Source: a virus (lineage: Duplodnaviria > Caudoviricetes). From it: a stretch of 53,725 bases of DNA. The stretch is from IMG/VR virus record IMGVR_UViG_3300032224_000518, positions 1 through 53,725 of that record; one strand, written 5' to 3'. Under the pieces are notes generated by a model. That model was given only the letters and a program-made list of their open reading frames with translations, searched no databases and was not told the DNA's origin. The translations under genes were made by a program, and so were the position numbers. The first letter of the stretch is position 1, and the number at the start of each line of letters is the position of its first letter. This document shows positions 1 through 53,725 of the stretch, piece after piece.

Positions 1-264
1 ACTATTGTAGTTGGTCATCATGCTCCAAGCAAAGGTTCTGAGCATCCACGTTACAAGCATGATACGCTGATGAATGGTGCTTATAATTCTCAGTTGGAAG
101 ATTTTATTATGGATCGTCCAGGAATTAAATTGTGGACTCATGGTCATACTCATGAAGACTTTGACTACATGATTAAACAGTGTCGTGTTGTTTGTAATCC
201 TCGTGGTTATATCAACTACGAAGATCGTGCAGATCGTTTCGAACTTAAATATGTAGAGGTTTAG
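1..264 (+). CDS. Calcineurin-like metallophosphoesterase, C-terminal part (truncated by window start)
   Basis: Frame 1 is open from base 1 (TIVVGHHAPS...); it has the HH and HGHTH metal motifs and the NPRGY tail typical of phage metallophosphoesterases. Confidence 0.85.
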   Translation, partial: TIVVGHHAPSKGSEHPRYKHDTLMNGAYNSQLEDFIMDRPGIKLWTHGHTHEDFDYMIKQCRVVCNPRGYINYEDRADRFELKYVEV

Positions 265-265
265 T

Positions 266-601
266 ATGAGTGATTATCAACCAGATAAGTGGGTAGTTGT
301 TAAGATTACTGGAAAAGATATGCCACCAGTCCATAAAGTTTTTGCTTGTTGGTCTGGTGGTTATCTTGATGGCGATTCTTGGAAATTGAATTCAGGTATC
401 ACTAAGGTAACAGACAAAGATGATTATTTCTTCTTTGATGGTTCTAGTGGTTCATGTTATGCTTGTCGTAAAGGAATGTATGGTACCAATCTATATGGTC
501 ATGGAGTATTAAATAATTTGATTGATAAAATTGAAAAGGCTGATGGAACATGTGTTATCCTACCTGAGGACACTAATTGGTTGGAGATAAATTATGAATA
601 A
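266..601 (+). CDS. Conserved phage hypothetical protein
   Basis: 111-aa ORF tightly packed between neighbours; PDKWVVVKI...GGYLDGDSWKLNSGI pattern resembles large-phage hypotheticals. Confidence 0.7.
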   Translation: MSDYQPDKWVVVKITGKDMPPVHKVFACWSGGYLDGDSWKLNSGITKVTDKDDYFFFDGSSGSCYACRKGMYGTNLYGHGVLNNLIDKIEKADGTCVILPEDTNWLEINYE

Positions 602-821
602 AAGTTTTGTTGTAACTCTTGAAGAAGCAGATGATGGTAGTGGCGACGTAGTTCTCCCTCTTACACCTGAACTACTTGAAGACTTGGATTGGAAAGAGGG
701 TGATACTCTTGAATGGATTGATAATAAAAATGGAACTTGGACGCTACGAAAGAAAGAATCATGGATAATGAATTTATACCACTACTTAATGAAAAAGAAG
801 AAACAATTCTTCACTTTATGA
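594..821 (+). CDS. AbrB/MazE-like swapped-hairpin DNA-binding protein
   Basis: GDVVLPLTPELLEDLDWKEGDTLEW matches the AbrB/SpoVT pattern; GGAG upstream. Confidence 0.65.
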   Translation: MNKSFVVTLEEADDGSGDVVLPLTPELLEDLDWKEGDTLEWIDNKNGTWTLRKKESWIMNLYHYLMKKKKQFFTL

Positions 822-907
822 AACGTATCTCAGAATTAGAGTATGAAAACTCAAATTTAAAAGATGAAATTAAACAATTAAAATGGTCACTACAGGAGCA
901 CGACTAA
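761..907 (+). CDS. Small coiled-coil hypothetical protein (48 aa, below ORF-track cutoff)
   Basis: Read manually: MDNEFIPLLNEKEETILHFMKRISELEYENSNLKDEIKQLKWSLQEHD*; fills the gap and its TAA overlaps the next ATG (TAATG). Confidence 0.6.
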   Translation: MDNEFIPLLNEKEETILHFMKRISELEYENSNLKDEIKQLKWSLQEHD

Positions 908-1182
908 TGCCAAAATTTACATTTATCGGAGAGCACACAGATTTATATGGAAAACCAGATGGTACTAAAGTTACCTATGAGTTTGAAGTTGATTCATTGG
1001 ACGATGTTCTGATTCACGCTGACTTGTTTATTCGTGGTTGTGGTTACAATCCATCTGGAACACTTGGATATATTTCTGATGAAGAATACTATGGTGAACC
1101 TGAGTGGACCACTGAAGAGTGGGATACACCAGAAGATTCTCAACATTCAAAATTTTTCTTTGATACGGAGCGTAACAAATGA
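907..1182 (+). CDS. Hypothetical acidic protein
   Basis: Start moved to ATG 907 (AGGAG upstream, TAATG coupling). Confidence 0.65.
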   Translation: MPKFTFIGEHTDLYGKPDGTKVTYEFEVDSLDDVLIHADLFIRGCGYNPSGTLGYISDEEYYGEPEWTTEEWDTPEDSQHSKFFFDTERNK

Positions 1183-1553
1183 GTAAAGTATTCACTGACG
1201 TAGAAGTATTCCTACTTGCATGTGGTCAAAAACATGCAAATTATCCGACAACACCAAATGACTTGTCAGATCTTTATCTAAAATTGATTGATGAGGAATA
1301 TAGTGAGTTTGCAGAAGCAGTTGCAGACAATAATGATGCTGAACAACTCGATGCTTGCTTCGATATGATGTGGGTTATCATCGGTTACATGAAAGCACGT
1401 GGTTGGGATTGCGAAACAGCGTGGGATGAGGGTGCAAAAAGCAATCTTTCTAAAATTAACCCTACTACTGGCATGGTTATTCGTCGTGAAGATGGTAAAA
1501 TTCTCAAGCCAGAGGGCTGGAAACCTCCAAATTTTGCAAAATTCGTGAAATGA
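1179..1553 (+). CDS. MazG-like / PRA-PH all-alpha NTP pyrophosphohydrolase
   Basis: LIDEEYSEF...EQLDACFD acidic motif, SNLSK, and REDGKILKPEGWKPP. Confidence 0.8.
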   Translation: MSKVFTDVEVFLLACGQKHANYPTTPNDLSDLYLKLIDEEYSEFAEAVADNNDAEQLDACFDMMWVIIGYMKARGWDCETAWDEGAKSNLSKINPTTGMVIRREDGKILKPEGWKPPNFAKFVK

Positions 1554-1554
1554 C

Positions 1555-1583
1555 TTGACTTTAATTCAGTTTTGAGGTATAAT
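1555..1583 (+). promoter_or_regulatory. Sigma70-type promoter TTGACT-17-TATAAT
   Basis: TTGACT 1555-1560, TATAAT 1578-1583; spacer nearly identical to the promoter at 8155. Confidence 0.8.
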
Positions 1584-1589
1584 TATACT

Positions 1590-2096
1590 ATGATTACACT
1601 ATACTTAGACATGGACGGAGTGCTTTGCAACTTTGACAAGGCATATTCGTCACTTCGCACTCGTGCACCCGATGGAAAGCGTTTTCGTTACGCTGTTTTA
1701 GACTTTCACATCTTTGAAGATCTTGAATTTATGCCAGATGCGCAAGAATTACTCACTTATGTGAGTAAACTTGATGACATTACCATTGAAATTCTTACTT
1801 CAATGGGGACTTTCGATGCTCATCAAGGTTTTGCTGCTAAAATTCAAAAACAAAAGTGGTTAGACAAGCATAATATTCCTTATAAAGCCAATTTTGTGCG
1901 CTCTAAGGAAGAAAAAGCCCAATATGCCAACGAAAACACGATTTTAGTCGATGATTCTATTGGATGTATAACACCCTTTAATGCTAAAGGTGGTCATGGT
2001 ATCCTTCATACTAAATCTTCTGACTCAATTCAACAAATTCATGACACCATTCGTGGTATTTGTGGGTTAAATGCATTACGAGGTACATATGCTTGA
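1590..2096 (+). CDS. HAD-superfamily 5'(3')-deoxyribonucleotidase-like protein
   Basis: N-terminal LYLDMDGVLCNF (DxD) and ILVDD motifs; start placed at ATG 1590 after the promoter. Confidence 0.85.
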   Translation: MITLYLDMDGVLCNFDKAYSSLRTRAPDGKRFRYAVLDFHIFEDLEFMPDAQELLTYVSKLDDITIEILTSMGTFDAHQGFAAKIQKQKWLDKHNIPYKANFVRSKEEKAQYANENTILVDDSIGCITPFNAKGGHGILHTKSSDSIQQIHDTIRGICGLNALRGTYA

Positions 2097-2373
2097 TATT
2101 TTCGCACCTACTTTACAATGGATAAAAGATGACTGGAATTCTAATCGTTTTCGTTTTGTTATTGAGTTGTTGGCTTGGGCTGTGTCTATTGGTTGCTCAA
2201 TTACAATGGCTATCACTGTACCCAATCCTCCGCTTCTTTACATGTATCCTGTTTGGATCTCTGGTTGCGCTATGTATGCTTGGGCTAGTTATACTAGGAA
2301 ATCATTTGGCATGTTGGCTAACTATATGCTCTTGGTAACAATCGATATAATTGGATTAATCAGGATGCTTTAA
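2089..2373 (+). CDS. Small integral membrane protein (about 3 TM segments)
   Basis: Three hydrophobic stretches; GAGG upstream of ATG 2089. Confidence 0.7.
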   Translation: MLDIFAPTLQWIKDDWNSNRFRFVIELLAWAVSIGCSITMAITVPNPPLLYMYPVWISGCAMYAWASYTRKSFGMLANYMLLVTIDIIGLIRML

Positions 2374-2915
2374 TGAATATTTTTTATTTGGATAAAAATC
2401 CTAGAGTCTGTGCAGAGATGCACGTTGATAAACATTGCGTAAAGATGATACTTGAATATGCTCAACTCCTTTCTACCACACATCGTTATCTTGACGGTAT
2501 TCTTACTGATGGTTTATCTAAGTCTGGTCGCAAACGGAAGCAATACATTCTCTCTGATAAGCGTGAGCAAGTGCTTTATTCCGCTACTCATATTAATCAT
2601 CCTTCTGCAGTTTGGGTGAGACAGTCGGATAAAAATTATATGTGGCTCGCTGAAATGCTCGAGATGTTATGCTGCGAGTATACATATCGTTATGGTAAAG
2701 TTCATAAAGTTGAATCTATTGGTCTAATGCAACTACTAAAGAATGAATTTCCAAAAAATATACCAACTGGCAATTTTACTGAACCGACTCCTGCGATGCC
2801 AGACCACTATAAAGTAGCTGGTGATTCAATTACGTCTTATAAGAACTATTATCTTGGAGATAAGACTCGTATGTTCTCTTGGAAAAATCGTCCAACACCA
2901 AGTTGGATTAGCTAA
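2373..2915 (+). CDS. Pyrimidine-dimer DNA glycosylase (DenV/Pyr_excise)-related protein
   Basis: MNIFYLD...DKHCVKMILEYAQLLSTTH...THINHPSAVW family signature; the function assignment is by family only. Confidence 0.65.
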   Translation: MNIFYLDKNPRVCAEMHVDKHCVKMILEYAQLLSTTHRYLDGILTDGLSKSGRKRKQYILSDKREQVLYSATHINHPSAVWVRQSDKNYMWLAEMLEMLCCEYTYRYGKVHKVESIGLMQLLKNEFPKNIPTGNFTEPTPAMPDHYKVAGDSITSYKNYYLGDKTRMFSWKNRPTPSWIS

Positions 2916-2918
2916 ATA
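2912..2918 (+). promoter_or_regulatory. T4-type late promoter motif CTAAATA
   Basis: Variant of the gp55 -10 box TATAAATA, located just upstream of the RBS of the 2935 gene. Confidence 0.6.
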
Positions 2919-2934
2919 CAAAAGAGGAGTTATT

Positions 2935-3180
2935 ATGCCAACATACGTATTTCGAAACAAAGAAACAGGTGAGCAGTTTGAAAAATTGATGAAAATTTCA
3001 GAACTCGACTCATTCAGAGCTGAAAATCCCCAACTAGAAACCATTATACAGTCACCGATGATATGCGATCCTGTTAGAGTAGGTGCACGTAAAATGGATA
3101 CAGGATTTAAGGAGGTATTGCAAAAGATTAACGAACGAAACCCCCACAACGATTTAAGTAAAACCTCTTCACAACTTTAA
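2935..3180 (+). CDS. FmdB-like small protein (MPTY-type, lacks the Zn-ribbon cysteines)
   Basis: MPTYVFRNKETGEQFE...GFKEVLQKI; GAGGAG RBS before ATG 2935. Confidence 0.65.
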   Translation: MPTYVFRNKETGEQFEKLMKISELDSFRAENPQLETIIQSPMICDPVRVGARKMDTGFKEVLQKINERNPHNDLSKTSSQL

Positions 3181-3189
3181 GGAATTTTA

Positions 3190-3957
3190 ATGGCTCGTAA
3201 ATCTGCACTAGCGATAGTGGAAAGAGATAATAATGAACAACGTGAGCCCAAACCAATCGCTTCTAATCAATTAAAATTAAGATTAGACAATTTAAAAACT
3301 TTCCAACCACTAACAGAAAATCAAAAATTATTTTTCGATGCATATAAATTAGGCGATTATTTTATAGCATTACATGGTGTAGCAGGAACAGGTAAAACCT
3401 TCATTGCGTTATATAAAGCGATTGAAGAAGTATTGGATAAAAATAATCCATTTAATAAAATTATTGTAGTTCGCTCAGCAGTACAATCTCGAGAGATCGG
3501 TCATCTTCCAGGAGACGTTAATGAGAAGATGGATATCTACGAACAACCTTATCGTCAAATTTGTCATCAGTTATTTGATCGTAAAGACGCATGGGATCGT
3601 TTAGAAGAACAGGGGTATATTCAATTTATCTCAACGTCTTTTATTCGTGGTATGTCTTTTGACAATGCTATTATTATTGTTGATGAAATGCAGAATTTAA
3701 CGTATGATGAAATTGATACAGTTATGACTCGTGTTGGTCATATGTCAAAGATTATCTGGTGTGGAGATTATCGACAGACCGACCTAAATAAACGAAAGAA
3801 CGATGTTACAGGTATTTTGAAATTTTTTGATATTGCGCAGCACATGAAATCATTTACTCGCATTGAGTTTACTGTAGATGATATCGTTCGTTCATCATTG
3901 GTCAAAGATTATATCTTGGCTAAATTAAAATACGAAGATTACGAGGATAGAAAATGA
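3190..3957 (+). CDS. phoH: PhoH family ATPase
   Basis: Walker A GVAGTGKT, IGHLPG, RGMSF, IIVDEMQN, GDYRQTDL, DIVRS. Confidence 0.95.
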   Translation: MARKSALAIVERDNNEQREPKPIASNQLKLRLDNLKTFQPLTENQKLFFDAYKLGDYFIALHGVAGTGKTFIALYKAIEEVLDKNNPFNKIIVVRSAVQSREIGHLPGDVNEKMDIYEQPYRQICHQLFDRKDAWDRLEEQGYIQFISTSFIRGMSFDNAIIIVDEMQNLTYDEIDTVMTRVGHMSKIIWCGDYRQTDLNKRKNDVTGILKFFDIAQHMKSFTRIEFTVDDIVRSSLVKDYILAKLKYEDYEDRK

Positions 3958-4574
3958 TAACAGGAGATCAATTTAAACACTTGTTCCCACGTGCGCAAGA
4001 TCCAGATGGATGGGCTGACGCAATGAATAATGTGTTTCCAACATACGATATTAATACACCAGAGCGTGTAGCAGCATTCCTTGCTCAGTGTGGACATGAG
4101 TCTGGTGGTTGGACAGTTTTTGAAGAAAATCTGAATTACTCAGCGCAAGGATTAAATAGCATTTTTAAGAAGTATTTCCCTACTATCGAATCTGCTACAC
4201 CTTATGCTCGTCAACCAGAAAAAATTGCTAATAAAATTTATTCAAGTCGTATGGGTAATGGTGATGAATCTTCAGGCGACGGATATAAGTTTCGTGGTCG
4301 TGGACCGATCCAGTTGACTGGTCGTGCAAACTATACTAAATTTGCACAAGAGATGTTTGACGACTGGCAAAACGTAGTAGATAATCCTGATTGGGTTACT
4401 GCTGATCGTGACTTTGCTCTTATGTCTGCAATTTGGTTTTGGAATGCAAATAAATTAAATGTGCAAGCAGACTCTGGTGATATTAAACTAATGACCAAGA
4501 AAATCAATGGTGGATACATTGGTTTAGAGGATCGTATCAAACATTATAATGAATGCATGCACTTATTGACTTAA
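3954..4574 (+). CDS. Glycoside hydrolase family 19 endolysin
   Basis: AAFLAQCGHESGG, EENLNYS, FRGRGPIQLTG, TKKINGG. Confidence 0.92.
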   Translation: MITGDQFKHLFPRAQDPDGWADAMNNVFPTYDINTPERVAAFLAQCGHESGGWTVFEENLNYSAQGLNSIFKKYFPTIESATPYARQPEKIANKIYSSRMGNGDESSGDGYKFRGRGPIQLTGRANYTKFAQEMFDDWQNVVDNPDWVTADRDFALMSAIWFWNANKLNVQADSGDIKLMTKKINGGYIGLEDRIKHYNECMHLLT

Positions 4575-4575
4575 T

Positions 4576-5226
4576 ATGAAGACATTTATACATCATGAAT
4601 TTTCCAAACTTGAACGTATCGACTCTCCCGAAGGTAGATTATACAAAACCCCTTCGGGTAGAGCCTATCCCTCCGTTACAACAGTTACAGGATTGCACTC
4701 ACAAAAATCCATCATGGAATGGAGAAAGAAAGTTGGTGAAGAAGCAGCCAACGCAATCTCAAGTAGAGCAGCAGGAAGAGGAACTCGAATACACAATCTA
4801 TGTGAAAACTATCTCCTCGGAAATAATCCTGAAGCGGATATGTTCGACCAAGATATCTTTAAGAGTTTAATTCCTCAATTAGATTTAATAGATAATATTC
4901 ATGCATTAGAAACACCACTATTCTCGCATCATTTAGAAGTTGCAGGAACTGTTGATTGTATTGCTGAATATAAAGGTAAACTGGCTGTTATTGATTTTAA
5001 AACTTCAAGTAAGTTAAAGAATCGTGATTGGATTCATGGATATTTTATGCAGACGTCAGCATATGCTGTAATGTTTGAAGAATTGACAGGAATTCCTATC
5101 GGTAGACTTGTTGTTATTATTGGAGTGGATGATGAAGAACCACAAATCTTCGAGGAAAAACGAGATAATTGGATTAGTGGTTTCAAAGATTTACGATTGC
5201 AATATAAGCAAATAAAAAAGATTTGA
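4576..5226 (+). CDS. PD-(D/E)XK (Cas4-like) exonuclease
   Basis: YPSVTTV, RGTRIH, AGTVDC, IDFKTS, QTSAYA motifs. Confidence 0.88.
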   Translation: MKTFIHHEFSKLERIDSPEGRLYKTPSGRAYPSVTTVTGLHSQKSIMEWRKKVGEEAANAISSRAAGRGTRIHNLCENYLLGNNPEADMFDQDIFKSLIPQLDLIDNIHALETPLFSHHLEVAGTVDCIAEYKGKLAVIDFKTSSKLKNRDWIHGYFMQTSAYAVMFEELTGIPIGRLVVIIGVDDEEPQIFEEKRDNWISGFKDLRLQYKQIKKI

Positions 5227-5251
5227 CATAAATATAAGATTACTGTATAAT
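5223..5251 (+). promoter_or_regulatory. Consensus sigma70 promoter of the tmRNA gene
   Basis: TTGACA 5223-5228, 17-bp spacer, TATAAT 5246-5251. Confidence 0.88.
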
Positions 5252-5257
5252 AGATAT

Positions 5258-5545
5258 ATGGTAATGTGAATTGTTGTATGAAGTGAATGGAAAAGTATTC
5301 TGGACGTGGGTTCGATTCCCACCACCTCCACCATAGCATATTAGACGAACCAGTTTTGGTAGCAAACATAATTGATCGTGTAGCGAGATATTAGTGGCTA
5401 ATGTGCTATGTTGGGGGTGACAAGGTTTCGACAGGGTAATAAGTACAAACATGGACAACTCGGTAGGCGATGACCGTAAATCAAGCAAACTAAGTAAATG
5501 CAAACGACTCTGTCTACGCATTAGCAGCCTAAACACTGCTTAGGG
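5258..5545 (+). ncRNA. ssrA: Circularly permuted (two-piece) tmRNA; tag ANDSVYALAA
   Basis: The T-arm GTGGG-TTCGATT-CCCAC and CACCTCC-A-CCA (5306-5333) come before the 5' half GGGGGTG-ACAAGGTTTCGAC (from 5413); G3:U70 Ala identity pair; tag frame 5500-5532; outer ends approximate. Confidence 0.92.
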
Positions 5546-5549
5546 TTTC

Positions 5550-5590
5550 GGTAACTTTCCTCGTAACAGAATAAGTTACCAAGTTTTTAA
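5550..5590 (+). terminator. Stem-loop plus U-rich tail closing the tmRNA gene
   Basis: GGTAACTT (5550-5557) pairs with AAGTTACC (5573-5580), followed by a T-rich tract. Confidence 0.6.
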
Positions 5591-5607
5591 TTTTAAAAGG
5601 AAATAGT

Positions 5608-6051
5608 ATGAAAAAATTAGTTCTAGTAGCTGCATTAATGGCAGCATTTTCTGCACAAGCAGTTGAAGTTGGTGTGAATGGTAGCACCGATACTGCTAAC
5701 ACAGATCGCACTGGTTATGGTATAACTGTTGGTCAGAAGTTTGATAAAGTTGGTGTAACAGCTGGTTTTGATCGTTACACTAAAGGTACTGACCTTGACA
5801 AATACACCTTGATGGGTTCTTATGATGTAGCTAAGGTTGGTACTGCAACAGTTGCAGTTAAAGCTGGTGTTGCATATCTAAACCAGAAAACTGGTAATGA
5901 TGGTTATGCAGGTTTGGTTGGTGCAGGTGTTTCTATTCCTGTTACTAAACAAGTAGCTGCAACTGTTGACTATCGTTATCAAGCTGGTCAAAGCAGAGTT
6001 AATAATTTAGATGGTAGTACTGTTTCTGCTGGTCTGAAATACTCTTTCTAA
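5608..6051 (+). CDS. Outer-membrane 8-stranded beta-barrel protein (OmpA/Ail/Lom-like)
   Basis: Signal peptide MKKLVLVAALMAAFSAQA, amphipathic strands, C-terminal beta-signal GLKYSF. Confidence 0.85.
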   Translation: MKKLVLVAALMAAFSAQAVEVGVNGSTDTANTDRTGYGITVGQKFDKVGVTAGFDRYTKGTDLDKYTLMGSYDVAKVGTATVAVKAGVAYLNQKTGNDGYAGLVGAGVSIPVTKQVAATVDYRYQAGQSRVNNLDGSTVSAGLKYSF

Positions 6052-6060
6052 GGATATAAC

Positions 6061-6243
6061 ATGAAGACAATTATCTTACTTACTGCTTTAACATTTTCTC
6101 TTTCAACATTTGCTGCTGAACCAGCAAAACCTGCAAAGAAAGAAGAAACAAATTGCGTAACAAAGGACAAGAAAGGTAATTGTCCTCCTGCACCAAAGTC
6201 AGCCAAGCCGACTCCAAAGAAAAAAGCTGAAGCGACTAAATAA
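6061..6243 (+). CDS. Small secreted Lys/Pro-rich protein
   Basis: Signal peptide ending STFA; two Cys; low-complexity tail; AAGGA RBS. Confidence 0.7.
   Translation: MKTIILLTALTFSLSTFAAEPAKPAKKEETNCVTKDKKGNCPPAPKSAKPTPKKKAEATK
6236..6242 (+). promoter_or_regulatory. Late promoter motif CTAAATA
   Basis: Motif at a gene boundary, upstream of a structured leader. Confidence 0.55.
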
Positions 6244-6308
6244 TATACACGTGGGTTGGTGGAACCCAATAAAACCACCATTTTACACACAACACAGGAG
6301 AAGTAAAA

Positions 6309-6581
6309 ATGTCAAACATGACTCCGTTCGAGATTCGCCTTGAACTATTAAAAATGGCGAAAGACATGCTTAACGATGACTACTACGGTAAGCGTGAAGT
6401 AATTAGCAATAGTTGGCATGCTAAACTAGAAATTGCTAAAATCAATGGTGGTGAGTTACCTGAACATCCAGGATTTCCAGCTTACCCATCAGAAACCGAA
6501 ATCATTGCAAAGGCTCAGACCCTAAATGGTTTTGTTTCAAACATCCCACTAGATACAAAGACTAGCAAAAAGTCCACCTGA
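6309..6581 (+). CDS. Conserved phage hypothetical protein
   Basis: PFEIRLELLKMAKDML...YPSETEIIAKAQTLNGFV; AGGAG RBS. Confidence 0.75.
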   Translation: MSNMTPFEIRLELLKMAKDMLNDDYYGKREVISNSWHAKLEIAKINGGELPEHPGFPAYPSETEIIAKAQTLNGFVSNIPLDTKTSKKST

Positions 6582-6591
6582 TAGGGATTGG

Positions 6592-6622
6592 AAGAGTATA
6601 CATTCACATGTATACTCTTTTA
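6592..6622 (+). terminator. Intrinsic terminator-like hairpin
   Basis: AAGAGTATACAT-TCAC-ATGTATACTCTT is a perfect 12-bp stem followed by Ts. Confidence 0.65.
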
Positions 6623-6638
6623 ACTAACAAGGAGAAAT

Positions 6639-7190
6639 ATGCGAGTAACATATAAAAATATACTTTTAATTATACTAGCACTAATAACATTAACATCGAT
6701 ATTCACTTATTCTGAAACTACACGAAAGTACTTGAATATTAAATATACTGAATTGACAACCGATACTCAAAAACAGATCGATTGTCTTGCTCAAAACATT
6801 TACTATGAAGCTGGATATGAACCAGTAGAAGGTAGAGTTGCAGTAGCACTAGTTACATTAAATCGTGTTAACGATCAAAGATTTCCTAAAGACATTTGTG
6901 GAGTCGTTAAACAGAAAACAACTTCAGTCTGTCAGTTTTCGTGGTTCTGTTCCACACCAAAAATTTCAAACAAAACTGCATACGATGAGTCTTTACAGAC
7001 TGCATTGTGGGTTTATGCAAATTATGAAATTTTAGAGGACATTACCAAAGGTGCGATATACTATCATGCGGATTACGTTAATCCAAGATGGAAGTTAGAG
7101 AAGACTACCCAAATCGGTAGACATATATTTTATAAGGATTACAATAATGATGCAAAAACTGAATCTCGCAATAAAGGAAGAGCAATCTAG
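6639..7190 (+). CDS. SleB / Hydrolase_2 cell wall hydrolase with N-terminal TM anchor
   Basis: CLAQNIYYEA, NRV, CQFSWFC, YYHADYVNPRW, IGRHIFY. Confidence 0.9.
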   Translation: MRVTYKNILLIILALITLTSIFTYSETTRKYLNIKYTELTTDTQKQIDCLAQNIYYEAGYEPVEGRVAVALVTLNRVNDQRFPKDICGVVKQKTTSVCQFSWFCSTPKISNKTAYDESLQTALWVYANYEILEDITKGAIYYHADYVNPRWKLEKTTQIGRHIFYKDYNNDAKTESRNKGRAI

Positions 7191-7704
7191 TCATTCGTTT
7201 TATCTGTTAATGGATGAAATTAGTGTGGCAACAGTAAAGCCAGCTGTAGAATGGATTATGGAAGCAAACTTTACAGATGAGCGACCTGATATGCTTAACC
7301 TGTTGATTACTTCTCCAGGTGGCGATCTAAATGCTGCTTTTGCATTGGTAGATGTTATGAGAGGATCAGCTGTTCCTATTAGGACAGTTGGTCTCGGACA
7401 AATTGCTTCAGCAGGATTGATGATTTTTATTGCTGGAACAAAAGGGCAAAGAATGTTAACACCAAACACCTCTATTCTATCTCATCAATATTCTTGGGGA
7501 GCATTTGGTAAAGAACATGAATTATTTGCTCAAGTTAAAGAGTTTGACTTGACAACAAAGAGAATGATTGCTCACTATAAAAAGTGTACTGGATTATCTG
7601 AACAAAAAATTCGTGAGGTATTACTCCCACCACAAGACGTATGGTTGGGTTCTTTAGAAGCAAAAAAATTAGGGATATGCGACGATGTTAAAGACCTTAA
7701 GTAA
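7147..7704 (+). CDS. clpP: ClpP protease proteolytic subunit
   Basis: ITSPGG, IASAG (Ser), SHQ (His), DVWL (Asp), EAKKLGICD. Confidence 0.9.
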   Translation: MMQKLNLAIKEEQSSHSFYLLMDEISVATVKPAVEWIMEANFTDERPDMLNLLITSPGGDLNAAFALVDVMRGSAVPIRTVGLGQIASAGLMIFIAGTKGQRMLTPNTSILSHQYSWGAFGKEHELFAQVKEFDLTTKRMIAHYKKCTGLSEQKIREVLLPPQDVWLGSLEAKKLGICDDVKDLK

Positions 7705-7873
7705 TTACATACAGTACTCTGGTATTTGGGTTTCACTTTGTGTGAATCCATTTCATTGGAGTTTTAAAGCAGAGTTCATGCATCCAGACGATTTAAATCC
7801 AAAGATGCGAGGAGTCTATTTGGTATTGGCAATGGTGTCAATCCGAATAGTCATTGATGATGGTAGTTGGTAA
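7685..7873 (+). CDS. Hypothetical protein
   Basis: 62-aa ORF filling the gap, ending IDDGSW. Confidence 0.55.
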   Translation: MLKTLSNYIQYSGIWVSLCVNPFHWSFKAEFMHPDDLNPKMRGVYLVLAMVSIRIVIDDGSW

Positions 7874-7889
7874 ATTTAGGGAGTTTATT

Positions 7890-8132
7890 ATGGAAGTGAG
7901 AAGAGAAGCAATGGCATTTATTATTGGTGCTGCACTTGTTGCAATAACTTTAATTTGCTGTGTAACATTTTTTAGTTACAATCAGACTCTGGCAATTAAA
8001 TCAAATATTGAGTCTGCAATTGTTAAGGGAATTGACCCACTTTCTGTTCGTTGCGCATATGGCGATAATAGTCATGTTTGTGTAGCCTATGCAGTGGCTC
8101 ATGGGAAGTACTCTGGAGAGGGTAAAAAATAG
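7890..8132 (+). CDS. Hypothetical single-pass membrane protein
   Basis: GGGAG RBS before ATG 7890; one TM helix; C-terminal Cys pair. Confidence 0.65.
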   Translation: MEVRREAMAFIIGAALVAITLICCVTFFSYNQTLAIKSNIESAIVKGIDPLSVRCAYGDNSHVCVAYAVAHGKYSGEGKK

Positions 8133-8154
8133 TTGTTTTTACGCAACTAAATGC

Positions 8155-8183
8155 TTTACTTTAATTCAGTTTTAGGGTATAAT
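8155..8183 (+). promoter_or_regulatory. Sigma70-type promoter TTTACT-17-TATAAT
   Basis: Intergenic; spacer TTAATTCAGTTTTAGGG nearly identical to that at 1561-1577. Confidence 0.75.
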
Positions 8184-8190
8184 AGTTATT

Positions 8191-8547
8191 ATGAATGTGA
8201 TATTTACCTCTGTTCCTAAAGCCAAGAAGCGTAAGCCCACAGCTAAACAACGTGAGCTGCAAGAATCATGGGAAAGACTTTTAAAGCAGTATGTCACAAA
8301 GACTGTTGTGAAACCCAAACCACAACAACTCAGTGATGTATACTCACTTGGAAAAACTGCTCGTCGTGAGACGCCTAAGATTCCGAGTCTTAATAATGGT
8401 GTCGATACTGGTGCTGCTACTAAAAAAACATCACCAGTTTATACTGGCACAAAGGTGAAAGGTATTGGTACTATGCATAAATCAAATGCTGTGCCAATTT
8501 TTAGTGATGAAGAAGCAAAAGACATTGCAACTATGAGAAGGAATTGA
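8191..8547 (+). CDS. Conserved basic phage protein
   Basis: YTGTKVKGIGTMHKSNAVPI motif; Lys-rich. Confidence 0.75.
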   Translation: MNVIFTSVPKAKKRKPTAKQRELQESWERLLKQYVTKTVVKPKPQQLSDVYSLGKTARRETPKIPSLNNGVDTGAATKKTSPVYTGTKVKGIGTMHKSNAVPIFSDEEAKDIATMRRN

Positions 8548-8813
8548 TTATGAACGCTACATACCAAAAAATTGTATCAACCGATAATGTGGAAGAAATT
8601 CTTAACATTCAAAGAGACTTGTATACACAGAAGATGAAGATGGATAAATTCTTTTCTATGTACCTTGACAAATTTGAAGGTAAGATGGATCCTGACGAAC
8701 CAGATACTCAAATCTGGAAACTTTATAAATTGAAATTGAAAGAATATGATGCTATTAACCAGTCCATCAAAGCAGCCACCTATTATGCTAATAAACGATC
8801 AGCCAGTATTTAA
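8544..8813 (+). CDS. Hypothetical protein
   Basis: Helical ORF coupled to its neighbours; start uncertain (8544 or 8550). Confidence 0.6.
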   Translation: MIMNATYQKIVSTDNVEEILNIQRDLYTQKMKMDKFFSMYLDKFEGKMDPDEPDTQIWKLYKLKLKEYDAINQSIKAATYYANKRSASI

Positions 8814-9021
8814 AACTTCCAACGAGTTTTCTTTGTATATCGAATCTATAGTTCGTGACAAGAATATTACGCATATGGATGCTGTATTAAAGTATTGCGC
8901 AGATAATTATCTTGAACCTGAAGATATCGCTAAACTTGTGAACAAATCTCTTAAAGAAAAGATTGCGCTCAATATGCAAGAATTAAACTTCTTACCAAAG
9001 AAAGCACAGTTAGATGTCTAA
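8785..9021 (+). CDS. gp33: Late transcription coactivator gp33
   Basis: FSLYIESIV...MDAVLKYC...LVNKSLKEKIALNMQELNFL; synteny 33-59-32. Confidence 0.85.
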   Translation: MLINDQPVFKTSNEFSLYIESIVRDKNITHMDAVLKYCADNYLEPEDIAKLVNKSLKEKIALNMQELNFLPKKAQLDV

Positions 9022-9196
9022 TGTTTGGATGGCTGTTGTAACTGCTTTTGCTTTTATTGCTATTTGGGGAACTTTACTCATAGCAATCCCAAAACATGGC
9101 GTAGTAGTATACAACTGTTCTCTGGCAGAAATATCTCCTGATTATCCAGTTGAAGTTAAAAATGAATGTAGGAAAATAAATAGTGGACGGATTTAA
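9014..9196 (+). CDS. Small membrane protein
   Basis: One TM helix followed by YNCSLAEISPDYP...ECRK. Confidence 0.6.
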   Translation: MSNVWMAVVTAFAFIAIWGTLLIAIPKHGVVVYNCSLAEISPDYPVEVKNECRKINSGRI

Positions 9197-9797
9197 AGCG
9201 TATAAGTATTACATGGCTGTTAAGTTGCATTTCACTAAAGATAATTTTGATGTATTTAAGAATCGTGGAAACATCAAAGGAACTCGTGAAGCATTTAATG
9301 CCAGAAATGATCGTTATGTCTTTGAAAAGTTGGCACGTAAGTATCCAGTTGATAAAGACATAATTCAATATTATGTAGCTAACTTTGCTTATGGAAGCGA
9401 TACTGCAGTTTACTCTCAGTCTGAAGCCGAACAAAACTTACAAGAATGGAATAGACGTAAACAGTCAATTACTAAAATATTCTCTGATGATTGCAATAAG
9501 ATTCTATTAGACGCTTGCAAGAATAAAATTAAATCAGATGGTATTTTAAACTTGACAAATAAAGGATATTGTAGTATACTTAAATTATTCCTTGGTAATC
9601 AGATATCTCTGGAGACCATTCGAATCATTGATGATATGTTACCTGTGGTTCATTCATGGAAACGAAACGATTCAATGTTATTGTTATGGGAAAACGATAT
9701 TCGAAGGATTGAAAAATCCAAAGGGTTCGTGAAGTATGATAGCGAGAAAGTTATAAAAGTTTTTAACAACTTTATGGAAGAAGTAAAAGAGTTATAA
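9183..9797 (+). CDS. gp59: Helicase loader gp59
   Basis: YKYYMAVKLHFT...RNDRYVFEKLARKY; GTG start; synteny. Confidence 0.88.
   Translation: MDGFKAYKYYMAVKLHFTKDNFDVFKNRGNIKGTREAFNARNDRYVFEKLARKYPVDKDIIQYYVANFAYGSDTAVYSQSEAEQNLQEWNRRKQSITKIFSDDCNKILLDACKNKIKSDGILNLTNKGYCSILKLFLGNQISLETIRIIDDMLPVVHSWKRNDSMLLLWENDIRRIEKSKGFVKYDSEKVIKVFNNFMEEVKEL
9552..9580 (+). promoter_or_regulatory. Internal sigma70-type promoter TTGACA-17-TATACT upstream of gene 32
   Basis: Near-consensus boxes at 9552-9557 and 9575-9580 inside gp59. Confidence 0.55.
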
Positions 9798-9798
9798 A

Positions 9799-10002
9799 AT
9801 GGGCAAGACTTGGGTTAACACTTCAAAGAAATTTGAAGATGATACCAGTGGGCGATCTGGTAAACACGCAAAACATTCTAATGGTAAAAAAACTGGAGGA
9901 ATGAAAACGCTAAATAGTTATGTTGAAGAAGATTATGATCCTTTCGAGGATGACATTGAAATTAATGATGAAATAACGATACAACATAATAAACAATCTT
10001 AA
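9799..10002 (+). CDS. Hypothetical charged protein
   Basis: MGKT start, basic N-half and acidic C-half; contains CTAAATA at 9910. Confidence 0.65.
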   Translation: MGKTWVNTSKKFEDDTSGRSGKHAKHSNGKKTGGMKTLNSYVEEDYDPFEDDIEINDEITIQHNKQS

Positions 10003-10026
10003 TACATTTAATACAAAGGAAATACG

Positions 10027-10932
10027 ATGGATATTAGTACTCTACGCAAAATGCGCACGTCAGACTTCGGAAAAATCTCTGGAGAATTTGACAAAATCTC
10101 AAACCCCCAATCTGAATCAAAGTCATTCACAGACGATCGCTTTTGGCGTCTTGAAGCAGACAAAGCTGGCAATGGTACAGCAACGATTCGATTCCTCCCA
10201 CGTGTTGAAGGCGATGAACTCCCATGGGTTCGTATCTTCTCTCACGGATTCCAAGGTCCAACTGGCAAATGGTATATCGAGAATAGTTTGACTACTCTTG
10301 GTGAAAACGATCCTGTAGGTGAGTTAAATACCAAATTGTGGAACTCTGGTTCTGATGCTAACAAAGAAATTGCTCGTAAGCAGAAACGTAAACTTGGTTT
10401 CACTGCTAACGTGTTGATTATCTCTGATCCTAAGCATCCAGAGAATGAAGGACAAGTTCGCTTGTTCAAATTTGGTAAGAAAATCTTCGACAAGATTATG
10501 GACAAGGCTCGTCCAACATTCGAAGATGAGAAGCCAGTAAATGTGTTCGACTTCTGGGAAGGCGCAAACTTTAAATTGCGTATGCGTAAGAAAGATGGTT
10601 TTACTAACTATGATGAATCATCATTTAGTGACCCAACTCCTGTTGCTAGTAGTGATGAAGAAATTCTTGCTATCGCTAACAAGCAACATAAACTTTCTGA
10701 ATTCACAGACCGTAAGAACTTTAAGTCTTATGAAGAATTAAAACAGAAACTTGAGCAAGTATTGAGTGGTGATTCTTTCACTAACAAGACAGCTGCTCAA
10801 ATGTCTGAAGAAGATCGTCCTGTAGCAGCAGCACCAACTTTTGCTTCTAAGCCAGCACCAACTCCATCAAAGTCAATTGACGAAGATGAAGATGTTATGT
10901 CTTATTTTGAAAAAATCGCTAAGGAAGATTAA
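10027..10932 (+). CDS. gp32: Single-stranded DNA-binding protein gp32
   Basis: DDRFW, GNGTATIRFLP, HGFQGPTGKWYIENSLTTL, FGKKIFDKI, acidic tail. Confidence 0.96.
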   Translation: MDISTLRKMRTSDFGKISGEFDKISNPQSESKSFTDDRFWRLEADKAGNGTATIRFLPRVEGDELPWVRIFSHGFQGPTGKWYIENSLTTLGENDPVGELNTKLWNSGSDANKEIARKQKRKLGFTANVLIISDPKHPENEGQVRLFKFGKKIFDKIMDKARPTFEDEKPVNVFDFWEGANFKLRMRKKDGFTNYDESSFSDPTPVASSDEEILAIANKQHKLSEFTDRKNFKSYEELKQKLEQVLSGDSFTNKTAAQMSEEDRPVAAAPTFASKPAPTPSKSIDEDEDVMSYFEKIAKED

Positions 10933-10954
10933 ACCAGTCCCATGCAAGTGCGCT

Positions 10955-10982
10955 AAGGGGAGCTTCGGCTCCCCTTTTTTTA
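10955..10982 (+). terminator. Intrinsic terminator with cUUCGg tetraloop between convergent gene blocks
   Basis: AAGGGGAGC-TTCG-GCTCCCCTT followed by a T run. Confidence 0.9.
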
Positions 10983-12779
10983 TTATGCGAATCTAGATTT
11001 TAGGTAACGACTCATTGATTGATCTTGATTGCGAATCGGTGGCGTAACCACTGTTTGAGTTTTATTTTGAATGTTTGTAGTTGGTGCTACAACAGAAGTA
11101 TTGTTTCCACCAGGATTAGTTTTTAACGCTAATACACTACCAGCATTATTAGCAGATGATGATTCAACTCTAGCACCTGAATTCATAGCAACTCCCATAG
11201 CAGCAATTTTATCCAATGGTAAAGCTGCGATTGCTTTAATTTTACCAGGATCTATTTCTGAGAATTTAGCCATACCATCTGCCAAGTTCTTCATACCATT
11301 ACCAGCTTTATTAACACCCTCTCCTGCTTGACCTAATGCTATAACCTGATCAACTCCAGATTTCTGTCCAGAAATAGCACTGAAAAAACCAGTGGCTAAA
11401 TTTGTAAGACCATTTGCAGCTTGTCCTGCACCAAACACAGCCATACCTGCACCGAGAGACATTAAAGCTGGACCCATCATCATAAGATTCATTGCGTCTA
11501 TCTTTGATAATCTTTCCATAGTAGTGGCAAATGATTCCATACCATCTTTGGCAAGATCTAAAGCAAACGCCAGTGGAATTAATGCTATACCGATAGCAGC
11601 TAATGCTCCAGCACCAGTAAATAATAATGGAGCAGCCATGCCCATAACTGCAGCAATAACACCAAGACCAGCTATCATGGCGAACCCTTTACCGATAGTT
11701 TCCCAGTCTAGTTCTGCAAATCCTTTAAATACTTCACCAATACCCCAAAGAGCAACACCAAGAATACCAAGTACAAATGCACCTTTGAGAATAGACCCTT
11801 TCATTTTATCTAACCCAATGGCAGCTAGAACTAATCCACCTAGTGCAACCATACCTTTAGTGATAGAGTCCCATTCTAGATCAGCGAAACTTGCCAATGC
11901 TTTAGAAGCAATCCATAATGCGCCAGCAATGGCAATAAGACCAATACCAAATGTCTTCATTCCCTGTAATGCTTTACCCATACCACCAGCAAGACCAGAG
12001 AACAATCCCTTACCTTCTGCAGCAGCAACTGGCTTACCTGATTTTTTTGGATCCTTTAGTGATTCAGTATTATCTGCAATGGCTTTAAGTACCTTTGCAT
12101 TCTCGTCTGCTTTTTTATCTGTCTCAACATCTTTTTCATTCAGGTCAAACGATTTGGCTTTATCTGCAGCATCTGTATTAATCACTGGTTTCGCTAACCC
12201 AGCAACAGTTTTCATGGCAGTATCTTTTCTTTCAAATGCTTGCGCAACTTTACTTCCTGGCATTGCACGTTTTCTTAACTCGTCTTCATCAACTCCAGGA
12301 TTCGCTTTCTTGAATTTTTCAATATCTTTATTGGCAGCATCATAATCTTTCTTGGCAGTATTACGTACTTCGAATTCTTTATGTAAATCTTTGGTTGATT
12401 CAGTTCTACCCAGATCTCTTTGGTTTTTAACAAAGTCATTTTTTGCTATAACTTTATTTAAAATACCACCAAAATTAAGTGAACTTAAAATTCCTTGTTT
12501 CATTCCATGGGCAGTTGGTAACCCACCAGAAGCCAACGCTTTTAATTTATCACCAATAGATAAAAATGCTTTAGATGCTTTTAATTCATCTTCAGAAACC
12601 TTTACTTGTTTTTTATCTAATTCAAGCTGTTGCTTCTGAATCTTCAAAGACTCTTCTTCACGTTTAGCAGGTGGACCATTAGTCAGTAATGTTTGAATTG
12701 CTTGTTGTGATTCTAGAGATTGCTTTTGAATCTCTAGAAGTCTTGCAAAGTTAGCTGGTGATGCTGTTATTAGTGCCAT
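10983..12779 (-). CDS. Tape measure / baseplate hub protein (gp29-like)
   Basis: 598 aa, helical, Ala/Gly-rich hydrophobic repeats, C-terminal VVAPTTN; downstream of gp26/gp51. Confidence 0.7.
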   Translation of the reverse strand: MALITASPANFARLLEIQKQSLESQQAIQTLLTNGPPAKREEESLKIQKQQLELDKKQVKVSEDELKASKAFLSIGDKLKALASGGLPTAHGMKQGILSSLNFGGILNKVIAKNDFVKNQRDLGRTESTKDLHKEFEVRNTAKKDYDAANKDIEKFKKANPGVDEDELRKRAMPGSKVAQAFERKDTAMKTVAGLAKPVINTDAADKAKSFDLNEKDVETDKKADENAKVLKAIADNTESLKDPKKSGKPVAAAEGKGLFSGLAGGMGKALQGMKTFGIGLIAIAGALWIASKALASFADLEWDSITKGMVALGGLVLAAIGLDKMKGSILKGAFVLGILGVALWGIGEVFKGFAELDWETIGKGFAMIAGLGVIAAVMGMAAPLLFTGAGALAAIGIALIPLAFALDLAKDGMESFATTMERLSKIDAMNLMMMGPALMSLGAGMAVFGAGQAANGLTNLATGFFSAISGQKSGVDQVIALGQAGEGVNKAGNGMKNLADGMAKFSEIDPGKIKAIAALPLDKIAAMGVAMNSGARVESSSANNAGSVLALKTNPGGNNTSVVAPTTNIQNKTQTVVTPPIRNQDQSMSRYLKSRFA

Positions 12780-12968
12780 TTAGCGTGCTCTCTTTTGTGC
12801 TTCTAATCGTTGTTTTTCTTCTTCTAAATATTTTACTAACATAGCGACGTAGACCTCTCGCTCAAATGGAATCATGTTATCCAAATCCGATAGCGAATAC
12901 TTATGGTACTGCATTAACGCAAAGTTCATCTTATAAAAGTTGAACATGTTGTCATGACAGAGGTTCAT
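12780..12968 (-). CDS. gp51: Baseplate hub assembly protein gp51-like
   Basis: NFALMQYHKYSLSDLDNMIPFEREVYV signature. Confidence 0.85.
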   Translation of the reverse strand: MNLCHDNMFNFYKMNFALMQYHKYSLSDLDNMIPFEREVYVAMLVKYLEEEKQRLEAQKRAR

Positions 12969-13681
12969 TAAAAAAAACTTTGTATTCCCTCCAACACCTT
13001 GTGGTGAGGTTTCTTACAGACAGGACAGTTATAATCAACTTCCTGTTTAATCTTTGGCATAGTTTCAAAGAAGTGTTGAACTTTCTTAAACTGCTCTGAT
13101 GTTAGATTGTTCAAGAACTCAATCATTTCTCCAGGTTCTTGCTCTTTTGCATAAAAGACTTCATCGCCTTGATATACAAACTCTACACATTCTGCCATAA
13201 TCCTGAATAAATCATCAAGATTATTTGTATCTAATTTTTCTAATTTCTGAATAATCTGAACAGTTGGGTATTTCATTTGAACACCAACGTCACCGAACAA
13301 TTCAATATTCTTATTATGATCTTCAGATTTAACTACTTTAAGTTTAGTAATATCGAAACTAATTTGTACTCTTGCTTTTTCATCTTCACAAGTATCACAT
13401 GGGAAAATCAATTCAACATTCTCGCCAACGGATTTTGCACGCAACTGGGTAAAGATATATTCTAAATCAAATGTAGCCAGTACGTCAACATCAATTTCAG
13501 TTATTAAACAGTTTTTAATAACATTCTTCAATGTTTCAATCATTACAACTGGATCTTCACTTTGTTGTGCAATCAATAATGCTTTTTCTTCTTTTACTAA
13601 AAATGGTCTATACTTGACCTCTTTTTCCAACGATGGTACCACCAACGTATAGGTCGGTGTTGTATTAATTGGTAATGCCAT
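12968..13681 (-). CDS. gp26: Baseplate hub assembly protein gp26-like
   Basis: YRPFLVKEEKALL, DLEYIFTQLRAKSVGE, two CxxC motifs, ends EGIQSFF. Confidence 0.9.
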   Translation of the reverse strand: MALPINTTPTYTLVVPSLEKEVKYRPFLVKEEKALLIAQQSEDPVVMIETLKNVIKNCLITEIDVDVLATFDLEYIFTQLRAKSVGENVELIFPCDTCEDEKARVQISFDITKLKVVKSEDHNKNIELFGDVGVQMKYPTVQIIQKLEKLDTNNLDDLFRIMAECVEFVYQGDEVFYAKEQEPGEMIEFLNNLTSEQFKKVQHFFETMPKIKQEVDYNCPVCKKPHHKVLEGIQSFF

Positions 13682-13683
13682 GA

Positions 13684-14103
13684 CTATTCTCCTTTATTCA
13701 TATTCTTGATTAACTTATTCAACTCAGCTGTGCTACCAACAAAGATAGCGTTATTCACAGTTTTAGAGTCACCTTTCTTAGGTGCATCTAATTTTGCTTT
13801 TTGCTGATGTAAGTCCATAAGTTGTTGGTTTACATCAGCTAACTGTTTCATTAAATTACCCACAACTTCAAATGCACGTGGATGTTCACTTGACTTTGCC
13901 ACTTCCAAAGCATGCATCAAAGCACCTTGTCCCGTGGTCAATAATTCACGAAGATTATTTCTTGTTACGTCATAATCATCTTCAATTTTACCTTCTGGTG
14001 TTTTTACAACTTCACCAGTAGAATTATCAATCACTTCAAGTGCTGGAGTTTTAGTTATATTTGGTAAATCAAAAACTTCAGCTAAATTATCATCAATTTT
14101 CAT
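13684..14103 (-). CDS. gp16: Terminase small subunit gp16
   Basis: DDYDVTRNNL, SEHPRAFEV, NNAIFVGSTAEL. Confidence 0.9.
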   Translation of the reverse strand: MKIDDNLAEVFDLPNITKTPALEVIDNSTGEVVKTPEGKIEDDYDVTRNNLRELLTTGQGALMHALEVAKSSEHPRAFEVVGNLMKQLADVNQQLMDLHQQKAKLDAPKKGDSKTVNNAIFVGSTAELNKLIKNMNKGE

Positions 14104-14105
14104 TT

Positions 14106-14537
14106 TTATCCATCGTTTCTAGTATTTCTTGTAGGTGGGTCACCTGGAAAACTATTTAGGGTTGGAGTTGGAAACGCTGCTGCAACTGGGGCTGGAGTTG
14201 CTGGGAATGCTGCTGGCGCAGGAAACCCAGATGCTGCTGGCACGCTTGTTGGTAAGGTTGGTGTTGGTGTATTTGTTGCGCTTCCTGCAATTTTCTCTTG
14301 AGTTCTACCAAAAGCTGCGATACCTAATACTGCACCCATTGCTAGGTGAAATAAACCAGCACCTTGTAGTGTCAATGGATTCCACTGAGTAATTGGAGTA
14401 TGAGTGACTGCTTGTAGTATAGACCACAATACTGGAAATACAACCATATCCATCATACAGACAACCATATACATCCAGCCCATTGCTGGACGCCATTTCT
14501 TTTGCATCCAATCTTCGTCTTTTTTAACTTCTGACAT
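14106..14537 (-). CDS. Putative holin (3TM/GTA-type) with Pro/Ala-rich tail
   Basis: KWRPAMGW, TM helices, GAVLGIAAFGRTQEK; GGGAG RBS before ATG 14537. Confidence 0.65.
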   Translation of the reverse strand: MSEVKKDEDWMQKKWRPAMGWMYMVVCMMDMVVFPVLWSILQAVTHTPITQWNPLTLQGAGLFHLAMGAVLGIAAFGRTQEKIAGSATNTPTPTLPTSVPAASGFPAPAAFPATPAPVAAAFPTPTLNSFPGDPPTRNTRNDG

Positions 14538-14538
14538 A

Positions 14539-15273
14539 TTATCTCCCAAAATAGTTAGTTACACCAGTTACCATACTGTCATTTTCTGGTAATGGATTAT
14601 TAAAATCTTTCTGAAACCCTAAGTAATTCTCAGCCCATTCTGACGGAACACTTGGTAAACTTTCTAACTCACGACCATTAATGGTTGGCATTTTTAAATA
14701 TCTGCTCCATGGTGATTCTTTAGTTTCTATCGGTGCATCAAAAGACTTCGATGTCCAATATTTGTAATTTATAGAAATTTGCAATTTCATAACATCTTTA
14801 CTTTCATGACCAACTGAAATTGATCCTATATTTTTAGGATAACATTCAAATAGTTTAACTTCATAGCGTTTTCTATCTTTAGTATCTTCAATATCTAAAG
14901 TCATATCAGTAATGTAATATTTGTAATATTCAAAACTTCTTGTTGATGGATTCTGAATAACATTAATCCAATCATCAAAAAATTGTTTAACTTTCATGTT
15001 ATTGTCAACATAAAAAGTCATATTAACATTATCAAACATTTTCTCATATGGAGTTTCACGAATTTCACCAAACATTCTAATCTGAGTGGTAGACATCGTC
15101 ACACCTGGAATCTGAACGTCAGAACAGAACAATAAAATCTTTCTTAAATCTCTTGGTGTTTTCATTGCCTTCGGTGGAGAAAGGGTTACTGCATAACGTG
15201 CTGTGCGCATTAATCCTTCAGTTTTAACTGCAGCAATAAAATTCTTTAAACCACCAGCTTTTGCGTCTGCCAT
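14539..15273 (-). CDS. Baseplate tail-tube initiator gp54-like (tube fold)
   Basis: CSDVQIPG, TFYVDNNM, FDDWIN, LFECYP motifs. Confidence 0.75.
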   Translation of the reverse strand: MADAKAGGLKNFIAAVKTEGLMRTARYAVTLSPPKAMKTPRDLRKILLFCSDVQIPGVTMSTTQIRMFGEIRETPYEKMFDNVNMTFYVDNNMKVKQFFDDWINVIQNPSTRSFEYYKYYITDMTLDIEDTKDRKRYEVKLFECYPKNIGSISVGHESKDVMKLQISINYKYWTSKSFDAPIETKESPWSRYLKMPTINGRELESLPSVPSEWAENYLGFQKDFNNPLPENDSMVTGVTNYFGR

Positions 15274-15277
15274 ATCT

Positions 15278-15877
15278 TTAACCTATTTTTCTCTTTGAAT
15301 CTAACCATACAGCTTCTTTAGTAGAACCAACGAATCGTTCAACAGGTAACATCATGGCTGTTGCCCAATCGTCTGCTGGGATTAGTCTAAACTGACTTCT
15401 TACGTGTGGAGCCAAATAATGTTTAACGCAGGGTTTAGCTGCAGCATATTTTGAAACACCATCAATCATAGCCCACGAATATTTAATTCTTGTAGTTTCA
15501 TCCATTCTTGAGTTACTTTGAAACGCCATTAATCTATCCAATAATCTTACTCTTAATTGATATGGAAGATAATGCATATTCAACCCCAAGAACCCACCCT
15601 CTACCTTTCTAAATGGAAATACTAGAGGAAACTTATCATAATAAGGTAGCTCCGCTTTTAATTTCGGATCATACATAAACATATACAGTTTACCTGGAAC
15701 TATTCCAGTTTTTAATGCAGCAAGATCGCCTTTCATAACTTTAGGTGGCGTAATACCCTGCCTAGTCATTTTTGTGGCTTCTTGATCAAACCATGCACGT
15801 GACTTGCGCACAGCAGTCTTTAAATCATACTGGTGCTGGTCAAAAACGTCTTGGAATGTAGTTGGTTTGGTTGCCAT
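15278..15877 (-). CDS. gp2: DNA end protector gp2
   Basis: YDPKLKAELPYYDKFPLV, GLNMHYLP, CVKHYL. Confidence 0.92.
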   Translation of the reverse strand: MATKPTTFQDVFDQHQYDLKTAVRKSRAWFDQEATKMTRQGITPPKVMKGDLAALKTGIVPGKLYMFMYDPKLKAELPYYDKFPLVFPFRKVEGGFLGLNMHYLPYQLRVRLLDRLMAFQSNSRMDETTRIKYSWAMIDGVSKYAAAKPCVKHYLAPHVRSQFRLIPADDWATAMMLPVERFVGSTKEAVWLDSKRKIG

Positions 15878-15882
15878 ATTAT

Positions 15883-15889
15883 TATTTAG
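15883..15889 (-). promoter_or_regulatory. Late promoter motif CTAAATA for gp2
   Basis: TATTTAG on the + strand, 5 nt upstream of the gp2 ATG. Confidence 0.65.
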
Positions 15890-15892
15890 GCA

Positions 15893-16327
15893 TTAGATAC
15901 CGAGTTCGGTTTCGGTAATTATTTTAAATTCCCAGTTTCTATCTTTACAATATTCTTTGGCTGCAGCCCACTTTGCTTGGTTTTTGATGTAAGTTAAAGA
16001 CTCAGTTATATACCGTTGGGTTTGACGTCCAGGATATACTGGTGGCTGACATTGTTTTGCGGGTTTTACTTCGATTAGATACGTTTTTAAAACATTATCT
16101 TTTTGACGAACTTGTATCTGAAAATCTACAAAATACCGATGTAATCGATTATCTGTCGGGCATCGATACGGAACTACGGTTTCTTCAGATTTCCACTTAA
16201 TTACAGAGGGATTTTTATCACACCAAGAAGCAAACTTAGTTTCCCAAGAACTTCTCATAATTATGTTTGTGGGATCCCCTGAATATTTCTCTGGGAACAT
16301 TGGTTTATATAATCGTTTATGAAACAT
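15893..16327 (-). CDS. gp4: Head completion nuclease gp4
   Basis: RSSWE, WKSEE, HRYFVDF, IEVKP, NQAKW, ITETELG; start at ATG 16327. Confidence 0.92.
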   Translation of the reverse strand: MFHKRLYKPMFPEKYSGDPTNIIMRSSWETKFASWCDKNPSVIKWKSEETVVPYRCPTDNRLHRYFVDFQIQVRQKDNVLKTYLIEVKPAKQCQPPVYPGRQTQRYITESLTYIKNQAKWAAAKEYCKDRNWEFKIITETELGI

Positions 16328-16329
16328 GC

Positions 16330-16369
16330 CTAAATAAATAAAGAGAACAATAACTTTCCATCTATTTAG
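16330..16369. promoter_or_regulatory. Face-to-face pair of late promoters (+ 16330-16336; - 16363-16369)
   Basis: CTAAATA on each strand within the 49-bp gap between divergent gp4 and gp48. Confidence 0.65.
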
Positions 16370-16376
16370 GGATCCT

Positions 16377-17570
16377 ATGGGAATATTCGACAGCATAACC
16401 AATAAAGTGCAGGGCTATGCAGACCAAGCCAAAAACGCTGCCAACAATGTTAAGTCTAATTTTAGCGCAAATACTGGAGCTGGTTCTTCTTTATATCAAC
16501 AGCGTAAAGATAGTAAAGGAACATTAAGTCAGTATGATCTAACACATCACTCGTTTCCTTCTGATATTACCAACTCTGCAGATTATGGGGGAAACTATGT
16601 TATATTTTACATTAACGTAAACGTAGATTCAAAATTTTTAAAAGATAAGAACCCAGCTACCATACCTGATAATATGGTTAAACGTGATCTTGGTGGATTA
16701 AGAGCAATAAATCAAAAGATGTTTGGCGATCAAGCAACTGCTGCTCAGAAAACAGGTTTTGTTGCACTTAATGCAGCTGGTCAAGCATTAAGTGGAGCAG
16801 GTGCTGGTTTATTAGCAAAAGGTCCAGTAGGTGCAGTGCTTGGGGCTGGAGCAAATGCTGGTCCAGCTGCTATTGGTATTGGCGCAGCAATGTCGCAAAC
16901 AAGCACACTTTCTCGTGCACAGAAAAGATTAAAAACTGCCATTGCTTTGTATATTCCAAATCAGTTAAGTATTAGATATGGTATGCAATGGTCAGAAGAA
17001 GATACCTTTGCGTATCAAGCTGCAGCAGGTGGTGCAGAAGCAGCTATGAAAGCATTCGCTACTGGTGGATCTGCTGGTCTTGGAGAAGGTTTAGGGCAAG
17101 GTGCACCTGTAATTGCAGCTATGGGATTGAAGAGTGATAAACAAGGTGCAGCTGCTTCTGCTGCAACTGGTCTAGCAGCAAACCCAAAGAAAGAACAAGT
17201 ATTTAAGGGAGTTGATTATAGAACGTTCCAGTTTGACTATCAGTTCTTTCCCAGAGACCCTACTGAAGCTGCAAACGTAATGGAAATTATTAATGCATTT
17301 AAACTTCACATGCATCCAGAGTTTAAAGATCCCAATGAATTTTTATACGTTTACCCTTCTGAGTTTGATGTTGAATATTGGCAAAATGGTGGACTGAATC
17401 CCTATGTTCATAGACATACTTCTTGTGTATTGACTGAGATGAATGTAAACTATACACCGAACGGACAGTTTAACACATTTGCAAATGGTATGCCAACACA
17501 GATTAATATTACACTTCAGTTCCGTGAACTCTCTCTACTAACAAAACAGAAAATTGAGGATGGTCTATAA
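16377..17570 (+). CDS. gp48: Baseplate tail-tube cap gp48
   Basis: IALYIP, NPKKEQVFKGVDYRTFQFDYQFFP, CVLTEMNVNYTP. Confidence 0.88.
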   Translation: MGIFDSITNKVQGYADQAKNAANNVKSNFSANTGAGSSLYQQRKDSKGTLSQYDLTHHSFPSDITNSADYGGNYVIFYINVNVDSKFLKDKNPATIPDNMVKRDLGGLRAINQKMFGDQATAAQKTGFVALNAAGQALSGAGAGLLAKGPVGAVLGAGANAGPAAIGIGAAMSQTSTLSRAQKRLKTAIALYIPNQLSIRYGMQWSEEDTFAYQAAAGGAEAAMKAFATGGSAGLGEGLGQGAPVIAAMGLKSDKQGAAASAATGLAANPKKEQVFKGVDYRTFQFDYQFFPRDPTEAANVMEIINAFKLHMHPEFKDPNEFLYVYPSEFDVEYWQNGGLNPYVHRHTSCVLTEMNVNYTPNGQFNTFANGMPTQINITLQFRELSLLTKQKIEDGL

Positions 17571-18061
17571 TGTATTTTGAAAAATTCCCAACTTTTATGT
17601 ATGATTTTGAGATAACTCCAGGAAAAGAAAGAGTTACCTATGCAATAACTGATATCACTCGTAACATTCGTTTTCGCAGAGACGTACTGGCAAATATTTC
17701 AGTTTATGATACATATAATGTTGTAAGTGGTGAAACTCCAGAAATTCTTGCTGAACGATTTTATGGAGATTCAAATTTACACTGGGTTATAATGTTAGCC
17801 AATCAAAGATATGATTACAGAAACGACTGGTTGATGGATACACCAGCACTAGAAAAATATATTACAGAAAAATATAATGATCCTTATGCGATACATCACT
17901 ATGAGGCTAATAATTTAATTGTTTCATATGATTATCCAAATGCTCAACCAGTTACTAACTGGGAATATGAAGATAATGTTAATGAATCTAAAAGAACAAT
18001 TAAAGTTGTTTCTCCAGAACTATTAAATATAGTATTAAAGAACTTTGAAGATATAATCTAA
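17570..18061 (+). CDS. gp53: Baseplate wedge gp53
   Basis: MYFEKFP, GETPEILAERFYGDSNLHWVIMLAN, HHYE, NESKRTIK. Confidence 0.92.
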   Translation: MYFEKFPTFMYDFEITPGKERVTYAITDITRNIRFRRDVLANISVYDTYNVVSGETPEILAERFYGDSNLHWVIMLANQRYDYRNDWLMDTPALEKYITEKYNDPYAIHHYEANNLIVSYDYPNAQPVTNWEYEDNVNESKRTIKVVSPELLNIVLKNFEDII

Positions 18062-19344
18062 TGGCAGAAGAAACATTAAGATTTGCTGGTGACGTTGATA
18101 TAGTCAAAGCTACAATTATATCATCACGTGGTCTTGGGCAAAATGTATTAAATCAAATTAAAGGTATACAGATATTTGAAGATCTGTTATCGCCATTCAT
18201 CACAGGTACGATTATTTTAAAAGATTCTCTTGATCTTGCCAATCTATTTCCATTTATTGGTGAAGAGTATCTTGAATTAAATATAAAAACTCCTACCTTA
18301 AAGAAAGGTAATTTGGATGGTAAATTTTATATTTACAAAATGACTGATAGAAATATGCTGGGTGACAGAAGTGTAGGTTATCAATTACATTTTATAAACC
18401 AGTATGCTCTTATCGATCTAAACAAATCAATAAGTAAAACATTTTCTGGTAAAGTTTCTGATATAGTCAAAACTTTATTAACAGATAAAGTAAATGGATT
18501 ACAATTAGAAACAAATCGGTATACTATTGAAGAAACTAAAAATTCAACCAAGTATACTTCTAATTTTTGGTCTCCTGTAAAAAATCTATTATATTTAACA
18601 GAAAATTCAGTTAACGTAGATAACTCTCCTAGTTTTACATTGTTTGAAAATCGCGATGGGATTAATTTTTTATCACTTGCTTGGTTATACAAACAACCTG
18701 TAGTACAACAATTTGTATATGATAATTATTCCAGAGACGATCGTAATCTTAGTGGGTCTATTAAAAACTTAGAAGAAGATTATAAAAGAATTTCAAAATT
18801 AGTAATTCCAACTGGGGTTGACTATATGGATAGAATTACCTCAGGAATTTATGGATCAAGAATGTATACTCATGATATCTTGTCCAAGAAAATATCAAGT
18901 AATAATTTTGATATGTTGCAATCATTTAAACAGAAACCTCATTTAAATGAATTCCCTGCAGCGTCAAGTAAAGTAGTTTATAGGTATGGATCTAAAACTA
19001 TTTTCTCTCCAAAATATTATAATAACTTTAGTAATTTTGGAGATGTTACTAATACTAGTTTTATTCAAGAAAGAATGTCTTTATTGAAACAAGCTGAATC
19101 TACTAAAGTAGAAATTACAATTCCTGGTAGATGGGATTATACAGTTGGTAAAAAAGTTTATTTAAAATTAAACAAAGTAGAACCAACAACTAAATCAGAT
19201 AAAGATACTCTTGACAAATTATTCTCAGGAAATTATCTTATATCTGCTATTAATCATTTTATAACACGTGAAATGCATGAATGTACTATGGAATTGATTA
19301 AAGATTCGTTATTAATAAATTTGGATACTGGAGATAAGAAGTAA
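18061..19344 (+). CDS. Baseplate hub protein (gp27-like)
   Basis: Lies between gp53 and gp5; IFEDLLSPFITG, LFENRDG, SGNYLISAINH. Confidence 0.7.
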   Translation: MAEETLRFAGDVDIVKATIISSRGLGQNVLNQIKGIQIFEDLLSPFITGTIILKDSLDLANLFPFIGEEYLELNIKTPTLKKGNLDGKFYIYKMTDRNMLGDRSVGYQLHFINQYALIDLNKSISKTFSGKVSDIVKTLLTDKVNGLQLETNRYTIEETKNSTKYTSNFWSPVKNLLYLTENSVNVDNSPSFTLFENRDGINFLSLAWLYKQPVVQQFVYDNYSRDDRNLSGSIKNLEEDYKRISKLVIPTGVDYMDRITSGIYGSRMYTHDILSKKISSNNFDMLQSFKQKPHLNEFPAASSKVVYRYGSKTIFSPKYYNNFSNFGDVTNTSFIQERMSLLKQAESTKVEITIPGRWDYTVGKKVYLKLNKVEPTTKSDKDTLDKLFSGNYLISAINHFITREMHECTMELIKDSLLINLDTGDKK

Positions 19345-22277
19345 TGCAATTATATACTGGCGTAGTTGAAAATAGAAATGACCCACTAAAACTTGGTAGA
19401 TGTCAAGTTAGAATTACTGGATTACACACAGAAAATAAATCTATATTACCAACAGACGATTTACCTTGGGCTTATCCAATTCAGCCACTAATCTCAGCAG
19501 CAATGAATGGTATTGGATGGTCACCTGTTGGACCTGTTTGTGGAACATGGGTTGTTATTTCTTTTAGAGATGATGATTTACAACAACCAATTATGCTCGG
19601 TACTATTGGTGGTATCCCACAATCAACAGCAGGCGCATATGCTGCAGCTGATTCAGATGATGCTATTATTGCTACTAATGGTGGTGTTCTTACAGATGGT
19701 GAAGGAAACCCAGTAACGGATGGTAGCGGAAATCCTATTCAGGTTGGAACACAAGAGTCTAGTAATGTAGTATCACCAAATATTCCATCTGTAAAGACAG
19801 CACCAAAAGTAAATAATACAGAACAAAAAGTTCCAAACGCAGCGACACAAGATACTTTATCAAAAGCAATTCCTTTCGATCCACCACCATGGGCAGGTGT
19901 TTCCAATAAAGCGCAAGTTAAAGCAAATATTGCAGCAATCATCGCTGCTTGTGATGAACTGGGAATGACTAGTAAATATGCTAAAGCAGGAATATTGGCA
20001 ATCGCTGGTGGTGAAACACTTTGGCAACCTATTGAAGAAGGTCACTATTATAGTAGTGCTGAGTATCTCAAAAAAACATTTGGTCATACCTTTAAAACTG
20101 TTGAAGAAGCTCAACCATATGTTAAATGGCAAGGAACTAAAAAAGACTGGTTCAATGTTATTTACAGACCATCAGGTAATGGTAAATTAGTTTCAAACAC
20201 TCAACCAAATGATGGTGGTGATTTTTATGGTCGTGGATATATTCAGATAACTGGTAGAGGTGGCTATCAGCAGATGCAAAATTTTTTGAAGAAACAAGGA
20301 ATTACTATTGATCTAATGAACAACCCATCATCAATTATTGGTGATGCTAGAACATCTGCACTGGCTTGTGTTGGGTTTTTTAAAATGAATGTCAAAACGC
20401 CACAGGATGATCCAGGGTTTTTTATAGCAGCACGAGCAAGGTGTGGAGCTGATGCTGGCGGTGGTTATGCTAAGAAAGAAAAATATTATAATTATTTCCT
20501 TGGGCAAGATTTAACCACAACTTCTACTAACAAACCTGCAGCAGACGATCAAAAAGTTTATACTAAAGAAGAAGTTAAAGATCTACCACCTGCAAAACAA
20601 ACAGCATTACTAGAAGATAGAAGCGCAAATCAAAGTGTTGGTTTCGTAGACCCGTCTGGAAAATATCCACTCCGTAACTTGATGGATGAGCCAGATACTA
20701 ATAGATTGGCACGTGGTATTATTAAAGAAACTGCAATTGAATTTAAAGATTCTACTAGAACCCAAGATATAGAAGCTGCAAACGGAGCAGACACATGGGA
20801 GCAACCTTTAGCACCATTTGGTGGTGTTTATCCTTACAATAAAATTTTTGAAAGTGAAGGTGGTCACATCCAGCAATTTGATGATACACCAACTAATGAA
20901 ACATTAAGTTTATATCATCGAGCAGGTTCTTTCCTTGAGTGGGATGCTAATGGTACTCAAGTTAATAAAATTATCGGAGATGGTTATACAATTTATGATA
21001 GAAATGGATTTATTAGTATTGTCGGAAAGGCAAATTTAACAGTTGGACAAGGTGTTAATATTTACGTAAAAGGTGCTGCAGACATTCAAGTAGATGGTCC
21101 ATCTACAATTAATCTGAATAATAATGCAGACATTGGTGTTGGTGGAGATTTAAATGTTGCTGTCGGTGGCAACATACAAGTTTCTGCTGGTGGTTCGATT
21201 GATATGAAAGCAGGAACTAAATTTGGTATTGAAGCTGCTTCAACAATCACTAATAAAGCTGGAACAACTTTTGGTTTAACTGCTGGTGAAAATGTTAGTA
21301 TGAAAGCTGCTGGCAAGTTTTATGCTGATTCCGCTGGCGATACGCATATTCATGCTGCAGGTGCTGTGTATAATACAGCAGGTGGAGATAATCATATCCG
21401 TGCAGGTGGAAATATTAATGTTGATGGTACCCAATTCCATGGACAAGAAGGTGCTGCTGGAACTGCCGATGGTGCACCAGCAGTGGAAGCAAATGCTGTT
21501 GATCTAACTGCTCCAGATTTCCAAAATGGATCTAAAAATACAATATCAATTTTATCAACACCTGTTAGACCAAGTCCACCTGTTCTAGAGAAAAAACAAA
21601 TAACTGATGATAATAGTGCTAGAGTAGAAGATTATATAAAAACTCCTGATAAATATTATAATAAAGAAGCCGAAGCAGTTGGATCTAAACCAAACGTGCC
21701 ACCACCACCAAAAGATAGTGGAACAGGACAAAGTTTAATTTCTGGAGCACAAGCCAGCGATTTATATGCTTGGTTAACTAAACATCTCGAAGCTGCAGGA
21801 ACTGGTTACTGGAGAGAAACTGGGCAGAATAGTAAACCAAGTAATCCAAACATTTTACGCATTTGGCAAGATCTTGGATATAAAGGTGCATATTGGGAAA
21901 CCGATCAAACTCCATGGTGTATGGGATTTGTTGCTTGGTCATTAAAACAATGTGGATATCGTTATTATCAAACAGCATCCTCTTGGGCAATTAGAGACGC
22001 AACAGCTAAGTTTGGTGCTACAAAGGTAGACAATTATGCTGATGCACAGCCAGGAGATATCGCTTTATTTAAAGCAGGACACGTAGCATTTGTTTACAGA
22101 AATAAAGGTGGACTTTTAAGTTTCGTTGGTGGTAATCAAATGCCTGGAAAGGGAGTTGGTCCACCAGTTAGAGATCCTAAAAATGATGGTGATGTTTCTG
22201 AGTCTTATATTGGACCTTGTTATTCAGATTCAAGATTTGGTCAGTTGGTTGGTATATGGAGACCGAGTAAAGCATAA
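19344..22277 (+). CDS. gp5: Baseplate central spike gp5 with inserted GH19-like lysozyme and C-terminal CHAP/NlpC-like domain
   Basis: OB-fold GVVENRNDPLKLGRCQVR; YGRGYIQITG; YPYNKIFESEGGHIQQFDDTP; beta-helix repeats; PWCMGFV...GHVAF...GGNQ. Confidence 0.9.
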   Translation: MQLYTGVVENRNDPLKLGRCQVRITGLHTENKSILPTDDLPWAYPIQPLISAAMNGIGWSPVGPVCGTWVVISFRDDDLQQPIMLGTIGGIPQSTAGAYAAADSDDAIIATNGGVLTDGEGNPVTDGSGNPIQVGTQESSNVVSPNIPSVKTAPKVNNTEQKVPNAATQDTLSKAIPFDPPPWAGVSNKAQVKANIAAIIAACDELGMTSKYAKAGILAIAGGETLWQPIEEGHYYSSAEYLKKTFGHTFKTVEEAQPYVKWQGTKKDWFNVIYRPSGNGKLVSNTQPNDGGDFYGRGYIQITGRGGYQQMQNFLKKQGITIDLMNNPSSIIGDARTSALACVGFFKMNVKTPQDDPGFFIAARARCGADAGGGYAKKEKYYNYFLGQDLTTTSTNKPAADDQKVYTKEEVKDLPPAKQTALLEDRSANQSVGFVDPSGKYPLRNLMDEPDTNRLARGIIKETAIEFKDSTRTQDIEAANGADTWEQPLAPFGGVYPYNKIFESEGGHIQQFDDTPTNETLSLYHRAGSFLEWDANGTQVNKIIGDGYTIYDRNGFISIVGKANLTVGQGVNIYVKGAADIQVDGPSTINLNNNADIGVGGDLNVAVGGNIQVSAGGSIDMKAGTKFGIEAASTITNKAGTTFGLTAGENVSMKAAGKFYADSAGDTHIHAAGAVYNTAGGDNHIRAGGNINVDGTQFHGQEGAAGTADGAPAVEANAVDLTAPDFQNGSKNTISILSTPVRPSPPVLEKKQITDDNSARVEDYIKTPDKYYNKEAEAVGSKPNVPPPPKDSGTGQSLISGAQASDLYAWLTKHLEAAGTGYWRETGQNSKPSNPNILRIWQDLGYKGAYWETDQTPWCMGFVAWSLKQCGYRYYQTASSWAIRDATAKFGATKVDNYADAQPGDIALFKAGHVAFVYRNKGGLLSFVGGNQMPGKGVGPPVRDPKNDGDVSESYIGPCYSDSRFGQLVGIWRPSKA

Positions 22278-22579
22278 TGCCAGCAATAGCTACAGAAAAT
22301 AATTTATCAACTGGCGCAGACGGATATCCTCCGTCTTTACCCATTGGTCCATTTACTTCAACAGTCACTTTCGCCAACAGAAGGCTACAATGGCGTGGCA
22401 CGACAGTTTATAATGACCACCCAAACAGAGTCACTCATCATGGATCAAGGACAGTAAGATTATCCCAGAATACTCCTTCTACTATGTTTTTTGAGGGTAA
22501 ACCTATCGCCTTTGAGGGTGATTTTTTAGATGATAACGATACTATAGCACCTTTAGCTGGCAACACTTCTTTTGGATAG
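22277..22579 (+). CDS. Diverged PAAR-like spike tip (gp5.4-like)
   Basis: MPAIA...STG..GYPP, GKPIAFEGD; position between gp5 and gp25. Confidence 0.75.
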   Translation: MPAIATENNLSTGADGYPPSLPIGPFTSTVTFANRRLQWRGTTVYNDHPNRVTHHGSRTVRLSQNTPSTMFFEGKPIAFEGDFLDDNDTIAPLAGNTSFG

Positions 22580-22580
22580 A

Positions 22581-22587
22581 CTAAATA
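22581..22587 (+). promoter_or_regulatory. Late promoter motif CTAAATA for gp25
   Basis: Lies in a 12-bp gap, 4 nt upstream of the ATG. Confidence 0.65.
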
Positions 22588-22591
22588 ATAG

Positions 22592-22984
22592 ATGGCAACT
22601 AATACAAGAACATTCTCGGATTTAGATCTCAATTTCACTGCGCATCCTGTGACTAAAGATATCACTATGCGATATGATGAGAATGCGATTAAAACCAGTC
22701 TTAAAAATCTAATATTAACTTCTAACTATGAGCGTCCGTTTCATAGCGAGATCGGCACACCAATTAAACGTCTATTGTTTGAGCCAATGTCACCGATGAC
22801 AGATTTGCTCATTAGACAAGCAATTATAGATACTATTAATAACTTTGAACCACGTGTTAATTTGCTAGACGTTTCTTGTAAATCAAGCGAAGATACTAAT
22901 AATGTTCTTGTTTCTGTAACTTTTAAAATAGTAAATACTGTAACACCAATTAGTCTTACTGTAGCATTAGAGAGAACCCGATAA
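22592..22984 (+). CDS. gp25: Baseplate wedge gp25
   Basis: FSDLDLNF, ERPFHSEIG, NFEPRV. Confidence 0.93.
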   Translation: MATNTRTFSDLDLNFTAHPVTKDITMRYDENAIKTSLKNLILTSNYERPFHSEIGTPIKRLLFEPMSPMTDLLIRQAIIDTINNFEPRVNLLDVSCKSSEDTNNVLVSVTFKIVNTVTPISLTVALERTR

Positions 22985-24810
22985 TGGCAAATAAAAAAAT
23001 TAACGTAGCCGAACTAGACTTCGATGCTATTAAAACTAATTTAAAAACATTTTTAAAAGGACAATCAACCTTCCAAGATTATGATTTTGAAGGTTCTGGT
23101 ATGTCTATTTTAATGGATGTGTTAGCATATAATACTCATTATAATGCTCTTTATAATAACATGACTATTAATGAAATGTTTTTGGATTCAGCAAGTAAAA
23201 GAAACAGTGTAGTGTCTATTGCTAAATCCTTGGGATATATTCCTAGATCTGCTATTTGTTCTAAAGCTACAATATCTCTAACTGTTAATAGTACAACTAT
23301 TGGACCAAGTGCTTTAACTCTTCCAGCATATAGTTCTTTCTCAACTACAGTCAATGGTGTTGGTTATACATTTTATAACCCATCATCATATACTGTTACT
23401 GGATCTGGAACTCAATACACATTTCCAAACATTCAAATTATTGAAGGTACTCCACTAACATTTAACTGGGAAGTTTCTGACGGAGCAGTTTATGTTATTC
23501 CAAATAGCACTGTTGATTTAACAACATTAAAAGTTCAGGTACAAGAATCTGCGACTACTTCTCTGTTTACTACATATATTAATGCGTCAAACATTACTAC
23601 TGCAGATTCTACCTCTAAAATTTATTTCGTCAAAGAAATTGACGATGGTTTATATCAGATTACTTTCGGTGATGATATTATTGGCAAAAAATTAGATAAT
23701 GGTAATGTTGTTCATATTGAATATATGGCTTCTAATTTGGGTGCACCTAATGGCGCACGATTATTTAATTATACTGGATCGACATTAATTAATGGCGCAA
23801 GTACAACTATATCTACATCAGTACCTGCTACTGGTGGCGCAGCTGCTGAAGATATTGAGAGTATTCGTTTCAATGCTCCACGAACTTATGCTGCACAAAA
23901 TAGAGCAGTAACTCCAGAAGATTATAAAGCAGTTATTTACTCAGCTTTACCGAATGCCAAATCAGTTGCTGTTTGGGGCGGTGAAGATAACAATCCACCT
24001 GTATATGGTAAAATTTTCGTTTGCGTTAAACCTGTTGATGCAACTAAACTTACTACTGCTGAAAAATCAAATTTAATTTCTACTATTTTAAATAGTAAAA
24101 ACGTAGTATCAGTTCAACCAGAAATCGTTGATGCTGATTATATTAATATCGCTTTAAATGTAACAGCATATTACAATGATAGAGAGACAACTCGCACTGC
24201 CGATGAACTTAAAACTATTATTACAAATACAATTTTTGATTATGATACCAATGAGTTAGAAAGATTTGATGGAGTATTTAAATACTCCAAATTATCTCGT
24301 TTAGTTGATACTTGTGAACCATCTATCATTAGCAACATTACAACTGTGGCTCTACGTAGAAAAATGACTCCACGCTATAACGTATCTGCTCAGTATCTAA
24401 TTAATCTCATTAATCCAATTTTTTACTCTGAAGTTCCAGGTGGATCAATTTCTACCACAGGGTTTTATATTTCAGGTAGCGAAGAATTACATTACCTCGA
24501 TGACGATGGTAAAAATTTACGTTTAATTAAATACGGTTCAACTGCAAACAAAATTGTTGTTAATCCTCAGATCGGTTTTATTGATCATCTCGGTGGTGTG
24601 CTTGATATTCGTAACTTACATATTACAGCATTGGCTGATGTTGATTTTGAAATTTCAATTAAACCTGCATCGTTTGACGTTGTATCTGCTTTAACATCTA
24701 TCGCTCAGATAGCAAGAGACCATTTAGTTGTAAACGTCATCGCAGATAAAACTGCCAATGGTGATTTACGTGCTGGATATAATTACGTATTCTCAAATAG
24801 TGCTGCATAA
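22984..24810 (+). CDS. gp6: Baseplate wedge gp6
   Basis: LDFDAIKTNL, DYDFEGSGM, LAYNTHYNA, QNRAVTPEDY, WGGEDNNPPVYGK. Confidence 0.95.
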   Translation: MANKKINVAELDFDAIKTNLKTFLKGQSTFQDYDFEGSGMSILMDVLAYNTHYNALYNNMTINEMFLDSASKRNSVVSIAKSLGYIPRSAICSKATISLTVNSTTIGPSALTLPAYSSFSTTVNGVGYTFYNPSSYTVTGSGTQYTFPNIQIIEGTPLTFNWEVSDGAVYVIPNSTVDLTTLKVQVQESATTSLFTTYINASNITTADSTSKIYFVKEIDDGLYQITFGDDIIGKKLDNGNVVHIEYMASNLGAPNGARLFNYTGSTLINGASTTISTSVPATGGAAAEDIESIRFNAPRTYAAQNRAVTPEDYKAVIYSALPNAKSVAVWGGEDNNPPVYGKIFVCVKPVDATKLTTAEKSNLISTILNSKNVVSVQPEIVDADYINIALNVTAYYNDRETTRTADELKTIITNTIFDYDTNELERFDGVFKYSKLSRLVDTCEPSIISNITTVALRRKMTPRYNVSAQYLINLINPIFYSEVPGGSISTTGFYISGSEELHYLDDDGKNLRLIKYGSTANKIVVNPQIGFIDHLGGVLDIRNLHITALADVDFEISIKPASFDVVSALTSIAQIARDHLVVNVIADKTANGDLRAGYNYVFSNSAA

Positions 24811-24812
24811 AA

Positions 24813-26621
24813 ATGTCATTAAAACCAAAAGTTTCAGCATTAATCTCATCGCAGGTTCCTGAATTTGTCAAGGAAGATAATGCTACGTTTGTAGCATTCT
24901 TACAAGCGTATTATGATTATCTTGAAACACAATCTCCTGATATAAAAGATCTTAGAAATTTAGATACAACTCTTGATGGGTTTATTAAATATTTTAAAGA
25001 TGAGTTGGCTCATAACATGCCAGCTGTTGCGAATCCAAGATTTGTTTTACAACACATTAAAGATCAGTATCTAGCCAAAGGTGCAGAGTCATCATTTAAA
25101 TTATTGTTTCGATTATTTTTTGAAAAAGAAGTTTCTATTGATTATCCTGGAACTCAGATGCTTCGTGCTTCTGATGGTAAATGGAACCAAGACGTTTCTA
25201 TTATTGCACAGGTAACTAGTGGCCACCCAGATCAAATTGTTGGTAAATTAGTTGACGTTGTAACACCTACTAAGATTATTCGTGTCATGATTGACAGACG
25301 TCAGTATATTGAAATTGAAGTCGAACGTGCTGTTAAAATCTCAGAAGACATTTATGAATTTTATATCGATCGTCGCTTCTTCGGTAATATTTCTATTAAC
25401 GATAAACTTCGATATAAAACAGAAACAGTTTATTTTAGTGCAACTATTTTAGCAACCACTTCTAAATTACAAGTTCTGGCAGCAGGAACTGGTTTTAAAG
25501 TAGGACAGCTGTATAATATTAGGAACGGTAAAGGTACTGGTTCCATTATGAAAATCACTGCAGTTAATGGAGCTGGTGGTATAATTTCTGCGGAATTTAT
25601 TAAGTATGGAACTGGTTACTCTACAGATTTTACGTCAACGATTTACGCAGATTCAGGACAGACTACTGCAGGAACTGGTGGAACAAGTTTACAATTAATT
25701 GGTGCGCAGCTTTCTATCTCAGAGGGAACTGATGGTTTCACTGAAGCTGGCGCTATCAACAAATTTGACTATGCTGTTGGTAGTGCTATTGATGGTACTT
25801 ATGCTGGTCAAATTTTACGTGAATTTGGTGGCGACGCAACTGCAATCGTAAGTCTATATGACCCAGCTGTTATTAAAATTAGTTTAGGTCCGTTAGCAAA
25901 ATATCCAGGATATTATGTTAACAATGATGGTTTCTTGGACGATGCTATTTTTATTCAAGATAGTCGTTATTATCAAGCATTTTCATATGTTTTAAAAATT
26001 GATGAACGACTAGATCAGTACAAGTCTTTGGTTAAAACTTTATTGCACCCAGCTGGTATGGCTGTATTTGGTGAATATAGTGTATTAAATACTTTTGATA
26101 TTGGTATCCAACTAGAATCTATGATTAAGATTCTTGCTGTGAGCACTCGTGATAACGTGCTTACAACCGACCAGTTAACTAATCTTTTCTTAACCAAAGG
26201 ATTTGAAGATGCATACAGCGTTTCAAATGACTTTATATCTACTATAGGGTTTAGTAAAGCATTAAACGATTCGATAGATACCCCAACCGATGGTATTACT
26301 ACCAAAGGTTTTGGTAAGGGATTGTCTGATTCGATAGATACACCAACCGATAGTATTAATGCCAAAGATTTCGGTAAACGTCTAGATGATTTTCCATCTA
26401 TGGGCGATACTATTACAGCGAGAGATTTTGGTAAAGCATTGACAGATTTACCTGTTATTACTGAAATTCCTTTGCTAAGTGTGACTAAATATATTGATAA
26501 CACAGGATCAGGTGATGACAAATATACACCAGTAGATGGTGGAGGATATATGATTATTAACCCATACGTGGAAGCTGGATGGTTTTTAGAAAACTATGTT
26601 GGCGTCCCAATCAATTTTTAA
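24813..26621 (+). CDS. Baseplate wedge gp7-like
   Basis: QVPEFV, FLQAYY, KGAESSFKLLFR, IQDSRYYQAFSYVLK, LLHPAG; lies between gp6 and gp8. Confidence 0.8.
   Translation: MSLKPKVSALISSQVPEFVKEDNATFVAFLQAYYDYLETQSPDIKDLRNLDTTLDGFIKYFKDELAHNMPAVANPRFVLQHIKDQYLAKGAESSFKLLFRLFFEKEVSIDYPGTQMLRASDGKWNQDVSIIAQVTSGHPDQIVGKLVDVVTPTKIIRVMIDRRQYIEIEVERAVKISEDIYEFYIDRRFFGNISINDKLRYKTETVYFSATILATTSKLQVLAAGTGFKVGQLYNIRNGKGTGSIMKITAVNGAGGIISAEFIKYGTGYSTDFTSTIYADSGQTTAGTGGTSLQLIGAQLSISEGTDGFTEAGAINKFDYAVGSAIDGTYAGQILREFGGDATAIVSLYDPAVIKISLGPLAKYPGYYVNNDGFLDDAIFIQDSRYYQAFSYVLKIDERLDQYKSLVKTLLHPAGMAVFGEYSVLNTFDIGIQLESMIKILAVSTRDNVLTTDQLTNLFLTKGFEDAYSVSNDFISTIGFSKALNDSIDTPTDGITTKGFGKGLSDSIDTPTDSINAKDFGKRLDDFPSMGDTITARDFGKALTDLPVITEIPLLSVTKYIDNTGSGDDKYTPVDGGGYMIINPYVEAGWFLENYVGVPINF
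26190..26450 (+). repeat. Tandem ~19-20 aa coding repeats (F-x-K-x-L-x-D) in the gp7-like C-terminus
   Basis: GATTCGATAGATAC(C/A)CCAACCGAT at 26268 and 26328 (60-bp period), with degenerate flanking copies. Confidence 0.75.
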
Positions 26622-26631
26622 GGAGAATTTT

Positions 26632-27081
26632 ATGAATATAAACGAAGGTTTACAAGCAAAAGGCGAATTAACCATTATTCATCGTGCCGAAGATGGTACA
26701 GTGAAAAATGCACTTCATGTTCCAAACTTAGTTGTTACTACTGGTAAAACATACATTGCTGCACGTATGCAAGCAACTAGCATTCCTAACGTCATGTCTC
26801 ATATGGCTATTGGTATTGGTTCTGCCACTCCAGTCGCTGGTGATTCACAATTAGGAAGTGAATCTGGACGTGTTGCGTTAGCATCTCAATCTGCTTCTGG
26901 TGGTACTGTAACTTATACTGCTACTTTCCCAGCAGGTACTGGTACTGGTGCAATCCAAGAAGCTGGTATTTTTAACGGAGCAGGTACTGGTACTACTATG
27001 CTTTGCCGTACTACTTTCCCAACTGTCACTAAACAGTCTGGTGACTCTATTGCAATTACTTGGGTTGTTACAGTTAGCTAA
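26632..27081 (+). CDS. Virion structural protein (baseplate/fibre-collar-like)
   Basis: NLVVTTG, MAIGIG, IQEAGIF, ITWVVT pattern; AAGGAG RBS. Confidence 0.7.
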   Translation: MNINEGLQAKGELTIIHRAEDGTVKNALHVPNLVVTTGKTYIAARMQATSIPNVMSHMAIGIGSATPVAGDSQLGSESGRVALASQSASGGTVTYTATFPAGTGTGAIQEAGIFNGAGTGTTMLCRTTFPTVTKQSGDSIAITWVVTVS

Positions 27082-27095
27082 TTTTTAAGGTTTCC

Positions 27096-29672
27096 ATGGC
27101 AACGTCCTCTCTATTAAAATCTGGATTACATACAGCAATCGCAAAGGGATTGTATAATGAACTCCAGACAAGATCTACTCATTATTACTACTTTTTAGGT
27201 AAAACCCTTGCGTGGGATAATGAAGCAGATCCCCCATATCCAATTGAATCATTTAAATATGATCTATTAACACGTAATGAAATTATTACGATGAAAGAAA
27301 TTAAATCTACGGATGTGGCATTTATTGTAGAGAGATATAATTGGGTTACTGGAGTTGTTTGGGATCAATACGATGACTTTTATTGTGATCAATTAGATGG
27401 AATTGATTTAATTTCAGGTGGATATGGTTTTGCAGATGCACCAACTGTTACTATTAGTGGTGGTGGTGCAACTGTTGATGCAACTGCAGTTGCTACTATT
27501 GCCAATGGTGTTATTATAGACATTACGTTAACAAATCCTGGACGTGGTTATAATTCTACTCCAACTGTTACATTAACAGGTGGTGGTGGAGAAACTGCAG
27601 AAGCTGTGGCAGTATTTAATAAACCACCATCAGGTGCCACTAAACTTGAAGATTGTAAGTATTATGCAATGACAGACGAATACAACGTCTACAAATGTCT
27701 TAACAATAATAATAACGCTAAGTCAACATATAAACCTGTTGGTACCACTGTTGATCCAGTAACAATGCCAGATGGTTATATGTGGAAATATTTGTATAGT
27801 ATTCCAATCGCTCTGCGTAATAAATTTTTAACCGATACTTATATTCCTGTTGTTACTGCTCTACGTGGACAGTTTTATTCTAATGGAAATATTACATCAG
27901 TTAAAATTGACAGACGTGGACAAAATTATACAACAGCATCTATCTCTGTAGTTGGTGATGGTAATAGAGAATCTGATCCACTATTTGTAACTGCTACTAA
28001 TTTAACATCAGGTGGAAGTTTATATGGATCTGGTGCAAACGTAACATTCTCACCACCATTCTCTGCAAACGTATGGGCTGATGGTATTACTGTTTTACTT
28101 GGACAGAAATATATCTACAATGGTAATGTATATGAAGTTGCAAGTCCAGGAGTATTTGCTGCGCCTGCGCCTACTCATGGATCTGGTATTGTAGCTAATG
28201 GTACTACAGGACTTAAATATCTTGGTACTACTGCAACTGGAACATGTACTGTTATTGGTGGTGTAGTTACTGCAGTCAATTTACTCGGTGGTGTTCGTGA
28301 ATTAAATATTTCATCTTCTGGTTCTGGTTACACAACTGCTCCAGCAATTTCATTCACTGGTGGTGGAGGTTCAGGTGCCACTGCTGAAGCTGTAATGCAA
28401 GGAACTGGAGTTTCTTATATTAAAGTTACTAACGCTGGATCTGGATATACTTCTATTCCAACTGTTGTGATTGGTCGGCAATTTACTGCGTCAACAGCAT
28501 ATACACTAGGAACTCAGATTTTTTATTCTAATAGACTATATACTGTTACAACTGCAGGTACGACACATTCTTCCACTGTTCCAACTCATACAACAGGTGC
28601 AGTTGCTAATGGTACTGCTACATTAACTTATGCTGGACTTAATGCTAGTGCGTCAGCGTTGCTTAGATATGGTGCTGGTTATTCTTCACTACCAACTATG
28701 ACTATTACTCCAGTATCAACTGGCAGTGGCGCAGCTGGATATACTTCAGGTGTAAAATCTGAAGCAAAACTATTACCAATAATTGAAAATGGGCAAATTA
28801 CTAGTATACAAATTGATGATCCAGGAACTGGTTATTCATATGCTAACTTAACTGTTTCTGGAGATGGCACATTAGCATCACTATCTGCTGATTTATCACC
28901 AGGAGATGTTAATACCTTGCAAGCTAATACTGAATTGTTAACGATTGATGGACGTATTATGTCTTGTAAAGTTACTTCAGGTGGATTTGGATATGCGTCA
29001 GCTACTGTTACTATTGATGGTAATGGTACTGGTGCTACAGCCGATGCAGTTGTTGAAAATGGACACGTTACAAAAATAATTATGACTAACTATGGTCAAG
29101 GATATAGACAAGCTACTGTAACTATTACTGGTAACGGATATGGCGCAAAAGGTCGTGCTATTATTACCGATATCGGTGGTCACGGTAAAGATTCAATCCA
29201 AGGTTTACATGCAAAATCTTTAATGTTTTATACTAATATTTCTAAAGATAAAAACCAAGGATTTGAAGTTAATAACGACTTCCGTCAAGTGGGTATTATT
29301 AAAAATCCTAGGAAATATGGAACAACTTATACGTTAGATTCCAATTTAGCATCAGCGTGTTGGGTAGTAACTGGCGATATTAATCTTAATAATTTTACAA
29401 AAGATATGCTAATTCGCTTATCTTCAAATAATAAAAAATTTAGAATTGTCAATTTAACAGCTACTGCAGCACTAGTGCAATCACTTGATGATGGAGTGCC
29501 AACAGTAGGATCTGTAATGCAAAATGAAAATTCAAATAGTTTTAGCATCACTGGGGTAACTCCTCCAACAGCAGATAAATATTCTGGTGATTTATTGTAT
29601 ATTGATAATAAACAAGCGTTTACACCAACTGCTGACCAAACAGTAACACTTAGAACTGTTATAAAATTCTAA
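27096..29672 (+). CDS. gp8: Baseplate wedge gp8-like, enlarged by beta-rich and CBM-like insertions
   Basis: YNVYKCLNN, DGYMWKYLYSI, NDFRQVGIIKNP, SGDLLYIDN. Confidence 0.85.
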   Translation: MATSSLLKSGLHTAIAKGLYNELQTRSTHYYYFLGKTLAWDNEADPPYPIESFKYDLLTRNEIITMKEIKSTDVAFIVERYNWVTGVVWDQYDDFYCDQLDGIDLISGGYGFADAPTVTISGGGATVDATAVATIANGVIIDITLTNPGRGYNSTPTVTLTGGGGETAEAVAVFNKPPSGATKLEDCKYYAMTDEYNVYKCLNNNNNAKSTYKPVGTTVDPVTMPDGYMWKYLYSIPIALRNKFLTDTYIPVVTALRGQFYSNGNITSVKIDRRGQNYTTASISVVGDGNRESDPLFVTATNLTSGGSLYGSGANVTFSPPFSANVWADGITVLLGQKYIYNGNVYEVASPGVFAAPAPTHGSGIVANGTTGLKYLGTTATGTCTVIGGVVTAVNLLGGVRELNISSSGSGYTTAPAISFTGGGGSGATAEAVMQGTGVSYIKVTNAGSGYTSIPTVVIGRQFTASTAYTLGTQIFYSNRLYTVTTAGTTHSSTVPTHTTGAVANGTATLTYAGLNASASALLRYGAGYSSLPTMTITPVSTGSGAAGYTSGVKSEAKLLPIIENGQITSIQIDDPGTGYSYANLTVSGDGTLASLSADLSPGDVNTLQANTELLTIDGRIMSCKVTSGGFGYASATVTIDGNGTGATADAVVENGHVTKIIMTNYGQGYRQATVTITGNGYGAKGRAIITDIGGHGKDSIQGLHAKSLMFYTNISKDKNQGFEVNNDFRQVGIIKNPRKYGTTYTLDSNLASACWVVTGDINLNNFTKDMLIRLSSNNKKFRIVNLTATAALVQSLDDGVPTVGSVMQNENSNSFSITGVTPPTADKYSGDLLYIDNKQAFTPTADQTVTLRTVIKF

Positions 29673-29678
29673 TAAATA
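29672..29678 (+). promoter_or_regulatory. Late promoter motif ATAAATA
   Basis: At the gene boundary upstream of the DUF4815 gene. Confidence 0.55.
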
Positions 29679-29702
29679 GTCTAATAACTTAAAGAGCAAA
29701 GA

Positions 29703-32700
29703 ATGATCGATTTTAATACCGAACCGTATAATGATGATTACAACGAGGATCAGAAATTTCATAGAATTTTATTTCGTCCTAGTTTTGCTGTTCAAGCACG
29801 TGAGCTGACTCAACTCCAGTCAATTCTGCAAAAGCAGATTGAACGTAATGGAAATCATTTGTTTAAAAATGGTGCCATGGTTGTTCCTGGCCAAATCTCT
29901 CTTGATACTAAAGCAGCATACGTTAAATTAGCATCTACCTATGCTGGTGTTGTTACTGAAACTTTCGTTTCAAATTTAAATGGCGTAACTATCGTTGGTG
30001 CGAGTGGGTTAACTGCAGAAGTTATTAAAGTACAATCTCAAGAAACTTCTGATCCTACAACTTTATACGTTCGTTATAAAGATTCTGGAACTTCTAAAAC
30101 TGTCAAGTCTTTTAGTGCAAATGAAGTTATTACTGCTACAGTTAATGGTATCACTTATACTTTTATAACAGCCGATACAGATCCTTGTGGATATGGATCC
30201 ATAGTCACAATTCAGCGTGGTATCTATTATATTAATGGTTCATATGTTCTATGTGATAATCAACAGTTAATTCTTGAAAAATATAGTAATACTCCATCCT
30301 ATCGTGTTGGTTTAACTGTTGAAGAAACAGTTGTAACACCTGAAGACAATGAAACTCTTTTAGATAATGCTCAGAACTCATACAACTATGCTGCTCCAGG
30401 TGCGCATCGTTACATGATCGATTTAATTTTAGATAAACGTAGTCTTACTTCTACAGATGATCAAAATTTCGTTGAGTTGTTACGCACTGATGAAGGTGTT
30501 AATCTAAAACAAGTTACTAAAACTGAATATAGCGAATTAGAAAAAACTCTGGCTCGTCGTACTTATGACGAAGCTGGTGATTACACTGTCAAAGATTTTG
30601 CAATCGATATTCGTGAACATAGAACTAATGACAGAGGGCAGTGGACAACAAATACTTCATATTTAATTGGTGACGTTGTTACTAATGCTGGTAAAACATA
30701 TACTGCAAAAATTTCAGGTTCTTCTGTTTCTACTGCGCCAACTCATACTTCAGGAACTGCATATGATGGTCCAGGATCTACAGGTATTAACTGGACATAT
30801 ACAACAAACCCAGTATACAATCGTGGTATTTTTAAAAATGGATCTGAGTCTAAATTAGCGATCGGTCTTGAGCCAGGAAAAGCATATGTCCGTGGTTATG
30901 AGATTGAAAAGATTGCCACAGAATACGTAGCGATCGATAAAGCACGTGACTTGGTTCAAGCGGATAATGCTTTTGTTAATACTACTGTTGGTAACTATGT
31001 TTATGTTACTAATATTAATAATCTTCCACCTGTAGCTACCTTTGAAACTATTAGTCTTTATAACCAAGTTACTGGTTCTGCAGGACGTGGTGTTGCAACA
31101 GGAACTAAAATTGGTACTGCTCGAGTTCGTTTTATTGACTGGGATAGTGGAACTTTAGGTGCTACTACTGCAATCTATAAAGTTGGTTTATTTGATGTTA
31201 AAATGAATACTGGATATTTGTTTGATCGTCATGTAAAATCAATATACTATAGCAATGGTTCTACTGCACAAAACTTTACTGCAGATATTAATCCAATTAC
31301 AACTCAGTTAATTGGTTCTGTTACCGCAGCAGGAACTACTGTAACTGGTACAGGAACTTCTTTCCTTACAGATTTAATTGCTGGTGATTATATTCAAGTA
31401 GCTGGTGTGAATTACTTAGTATCATCAATTTCAGCACAAGGTACTTTAGTATTGGGCGCATCCCTTACTGCTACTGGTGCTCCTTATAGTTTAGTTAAAA
31501 CTAAATTACAAGAAACAAATGCAGACAGTTTAATTTTCCAATTACCATATTATGCAGTAGCATCATTAAGAAGCGTTAATGGTACTAATGATACAACATA
31601 TACTGCATATGAAAGATATACAGGAACTGCGTCTTCAGCTTCTGGATCATATTGCACCCTTACAGTATCAACTGCTTCAGGATCTATGGCTTCTGGTGCA
31701 ACCAATGGAAACTATATTTTATGTGATAATACTACAGGATCTATTATTGTCCCAACTAGTATTGCAACTTCAGGATCTTCTGTTACTTTCACATTATCAA
31801 ACACTTACGCTGCAAGACAGTTTGTTGTAATTGGAACAGTAAATAAGACTGGTACTACTAATACTGAAAAAACTAAAACACTAAACAGCGCAACTGTTAC
31901 ATTCACTACTCAAGCTACAGCTGGTGGTCCTTCTCTCTCATTGGGTAAATCTGATGGATGGAAAGTCACAAGCGTATTAATGCAGTCAGGAACTTTTGCT
32001 TCTCCAGGTGGCACTTATAATATTGATATCTCAGATCGTTATGATTTTGATAATGGTCAAAAAGGAACTTATTATGATATCGCTAAATTAGTTTTAAAAG
32101 ATACATATGTTCCACCATCAGCACCTGTTCAAGTAATATTTGAATATTTCACTCACTCAACTGGCGACTACTGTTCTGTTAAATCATATCCAGCTGATGT
32201 TGCATATAGTGACATCCCAGCTGTGCTTAGAGATTCTCTAGACTTCCGTCCACGTATCGATGACACTGGAACTGTATTCAGTGGATCAGGTGCTGCAACA
32301 TTAATTCCAAAACGTGGACAAGATGTAAGAACTGACTTTACATATTACCTTTCACGTAAAGAAAAAATTGCTTTAGATATTAATGGCAATTTCTTCAATA
32401 TCTCAGGAACATCATCTTTAACCCCAGGAGATCCTGCAGATCCTTCTATCGGTTTAGTTCTTTACAGTCTTTCTTTAGAACCATATACATTTGGAACTAC
32501 TGCAAAAAATATAGAAATTAAAAAGTTCGATAATAAACGCTATACAATGCGTGATATCGGTAAACTAGAGAAACGTATCGATAACTTAGAATACTATACT
32601 TCATTATCGCTATTAGAACAGCAAACAGAATCTTTAAAGATTACAGATTCAACTGGTCTTGATAGAATGAAAAATGGATTTATCGTTGACAGTTTTAATG

Positions 32701-35700
32701 GTCATGGCGTTGGTGCTACCAGTTCTGCAGATTATAAGTGCTCTATTGATATGAGTAAAGGCGAACTGCGTCCTTTCTATACAATGAGAAACGTAAATCT
32801 TATTGAGAAAAATTCAAATGATTCACAGCGTTCTGCAGCGCATTATGCTCAATATGGTGATGTAATCACATTACCTATTCAATCGCACATACCTCTAGTT
32901 AAACAAGAGTTTGGTTCACGTTTAGAAAACATTAACCCATTTGCAATTTTTACATTTATTGGCGATGTTAAAATTAATCCATCCTCTGATGATTGGTTTG
33001 AAGTTGATCGTCGTCCAGATATTGTAACAAACGTAGAAGGTAATTTTGTAACTGTTGCTTCTCTTGCTGAAAAAGCTGGTGTGCTTGGTACTGTTTGGAA
33101 CGCATGGCAAACTCAGTGGACTGGTGAACCAGTTAATCAAGGTATAAAACAATTCGTTGGTGATAGACGTGGTATTGGCACTGTTGGTTGGCGAGATGGA
33201 TTAGCAGCAAATATGAACGATGGTCAGCTTGATCAAATGTTTGGTTTTGTGCAAGGTGCTGGCTGGGCGCATCGTGTGGTTACTGCTGAAGTAACTGCTA
33301 CACAAATTGGTCAGTCAAGAAGTGGTGTTAAAACTAACTTAGTGCAAAAGGTTGATAGACAAGTTGTTGCTGATAGAACTATCTCTTCAGCTGTTATACC
33401 ATATATTCGTTCTAGAAATGTTCTAGTTCAAGTTCGTGGTCTAAAACCTGTTACAAGATTTTATCCATTCTTTGACAATATTGATATCTCTGCATATTGC
33501 ACTCCTGCTTCTTTCATCACTTATACTTCAAGTGGAACATTTAACGTAGAGTCAAATGTTGGTGGTTTATCTTCAGAAACTGCAAGAAGAATTTCTGGTG
33601 ACTCACAAGTTTGTTTAAACAAAGGTGACGTAATCACTGGCGCAACGTCAGGTGCAACTGCAGTTGTAGTTGGTAGTCATCTAGATCCTGATACAAATGC
33701 TAAAGTTCTTCATGTTATGAACATTATTGGAACTTTCCAGACTAATGAAACTATTACAGGTTCTATTTCATCAACAGTTGGTGTGGTTCAGGCTGTTACT
33801 GCCAATGCTATAGGATCTACTTTAACTACAAATAAAAACGGAGATATTAATCTTCTGTTTAATATTCCAAATACAGATTCAGTTCGTTTCCGCACAGGAT
33901 CTCGTGAGTTTAAGTTAGTTGACGTTTCTACTGCAACTGGAGACTTTACTTCTCGTGGTCGTGCTACTTACAACGCAACTGGTATTTTAGAAACTAAACA
34001 ATCTTTAGTTAATGCTGTACGTAACGCTGAAATTGTTCAAGAAACTGTTCAAGATTCTCAGACCATTGTTGAAACTTCACAGCGTGTTATTGGCGATACT
34101 GGTTGGTATGATCCGCTGGCTCAAACATTCTTGGTTGATAACAAAGGTGGAGCATTCTTAACTAAAGTTGATATTTTCTTTGCAACTAAAGATACACGTA
34201 TTCCTGTAACTTTAGAGATCCGTGAAGTGGTTAATGGTTATCCAGGAAAACGAGTATTACCTTTCTCTCGTACAACTATAAATCCTGAGCAGGTAACCCT
34301 ATCTTCAAATTTAGTTTCTTTAGATGGTGTAGATATTCCATCATATGATACTCCAACCACATTTACTTTTAAATCTCCTGTATATGTTCAGGATGGTGGC
34401 GAATATTGTATTGTTTTGATTTCAGACTCAAACAAATATAAAGTATGGATTTCACAGTTGGGCGACCAGATCCCAGGATCTTCTCGTACAATTTCTGAAC
34501 AACCTTACAATGGCGTATTGTTTAAATCGCAAAACGCATCTACTTGGACAGCAGATCAGTCTCAAGATTTGAAGTTTACAATATATCGTGCTGATTTTGA
34601 TACATCAACTGTTGGTACTGTTCAGTTTGTTAATGATGTTCTACCATATCAAACATTAGACAAAGATCCATTCCAAGTTACAACTGGTTCTAATTTAGTT
34701 CGTGTATGGCAAAAAGATCATGGATTGACTGTAGGAGCGAGAGTAATTATTACTGGAGCAACAGGAACTCTTAATGGTATTCCTTCAGCTGAACTTAATG
34801 GAACCAAAACTGTAGCTAATATTGACTTAGATTCATATACTATTAACACAACTACAGTTTCAACAGGAACTGGTTATTGTGGTGGTAGCGCAATTAGAGC
34901 TACTTCTCAAGTTCAGTATGATACAATTAATCCAATTTGTCAAGTTCAGAATTTCTCTGAGACAGCGATTGAATATGCAATTAAAACTACATCTGGCCAA
35001 TCAGTTGATGGAAGTCAAACTCCTTACATTACTGATATTGGTTTTGGTGATTGTTTAGCAAATTCAAATAATCCGTTCTTTAGCCCAAGAGTTGTAGCTT
35101 CAGAAGTTAATGAAAACACATTAATGTCTGGAACAAAATCCGTGACTTTTGCGGTTAATATGTCTTCTACAAATTCTTCACTTTCACCAGTGTTAGATAC
35201 TCATCGCATGAGTTTAGTTGCTGTTTCCAACAGACTTAACTATCCAACTCACGCAAACGTAGACGTAACCCCAACGGATTATGTAACTCTGTTTACTGGT
35301 GCAACTGGAGCGTTTAGTTTCTCTGGTTCTACAATCACTTCAACCAATGCTGCTGTAAGAACATTATTGGCAACTATTAACATTGGTCAGTATATTGTTG
35401 TTTCTGGTACTACTACTGCTGGAAATGCAGGACAGTATCTGGTCACCAATAACGTGGATGATGGAACTACAACTACTTTAACTTTAAACGGAATTACGTT
35501 TACCTCTGAAGCTGCAGTCAGCGGAACTACTGTCCAGCTGATTAATCTGTTTAGTGATGAAATCTCTCCAATGGGTTCATCGGCTGCTTCTAAGTATGTA
35601 ACAAACGTAGTTAAATTGGCTCTTCCATCAACCTTCGCTAAGATTCGTTTCTCAGCCAACATACCTTCGGGTGCTGATGTTTCTGTTTATTATAAGACTA

Positions 35701-35924
35701 CTTTGTCTGCCAGCGGAACTATGGATAAGACTAAATATACTTTAGCGAGTCCAATTACTCCAGCTGTAAAAGTGGAAAACGGAAACGAAGCATTCTATGA
35801 TGTTGATTACTCGTTGACCAATTTAAACCCATTTGATGCAATTCAGGTAAAACTGGTTATGAATTCTACAAACAGTTCTGCTGTTCCAAGAATCAAAGAT
35901 TTAAGAATTATTTGCTGCGCATAA
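29703..35924 (+). CDS. Large virion structural protein, DUF4815 (VrlC-like)
   Basis: PYNDDY...ILFRP...QARELTQLQ, RYTMRDIGKLEKRI..LEYYTSLSLLE, DPLAQTF, LFKSQNASTW. Confidence 0.88.
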   Translation: MIDFNTEPYNDDYNEDQKFHRILFRPSFAVQARELTQLQSILQKQIERNGNHLFKNGAMVVPGQISLDTKAAYVKLASTYAGVVTETFVSNLNGVTIVGASGLTAEVIKVQSQETSDPTTLYVRYKDSGTSKTVKSFSANEVITATVNGITYTFITADTDPCGYGSIVTIQRGIYYINGSYVLCDNQQLILEKYSNTPSYRVGLTVEETVVTPEDNETLLDNAQNSYNYAAPGAHRYMIDLILDKRSLTSTDDQNFVELLRTDEGVNLKQVTKTEYSELEKTLARRTYDEAGDYTVKDFAIDIREHRTNDRGQWTTNTSYLIGDVVTNAGKTYTAKISGSSVSTAPTHTSGTAYDGPGSTGINWTYTTNPVYNRGIFKNGSESKLAIGLEPGKAYVRGYEIEKIATEYVAIDKARDLVQADNAFVNTTVGNYVYVTNINNLPPVATFETISLYNQVTGSAGRGVATGTKIGTARVRFIDWDSGTLGATTAIYKVGLFDVKMNTGYLFDRHVKSIYYSNGSTAQNFTADINPITTQLIGSVTAAGTTVTGTGTSFLTDLIAGDYIQVAGVNYLVSSISAQGTLVLGASLTATGAPYSLVKTKLQETNADSLIFQLPYYAVASLRSVNGTNDTTYTAYERYTGTASSASGSYCTLTVSTASGSMASGATNGNYILCDNTTGSIIVPTSIATSGSSVTFTLSNTYAARQFVVIGTVNKTGTTNTEKTKTLNSATVTFTTQATAGGPSLSLGKSDGWKVTSVLMQSGTFASPGGTYNIDISDRYDFDNGQKGTYYDIAKLVLKDTYVPPSAPVQVIFEYFTHSTGDYCSVKSYPADVAYSDIPAVLRDSLDFRPRIDDTGTVFSGSGAATLIPKRGQDVRTDFTYYLSRKEKIALDINGNFFNISGTSSLTPGDPADPSIGLVLYSLSLEPYTFGTTAKNIEIKKFDNKRYTMRDIGKLEKRIDNLEYYTSLSLLEQQTESLKITDSTGLDRMKNGFIVDSFNGHGVGATSSADYKCSIDMSKGELRPFYTMRNVNLIEKNSNDSQRSAAHYAQYGDVITLPIQSHIPLVKQEFGSRLENINPFAIFTFIGDVKINPSSDDWFEVDRRPDIVTNVEGNFVTVASLAEKAGVLGTVWNAWQTQWTGEPVNQGIKQFVGDRRGIGTVGWRDGLAANMNDGQLDQMFGFVQGAGWAHRVVTAEVTATQIGQSRSGVKTNLVQKVDRQVVADRTISSAVIPYIRSRNVLVQVRGLKPVTRFYPFFDNIDISAYCTPASFITYTSSGTFNVESNVGGLSSETARRISGDSQVCLNKGDVITGATSGATAVVVGSHLDPDTNAKVLHVMNIIGTFQTNETITGSISSTVGVVQAVTANAIGSTLTTNKNGDINLLFNIPNTDSVRFRTGSREFKLVDVSTATGDFTSRGRATYNATGILETKQSLVNAVRNAEIVQETVQDSQTIVETSQRVIGDTGWYDPLAQTFLVDNKGGAFLTKVDIFFATKDTRIPVTLEIREVVNGYPGKRVLPFSRTTINPEQVTLSSNLVSLDGVDIPSYDTPTTFTFKSPVYVQDGGEYCIVLISDSNKYKVWISQLGDQIPGSSRTISEQPYNGVLFKSQNASTWTADQSQDLKFTIYRADFDTSTVGTVQFVNDVLPYQTLDKDPFQVTTGSNLVRVWQKDHGLTVGARVIITGATGTLNGIPSAELNGTKTVANIDLDSYTINTTTVSTGTGYCGGSAIRATSQVQYDTINPICQVQNFSETAIEYAIKTTSGQSVDGSQTPYITDIGFGDCLANSNNPFFSPRVVASEVNENTLMSGTKSVTFAVNMSSTNSSLSPVLDTHRMSLVAVSNRLNYPTHANVDVTPTDYVTLFTGATGAFSFSGSTITSTNAAVRTLLATINIGQYIVVSGTTTAGNAGQYLVTNNVDDGTTTTLTLNGITFTSEAAVSGTTVQLINLFSDEISPMGSSAASKYVTNVVKLALPSTFAKIRFSANIPSGADVSVYYKTTLSASGTMDKTKYTLASPITPAVKVENGNEAFYDVDYSLTNLNPFDAIQVKLVMNSTNSSAVPRIKDLRIICCA

Positions 35925-36148
35925 TGGATACATTAAAAGTTTTAGGTCACGATAGTCTGGTCAGAGATACCTCTTCTCAGGCTATCATAAATACAAATAC
36001 AGGCGAGTATTTTGAGTATCTTGCTCGCAAAGCTGCCAAAGAAGCTGAAACAAAACAGCTACAACAGCAGAGTGAAGAAATTAATAATTTAAAGTCGGAC
36101 ATATCTGAAATTAAACAGATGCTTCATCTGTTAATAAAAGATCGCTGA
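35924..36148 (+). CDS. Small coiled-coil protein commonly following DUF4815 genes
   Basis: LVRDTSSQAIINT...LKSDISEIKQML; TAATG coupling. Confidence 0.75.
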   Translation: MDTLKVLGHDSLVRDTSSQAIINTNTGEYFEYLARKAAKEAETKQLQQQSEEINNLKSDISEIKQMLHLLIKDR

Positions 36149-36164
36149 ATCATAAGGGAAAATA

Positions 36165-37355
36165 ATGGCGACGCTAGTTCTAAGACAATCAAAAGGCTCA
36201 CCTCTCACCAACGCTGAAGTTGATGCAAACTTTACCAACCTCAACGATGACGTTGCGACTAAGTTAGCCTCATCAGCATATACTGCTGCAGACGTCCTAA
36301 CCAAAATCAAAACTGTTGATGGCACTGGAACTGGGCTTGATACTGATTTGGTTCGTGGGTTGGCTTCATCTGCCACTTTACCAACTGGATCTGATAAAAG
36401 TTCTGTTGTAACTCGAGACGCAACTGGTAATACTGCTGCAAATGCGCTTACATTAACTGGAGCTTTGACAGGAACAACTGCTACCTTTTCTGGAGCAGTT
36501 AACGTAGCATCTATTAGTATTTCTGGCGGATCTATTCCAATCGGTGTAGGTGGTACTGGTGCAACTAATGCACCGAACGCAAGAGATAACTTGGGTGTTA
36601 TGATTAATCGTGACGTTCAAGCATGGAGTGCTAAATTAGATGCTTATGCAACTCCTGCAGGAACAACTCCTTATGGAGCCGATACAATCGCATATTGGAC
36701 TTCATCTAGCGAGGTCAGAGTAACATCGTTAACTTCACTTGGCAGAAGTTTAATTGCTAGTTCGACCCCTAATGGAATGCAAACTGTTCTTGGTTTACGT
36801 CTTGGTAATGATGTCCAGCCATTTAGTTCTGAATTATCTGCAGTTGGATCTTTATCTACTACAGGTATGGTTGCTAGAACTGCATCTAATACTTTTGTAC
36901 CTCGTACTATTACTGGGGTGACTGGCGATATTGACGTATCCAATGGTAACGGAGTTTCAGGAAATCCAGCTTTGTCAGTTGGTGCAAACATTCCTCGTCT
37001 TGCAAATAATAATACTTTTGCAGGTAGTTCGAATACTTTCTCGGGAACTGTCTACGCTGCAGGATTCCAAATTTCTTCTGACGCAAGACTAAAAGAGAAT
37101 GTAGAAACGCTAAATAGTGCTGTAGACACTGTTCAGCAATTGCGTGGTGTTTCTTACATTAAAAATGGTAAACCCGAGATCGGTTTGATCGCTCAAGAAG
37201 TTGAGCAAGTAATGCCATTTTTAGTCGGAGAAACCGAAGATGGATATAAATCTGTCGCCTATGCCAACATGGTTGGATTGTTAGTAGAAGCAATAAAAGA
37301 ACAAAATAAAACTATTAAAGAATTAACCACTCGTTTAGAGAAATTGGAGAAATAA
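36165..37355 (+). CDS. Tail fibre/spike with C-terminal peptidase S74 intramolecular chaperone
   Basis: KGSPLTNAEVDANFTNL N-terminus; SDARLKENV, IGLIAQEVE, SVAYANMVGLLVEAIKE. Confidence 0.9.
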   Translation: MATLVLRQSKGSPLTNAEVDANFTNLNDDVATKLASSAYTAADVLTKIKTVDGTGTGLDTDLVRGLASSATLPTGSDKSSVVTRDATGNTAANALTLTGALTGTTATFSGAVNVASISISGGSIPIGVGGTGATNAPNARDNLGVMINRDVQAWSAKLDAYATPAGTTPYGADTIAYWTSSSEVRVTSLTSLGRSLIASSTPNGMQTVLGLRLGNDVQPFSSELSAVGSLSTTGMVARTASNTFVPRTITGVTGDIDVSNGNGVSGNPALSVGANIPRLANNNTFAGSSNTFSGTVYAAGFQISSDARLKENVETLNSAVDTVQQLRGVSYIKNGKPEIGLIAQEVEQVMPFLVGETEDGYKSVAYANMVGLLVEAIKEQNKTIKELTTRLEKLEK

Positions 37356-37356
37356 T

Positions 37357-37725
37357 ATGCCAGTAGCTGCAACAGGATTTAGAAGATCAGATGGTACAGA
37401 CCTTAATGCCCTTTTTTGGACATGGCAAGGTGACTTGGGTCATAACGGTAATTTAGTAACCGACGGAAATGGTAACTGTAATTGGAACTGCGCATGTAAT
37501 GGAGCTAACTGCAACTGCGGTAACTGTGACGCAGCAGATATTTCAATTAACCTATATGTAACAGATTATCGTTTAAATATTTTCCGTAATACCGATCGTC
37601 GGGATGGTATTCGTCACGATACTCAAGAACAATCGATGGGTCAATTCCGTTTCTATCGTACTAATTGTAACTGTAATTGTAATTGCAACTGTAATTGTAA
37701 TTGCGACTGCGCTTGCAACTGTTAA
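37357..37725 (+). CDS. Cys/Asn-repeat protein; candidate radical-SAM modification target
   Basis: 122 aa with 16 Cys in two clusters: NCNWNCACNGANCNCGNC and C-terminal (NC)7-DC-AC-NC. Confidence 0.8.
   Translation: MPVAATGFRRSDGTDLNALFWTWQGDLGHNGNLVTDGNGNCNWNCACNGANCNCGNCDAADISINLYVTDYRLNIFRNTDRRDGIRHDTQEQSMGQFRFYRTNCNCNCNCNCNCNCDCACNC
37663..37722 (+). repeat. Hexamer coding repeat AAY-TGY encoding (Asn-Cys)n
   Basis: aat tgt aac tgt aat tgt aat tgc aac tgt aat tgt aat tgc gac tgc gct tgc aac tgt. Confidence 0.9.
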
Positions 37726-38663
37726 TGGAATATAAAAAAATGTATAAACTATTAAAAACACATATCCAAGCATCAACTGTAACCGAAAAGATTGGTATTA
37801 ATTATAATGTTAGACCAACTATGGGTTTCGATGAAGAAACACAAGAAATTAAAGTTAGAATTGACAAAGTTGCTAAACCTGATTTAACACGTGAAGCAGA
37901 TGTTGAAGTAACATATGAACTTCTTAAAGAAAGAACTTTCACTGTAGCAGATTTTCCTGCTGTTACTGACCACAATAACTGGATCGTAGAGTATGATGTA
38001 GTTAACAATATTATTAGTGATCCTATTTCAATCTGGGAACTTATTAAAGCCAAACGAGCAACAGATCCAACATTCGTTTTTGGCGATTTTAGAGAATATT
38101 TAAATTCTAGATGGAGTGAGGATTTAACCCCACTATTCTCTGTAAAATCATTTGACCCAATTTCAGATTTTAGTCATAGCGTTTTAGCATTTTGGGTAAA
38201 CCAAGATGATGATACTACAACCAAATATGATACTGTTTTAACAAACGATAGTTCTGTTGAATTAATGACAATTGAACAGCGTGATTCATATATTAGTTCA
38301 TTTATTCCTAAAATTTCTTTTGCAGTTAAAACTACCGATGATGTATCAGTTGGTACTGTTACTGCAGTACCTCCAAGTAAAACTGGTGGCACAATTTTTA
38401 ATAACTATACAGTTACATTACCTGCTGCAGATTTATATAAGATTGAAATAACAGTAGCCAAAGAAAAATTTGGGGATACTCCAAACACTTATAATTTAAC
38501 AACAGTCAATGGTAATATCAATAAAAATCGTATACAAATTGGCGACGGAACTTTTGAAATTCTATTAAATTCCTCTGGTTTGGTAGCTACTGATTATGTT
38601 AAACTTAAATTGAATTTGGGTGATTTTACGTCTTTCGCAGAACTTTGGATTACCTTTAATTGA
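37725..38663 (+). CDS. Hypothetical beta-rich protein
   Basis: Long ORF; start either ATG 37725 (TAATG coupling) or 37740; no family recognised. Confidence 0.75.
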   Translation: MEYKKMYKLLKTHIQASTVTEKIGINYNVRPTMGFDEETQEIKVRIDKVAKPDLTREADVEVTYELLKERTFTVADFPAVTDHNNWIVEYDVVNNIISDPISIWELIKAKRATDPTFVFGDFREYLNSRWSEDLTPLFSVKSFDPISDFSHSVLAFWVNQDDDTTTKYDTVLTNDSSVELMTIEQRDSYISSFIPKISFAVKTTDDVSVGTVTAVPPSKTGGTIFNNYTVTLPAADLYKIEITVAKEKFGDTPNTYNLTTVNGNINKNRIQIGDGTFEILLNSSGLVATDYVKLKLNLGDFTSFAELWITFN

Positions 38664-38668
38664 GTGAC

Positions 38669-38675
38669 CTAAATA
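38669..38675 (+). promoter_or_regulatory. Late promoter motif CTAAATA upstream of the radical SAM gene
   Basis: Intergenic, same motif as upstream of structural genes. Confidence 0.6.
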
Positions 38676-38713
38676 TCTTTGAGGGATATTATTAATTATT
38701 AAAAAGGTTGAGA

Positions 38714-40195
38714 ATGAAATATAAATTGACAATGACTGGCTCTAATGATGTAGAGCAAATTTTATTATATGATCCAATGACATCTGAAATTTTGTGGGAA
38801 GAGACTGGTGAAAAACCAGCTCTAACCCATTTAGGTAAAGATGTAGAATATAGCATTGAATCTAAAGTATGGAAACCATTTACCGTTACAGATCCTAGCG
38901 ATCCTGCGCTTCACGGTAGAAAATCCGCAACACCAATGACGTTAAAAATAACCATGGGGTTAAAGTGCAACTACAAGTGCACTTACTGCAATCAAGCACA
39001 TCAGCCACACGATTCAGTTGGTGGTCCTCAGGATGCGGAAGAACTGGTTCAAAAGATTAAAAATAATTTTAATATTGGAACTTTTGATAAACCAAGAATT
39101 GAATTTTGGGGTGGCGAGCCATTAGTATATTGGAAAACTATTGTACCTCTAACTGAAAAGGTTAGAAAACTATACCCTAATGCTCAATTTATGATGGTTA
39201 CCAATGGATCGTTATTGGACAGAGATAAAATTAACTGGTTCAATAAAATGGGATTTTCTATTGGTATGTCACACGATGGTCCGCTTCATGCGCAGAATCG
39301 TGGACCAGATCCTTTAGATGAATATCAAGCACGTGATGCTGTATGTTATGCTCTTAAAACTATGGGGCAAATGCGTTTCTCATTTAACTGCGTATTAACA
39401 CGTGAAAACGTATCCTTAAAAGCAGTCAGAGATTTCATTGTAAATAAATTAAATATTGATGACACAAGAACTCCAGATAAACCAGGTATTAGTGAAAGAG
39501 AAGTTCAAGTAACTACTGAAGAATTATTACTACCATATGACGAAGATGGTATGAAACATTCTTTACAAACTACTGATGAAAAGAAAGAAGTCTTGCACAG
39601 CTTATTCTGGGAGACTACTGGCAACGAAAATGAATTTAGTTGGACAATTCATCAGAAAATTAAAAACTTTTTTGATGGAATTATCTATCAGCGTCCTGCA
39701 GAAGTCTTAGGACAGAAGTGTGGAATGGATAGACCAGATAACATTGCTATTGATATGAAAGGTAATGTTACTACTTGTCAGAATACTTCATCATTAACTA
39801 AACACAATATTGGAACTATTGAGAAACTCGATGAAGTTAGGTTAGATACTTCACATCACTGGAGCACTCGTGCAGAATGCCCTTCTTGCCCAGTTGTTCA
39901 ACTATGTCAAGGTGCTTGTTTATTTCTTGAAGATGAATATTGGACACAAGCGTGTGAGAACTTATTCTACTACAATATGGCTATGCTAGCTTCTTCATTA
40001 TATTTTTTAACTGGTGGGTTAGTGTTGACTAAACTGGAAGGTGAGAAAATTCGTTTCGATGGAACTACTTCTATGGATGTTATTGATATAAATTTTGTTA
40101 AATCAAATGGCAAACAAAAGTCTTGGAAAGTTCGTAAACCGATCGGAATCCCAGTGGTTTCTGTTCCAAAAGCTGAAGAATATGCAGTTCAATGA
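38714..40195 (+). CDS. Radical SAM / SPASM-domain protein (peptide/protein maturase type)
   Basis: CNYKCTYC, WGGEP, VTNG, SHDG; SPASM cysteines CGMD...GNVTTC...CPSCPVVQLCQGAC...C. Confidence 0.93.
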   Translation: MKYKLTMTGSNDVEQILLYDPMTSEILWEETGEKPALTHLGKDVEYSIESKVWKPFTVTDPSDPALHGRKSATPMTLKITMGLKCNYKCTYCNQAHQPHDSVGGPQDAEELVQKIKNNFNIGTFDKPRIEFWGGEPLVYWKTIVPLTEKVRKLYPNAQFMMVTNGSLLDRDKINWFNKMGFSIGMSHDGPLHAQNRGPDPLDEYQARDAVCYALKTMGQMRFSFNCVLTRENVSLKAVRDFIVNKLNIDDTRTPDKPGISEREVQVTTEELLLPYDEDGMKHSLQTTDEKKEVLHSLFWETTGNENEFSWTIHQKIKNFFDGIIYQRPAEVLGQKCGMDRPDNIAIDMKGNVTTCQNTSSLTKHNIGTIEKLDEVRLDTSHHWSTRAECPSCPVVQLCQGACLFLEDEYWTQACENLFYYNMAMLASSLYFLTGGLVLTKLEGEKIRFDGTTSMDVIDINFVKSNGKQKSWKVRKPIGIPVVSVPKAEEYAVQ

Positions 40196-40515
40196 GTTTT
40201 TTAGATTGTAATATTTGGGAGATTAATCAGTTTCCCAAATATGGAACTGCTTTAAATAGATACACGTTAGCAACTATATTTGAGTATAGTTCAGATACAG
40301 TTGATTATCAGAGTAATAATTTTAAACTACAAATACCTGAGTTTTGCATAAAAATTTCAGAATCTGATAAAAAATTTGTACTGAAAAATAAAGAATATCT
40401 GATTAAACATAAAATACCATTCTTGGTTTTGCTAAATAGTAATGATCAAGAAAACTGGGTAGCAGATTTATCCATGTCTGACTACTTAATTAGAAGAATA
40501 CAACAGGAGAAATAA
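40192..40515 (+). CDS. Hypothetical protein
   Basis: 107-aa ORF with ATGA overlap to the radical SAM gene; contains CTAAATA at 40432. Confidence 0.6.
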   Translation: MSFLDCNIWEINQFPKYGTALNRYTLATIFEYSSDTVDYQSNNFKLQIPEFCIKISESDKKFVLKNKEYLIKHKIPFLVLLNSNDQENWVADLSMSDYLIRRIQQEK

Positions 40516-41463
40516 ATGGAAAAGAAGCATGTAAAATGGGTTATCGCCCACGAGCCAATCGGTCTATTTTTGAAAGTAGCTGAGTCTTTCTCTAAAGAAG
40601 TTAATGAGCAGACTGGTGGAAAATTTAATATTGAAGTTCTTTCTTTGTCTGACTATTCTGCAAAATATAACGCTGGCAAAAAGATTACCAAGAATGAACT
40701 AATGAAATTGGTTAATACTGGCGCAATCGAAATGAGTCATATCTACACTACTTGGTTAGCTGACTACAATAAAGATCTACATGCATTAGATCTTCCATTC
40801 TTGTTTAAAGACCACGATCACGCTGATCGTGTTTTAGAAGGTTCTATTGGAACTGAATTGTTGGCTGGTGTATCTAAGCAGTCAAACATTAAGGCTATGT
40901 CGTTCACTTACTCTGGTGGCTATCGTGTAGTTCCAGCTAACTTCCGTGCTGATACTGTTGCAGCTTGGGAAGGACAAACTGTTCGTACTAGCCGTAGCCC
41001 AGTTGCTGTTGAAACTTTCAAAGCACTTGGCGCAATCCCAAATAAAGATATCGCTCTTGAAGAAATGAACGAAGCAGCTGATGCTGGTGTTATCTCTGCT
41101 GGTGAATCTACATACGTACGTATTTTCCCACTACAGCAAAATGAATCTTTCAAAGTTGTTAACGACACTGCTCATAGCTTGTTCTTGACTTCTATTATTG
41201 TTAACCAAGATTTTATGAAGCAGTTTGATGCTGAAACTCAAGAGATCATGGCTACTGCAGCATTTAACGCTGCTCGTAAAGAGCGTCGTGAGTCTGTTGC
41301 TGACATTCCAAATATCTTGGCTGAGTGTGTAGAAAAAGGTGTTGCAGTTGTTCGTATGACTGATGAAGAACAATCTAAATTTAAAGCTGTTACTTCTTCT
41401 GTATATGAGAAGTTTGCTGACTATTTTACCCCAGGATTGGTTCAGAAGATTCAGTTACACTAA
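40516..41463 (+). CDS. TRAP-type DctP-like solute-binding protein lacking a signal peptide
   Basis: VNEQTGGKFNIEV, GAIEM, LDLPFLFKDHDHA, GGYR, GQTVRT, DTAH; no N-terminal hydrophobic segment. Confidence 0.82.
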   Translation: MEKKHVKWVIAHEPIGLFLKVAESFSKEVNEQTGGKFNIEVLSLSDYSAKYNAGKKITKNELMKLVNTGAIEMSHIYTTWLADYNKDLHALDLPFLFKDHDHADRVLEGSIGTELLAGVSKQSNIKAMSFTYSGGYRVVPANFRADTVAAWEGQTVRTSRSPVAVETFKALGAIPNKDIALEEMNEAADAGVISAGESTYVRIFPLQQNESFKVVNDTAHSLFLTSIIVNQDFMKQFDAETQEIMATAAFNAARKERRESVADIPNILAECVEKGVAVVRMTDEEQSKFKAVTSSVYEKFADYFTPGLVQKIQLH

Positions 41464-41476
41464 TTAACTTTGGTGA

Positions 41477-41504
41477 CTAAATAATAGGGAGCTTCGGCTC
41501 CCTA
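41477..41504 (+). promoter_or_regulatory. Late promoter motif followed by a cUUCGg hairpin
   Basis: CTAAATA 41477-41483; TAGGGAGC-TTCG-GCTCCCTA 41485-41504. Confidence 0.65.
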
Positions 41505-41521
41505 ATTTATTTTGAGGATAT

Positions 41522-42550
41522 ATGCAAGTAATTTATTATAACGTATTTTCTGTTCCATTGTGTATAGAAAAGAACCCTTCTTATCTAAGTCAATACTACT
41601 CTAAAGATTTTTCTCAAGATCTGTTTTTGAAGTATAGAAAATATGGAATAGACACTTCTAATTTTGTTTATGATAGAACGCAGTCGATACCACACTACCT
41701 TGATATAAAACCAGACTTAGCACCAATACCCAACGCAGAAGGATTTAATAAATCTTTTGAGCAGGTGGTTGAAGAACGAGCTAAAGAATTACTATCTTTA
41801 GGTAAACAAATCAATGTTGTTTGGAGTGGCGGAATTGATAGTACGTTAGCACTGTTTGCATTAATTAAATATGCAAACGATCCTAGTCAGATTACTGTAT
41901 ATGGAACATATACATCAATCTTAGAGTCAGGAAATCTTTTTGAGAATAATATTCTACCCAAAGGTGTTAAACATAACATAAAAGTTTCCAGTAAAAAAGA
42001 ATTCTCAAACCCAGATGAAATTTATGTAACAGGGTTTATGGGAAACCAGTTGTTCGGTCCTACGGACGACTTCTCTAAAAATTCTACCATAACTTTGTTT
42101 CACCATCAGTTTAATTATGATGATCCTTTGGCGCCATATCAGAAATGTATTTCAGGCGAGAAGTTAGAATTTTTACAACCAATGATTGATGCTTCTCCCA
42201 AAAAGATAGAAACAGTAAGGGATTTACGTTGGTGGTTTATTTTTAATTTGGACTGGTATACAGCTAAATTTGATTCTCTGGTTCATGCTAAAAATAGAAA
42301 TGACATATACCATTTCTTTAATACTGATGATTTTCAAAGATATGTTCTTACAACAAAAGAACCATTTACCAAAGAGGTTGGTAACGCATTAACCCATCGT
42401 TGGGAAATGAGACAACTAATCGAAGATTACAGTGGGAATAAACATTACCCTTGGAATAAAACAAAAGGGGTTTCGAATCTTAGTAACTCGAACCCCTCTT
42501 GGCTGATAATGCTTGAAGATTACAGTTTAATAGTTAGTAAACCCAACTAA
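41522..42550 (+). CDS. PP-loop (adenine nucleotide alpha-hydrolase-like) ATP pyrophosphatase, asparagine-synthetase-like domain
   Basis: VVWSGGIDST PP-loop, VTGFMGNQLFG, FFNTDDF; no glutaminase domain. Confidence 0.75.
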   Translation: MQVIYYNVFSVPLCIEKNPSYLSQYYSKDFSQDLFLKYRKYGIDTSNFVYDRTQSIPHYLDIKPDLAPIPNAEGFNKSFEQVVEERAKELLSLGKQINVVWSGGIDSTLALFALIKYANDPSQITVYGTYTSILESGNLFENNILPKGVKHNIKVSSKKEFSNPDEIYVTGFMGNQLFGPTDDFSKNSTITLFHHQFNYDDPLAPYQKCISGEKLEFLQPMIDASPKKIETVRDLRWWFIFNLDWYTAKFDSLVHAKNRNDIYHFFNTDDFQRYVLTTKEPFTKEVGNALTHRWEMRQLIEDYSGNKHYPWNKTKGVSNLSNSNPSWLIMLEDYSLIVSKPN

Positions 42551-43165
42551 AACATTGAAAGTAACCATAGTCTGTTGAGACATATTGGTTTCTTGATATC
42601 GTTGTAAATATCCAGGAGTCACAATACACTCTCCGATTCTTGGAATTAATCCAAAATGCGAACCAACTAAATTACTATAGGCTTTCTGTCTAATAGTCTG
42701 AACACCACCTCTAGTATCTGCGTAGTAAGTATAGTTTGGCTTTTCCCCAGTATGTAAAACAAAACTAAAAACCAATGGTGCATGCTCATAGCAATGTAAT
42801 GGACAATGTTCGCCAAGCTGTTGGAATAGTACATTTGATCCCATAATGCTAGGTAGATACTGTAGGTTTTCATTAAGCTGCAGTGGGCGACTTCTATTTT
42901 CTTCACTATCTACGGCATACTCTGATAAATTTGAACAGATATCATAAATAAAGTTACGCCACTGTTCCATGCAAGGAACATCCATATGGATTAAATCTTT
43001 AATTTCATCATTAAATTGTTGTTTATTGGCTAGCTCTAAAGTTTCAGCAATCAGTTCATCACTGAACGGATATGTAAAACAACGAAGTTCAGTTGGGAAT
43101 AAAACCTTACTAAACGTCTGTTCAATTTTCTGAGGTTCTACTTGGTTGGTTTCTTGAGAATCCAT
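42527..43165 (-). CDS. 2OG-Fe(II) oxygenase-fold protein (TIGR02466-like) with degenerate metal ligands
   Basis: LFPT N-terminus, D-T-R, IPRIGECIVTPGYL, TFNV pattern; GGAG RBS. Confidence 0.6.
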   Translation of the reverse strand: MDSQETNQVEPQKIEQTFSKVLFPTELRCFTYPFSDELIAETLELANKQQFNDEIKDLIHMDVPCMEQWRNFIYDICSNLSEYAVDSEENRSRPLQLNENLQYLPSIMGSNVLFQQLGEHCPLHCYEHAPLVFSFVLHTGEKPNYTYYADTRGGVQTIRQKAYSNLVGSHFGLIPRIGECIVTPGYLQRYQETNMSQQTMVTFNVLVGFTNY

Positions 43166-43220
43166 AATTACTCCATAAATAATAGGTTAAAATAAGTTCG
43201 CTTTCGAGCAAATCTAATTG

Positions 43221-43248
43221 TATTTAGCGTTTCCAAATATGATAAATA
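43221..43248. promoter_or_regulatory. Back-to-back late promoter motifs (- CTAAATA 43221-43227; + ATAAATA 43242-43248)
   Basis: Both lie in the gap between divergent genes. Confidence 0.6.
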
Positions 43249-43271
43249 AGTGTGTATATTGGGAGATTTAA

Positions 43272-43607
43272 GTGGCCACAGTTTCAAACCTTTACGTAGA
43301 TCAGGGTTCTTTTTACAGGACATATGTTACGGTATCTAATACCGATGGCAATCCCCTGGACCTGACAAACTATACTGTTGCTTCTCAGATGAGAAAATCA
43401 TATCAGTCTTCGACTGGCTATAATTTCACTAGTTCTATAACGAATCCAATACAAGGGAGAGTTCGTATTGAACTTTCGTCAGAACAATCAAGATTGATTC
43501 CGTCAGGTAGATACCTGTATGATGTCGAGGTCACTGCACCTAGTGGCGAAAAAACTCGTGTCGTGGAAGGTATTGTTTTAATCAACCCAGAAATAACAAA
43601 AATATAA
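43272..43607 (+). CDS. Virion structural protein (BppU N-terminal-like Ig fold)
   Basis: NLYVDQGS, PLDLTNYT, SQMRKSY, GRYLYDVE, RVVEG; GTG start with GGGAG. Confidence 0.75.
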   Translation: MATVSNLYVDQGSFYRTYVTVSNTDGNPLDLTNYTVASQMRKSYQSSTGYNFTSSITNPIQGRVRIELSSEQSRLIPSGRYLYDVEVTAPSGEKTRVVEGIVLINPEITKI

Positions 43608-43608
43608 T

Positions 43609-43836
43609 ATGTCTGAAATAACTGCAATCGTATCCGACCCATATGGTCAAGGTGATAGTGGTGTAAGCGTAATGGCTTCACAAACTTCGATTTCACCAAA
43701 TTCAATTGAAAACATGTTAGACGTTGATTTACAACAATTAACCAATGGCGCAATCTTAGTATACAAGAACAACACCACCAAATGGACTGCTACTACTTTA
43801 TTAGATCAGCAGAACATGGAAGGTGGAGAATTTTAA
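43609..43836 (+). CDS. Small fibre-associated protein
   Basis: LDVD...NGAILVY...KW motif; ends EGGEF like the following fibre (DGGTY). Confidence 0.65.
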   Translation: MSEITAIVSDPYGQGDSGVSVMASQTSISPNSIENMLDVDLQQLTNGAILVYKNNTTKWTATTLLDQQNMEGGEF

Positions 43837-43848
43837 CGGAGATTAAAG

Positions 43849-46440
43849 ATGGCTTCAATAATTAGAATTAAACGATCATCGGTAAGCGGAAATCCAACTA
43901 CCCTTGGCGCAGGTGAATTAGCATACTCAGCTTATGCTGGCGCAGGTGGTAACCGATTATACATCGGTATGGGTACAGAGAATTCAGGTAATGCTGTAAA
44001 TCACCATGTAATCGGTGGTACTTACTATACTGGTTTAATCGACGCATCAACTGCTGGTACTCTTACTACTACTGCATCTTCAATTCCAGTTCTATCATCA
44101 ACTGGTACGATTGATAAATGGTTAGTTGGTAACTTACAATTAACAGGTAATACATTATCTTCAACCAGCGTTAATGGTAATATTACCCTCCAACCAAATG
44201 GTAGTGGTCAGGTTAATCTTTACAATCCATATATTAACCAGTCAGGTAGTCTAGTAACTTTAGATGAATATGTTTATGACTTAGTTGGTGGAACTATCAC
44301 TGCTGGTACTGGTATTACTTCTACAGTTAGCGATCCTGGTAATACTACTACTCTTTCTATTAGTAATACTACAGTTACTGCTGGTAGTTACGGTTCTGCT
44401 ACTGCGATCCCAACATTCACTGTTAATGCACAAGGTCAATTAACTGCTGCTGGTACTGCTGCTCTAGCAACTACATTAAGTGTTGCTGGTAATAGTGGTA
44501 CTGCTGCAGTTGCACTATTAACTGATACCTTAACTTTCACTGGTAGTACTGGTATTACTACAGTTGCTTCTAAAAATCTAACAGCTGATACTGTAACAAT
44601 TGGTATCGATACTGCTGTTGTTGCTACTTTAACTGGTACTCAAACATTAACTAATAAGACCATCAACTTAGGTAGCAATACTTTAGTTGCTACTTCTGCT
44701 CAGTTAGCAGCTGCTATCACTGACGAAACAGGTTCTGGTCTTGTAGTATTCAATAACAGCCCAACTCTTATTACTCCAGTATTGGGTGTTGCTTCTGCTA
44801 CTACAATCAACAAAGTAACAATCACTGCTCCAGCAACTGGTTCTACATTAACTATTGCTGAAGGTAAAACTCTTGCTGCAAATAATAGTTTAACTTTTAC
44901 TGGTACAGATACTTCTTCTGTAAACTTTAGTTCTGGTGGTACTGTTGCTTATGTAGCAAATAAATTAAGCGTATTTGCTGCCACTACTTCTGCTGAACTT
45001 GCTGGTGTTATTTCTGATGAAACTGGAACTGGCGCTTTAGTATTTGCCAATAGCCCAAGTTTAGTTACACCAACTCTTGGTGCTGCTTTAGCAACTAGTG
45101 TTACTGCCACTTCTGGTAATATGGTGGTTAATGCTGCAGCTGGTAACAATAACGTAAACTTAGGTCCAACTGGTACTGGTACTGTTGACGTTAGTGGTAA
45201 ACGTATTACTTCTGTTGCTGAACCTACTCAAGCAACTGATGCTGCAACTAAGAACTACGTTGATGCTGTTAAGACTGGATTGGATCCAAAAGATTCAGTT
45301 CGCATCGCAACAACTACTGCTTTAACTGCAACTTATTCAAATGGTACTTCTGGTGTTGGTGCAACTCTTACCAACTCTGGTACTCAAGCTGCATTTACAG
45401 TTGACTCTATCGTTGCTGTTGCTGGCGATCGTGTTCTTGTTAAAGATCAAGCGAATGCTTCACAGAATGGTATCTATACAGTTACAACTGTTGGTACTGC
45501 ATCTACAAACTGGGTATTGACTCGTGCTATTGATGCTGACCAAAACCCTGAAGTAACTCCAGGTGCATTTACTTTCGTTGAAGAAGGAACAAATAACGGA
45601 AACAATGGTTACGTTTGTACTTCTATTGGTACCATTACAATCGGTACTAGCAATATTACTTGGGTACAGTTCTCTGGTGCAGGTTCAGTTATCGCTGGTG
45701 CAGGTTTAACAAAATCTGGTAACACTATTGATGCAGTTGGTACTACTAATAGAATTTTAGTTAATGCTGATAATATCGACATTTCTCCAAACTATATTGG
45801 TCAAAACACTATTACCACTCTGGGTACTATTGGTACTGGTATTTGGCAAGGTACTATTGTTTCACCAACTTATGGTGGAACTGGTATCAATAATGGTTCT
45901 AACACTTTATCTCTTGCTGGTAACGTAAGCCACGCTGGTGCGTTTACTCAGACGTTTACTGCTACTGGTAATACTTCAGTAACATTACCATTAACTGGTA
46001 CTCTTGCTACTTTAGCTGGTTCTGAAGCGTTAACTAACAAAACTATCAATGGATTGACAATTTCAACATCCACTGGTACGTTGACTATTGTTAATGGTGG
46101 AACTCTTGCAACTGCTGGCGCATACAGTACTACTTTAACATCTACTGCTGCTACTAACGTAACACTACCAACGACTGGTACTCTTGCTACTTTGGCTGGT
46201 GCTGAATCATTAAGCAATAAAACTATTACTGCTTCTTCTTTCTCTGGCACTACTATTGCTGCTTCTGGTCTAGTAACTTTCACTAATACTACTGACGCTA
46301 CTGCAATCGGTACTGCTAGTATTGTTGCTTCTGGTGGTTTATCAGTTGCTAAAGCAATTTATGTTGGAACTAACATTACTGGTGCAGGTGCTGCAACATC
46401 AACTCTGGATGGTTTCCAGATTGATGGTGGTACTTATTAA
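43849..46440 (+). CDS. Long tail fibre protein
   Basis: IRIKRS...LGAGELAYS N-terminus, Thr/Gly-rich, TLTNKT repeats, DAATKNYVD, RVLVKDQ..QNGIY, ends IDGGTY. Confidence 0.85.
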   Translation: MASIIRIKRSSVSGNPTTLGAGELAYSAYAGAGGNRLYIGMGTENSGNAVNHHVIGGTYYTGLIDASTAGTLTTTASSIPVLSSTGTIDKWLVGNLQLTGNTLSSTSVNGNITLQPNGSGQVNLYNPYINQSGSLVTLDEYVYDLVGGTITAGTGITSTVSDPGNTTTLSISNTTVTAGSYGSATAIPTFTVNAQGQLTAAGTAALATTLSVAGNSGTAAVALLTDTLTFTGSTGITTVASKNLTADTVTIGIDTAVVATLTGTQTLTNKTINLGSNTLVATSAQLAAAITDETGSGLVVFNNSPTLITPVLGVASATTINKVTITAPATGSTLTIAEGKTLAANNSLTFTGTDTSSVNFSSGGTVAYVANKLSVFAATTSAELAGVISDETGTGALVFANSPSLVTPTLGAALATSVTATSGNMVVNAAAGNNNVNLGPTGTGTVDVSGKRITSVAEPTQATDAATKNYVDAVKTGLDPKDSVRIATTTALTATYSNGTSGVGATLTNSGTQAAFTVDSIVAVAGDRVLVKDQANASQNGIYTVTTVGTASTNWVLTRAIDADQNPEVTPGAFTFVEEGTNNGNNGYVCTSIGTITIGTSNITWVQFSGAGSVIAGAGLTKSGNTIDAVGTTNRILVNADNIDISPNYIGQNTITTLGTIGTGIWQGTIVSPTYGGTGINNGSNTLSLAGNVSHAGAFTQTFTATGNTSVTLPLTGTLATLAGSEALTNKTINGLTISTSTGTLTIVNGGTLATAGAYSTTLTSTAATNVTLPTTGTLATLAGAESLSNKTITASSFSGTTIAASGLVTFTNTTDATAIGTASIVASGGLSVAKAIYVGTNITGAGAATSTLDGFQIDGGTY

Positions 46441-46446
46441 TATTGA

Positions 46447-46492
46447 CTAAATACAATTAGTTCGCTGGGGTTTCTACCCCAGCTTTAACCTT
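46447..46492 (+). promoter_or_regulatory. Late promoter motif followed by a GC-rich hairpin (terminator-like)
   Basis: CTAAATA 46447-46453; GCTGGGGT-TTCT-ACCCCAGC 46464-46483, then T-rich. Confidence 0.6.
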
Positions 46493-46505
46493 TTTAGGAA
46501 GATGA

Positions 46506-49208
46506 ATGAGTAACAAGATCATACTCAAAAAATCCTCTGTTGGAGCAAAAGTTCCAGTTACAGGGGATTTAGATTACGGTGAATTAGCATTAAACTATGC
46601 TGATGGTAAACTGTATTTTAAAAATTCTTCCAATCAAATAAGTTCATTCTCTGCAGCAGTAGACCTGTCAGGATATGCAACTCTAACAGGCTCGCAAACC
46701 CTTACCAACAAAACTCTTACTAGCCCAGCACTCACAACTCCGAGTGTTACTGGGCTAGCAACATTTACAACTACAACTGCAGCAAACGCAGTTAATATCA
46801 CCTATACACCAAGTGCTACTACTGGTTTTGCATTATCTATTACAGGTAAAGATTCTCAAGGTGGCACAGGTTATTTCGATTTCTTAAAAGTAACTAATAC
46901 GACTAGTGGTGTTACGAATGGTAGTAAATCATTCCGTATAAACTCAACTGGCGGTTTTGAAATTATTAACAGTGCTTATACTGCAAATATTTTCAACTTA
47001 TCTGATGCTGGCCAATTAACAGTATCTTCTCTAACAATTAATGGTGGTTCATTAACTGCTGGTGGATCTACTGGTACCTCTGGACAATTCCTTCAGTCTA
47101 CTGGTTCAGGTTTACAGTGGGCATCGCCAGCTGGTGGTGGTACTGTTCTTTCTATTACAGCAGGTACTGGTTTAACTGGTGGAACAATCACTTCTGCTGG
47201 TACTATCGCAATCGATACTTCAGTTGTTGCGACATTAACTGGCACTCAGACATTAACGAATAAGACTTTAACAAGTCCAACTATTAATACACCAAATATT
47301 TCTGGTCCAACAATAACTGGAAATCTTTACGCAACTGGAACGTATAACGTATTTGGCGATCTAGCTACTACTGCGCCATTTAGCAATAACGCATCTAGAT
47401 CTCTAAACTTAATTGGCGCCAGCGCAGTAATGCGTGTTGCAAGAACAACTACTACAGGCGATCCTGCAGTTGAATTGTTGGCATTAGATCCAACTACTGG
47501 ATCGCAATTAAGTTGGTGGGATTTCTTCACTAATACTGATCAATTTAATATTCGTCGTAGAACTGGTGGTGCTGCTGATGTTATGCTTAGAGTTAGTTCT
47601 ACTAACGTAGATTTTCCTCTCGGCTCAGCAACCCTTAATGGTGTTGCTATTCCTTCGATTAGCAGCACAAATACTTTAACAAATAAAACAATTAGTGGTG
47701 CATCTAACACATTAACGAATATTCCAAATAGTGCGTTAACAAATTCTTCAATATCAATTAATGGAACTTCCATTAGTTTGGGTGGTTCTGGTTCTATTAC
47801 AACCAGCGCAATTACTGAAGGTACTAACCTTTACTATACTTCAGCAAGATTTGATTCTGCATTCTCTGGAAAAACTACAACCAATCTAACCGAAGGAACA
47901 AATCTTTACTATACTTCAGCAAGATTTGATTCTGCATTTAGCGCTAAATCAACTACAAACTTAACTGAAGGATCAAACCTTTACTATACTGATGCAAGAG
48001 CAAGAGCTGCTCATTCAGCTGGTACTGGTATTTCTTACAATAGCACCACTGGTGTTATAAGTTTACCACAAGATATTGCTTCAACTGCTTCCCCTACATT
48101 CGCAGCATTAACTACAACTGGTAATGCCACTATTGGTGGAGCGTTAACAGTCACTGGTAATTTAACAGTTAATGGCACCACTGAATATTTAAATTCTACC
48201 ACAGTTCAAATTGCAGATAAAAATCTTGAACTTGGTAAAGTTGCTACACCTACTGATGCTACTGCCGATGGTGGTGGTATCACTATTAAAGGTGCAACTG
48301 ATAAAACCCTTAACTGGGTAAACGCAACAAGTTCTTGGACTTCTTCTGAGAACTTAGATCTAGCAACTGGAAAAACATACAAAATTAATGGTTCAGATGT
48401 ATTAACATCTAGCCAAGTGTTGGGTAAAACATTACCATCTGGAACTGTTGTTGGTACTTCTGATTCACAGACGCTTACAAATAAAACTCTTTCAAATCCT
48501 ACTATTGATGGAACTATTACATCAACAGGAACTGGAACACCTACCTTAACAAGTTCAACTAATATTAACTTAACAGCAGCTAATGCTGTTGTTATTACAG
48601 GTTCGCCACTCAGAGTTTCTAGTTATACAACTACAGCAAGAAATGCTCTTTCTAGTTCTAATGGCGATATCATATATAATAGTACTACTGGAAAAATAAA
48701 CGCATACCAGAATGGTTCTTGGGGTGCTGTTGGTGAAGTAACTTTAGCTGGTTCTGAAACTTTAACCAATAAAACTTTAGGCACAGTAACTTTAACAGGT
48801 GCTGTTATTGCCAACGGAACAGCTGGTACTAATGGTCAAGTTTTGGTTACTACTGGATCTGGTGTTCAGTGGGTAACAAGAAATACTGCAGCTTTATCAG
48901 GATTATCTGATGTTAGTATCAGTAATCCAGTTGCTCAACAGGTTTTAAAATATAACGGATCAACTTGGATTAACGCTGCAAATGATGTTGCAGTTGCTTC
49001 AGCTGTTTTTGCTACATCTCAAGCAGATCTTGGATCGGTAACTGATTCTGTTTTAGCATTCTCCGAAGATCTTGGTTATGTTTCTGATGTTGCATACTTC
49101 ATTTATGATATGGGACAATTGAGATTAGATGGTATTGTATCTCTACAAAACTTGGACCAGTCTGTAAAAGCAGATTATACTGCGATCGCTATTATCTTCG
49201 GATTCTAA
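46506..49208 (+). CDS. Long tail fibre protein
   Basis: IILKKSS...GELALNYADGKLYFK N-terminus; TLTNKT and EGTNLYYT repeats. Confidence 0.85.
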   Translation: MSNKIILKKSSVGAKVPVTGDLDYGELALNYADGKLYFKNSSNQISSFSAAVDLSGYATLTGSQTLTNKTLTSPALTTPSVTGLATFTTTTAANAVNITYTPSATTGFALSITGKDSQGGTGYFDFLKVTNTTSGVTNGSKSFRINSTGGFEIINSAYTANIFNLSDAGQLTVSSLTINGGSLTAGGSTGTSGQFLQSTGSGLQWASPAGGGTVLSITAGTGLTGGTITSAGTIAIDTSVVATLTGTQTLTNKTLTSPTINTPNISGPTITGNLYATGTYNVFGDLATTAPFSNNASRSLNLIGASAVMRVARTTTTGDPAVELLALDPTTGSQLSWWDFFTNTDQFNIRRRTGGAADVMLRVSSTNVDFPLGSATLNGVAIPSISSTNTLTNKTISGASNTLTNIPNSALTNSSISINGTSISLGGSGSITTSAITEGTNLYYTSARFDSAFSGKTTTNLTEGTNLYYTSARFDSAFSAKSTTNLTEGSNLYYTDARARAAHSAGTGISYNSTTGVISLPQDIASTASPTFAALTTTGNATIGGALTVTGNLTVNGTTEYLNSTTVQIADKNLELGKVATPTDATADGGGITIKGATDKTLNWVNATSSWTSSENLDLATGKTYKINGSDVLTSSQVLGKTLPSGTVVGTSDSQTLTNKTLSNPTIDGTITSTGTGTPTLTSSTNINLTAANAVVITGSPLRVSSYTTTARNALSSSNGDIIYNSTTGKINAYQNGSWGAVGEVTLAGSETLTNKTLGTVTLTGAVIANGTAGTNGQVLVTTGSGVQWVTRNTAALSGLSDVSISNPVAQQVLKYNGSTWINAANDVAVASAVFATSQADLGSVTDSVLAFSEDLGYVSDVAYFIYDMGQLRLDGIVSLQNLDQSVKADYTAIAIIFGF
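47800..48000 (+). repeat. Three tandem 75-bp (25-aa) repeats TEGxNLYYTxAR
   Basis: CTTTACTATACT at 47829, 47904 and 47979; the first two copies share CTTTACTATACTTCAGCAAGATTTGATTCTGCATT. Confidence 0.85.
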
Positions 49209-49226
49209 TTGAAATAAGGAAAACTA

Positions 49227-52200
49227 ATGTCTCGTGTCTTAACTGAAAAATATATTTTTACACCTGGACCAGTTGGTCAAGGTATCGTACAATTTCCTGG
49301 ACCATGTAAAGCAAATCAATTATTGATTATTGCGAATAAGAAAACACAGCAAAACATTTATGCTATTGGTGATCCTACAAAATCAGGTACAGTCGTTTAT
49401 GATCCAAATCCATCAACTCTATTCTATTCTGAGAAAGTTGGTGTAACTACAGTTACGTTGGCAGCTGATACTTCTACAATGTTATCTACTGATGATTTAG
49501 CAATCTATATGGATGCTCCAAATCATCAAGGTACTATTACTCGTCCATATTGGTTCGGTACTGATGCTATTGAACGTATGCGTGTCGCCAACCCTCAGGC
49601 AATGATTGACGCTGACTTTGAATATGGACTACAAACAACCAAGTGGCAGAACTATTCTGACATTAGAAACATTCCTGGTATCTATGAAAAACCTGGACTT
49701 GACTTATTCTTGGATACTGTTATCACTGATGGTGGAACACCTTCTATTGTTACAGTTACTTGTTTAGCACCACACTTATTAAAAGTAGGTGATCCTGTTG
49801 TTATTCATGGACTACAAAATTCAAATACAGCTGGTAGAGGTGAGGGAGCTTTTATTATTCAAACAACACCAACTGCTAATTCCTTTACATATATTGCCAA
49901 AGGTATCTGCGGAACTCCAGGATTGGCATTAGATTCTTCTGGAACATATGCACGTCGTGGTGGTTTATATGCAGGCGCAAAATTAAATATAGCAACTATT
50001 GTAAGCGATGGATTAAATCCATCAACATTAACAGTTACAACGTCAACACCTCACGGATTAATGCCAGGATCACCACTGTCGGCAATCGCTACTTCAACTG
50101 GTACAAACCATGCCTTAATCGGTGGTAATTTTTACACAGAACAAGTATTATCTCCAACATCATTTAAATACTCTGCTCGTGTTGGTGGAATCGTTTCAAC
50201 TGCAACTACTATTACAGGAAACATCTATATTCGTTCTGATGCGATTTCTGTGCATCGTCCATTCGATGGTGGCGTGTTGCTTGGACCATATAATGCTTCT
50301 CATGGTGCATCTATTTCACGTCAGACTAAAAAGTATATGCGTTACCAATCTGGTAAAGGTATGATGTGGACATCTGGTACATTATTCTGCCCAGTATACA
50401 ACCTCGACCAAGCATCTGCAACTGGCACTGCTGTTGGATCAACTGTTACTATTAGCACTGAACAAGTTCACGGACTTCAGGTTGGAGCTACAGTTGTTAT
50501 TGAAGGTGTCACTACTTCAGGATATAATGGCACATATGGTGTTTCTACCGTATTAGATGAACATACTTTCCAGTTTGCTGCATCAAACGTATTGGGATCT
50601 GCCACTTCAGTTCTTACCAATCTACCACGTGTAACAGTTAGAAACTGGTCAGGTTCAGTTGTTCGCTGCGGTGTTTTTGATGATCAAAACGGATTATTTT
50701 GGGAATATGATGGTACTGAATTGGCTTGTACTAAGCGTTCAGGAACCTACCAATTATCTGGATTTATAACTGTAAATCCAGGAAGCACAACTGTTAATGG
50801 CGTCGGAACTCGTTTTACACAGCAATGTTATGTGGGCGCAAATATTGTTATTCGTGGTATGACTTATTTTGTTAATGGTATAAATGGAGATAACCAGCTT
50901 TATATTAGTCCAGGATATCGTGGTATTAATACAGCAAGATCCGTTAAATGTTCTATGGTTATTGACACACGTGTTCGTCAATCAGAATTTAACATAGATA
51001 AATTGGATGGAACTGGACAGTCTGGATACAAATTAAATCCTGGTAAAATGCAGATGATGGGAATTCAGTTCTCTTGGTATGGTGCTGGTTTTATTGACTT
51101 TATGTGTCGTGGATCAGATGGTAATATGATTTGTGCTCATCGCATGAAAATGAATAACGTAAACAGAGAAGCCTATATGCGTACTGGTAACTCAACGATT
51201 CGTTATCAAGCTGCAAACTATGGACCAATCGATTTCCTTGCTTCAGATATAACTAGCACTCAAACTACTATCCCATTAAAAGACGCATCTCGTTTCCCAC
51301 AAGGTGGTGGTACAGTTTGTATTGACTATGAGATGATTAAATTTACAGGAGTATCTGGAAATAATTTAATTGGTTGTACTCGTGGTAGTACTATTACTCA
51401 GTTTTTAAATGGTAATACTAAAAATTTCCAAGGAACACCTGCTGCAGCGCACTTAGCTGGCAATGGATTTAATTCAGTACAATTAGTGAGTGTTACTGCT
51501 ACTCCTCTGATTAACCACTGGGGTTCTTCTTATATTATGGACGGTAATTTTGACGGAGACCGTGGATACTACTACAACTATCCATCTATTAACAACACAA
51601 TTCCAACTGGTAAATCTAAAACTTTATTCTATATTCGCTTGGCGCCATCAGTTTCAAACTCGATCGCTGCAGACTTTGGTGATCGTGAGTTAATTAATCG
51701 TGCTCAGCTGTTGCTACAAAAACTTCAAGTACAATCTGATCAATCTATTTTGATCACTGGTATGATGAATCCAGGTAATATTGATGCATCGACATTATAT
51801 TGGAACACTGTTAATGCTGCGAACTTCGGTTCTCAACCATCGTTCTCTCAGATATCTACAAGTAACTCAACTGCTGCAACTCCAGGCGAACAGATTTTCT
51901 CGACACTTGGTCAGCCAGGAGGTTTCTCTGAGATTGATTTGTCAGGACTTAAAGAATTGAGTAACTCTGCGATTGGTGGATTTAGTAACTTCCCTGATGG
52001 ACCAGACGTTCTTGCCATCGTTGCAACTAACAATGGTAGCGGTATTACTGACTTTGATGTAACTAAAACGACCACTGACTCTACAAGTAAATATAGAATT
52101 AACGGATATAATAACCCAACACTGACTGTATATCGTGGTGAAACTTATACATTTAACCTCGATGGTCAACCAATAAATAATATTGTTTCAGTAGCAGGTA

Positions 52201-52691
52201 CTGCAGGACAATTTACTTGCGGTGCATCTAATTTAGCAGTTGGTGACAGAGTAAGAATTACTGGGACATTAAGTGGTACTGCTACTATTACTGGTTATAC
52301 AACTGGTACTGAATATAAAGTTTCTGCTGTTACTGGAACTTCACCAAGCGTAACTGGTTTTACATTAACAACTCTTGGTGATGCTGCAATTACTACTACT
52401 GCTGGAACTGTAACTGGTTTGAGTTTTGTGAGTAGTAGTGGGTTTGGTAATCATCCATTCTGGATTAAAACTACAGATACAATCGGAACTACCGATGCGT
52501 ATACTACTGGCGTAACAAACAATGGCGCAAATTATGGACAGCAAATATCATGGACTGTTGATATTGATGCCCCAGATACATTATACTACCATTGCCAATA
52601 CCATACTGCAGACCATGGAACCATTAATGTTACAGATAGAGCAGCTGCCAGCGTCAACGTAAACTTGTTCTGGACTGAAGCACAATCATAA
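49227..52691 (+). CDS. Large virion structural protein with a C-terminal cupredoxin-like insert
   Basis: IDADFEYGLQTTKW, RYQSGKG, FDDQNGLFWE, WYGAG; beta-rich; HPFW...YYHCQYH. Confidence 0.75.
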   Translation: MSRVLTEKYIFTPGPVGQGIVQFPGPCKANQLLIIANKKTQQNIYAIGDPTKSGTVVYDPNPSTLFYSEKVGVTTVTLAADTSTMLSTDDLAIYMDAPNHQGTITRPYWFGTDAIERMRVANPQAMIDADFEYGLQTTKWQNYSDIRNIPGIYEKPGLDLFLDTVITDGGTPSIVTVTCLAPHLLKVGDPVVIHGLQNSNTAGRGEGAFIIQTTPTANSFTYIAKGICGTPGLALDSSGTYARRGGLYAGAKLNIATIVSDGLNPSTLTVTTSTPHGLMPGSPLSAIATSTGTNHALIGGNFYTEQVLSPTSFKYSARVGGIVSTATTITGNIYIRSDAISVHRPFDGGVLLGPYNASHGASISRQTKKYMRYQSGKGMMWTSGTLFCPVYNLDQASATGTAVGSTVTISTEQVHGLQVGATVVIEGVTTSGYNGTYGVSTVLDEHTFQFAASNVLGSATSVLTNLPRVTVRNWSGSVVRCGVFDDQNGLFWEYDGTELACTKRSGTYQLSGFITVNPGSTTVNGVGTRFTQQCYVGANIVIRGMTYFVNGINGDNQLYISPGYRGINTARSVKCSMVIDTRVRQSEFNIDKLDGTGQSGYKLNPGKMQMMGIQFSWYGAGFIDFMCRGSDGNMICAHRMKMNNVNREAYMRTGNSTIRYQAANYGPIDFLASDITSTQTTIPLKDASRFPQGGGTVCIDYEMIKFTGVSGNNLIGCTRGSTITQFLNGNTKNFQGTPAAAHLAGNGFNSVQLVSVTATPLINHWGSSYIMDGNFDGDRGYYYNYPSINNTIPTGKSKTLFYIRLAPSVSNSIAADFGDRELINRAQLLLQKLQVQSDQSILITGMMNPGNIDASTLYWNTVNAANFGSQPSFSQISTSNSTAATPGEQIFSTLGQPGGFSEIDLSGLKELSNSAIGGFSNFPDGPDVLAIVATNNGSGITDFDVTKTTTDSTSKYRINGYNNPTLTVYRGETYTFNLDGQPINNIVSVAGTAGQFTCGASNLAVGDRVRITGTLSGTATITGYTTGTEYKVSAVTGTSPSVTGFTLTTLGDAAITTTAGTVTGLSFVSSSGFGNHPFWIKTTDTIGTTDAYTTGVTNNGANYGQQISWTVDIDAPDTLYYHCQYHTADHGTINVTDRAAASVNVNLFWTEAQS

Positions 52692-52697
52692 TAAATA
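52691..52697 (+). promoter_or_regulatory. Late promoter motif ATAAATA
   Basis: At the gene boundary before the last fibre gene. Confidence 0.55.
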
Positions 52698-52722
52698 GAG
52701 AATAAAAAGATAAAGGACACTC

Positions 52723-53725
52723 ATGTCAACCCAAGTACAATTTAGAAGAGGATCTACTACCCAGAACAATGCGTTTACTGGTGCAGCAGGAGAGATAACA
52801 TATGATACTGATGTAAAAACATTACGTATTCATGATGGAACTACTGCTGGTGGTGGAGCAACTGTTTTAACTACAACTGCCACTCAAACTATATTAAATA
52901 AAACGCATAGTACAGGTTCTGTTTGGGCTGGTGGTCTTATTGGTACTGCATATGGTGGTACTGGTAGAAATATTACACCAGCTGCTGGTGGAATAGTTTA
53001 TAGTACTGCGTCTAACTTTAATCTTTCTAACGCAGGTACTTCTGGTCAGGTTCTTATTTCTGGTGGTGATTCTGCTCCATCTTGGGTTGCTTCTACTTCT
53101 CTACAAGCTGGTAACTCTGTAAACTCAACATACGCAACTAATATTGCAGGTGGTTCTGCTGGACAGTTGTTAATTCAGCAAGATGCTTCGTTAACAACAT
53201 TCATTACTGCTGGTGATGCTGGTACGTTCTTGAAATCAGCAGGTGCTGGTTATGCTCCGCAATGGGCAAGTGGACAGGTTACCTACGGTTCTACAACTGT
53301 TCCTTTCGGTTCAACTTCTACGTCAATTGCAGGTTTAACTGCCATTGATGGTACTACTGGTGCTACATCTTTCTTTGCAACACCATCAGGAACTGTTTCT
53401 CTGTTAGGTGCTGCAATAAGTTTAACAATAGGTAATAGTGCAAACACAGTTTCTATTGGTTCTACCAATGGTACTACTACAGTTAGAAACAGTTTAGTTG
53501 TTACAGGCGATTTCACTGTTAATGGTACTACAACTACTATTAACTCAACAACTTATAATGTTGACGATAAAAATATCGAACTCGGTGCAGTAGCTACTCC
53601 TACAGATACAACTGCTGATGGTGGTGGTATTGATCTGTTTGGCGCTACAACAAAATATATTAGATTTGATAATGCTAATCAAAACTGGACTTCTTCAGAA
53701 AACTGGAACATCTTAACTGGTAAAA
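52723..53725 (+). CDS. Tail fibre protein with Mtd-like N-terminal domain (runs off window end)
   Basis: Read manually: MSTQVQFRRGSTTQNNAFTGAAGEITYDTDVKTLRIHDG; AAGGA RBS; no stop seen before window end. Confidence 0.85.
   Translation, partial: MSTQVQFRRGSTTQNNAFTGAAGEITYDTDVKTLRIHDGTTAGGGATVLTTTATQTILNKTHSTGSVWAGGLIGTAYGGTGRNITPAAGGIVYSTASNFNLSNAGTSGQVLISGGDSAPSWVASTSLQAGNSVNSTYATNIAGGSAGQLLIQQDASLTTFITAGDAGTFLKSAGAGYAPQWASGQVTYGSTTVPFGSTSTSIAGLTAIDGTTGATSFFATPSGTVSLLGAAISLTIGNSANTVSIGSTNGTTTVRNSLVVTGDFTVNGTTTTINSTTYNVDDKNIELGAVATPTDTTADGGGIDLFGATTKYIRFDNANQNWTSSENWNILTGK

Follow-up and report, generated by a model that had tools for sequence, protein, structure and literature searches.

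The known radical SAM/SPASM maturases act on peptide natural products and, in a few cases (QhpC, CrpA), on proteins. Among them, anSME oxidises cysteine to formylglycine and has auxiliary clusters that are fully ligated by cysteine, whereas thioether-forming enzymes keep a site open to the thiolate of the substrate. In phages, genes for tail-fibre assembly proteins or adhesins lie 3' of the fibre genes, as with gp38 of T4 and Tfa of Mu and P2. NxxcB, from a streptococcal radical-SAM RiPP system, is described as making a Cys to Asn β-thioether and as accepting N, A, D and Q (PMC9389541). QhpD forms Cys-Asp and Cys-Glu thioethers in the protein subunit QhpC (as summarised in PMC13692751), and in Methanococcus voltae the SPASM enzyme CrpC introduces thioethers into the C-terminal, Cys-rich portion of folded CrpA, processing that is improved by a third small protein of the Crp cluster (Dieter et al. 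2026, PMC13692751). Full-text searches by term and by phage name found no paper describing a phage system in which a Cys ladder accompanies a radical SAM enzyme; PMC12801897, PMC2938197 and PMC9959647 are, in their excerpted text, unrelated to such a system.

The locus considered here lies in a 53 725-nt stretch of Caudoviricetes DNA (the window), and we lean towards the view that it encodes a three-gene module maturing a tail-fibre tip, in which an Asn-Cys ladder is the substrate of a radical SAM/SPASM enzyme and thioethers are the likeliest product. The 122-aa Cys-rich ORF behind the fibre gene (the NC protein), with the radical SAM gene as the second gene 3' of it, is arranged as the original prediction described (Table 1). 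That prediction had passed over a conserved third gene, c2, and the nature of the NC protein as a detached fibre-tip domain. The fibre gene ends with TAA at 37353–37355 and the ATG of the NC protein follows one base on, at 37357, with GGAG 7 nt 5' of it; the NC protein stop overlaps the c2 ATG in TAATG (37723–37727), and the first terminator-like hairpin of the block comes only at 41485–41504. Within the window the T4 late-promoter motif TATAAATA has no occurrence, and a sigma-70 promoter scan remained at chance level. The fibre matches PHROG tail-fibre families with E down to 8e-28, and its C-terminus matches Peptidase_S74 (Pfam PF13884, 2.2e-13), predicted to be an intramolecular chaperone. 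It carries no Cys ladder itself, and falls in the same cluster (c1) as ladder-bearing fibres of other loci.

Table 1. Positions of the cassette features in the window.
Feature	Position	Strand	Basis
Tail fibre gene, 396 aa	36165..37355	+	Pfam PF13884, PHROG tail-fibre families
NC protein, 122 aa, detached fibre-tip domain, presumed substrate	37357..37725	+	ORF, alignment, hhalign
First Cys cluster of NC protein, residues 41-57, 6 Cys	37477..37527	+	sequence
C-terminal ladder (NC)7-DC-AC-NC, residues 103-122, 10 Cys	37663..37722	+	sequence
c2, partner protein, 312 aa from ATG at 37725, Ig-like C-terminal domain	37725..38663	+	
Radical SAM/SPASM enzyme, 495 aa as listed	38708..40195	+	PF04055, TIGR04085
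N-terminal extension of radical SAM enzyme, residues 1-75	38708..38932	+	alignment, AF2 model
CX3CX2C radical SAM motif, C87/C91/C94	38966..38989	+	20/20 conserved
SPASM region, seven invariant Cys, C338 to C416	39719..39955	+	each 20/20 conserved
107-aa ORF, start overlaps radical SAM enzyme stop	40192..40515	+	cluster c34

The 16 Cys of the NC protein fall into the two groups of Table 1, the second of which forms a tail that reads exactly as given there. Its N-terminus is indeed free of Cys, over 40 aa rather than the ∼39 first stated, and synonymous codons (AAT/AAC, TGT/TGC) do vary inside the ladder and among nine relatives while the residues stay unchanged. In an alignment of 19 sequences C41, C45, C47, C52 and C57 are invariant in all, as are the first three NC pairs of the ladder, which runs to 7 to 11 pairs among close relatives. 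In a set of 105 distinct tails, N takes 68.4% of the non-Cys positions, with A at 16.6%, D at 10.3% and Q at 1.2%. The ladder is beyond chance occurrence, because on the + strand of 160 related loci a pattern of at least four xC pairs, two or more of them NC, is confined to the upstream ladder ORFs; outside them the + strand has 0 occurrences and the − strand seven. No Pfam, NCBIfam or PHROG family matched the NC protein, and tblastn found no match in phages, a result of little weight with the low-complexity filter on.

When the NC protein alignment (A2) was compared by hhalign with that of full-length ladder fibres (A4), which bear Phage_T7_tail, Collagen and PTR domains, residues 4–41 aligned with the start of the C-terminal domain of those fibres (probability 97%, E 4.6e-11); only this domain start aligns confidently, the remainder being rich in Cys and Asn. 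The alignment points to the NC protein as a fibre-tip domain that now has a gene to itself. Most relatives instead carry the ladder at the C-terminal end of a true tail fibre, which has a T7-fibre domain at its N-terminus and collagen repeats, and the carriers elsewhere are fibres of 184–726 aa. Of 120 ladders, 108 end with at most eight residues behind them, and seven further ones precede a Hint self-cleaving domain, whose cleavage would put the ladder at the new C-terminus. The position of the ladder at the tail of true fibres, together with the alignment of the NC protein to a tip domain, favours a fibre-tip product over a secreted RiPP, as had been proposed.

The predicted co-occurrence of ladder and enzyme was found in both directions. 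Of the loci encoding a relative of the enzyme, 108 have 4 kb or more of upstream DNA, and 100 of these have a same-strand (xC)n ladder ORF 5' of the enzyme, the median gap between ladder ORF end and enzyme start being 1556 nt. Conversely, the enzyme is present in 29 of 30 loci found only through a DNA pattern for NCNCNCNC and carrying a C-terminal ladder in an ORF of at least 90 aa; for matches to the pattern in short frames the figure is 4 of 28, and for internal matches followed by 3.5 kb or more of DNA it is 0 of 4. Four of the eight ladder-less loci have shorter Cys tails just 5' of c2, and in four of the 108 loci the enzyme stands without a Cys tail and without phage context, two of these adjoining an ABC-transporter-like gene. 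Among the matches listed, 585 of 601 pattern-matched stretches from viral contigs encode an enzyme relative, as do 146 of 171 from bacterial genomes, and the best 120 of 2077 protein matches include prophage copies in Ralstonia and Bradyrhizobium. By these sequence counts the pairing appears to recur in hundreds of phages. Megablast of the gene block found no counterpart in the phage collection. The module lies among the genes of the tail-fibre block in each phage type encountered, and its carriers include fibres with a T7-type N-terminal domain and collagen repeats, and those of siphovirus JWF, phage RSP15 and T4-like phages, the window included. Because these fibres belong to different types of phage, the module would move as a unit between fibre types.

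The radical SAM enzyme is intact and has the full SPASM Cys set, in agreement with the original prediction. CNYKCTYC and GGEP are unchanged in all 20 aligned relatives, and the enzyme scores above the cut-off of both general models (PF04055, 39.9 bits against 29.5; the SPASM model TIGR04085, 35.3 against 27). The SPASM arrangement sought was CX9-15GX4C ... CX2CX5CX3C ... C, for two auxiliary 4Fe-4S clusters; the enzyme has C338-X13-G-X4-C357, C391-X2-C394-X5-C400-X3-C404 and C416. Translation probably starts at ATG 38714, giving 493 aa, rather than two codons earlier at the listed TTG 38708, because a 96%-identical homologue has 493 aa and relatives align from residue 3–5. Longer, fused forms of the enzyme (868–2475 aa) were not seen at E ≤ 1e-20, which is weak evidence. 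A recognition element (RRE) had been suggested for the N-terminal extension. The extension exists, with ∼75 aa that include ILLYDPMTSEI and in which Y21, P23 and S26 are invariant, but it does not look like a canonical RRE: its AF2 model has three β-strands and ordered coil without helices, and residues 1–75 have no Pfam match, PqqD/RRE included, even at E ≤ 10. The want of a recognisable RRE counts against the proposed maturation of the ladder.

The best family scores in NCBIfam were those of PapB (NF047865, 65.5 bits, cut-off 340) and anSME (TIGR03942, 63.2 bits, cut-off 349.45), with QhpD (TIGR03906, 52.5, cut-off 453), CrpC (TIGR04463, 49.8, cut-off 525) and the SCIFF maturase (TIGR03974, 37.5, cut-off 425) lower. 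Because every family-specific maturase model thus lies far below its cut-off, the type of reaction cannot be read from membership. By sequence the best solved relatives in the PDB are TigE (8vpo), CteB and anSME (E 3.3e-11 for anSME), and the best Foldseek matches of the AF2 model (pLDDT 85.8) are CteB (5why, 7e-13) and anSME (5.3e-12). Residues 64–419 also match positions 31–391 of the 556 of phrog_1802 (E 6.1e-62), which comprises phage radical SAM domain proteins without assigned function. Family scores, PDB matches and fold place the enzyme with peptide- and protein-modifying SPASM enzymes and away from cofactor- and nucleotide-modifying ones, as the prediction of a protein-directed maturase presupposed. 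In sequence and model it resembles the Cys-modifying maturases CteB, PapB and anSME, while reaching the cut-off of no family.

The closeness of anSME, near to a tie with PapB in family score and almost level with CteB in sequence and fold, counts against the thioether reading and raises the alternative that the same enzyme acts on the same substrate with another chemistry, giving formylglycine, epimerisation or C–C or C–O links that oxygenases might elaborate. anSME acts on Cys within proteins, as is proposed here. The enzyme, however, has seven rather than eight invariant SPASM Cys, the candidate eighth, C228, being conserved in only 17 of 20 relatives, and the sulfatase target motif C/S-x-P/A-x-R is absent from the NC protein, ladder included. 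Accessory genes bear on the same question. Genes for 2OG-Fe(II) oxygenases (families c3, c16 or c20) occur in 58 of the 108 loci, and two fatty-acid-desaturase-like genes in the cassette of L034 and L079, which would suit a different or further chemistry, but the window cassette has no oxygenase. Because of that absence the oxygenases are accessory. They need oxygen, while radical SAM enzymes are as a class oxygen-sensitive, and since the two accompany each other so often the overall product may be more complex than thioethers. On this evidence we regard another chemistry as unlikely.

Three other genes of the window were considered. A minus-strand, 212-aa oxygenase-like gene was rejected as a member of the module, having no BLAST kinship to c3, c16 or c20, and no support was found for a 342-aa ORF (41522–42550) as a PP-loop enzyme. 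The 107-aa ORF has no family match (Pfam, including E ≤ 10; PHROG), and the 11 loci of its cluster are all close relatives; since its conservation stops at the closest clade, it is doubtful that this ORF belongs to the module.

Members of the c2 family have ∼280 aa as a rule; 89 of the 108 loci have one 5' of the enzyme, and in 76 of 100 it follows the ladder ORF immediately. An alignment of 49 sequences has a single invariant residue, a Gly, with a mean column identity of 17%, and no Pfam, NCBIfam or PHROG family was matched. With the AF2 model (pLDDT 78.3), structure searches (Foldseek PDB, VIA) returned only generic Ig-like/PapD-like sandwiches for the C-terminal domain (Z ≤ 8.2), the N-terminal domain being barely probed; matches in BFVD were all uncharacterised phage proteins, and no RRE-type fold was seen. 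We take c2, from its conservation and position, to be a non-enzymatic module member of no known family. A role in assembly or as an adaptor, bound to the tip, is more likely, because c2 has no conserved catalytic residues and sits where tail-fibre assembly genes usually do.

A further alternative is that the ladder is a structural metal, Fe-S or disulfide motif of a trimeric tip, the enzyme having some other target, be it c2, a different residue of the fibre or a small molecule. The tip of the T4 long fibre has His-x-His iron sites directed to the fibre axis, and alternate Cys of the ladder would similarly share one face of a β-strand and point to the axis. A need for partners or metals would also fit the failure of the NC protein to fold confidently alone (ESMFold pLDDT < 50 in a complex run; Atlas model pLDDT 0.37, the Atlas offering nothing usable for it or for c2); the complex prediction of enzyme with NC protein gave 0.00 against a mark of 0.32, a score that speaks neither for nor against binding, the fold of the NC protein being itself uncertain. 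However, ladder and enzyme co-occur very tightly in both directions, no conserved residue of c2 is fit to be a target or a catalyst, and the nearest relatives of the enzyme all act on Cys-containing peptides or proteins, so that we consider a purely structural ladder improbable. Least probable is an ordinary RiPP, its Cys-rich C-terminus cleaved and secreted, for example as an antimicrobial made in infection: a modified C-terminal region does mirror leader-core precursors (as described in PMC13692751), and the bacterial loci L121 and L144, with the enzyme, adjoin an ABC-transporter-like gene, but the window's block contains no protease or exporter (ORFs, Pfam, PHROG), as first noted, the module sits among tail-fibre genes throughout, most loci have the ladder fused to a bona fide fibre body, and in place of a short precursor the substrate would be a 122-aa domain or a whole fibre.

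We therefore return to maturation of the fibre tip, whose parts differ in strength. It is likely that the enzyme acts on the ladder and nearly as likely that the product sits on the virion, while the case for thioethers as the chemistry is at best evenly poised. A Cys thiolate of the ladder would be bound at the open site of the first auxiliary cluster of the enzyme, which would abstract H from a neighbouring small residue, Asn or sometimes Ala or Asp; a C–S thioether would form between the two, and repetition down the ladder would produce a serially stapled, rigid tip. Ala occupies ∼17% of ladder positions in the 105 tails, a point against Asn-specific chemistry, and for this reason Asn is not a strictly required acceptor. 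We put forward more tentatively a wider picture, in which a poly-thioether ladder at fibre tips, possibly inter-chain, belongs to a mobile module on podo-, sipho- and myovirus and prophage fibres, often with oxygenases decorating the ladder.

The enzyme family is large and appears dedicated to the end of the phage tail fibre that binds the receptor. If the ladder is cross-linked by the enzyme, many freshwater, soil and marine phages carry at their fibre tips a covalent modification invisible to sequence-based prediction of host range, heterologous expression or engineering of such fibres needs the enzyme and c2, and RiPP-type chemistry gains a structural role in virions. On the wider picture, the poly-thioether ladder would be the first radical cross-link that an enzyme installs in a structural protein of the virion, and it would newly join the determinants of how stable the fibre is or how it binds its receptor.

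Compared with known systems, c2 is like gp38 of T4 and Tfa of Mu and P2 in lying directly behind a fibre-tip gene and in being non-catalytic and fast-diverging, with an Ig-like domain; no sequence or fold similarity to them was found, so that the comparison is one of position only. The enzyme shares with the ranthipeptide maturases CteB of the SCIFF system and PapB of PapB/PapA a SPASM domain with seven Cys, these giving the best fold match and the best family score; unlike here, their substrates are small peptides, and the failure to detect an RRE and the low scores set the present enzyme apart, as described above. With QhpD/QhpC the likeness would be in radical SAM/SPASM thioethers on a protein, although QhpD matures a subunit of quinohaemoprotein amine dehydrogenase and not a virion protein. 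NxxcB/NxxcA offers a likeness in the substrate only: the non-Cys residues of the ladder, N, A, D and Q, are the acceptor set of NxxcB (PMC9389541), and the NCNC units of the NC protein fit N-x-x-C, that is, overlapping NxxC motifs. The mechanism proposed for NxxcB likewise has an auxiliary cluster hold the Cys thiolate, but no NxxcB model is among the 25 NCBIfam matches listed of 52, and NxxcA is a short secreted peptide of streptococci that has a leader and one cross-link, whereas here a folded fibre-tip domain carries 3 to 11 pairs. CrpC/CrpA differs in being archaeal, in motifs that are not Asn-Cys and in a predicted RRE, and neither 'phage' nor 'Asn' occurs in the paper (PMC13692751). Nevertheless, CrpC has the same 3+4 Cys ligands of the auxiliary clusters at similar spacing, and the third small protein of the Crp cluster may parallel c2 (PMC13692751).

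Whether proteins ending in Asn–Cys ladders are encoded together with this type of radical SAM enzyme, as the original prediction held, was assessed in both directions. Loci encoding relatives of the enzyme (160 in all, the relatives being 34–74% identical) were collected from viral contigs, bacterial genomes and two annotated phages, and a ladder was defined as an ORF on the same strand with at least four xC pairs, including at least two NC pairs. A ladder ORF lay upstream of the enzyme in 100 of the 108 loci with at least 4 kb of upstream sequence, the median distance from its end to the enzyme gene being 1556 nt; elsewhere in the 160 loci, the pattern did not occur on the enzyme's strand and occurred seven times on the opposite strand. 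Four of the eight loci that lack a ladder (L001, L067, L139 and L149) have shorter Cys tails immediately 5' of c2, the partner protein gene, and the other four (L062, L121, L127 and L144) are without phage context. Two of the latter, the bacterial contigs L121 and L144, encode enzyme relatives (38–40% identical) that adjoin an ABC-transporter-like gene of ∼720–733 aa, with neither a fibre nor a ladder ORF present; both may be RiPP clusters of a conventional kind that are related to the phage family.

In the reverse direction, an unbiased scan of viral contigs with a DNA pattern encoding NCNCNCNC found at least 121 loci, 80 of them with flanks. Among the matches listed, flanked loci with at least 3.5 kb 3' of the ladder were counted. 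The enzyme was encoded in 29 of the 30 of these in which the ladder lay no more than 10 residues from the C-terminal end of an ORF of at least 90 aa (the miss being L257), in four of 28 where the frame containing the pattern was shorter than 90 codons and in none of four with an internal ladder. The predicted co-occurrence was thus borne out from either partner. The four positives among the short frames are small proteins of 67–82 aa with a C-terminal ladder. In L192, L200, L243 and L259, proteins of this size have a conserved His-rich motif followed by the terminal xC ladder, with a distant enzyme relative (27–31% identical) 4.6–7.1 kb downstream, and may represent a second, smaller substrate type. 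Proteins of 118–134 codons (as read) in L214, L255, L282 and L299 carry a ladder of Cys–Gln type alongside a short NC one; in L214 and L255, the two of these loci for which more sequence is available, a radical SAM gene (23–25% identical) lies ∼1.8 kb upstream.

Judged from their domains, the ladder carriers are tail fibres. Among 43 carriers scanned, collagen repeats were found in six, the T7 tail-fibre N-terminal domain in three, CBM_5_12 in four and Hom_end_hint in four; one carrier combines the T7 domain with collagen repeats and a phage tail repeat, and JWF gp028 and RSP15 ORF048 carry fibre-protein annotations. The ladder forms the C-terminal tail, with at most eight residues beyond it, in 108 of 120 cases, and is followed directly by a self-cleaving Hint domain in seven. 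In these seven fibres (L002 3706–5154, which is Achromobacter phage JWF gp028, L047, L054, L066, L159, L163 and L169), ladder and intein-like Hint domain share one Cys, the last of the former and the first of the latter. JWF also encodes the enzyme (gp030), with gp029 as its neighbouring gene. Self-cleavage by Hint would be expected to leave the ladder as the C-terminus.

The Cys-rich ORF product of the window, the NC protein, had been described correctly to within one residue: it has 16 Cys, six of them at residues 41–57 and the other ten at residues 103–122, in the terminal (NC)7-DC-AC-NC. In 19 homologues (53–75% identical) no Cys of either cluster has been lost and the three leading NC pairs are all present, while the number of NC pairs ranges from 7 to 11. 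At the codons for conserved Asn and Cys, the third position varies both inside the ladder and among relatives with the residues constant, which argues that conservation acts on the protein and not on a DNA repeat; on this evidence the gene is real and under selection. Residues 4–41 align by profile (hhalign) to the start of the C-terminal domain of full-length ladder fibres (probability 97%, E 4.6e-11), and by this alignment the NC protein is a fibre-tip domain split off into a separate gene.

Originating from a T4-like myovirus, the 53.7-kb window is a genome fragment that makes up the entire IMG/VR record (completeness estimate 33%); it encodes proteins of the baseplate wedge and hub, a tail tube, a gp32-type SSB, PhoH and a helicase loader. 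Four closely packed genes lie 3' of the gene for a giant structural protein and of that for a virion protein of 78 aa. In Ralstonia phage RSP15 (L001 7316–12250), a 1644-aa homologue of the giant protein directly follows the radical SAM gene, so that the linkage of giant protein and cassette spans distant phages.

Features of the fibre block and its surroundings in the window
Feature	Position	Strand	Remarks
Giant structural protein, 2073 aa	29703–35924		phrog_358
Tail fibre, 396 aa	36165–37355	+	C-terminal Peptidase_S74 chaperone
NC protein, 122 aa	37357–37725	+	Starts 1 base past fibre stop; own GGAG
c2, 312 aa	ATG at 37725	+	Start overlaps stop of the 122-aa ORF
Radical SAM enzyme	38708–40195	+	Probable start is ATG at 38714
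DctP-type TRAP-transporter solute-binding protein	40516–41463		Pfam 1.3e-43; directly 3' of cassette
Strong terminator-like hairpin	41485–41504		8 pairs, GC-rich, then T-run; directly 3' of DctP gene

The hairpin is the first terminator-like site 3' of the fibre block, and the cassette may therefore be co-transcribed with structural genes. The T4 late-promoter core, TATAAATA, does not occur in the whole window as compared with 7.1 occurrences expected from shuffles; the late motif of this phage is presumably something other than the T4 core. The DctP gene, likely an auxiliary metabolic gene, is kept in the 11 closest relatives; together with the 107-aa and 342-aa ORFs also downstream of the enzyme, it is common to closest relatives only.

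The enzyme scores above cut-off with both PF04055 and the SPASM model TIGR04085, and far under cut-off with all family-specific maturase models, the best being PapB (65.5 versus 340) and anSME (63.2 versus 349). It is matched by phrog_1802 at 6e-62. The solved sequences nearest to its family profile are TigE (8vpo), CteB and anSME, and the folds closest to its AF2 model (pLDDT 85.8) are CteB (7e-13) and anSME (5e-12), followed by TigE, ChlB, SuiB and SkfB. Together, these results indicate a peptide- or protein-modifying SPASM enzyme of its own family (phrog_1802). All 20 aligned relatives retain CX3CX2C and the full set of seven SPASM Cys, and C228, a possible eighth ligand, is replaced in three of the 20. 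The N-terminal 75 residues, put forward originally as a RiPP recognition element, are conserved, but cannot be so called, because the AF2 model shows a three-stranded sheet and ordered coil without helices and a Pfam search gave no match.

Clustering of all ORFs around the enzyme defined the remaining members of the module. Of the 108 loci, 89 contain c2; the gene starts immediately 3' of the ladder ORF in 76 of 100 cases. Its alignment has a mean column identity of 17% and a single invariant residue, a Gly; with such divergence, c2 is unlikely to be an enzyme. In the c2 model (pLDDT 78.3), an alpha/beta N-terminal part precedes an Ig-like C-terminal sandwich; the viral models that resemble it structurally all belong to unnamed proteins. 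In T4, Mu and P2, the place right after fibre genes is usually occupied by fibre assembly or adhesin genes, which c2 resembles in position only; by analogy, c2 may hold the tip in place while the enzyme acts, or bind to it once it is finished. In 58 of 108 loci, ORFs of clusters c3, c16 and c20 (2OG-Fe(II) oxygenases or c20) are interposed between c2 and the enzyme; in the window, none lies there. The frequency of oxygenases suggests a more elaborate product in some relatives. A sister clade of the window's enzyme (L034 4371–5878, L079) has two tandem genes for fatty-acid-desaturase-like membrane di-iron proteins (Pfam 1.7e-15) and an unnamed 280-aa c20 gene, all of them 3' of c2 and 5' of the radical SAM gene.

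The fibre-tip ladder is most likely the target that the enzyme modifies. We favour serial thioethers, by analogy with known maturases, because peptide Cys residues are the targets of the nearest enzymes, because NCNC is an overlapping NxxC motif and because the non-Cys residues of the ladder (N 68.4%, A 16.6%, D 10.3%, Q 1.2%) are acceptors that NxxcB is reported to tolerate, namely N, A, D and Q (PMC9389541). On similarity, oxidation of the anSME type has nearly as much support, anSME being close to the enzyme in both sequence and fold. That the ladder simply binds metal, the enzyme having an unrelated role, is a less likely reading, which fits poorly with the tight two-way linkage of ladder and enzyme.

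Full-text literature searches found no paper describing an Asn–Cys ladder or the action of a radical SAM enzyme on phage fibres; the relevant passage of a pelagimyophage survey mentions radical SAM cassettes in a host-recognition cluster, without analysis (PMC7029224). We conclude that the module is real, widespread and uncharacterized. Serial thioethers are favoured also by comparison with CrpC, which is reported to install thioethers on a Cys-rich protein, and whose 3+4 ligand set corresponds to the seven SPASM Cys of the phage enzyme (PMC13692751). A familiar enzyme class appears in a new setting and with a new kind of substrate, for which thioether chemistry is our proposal.
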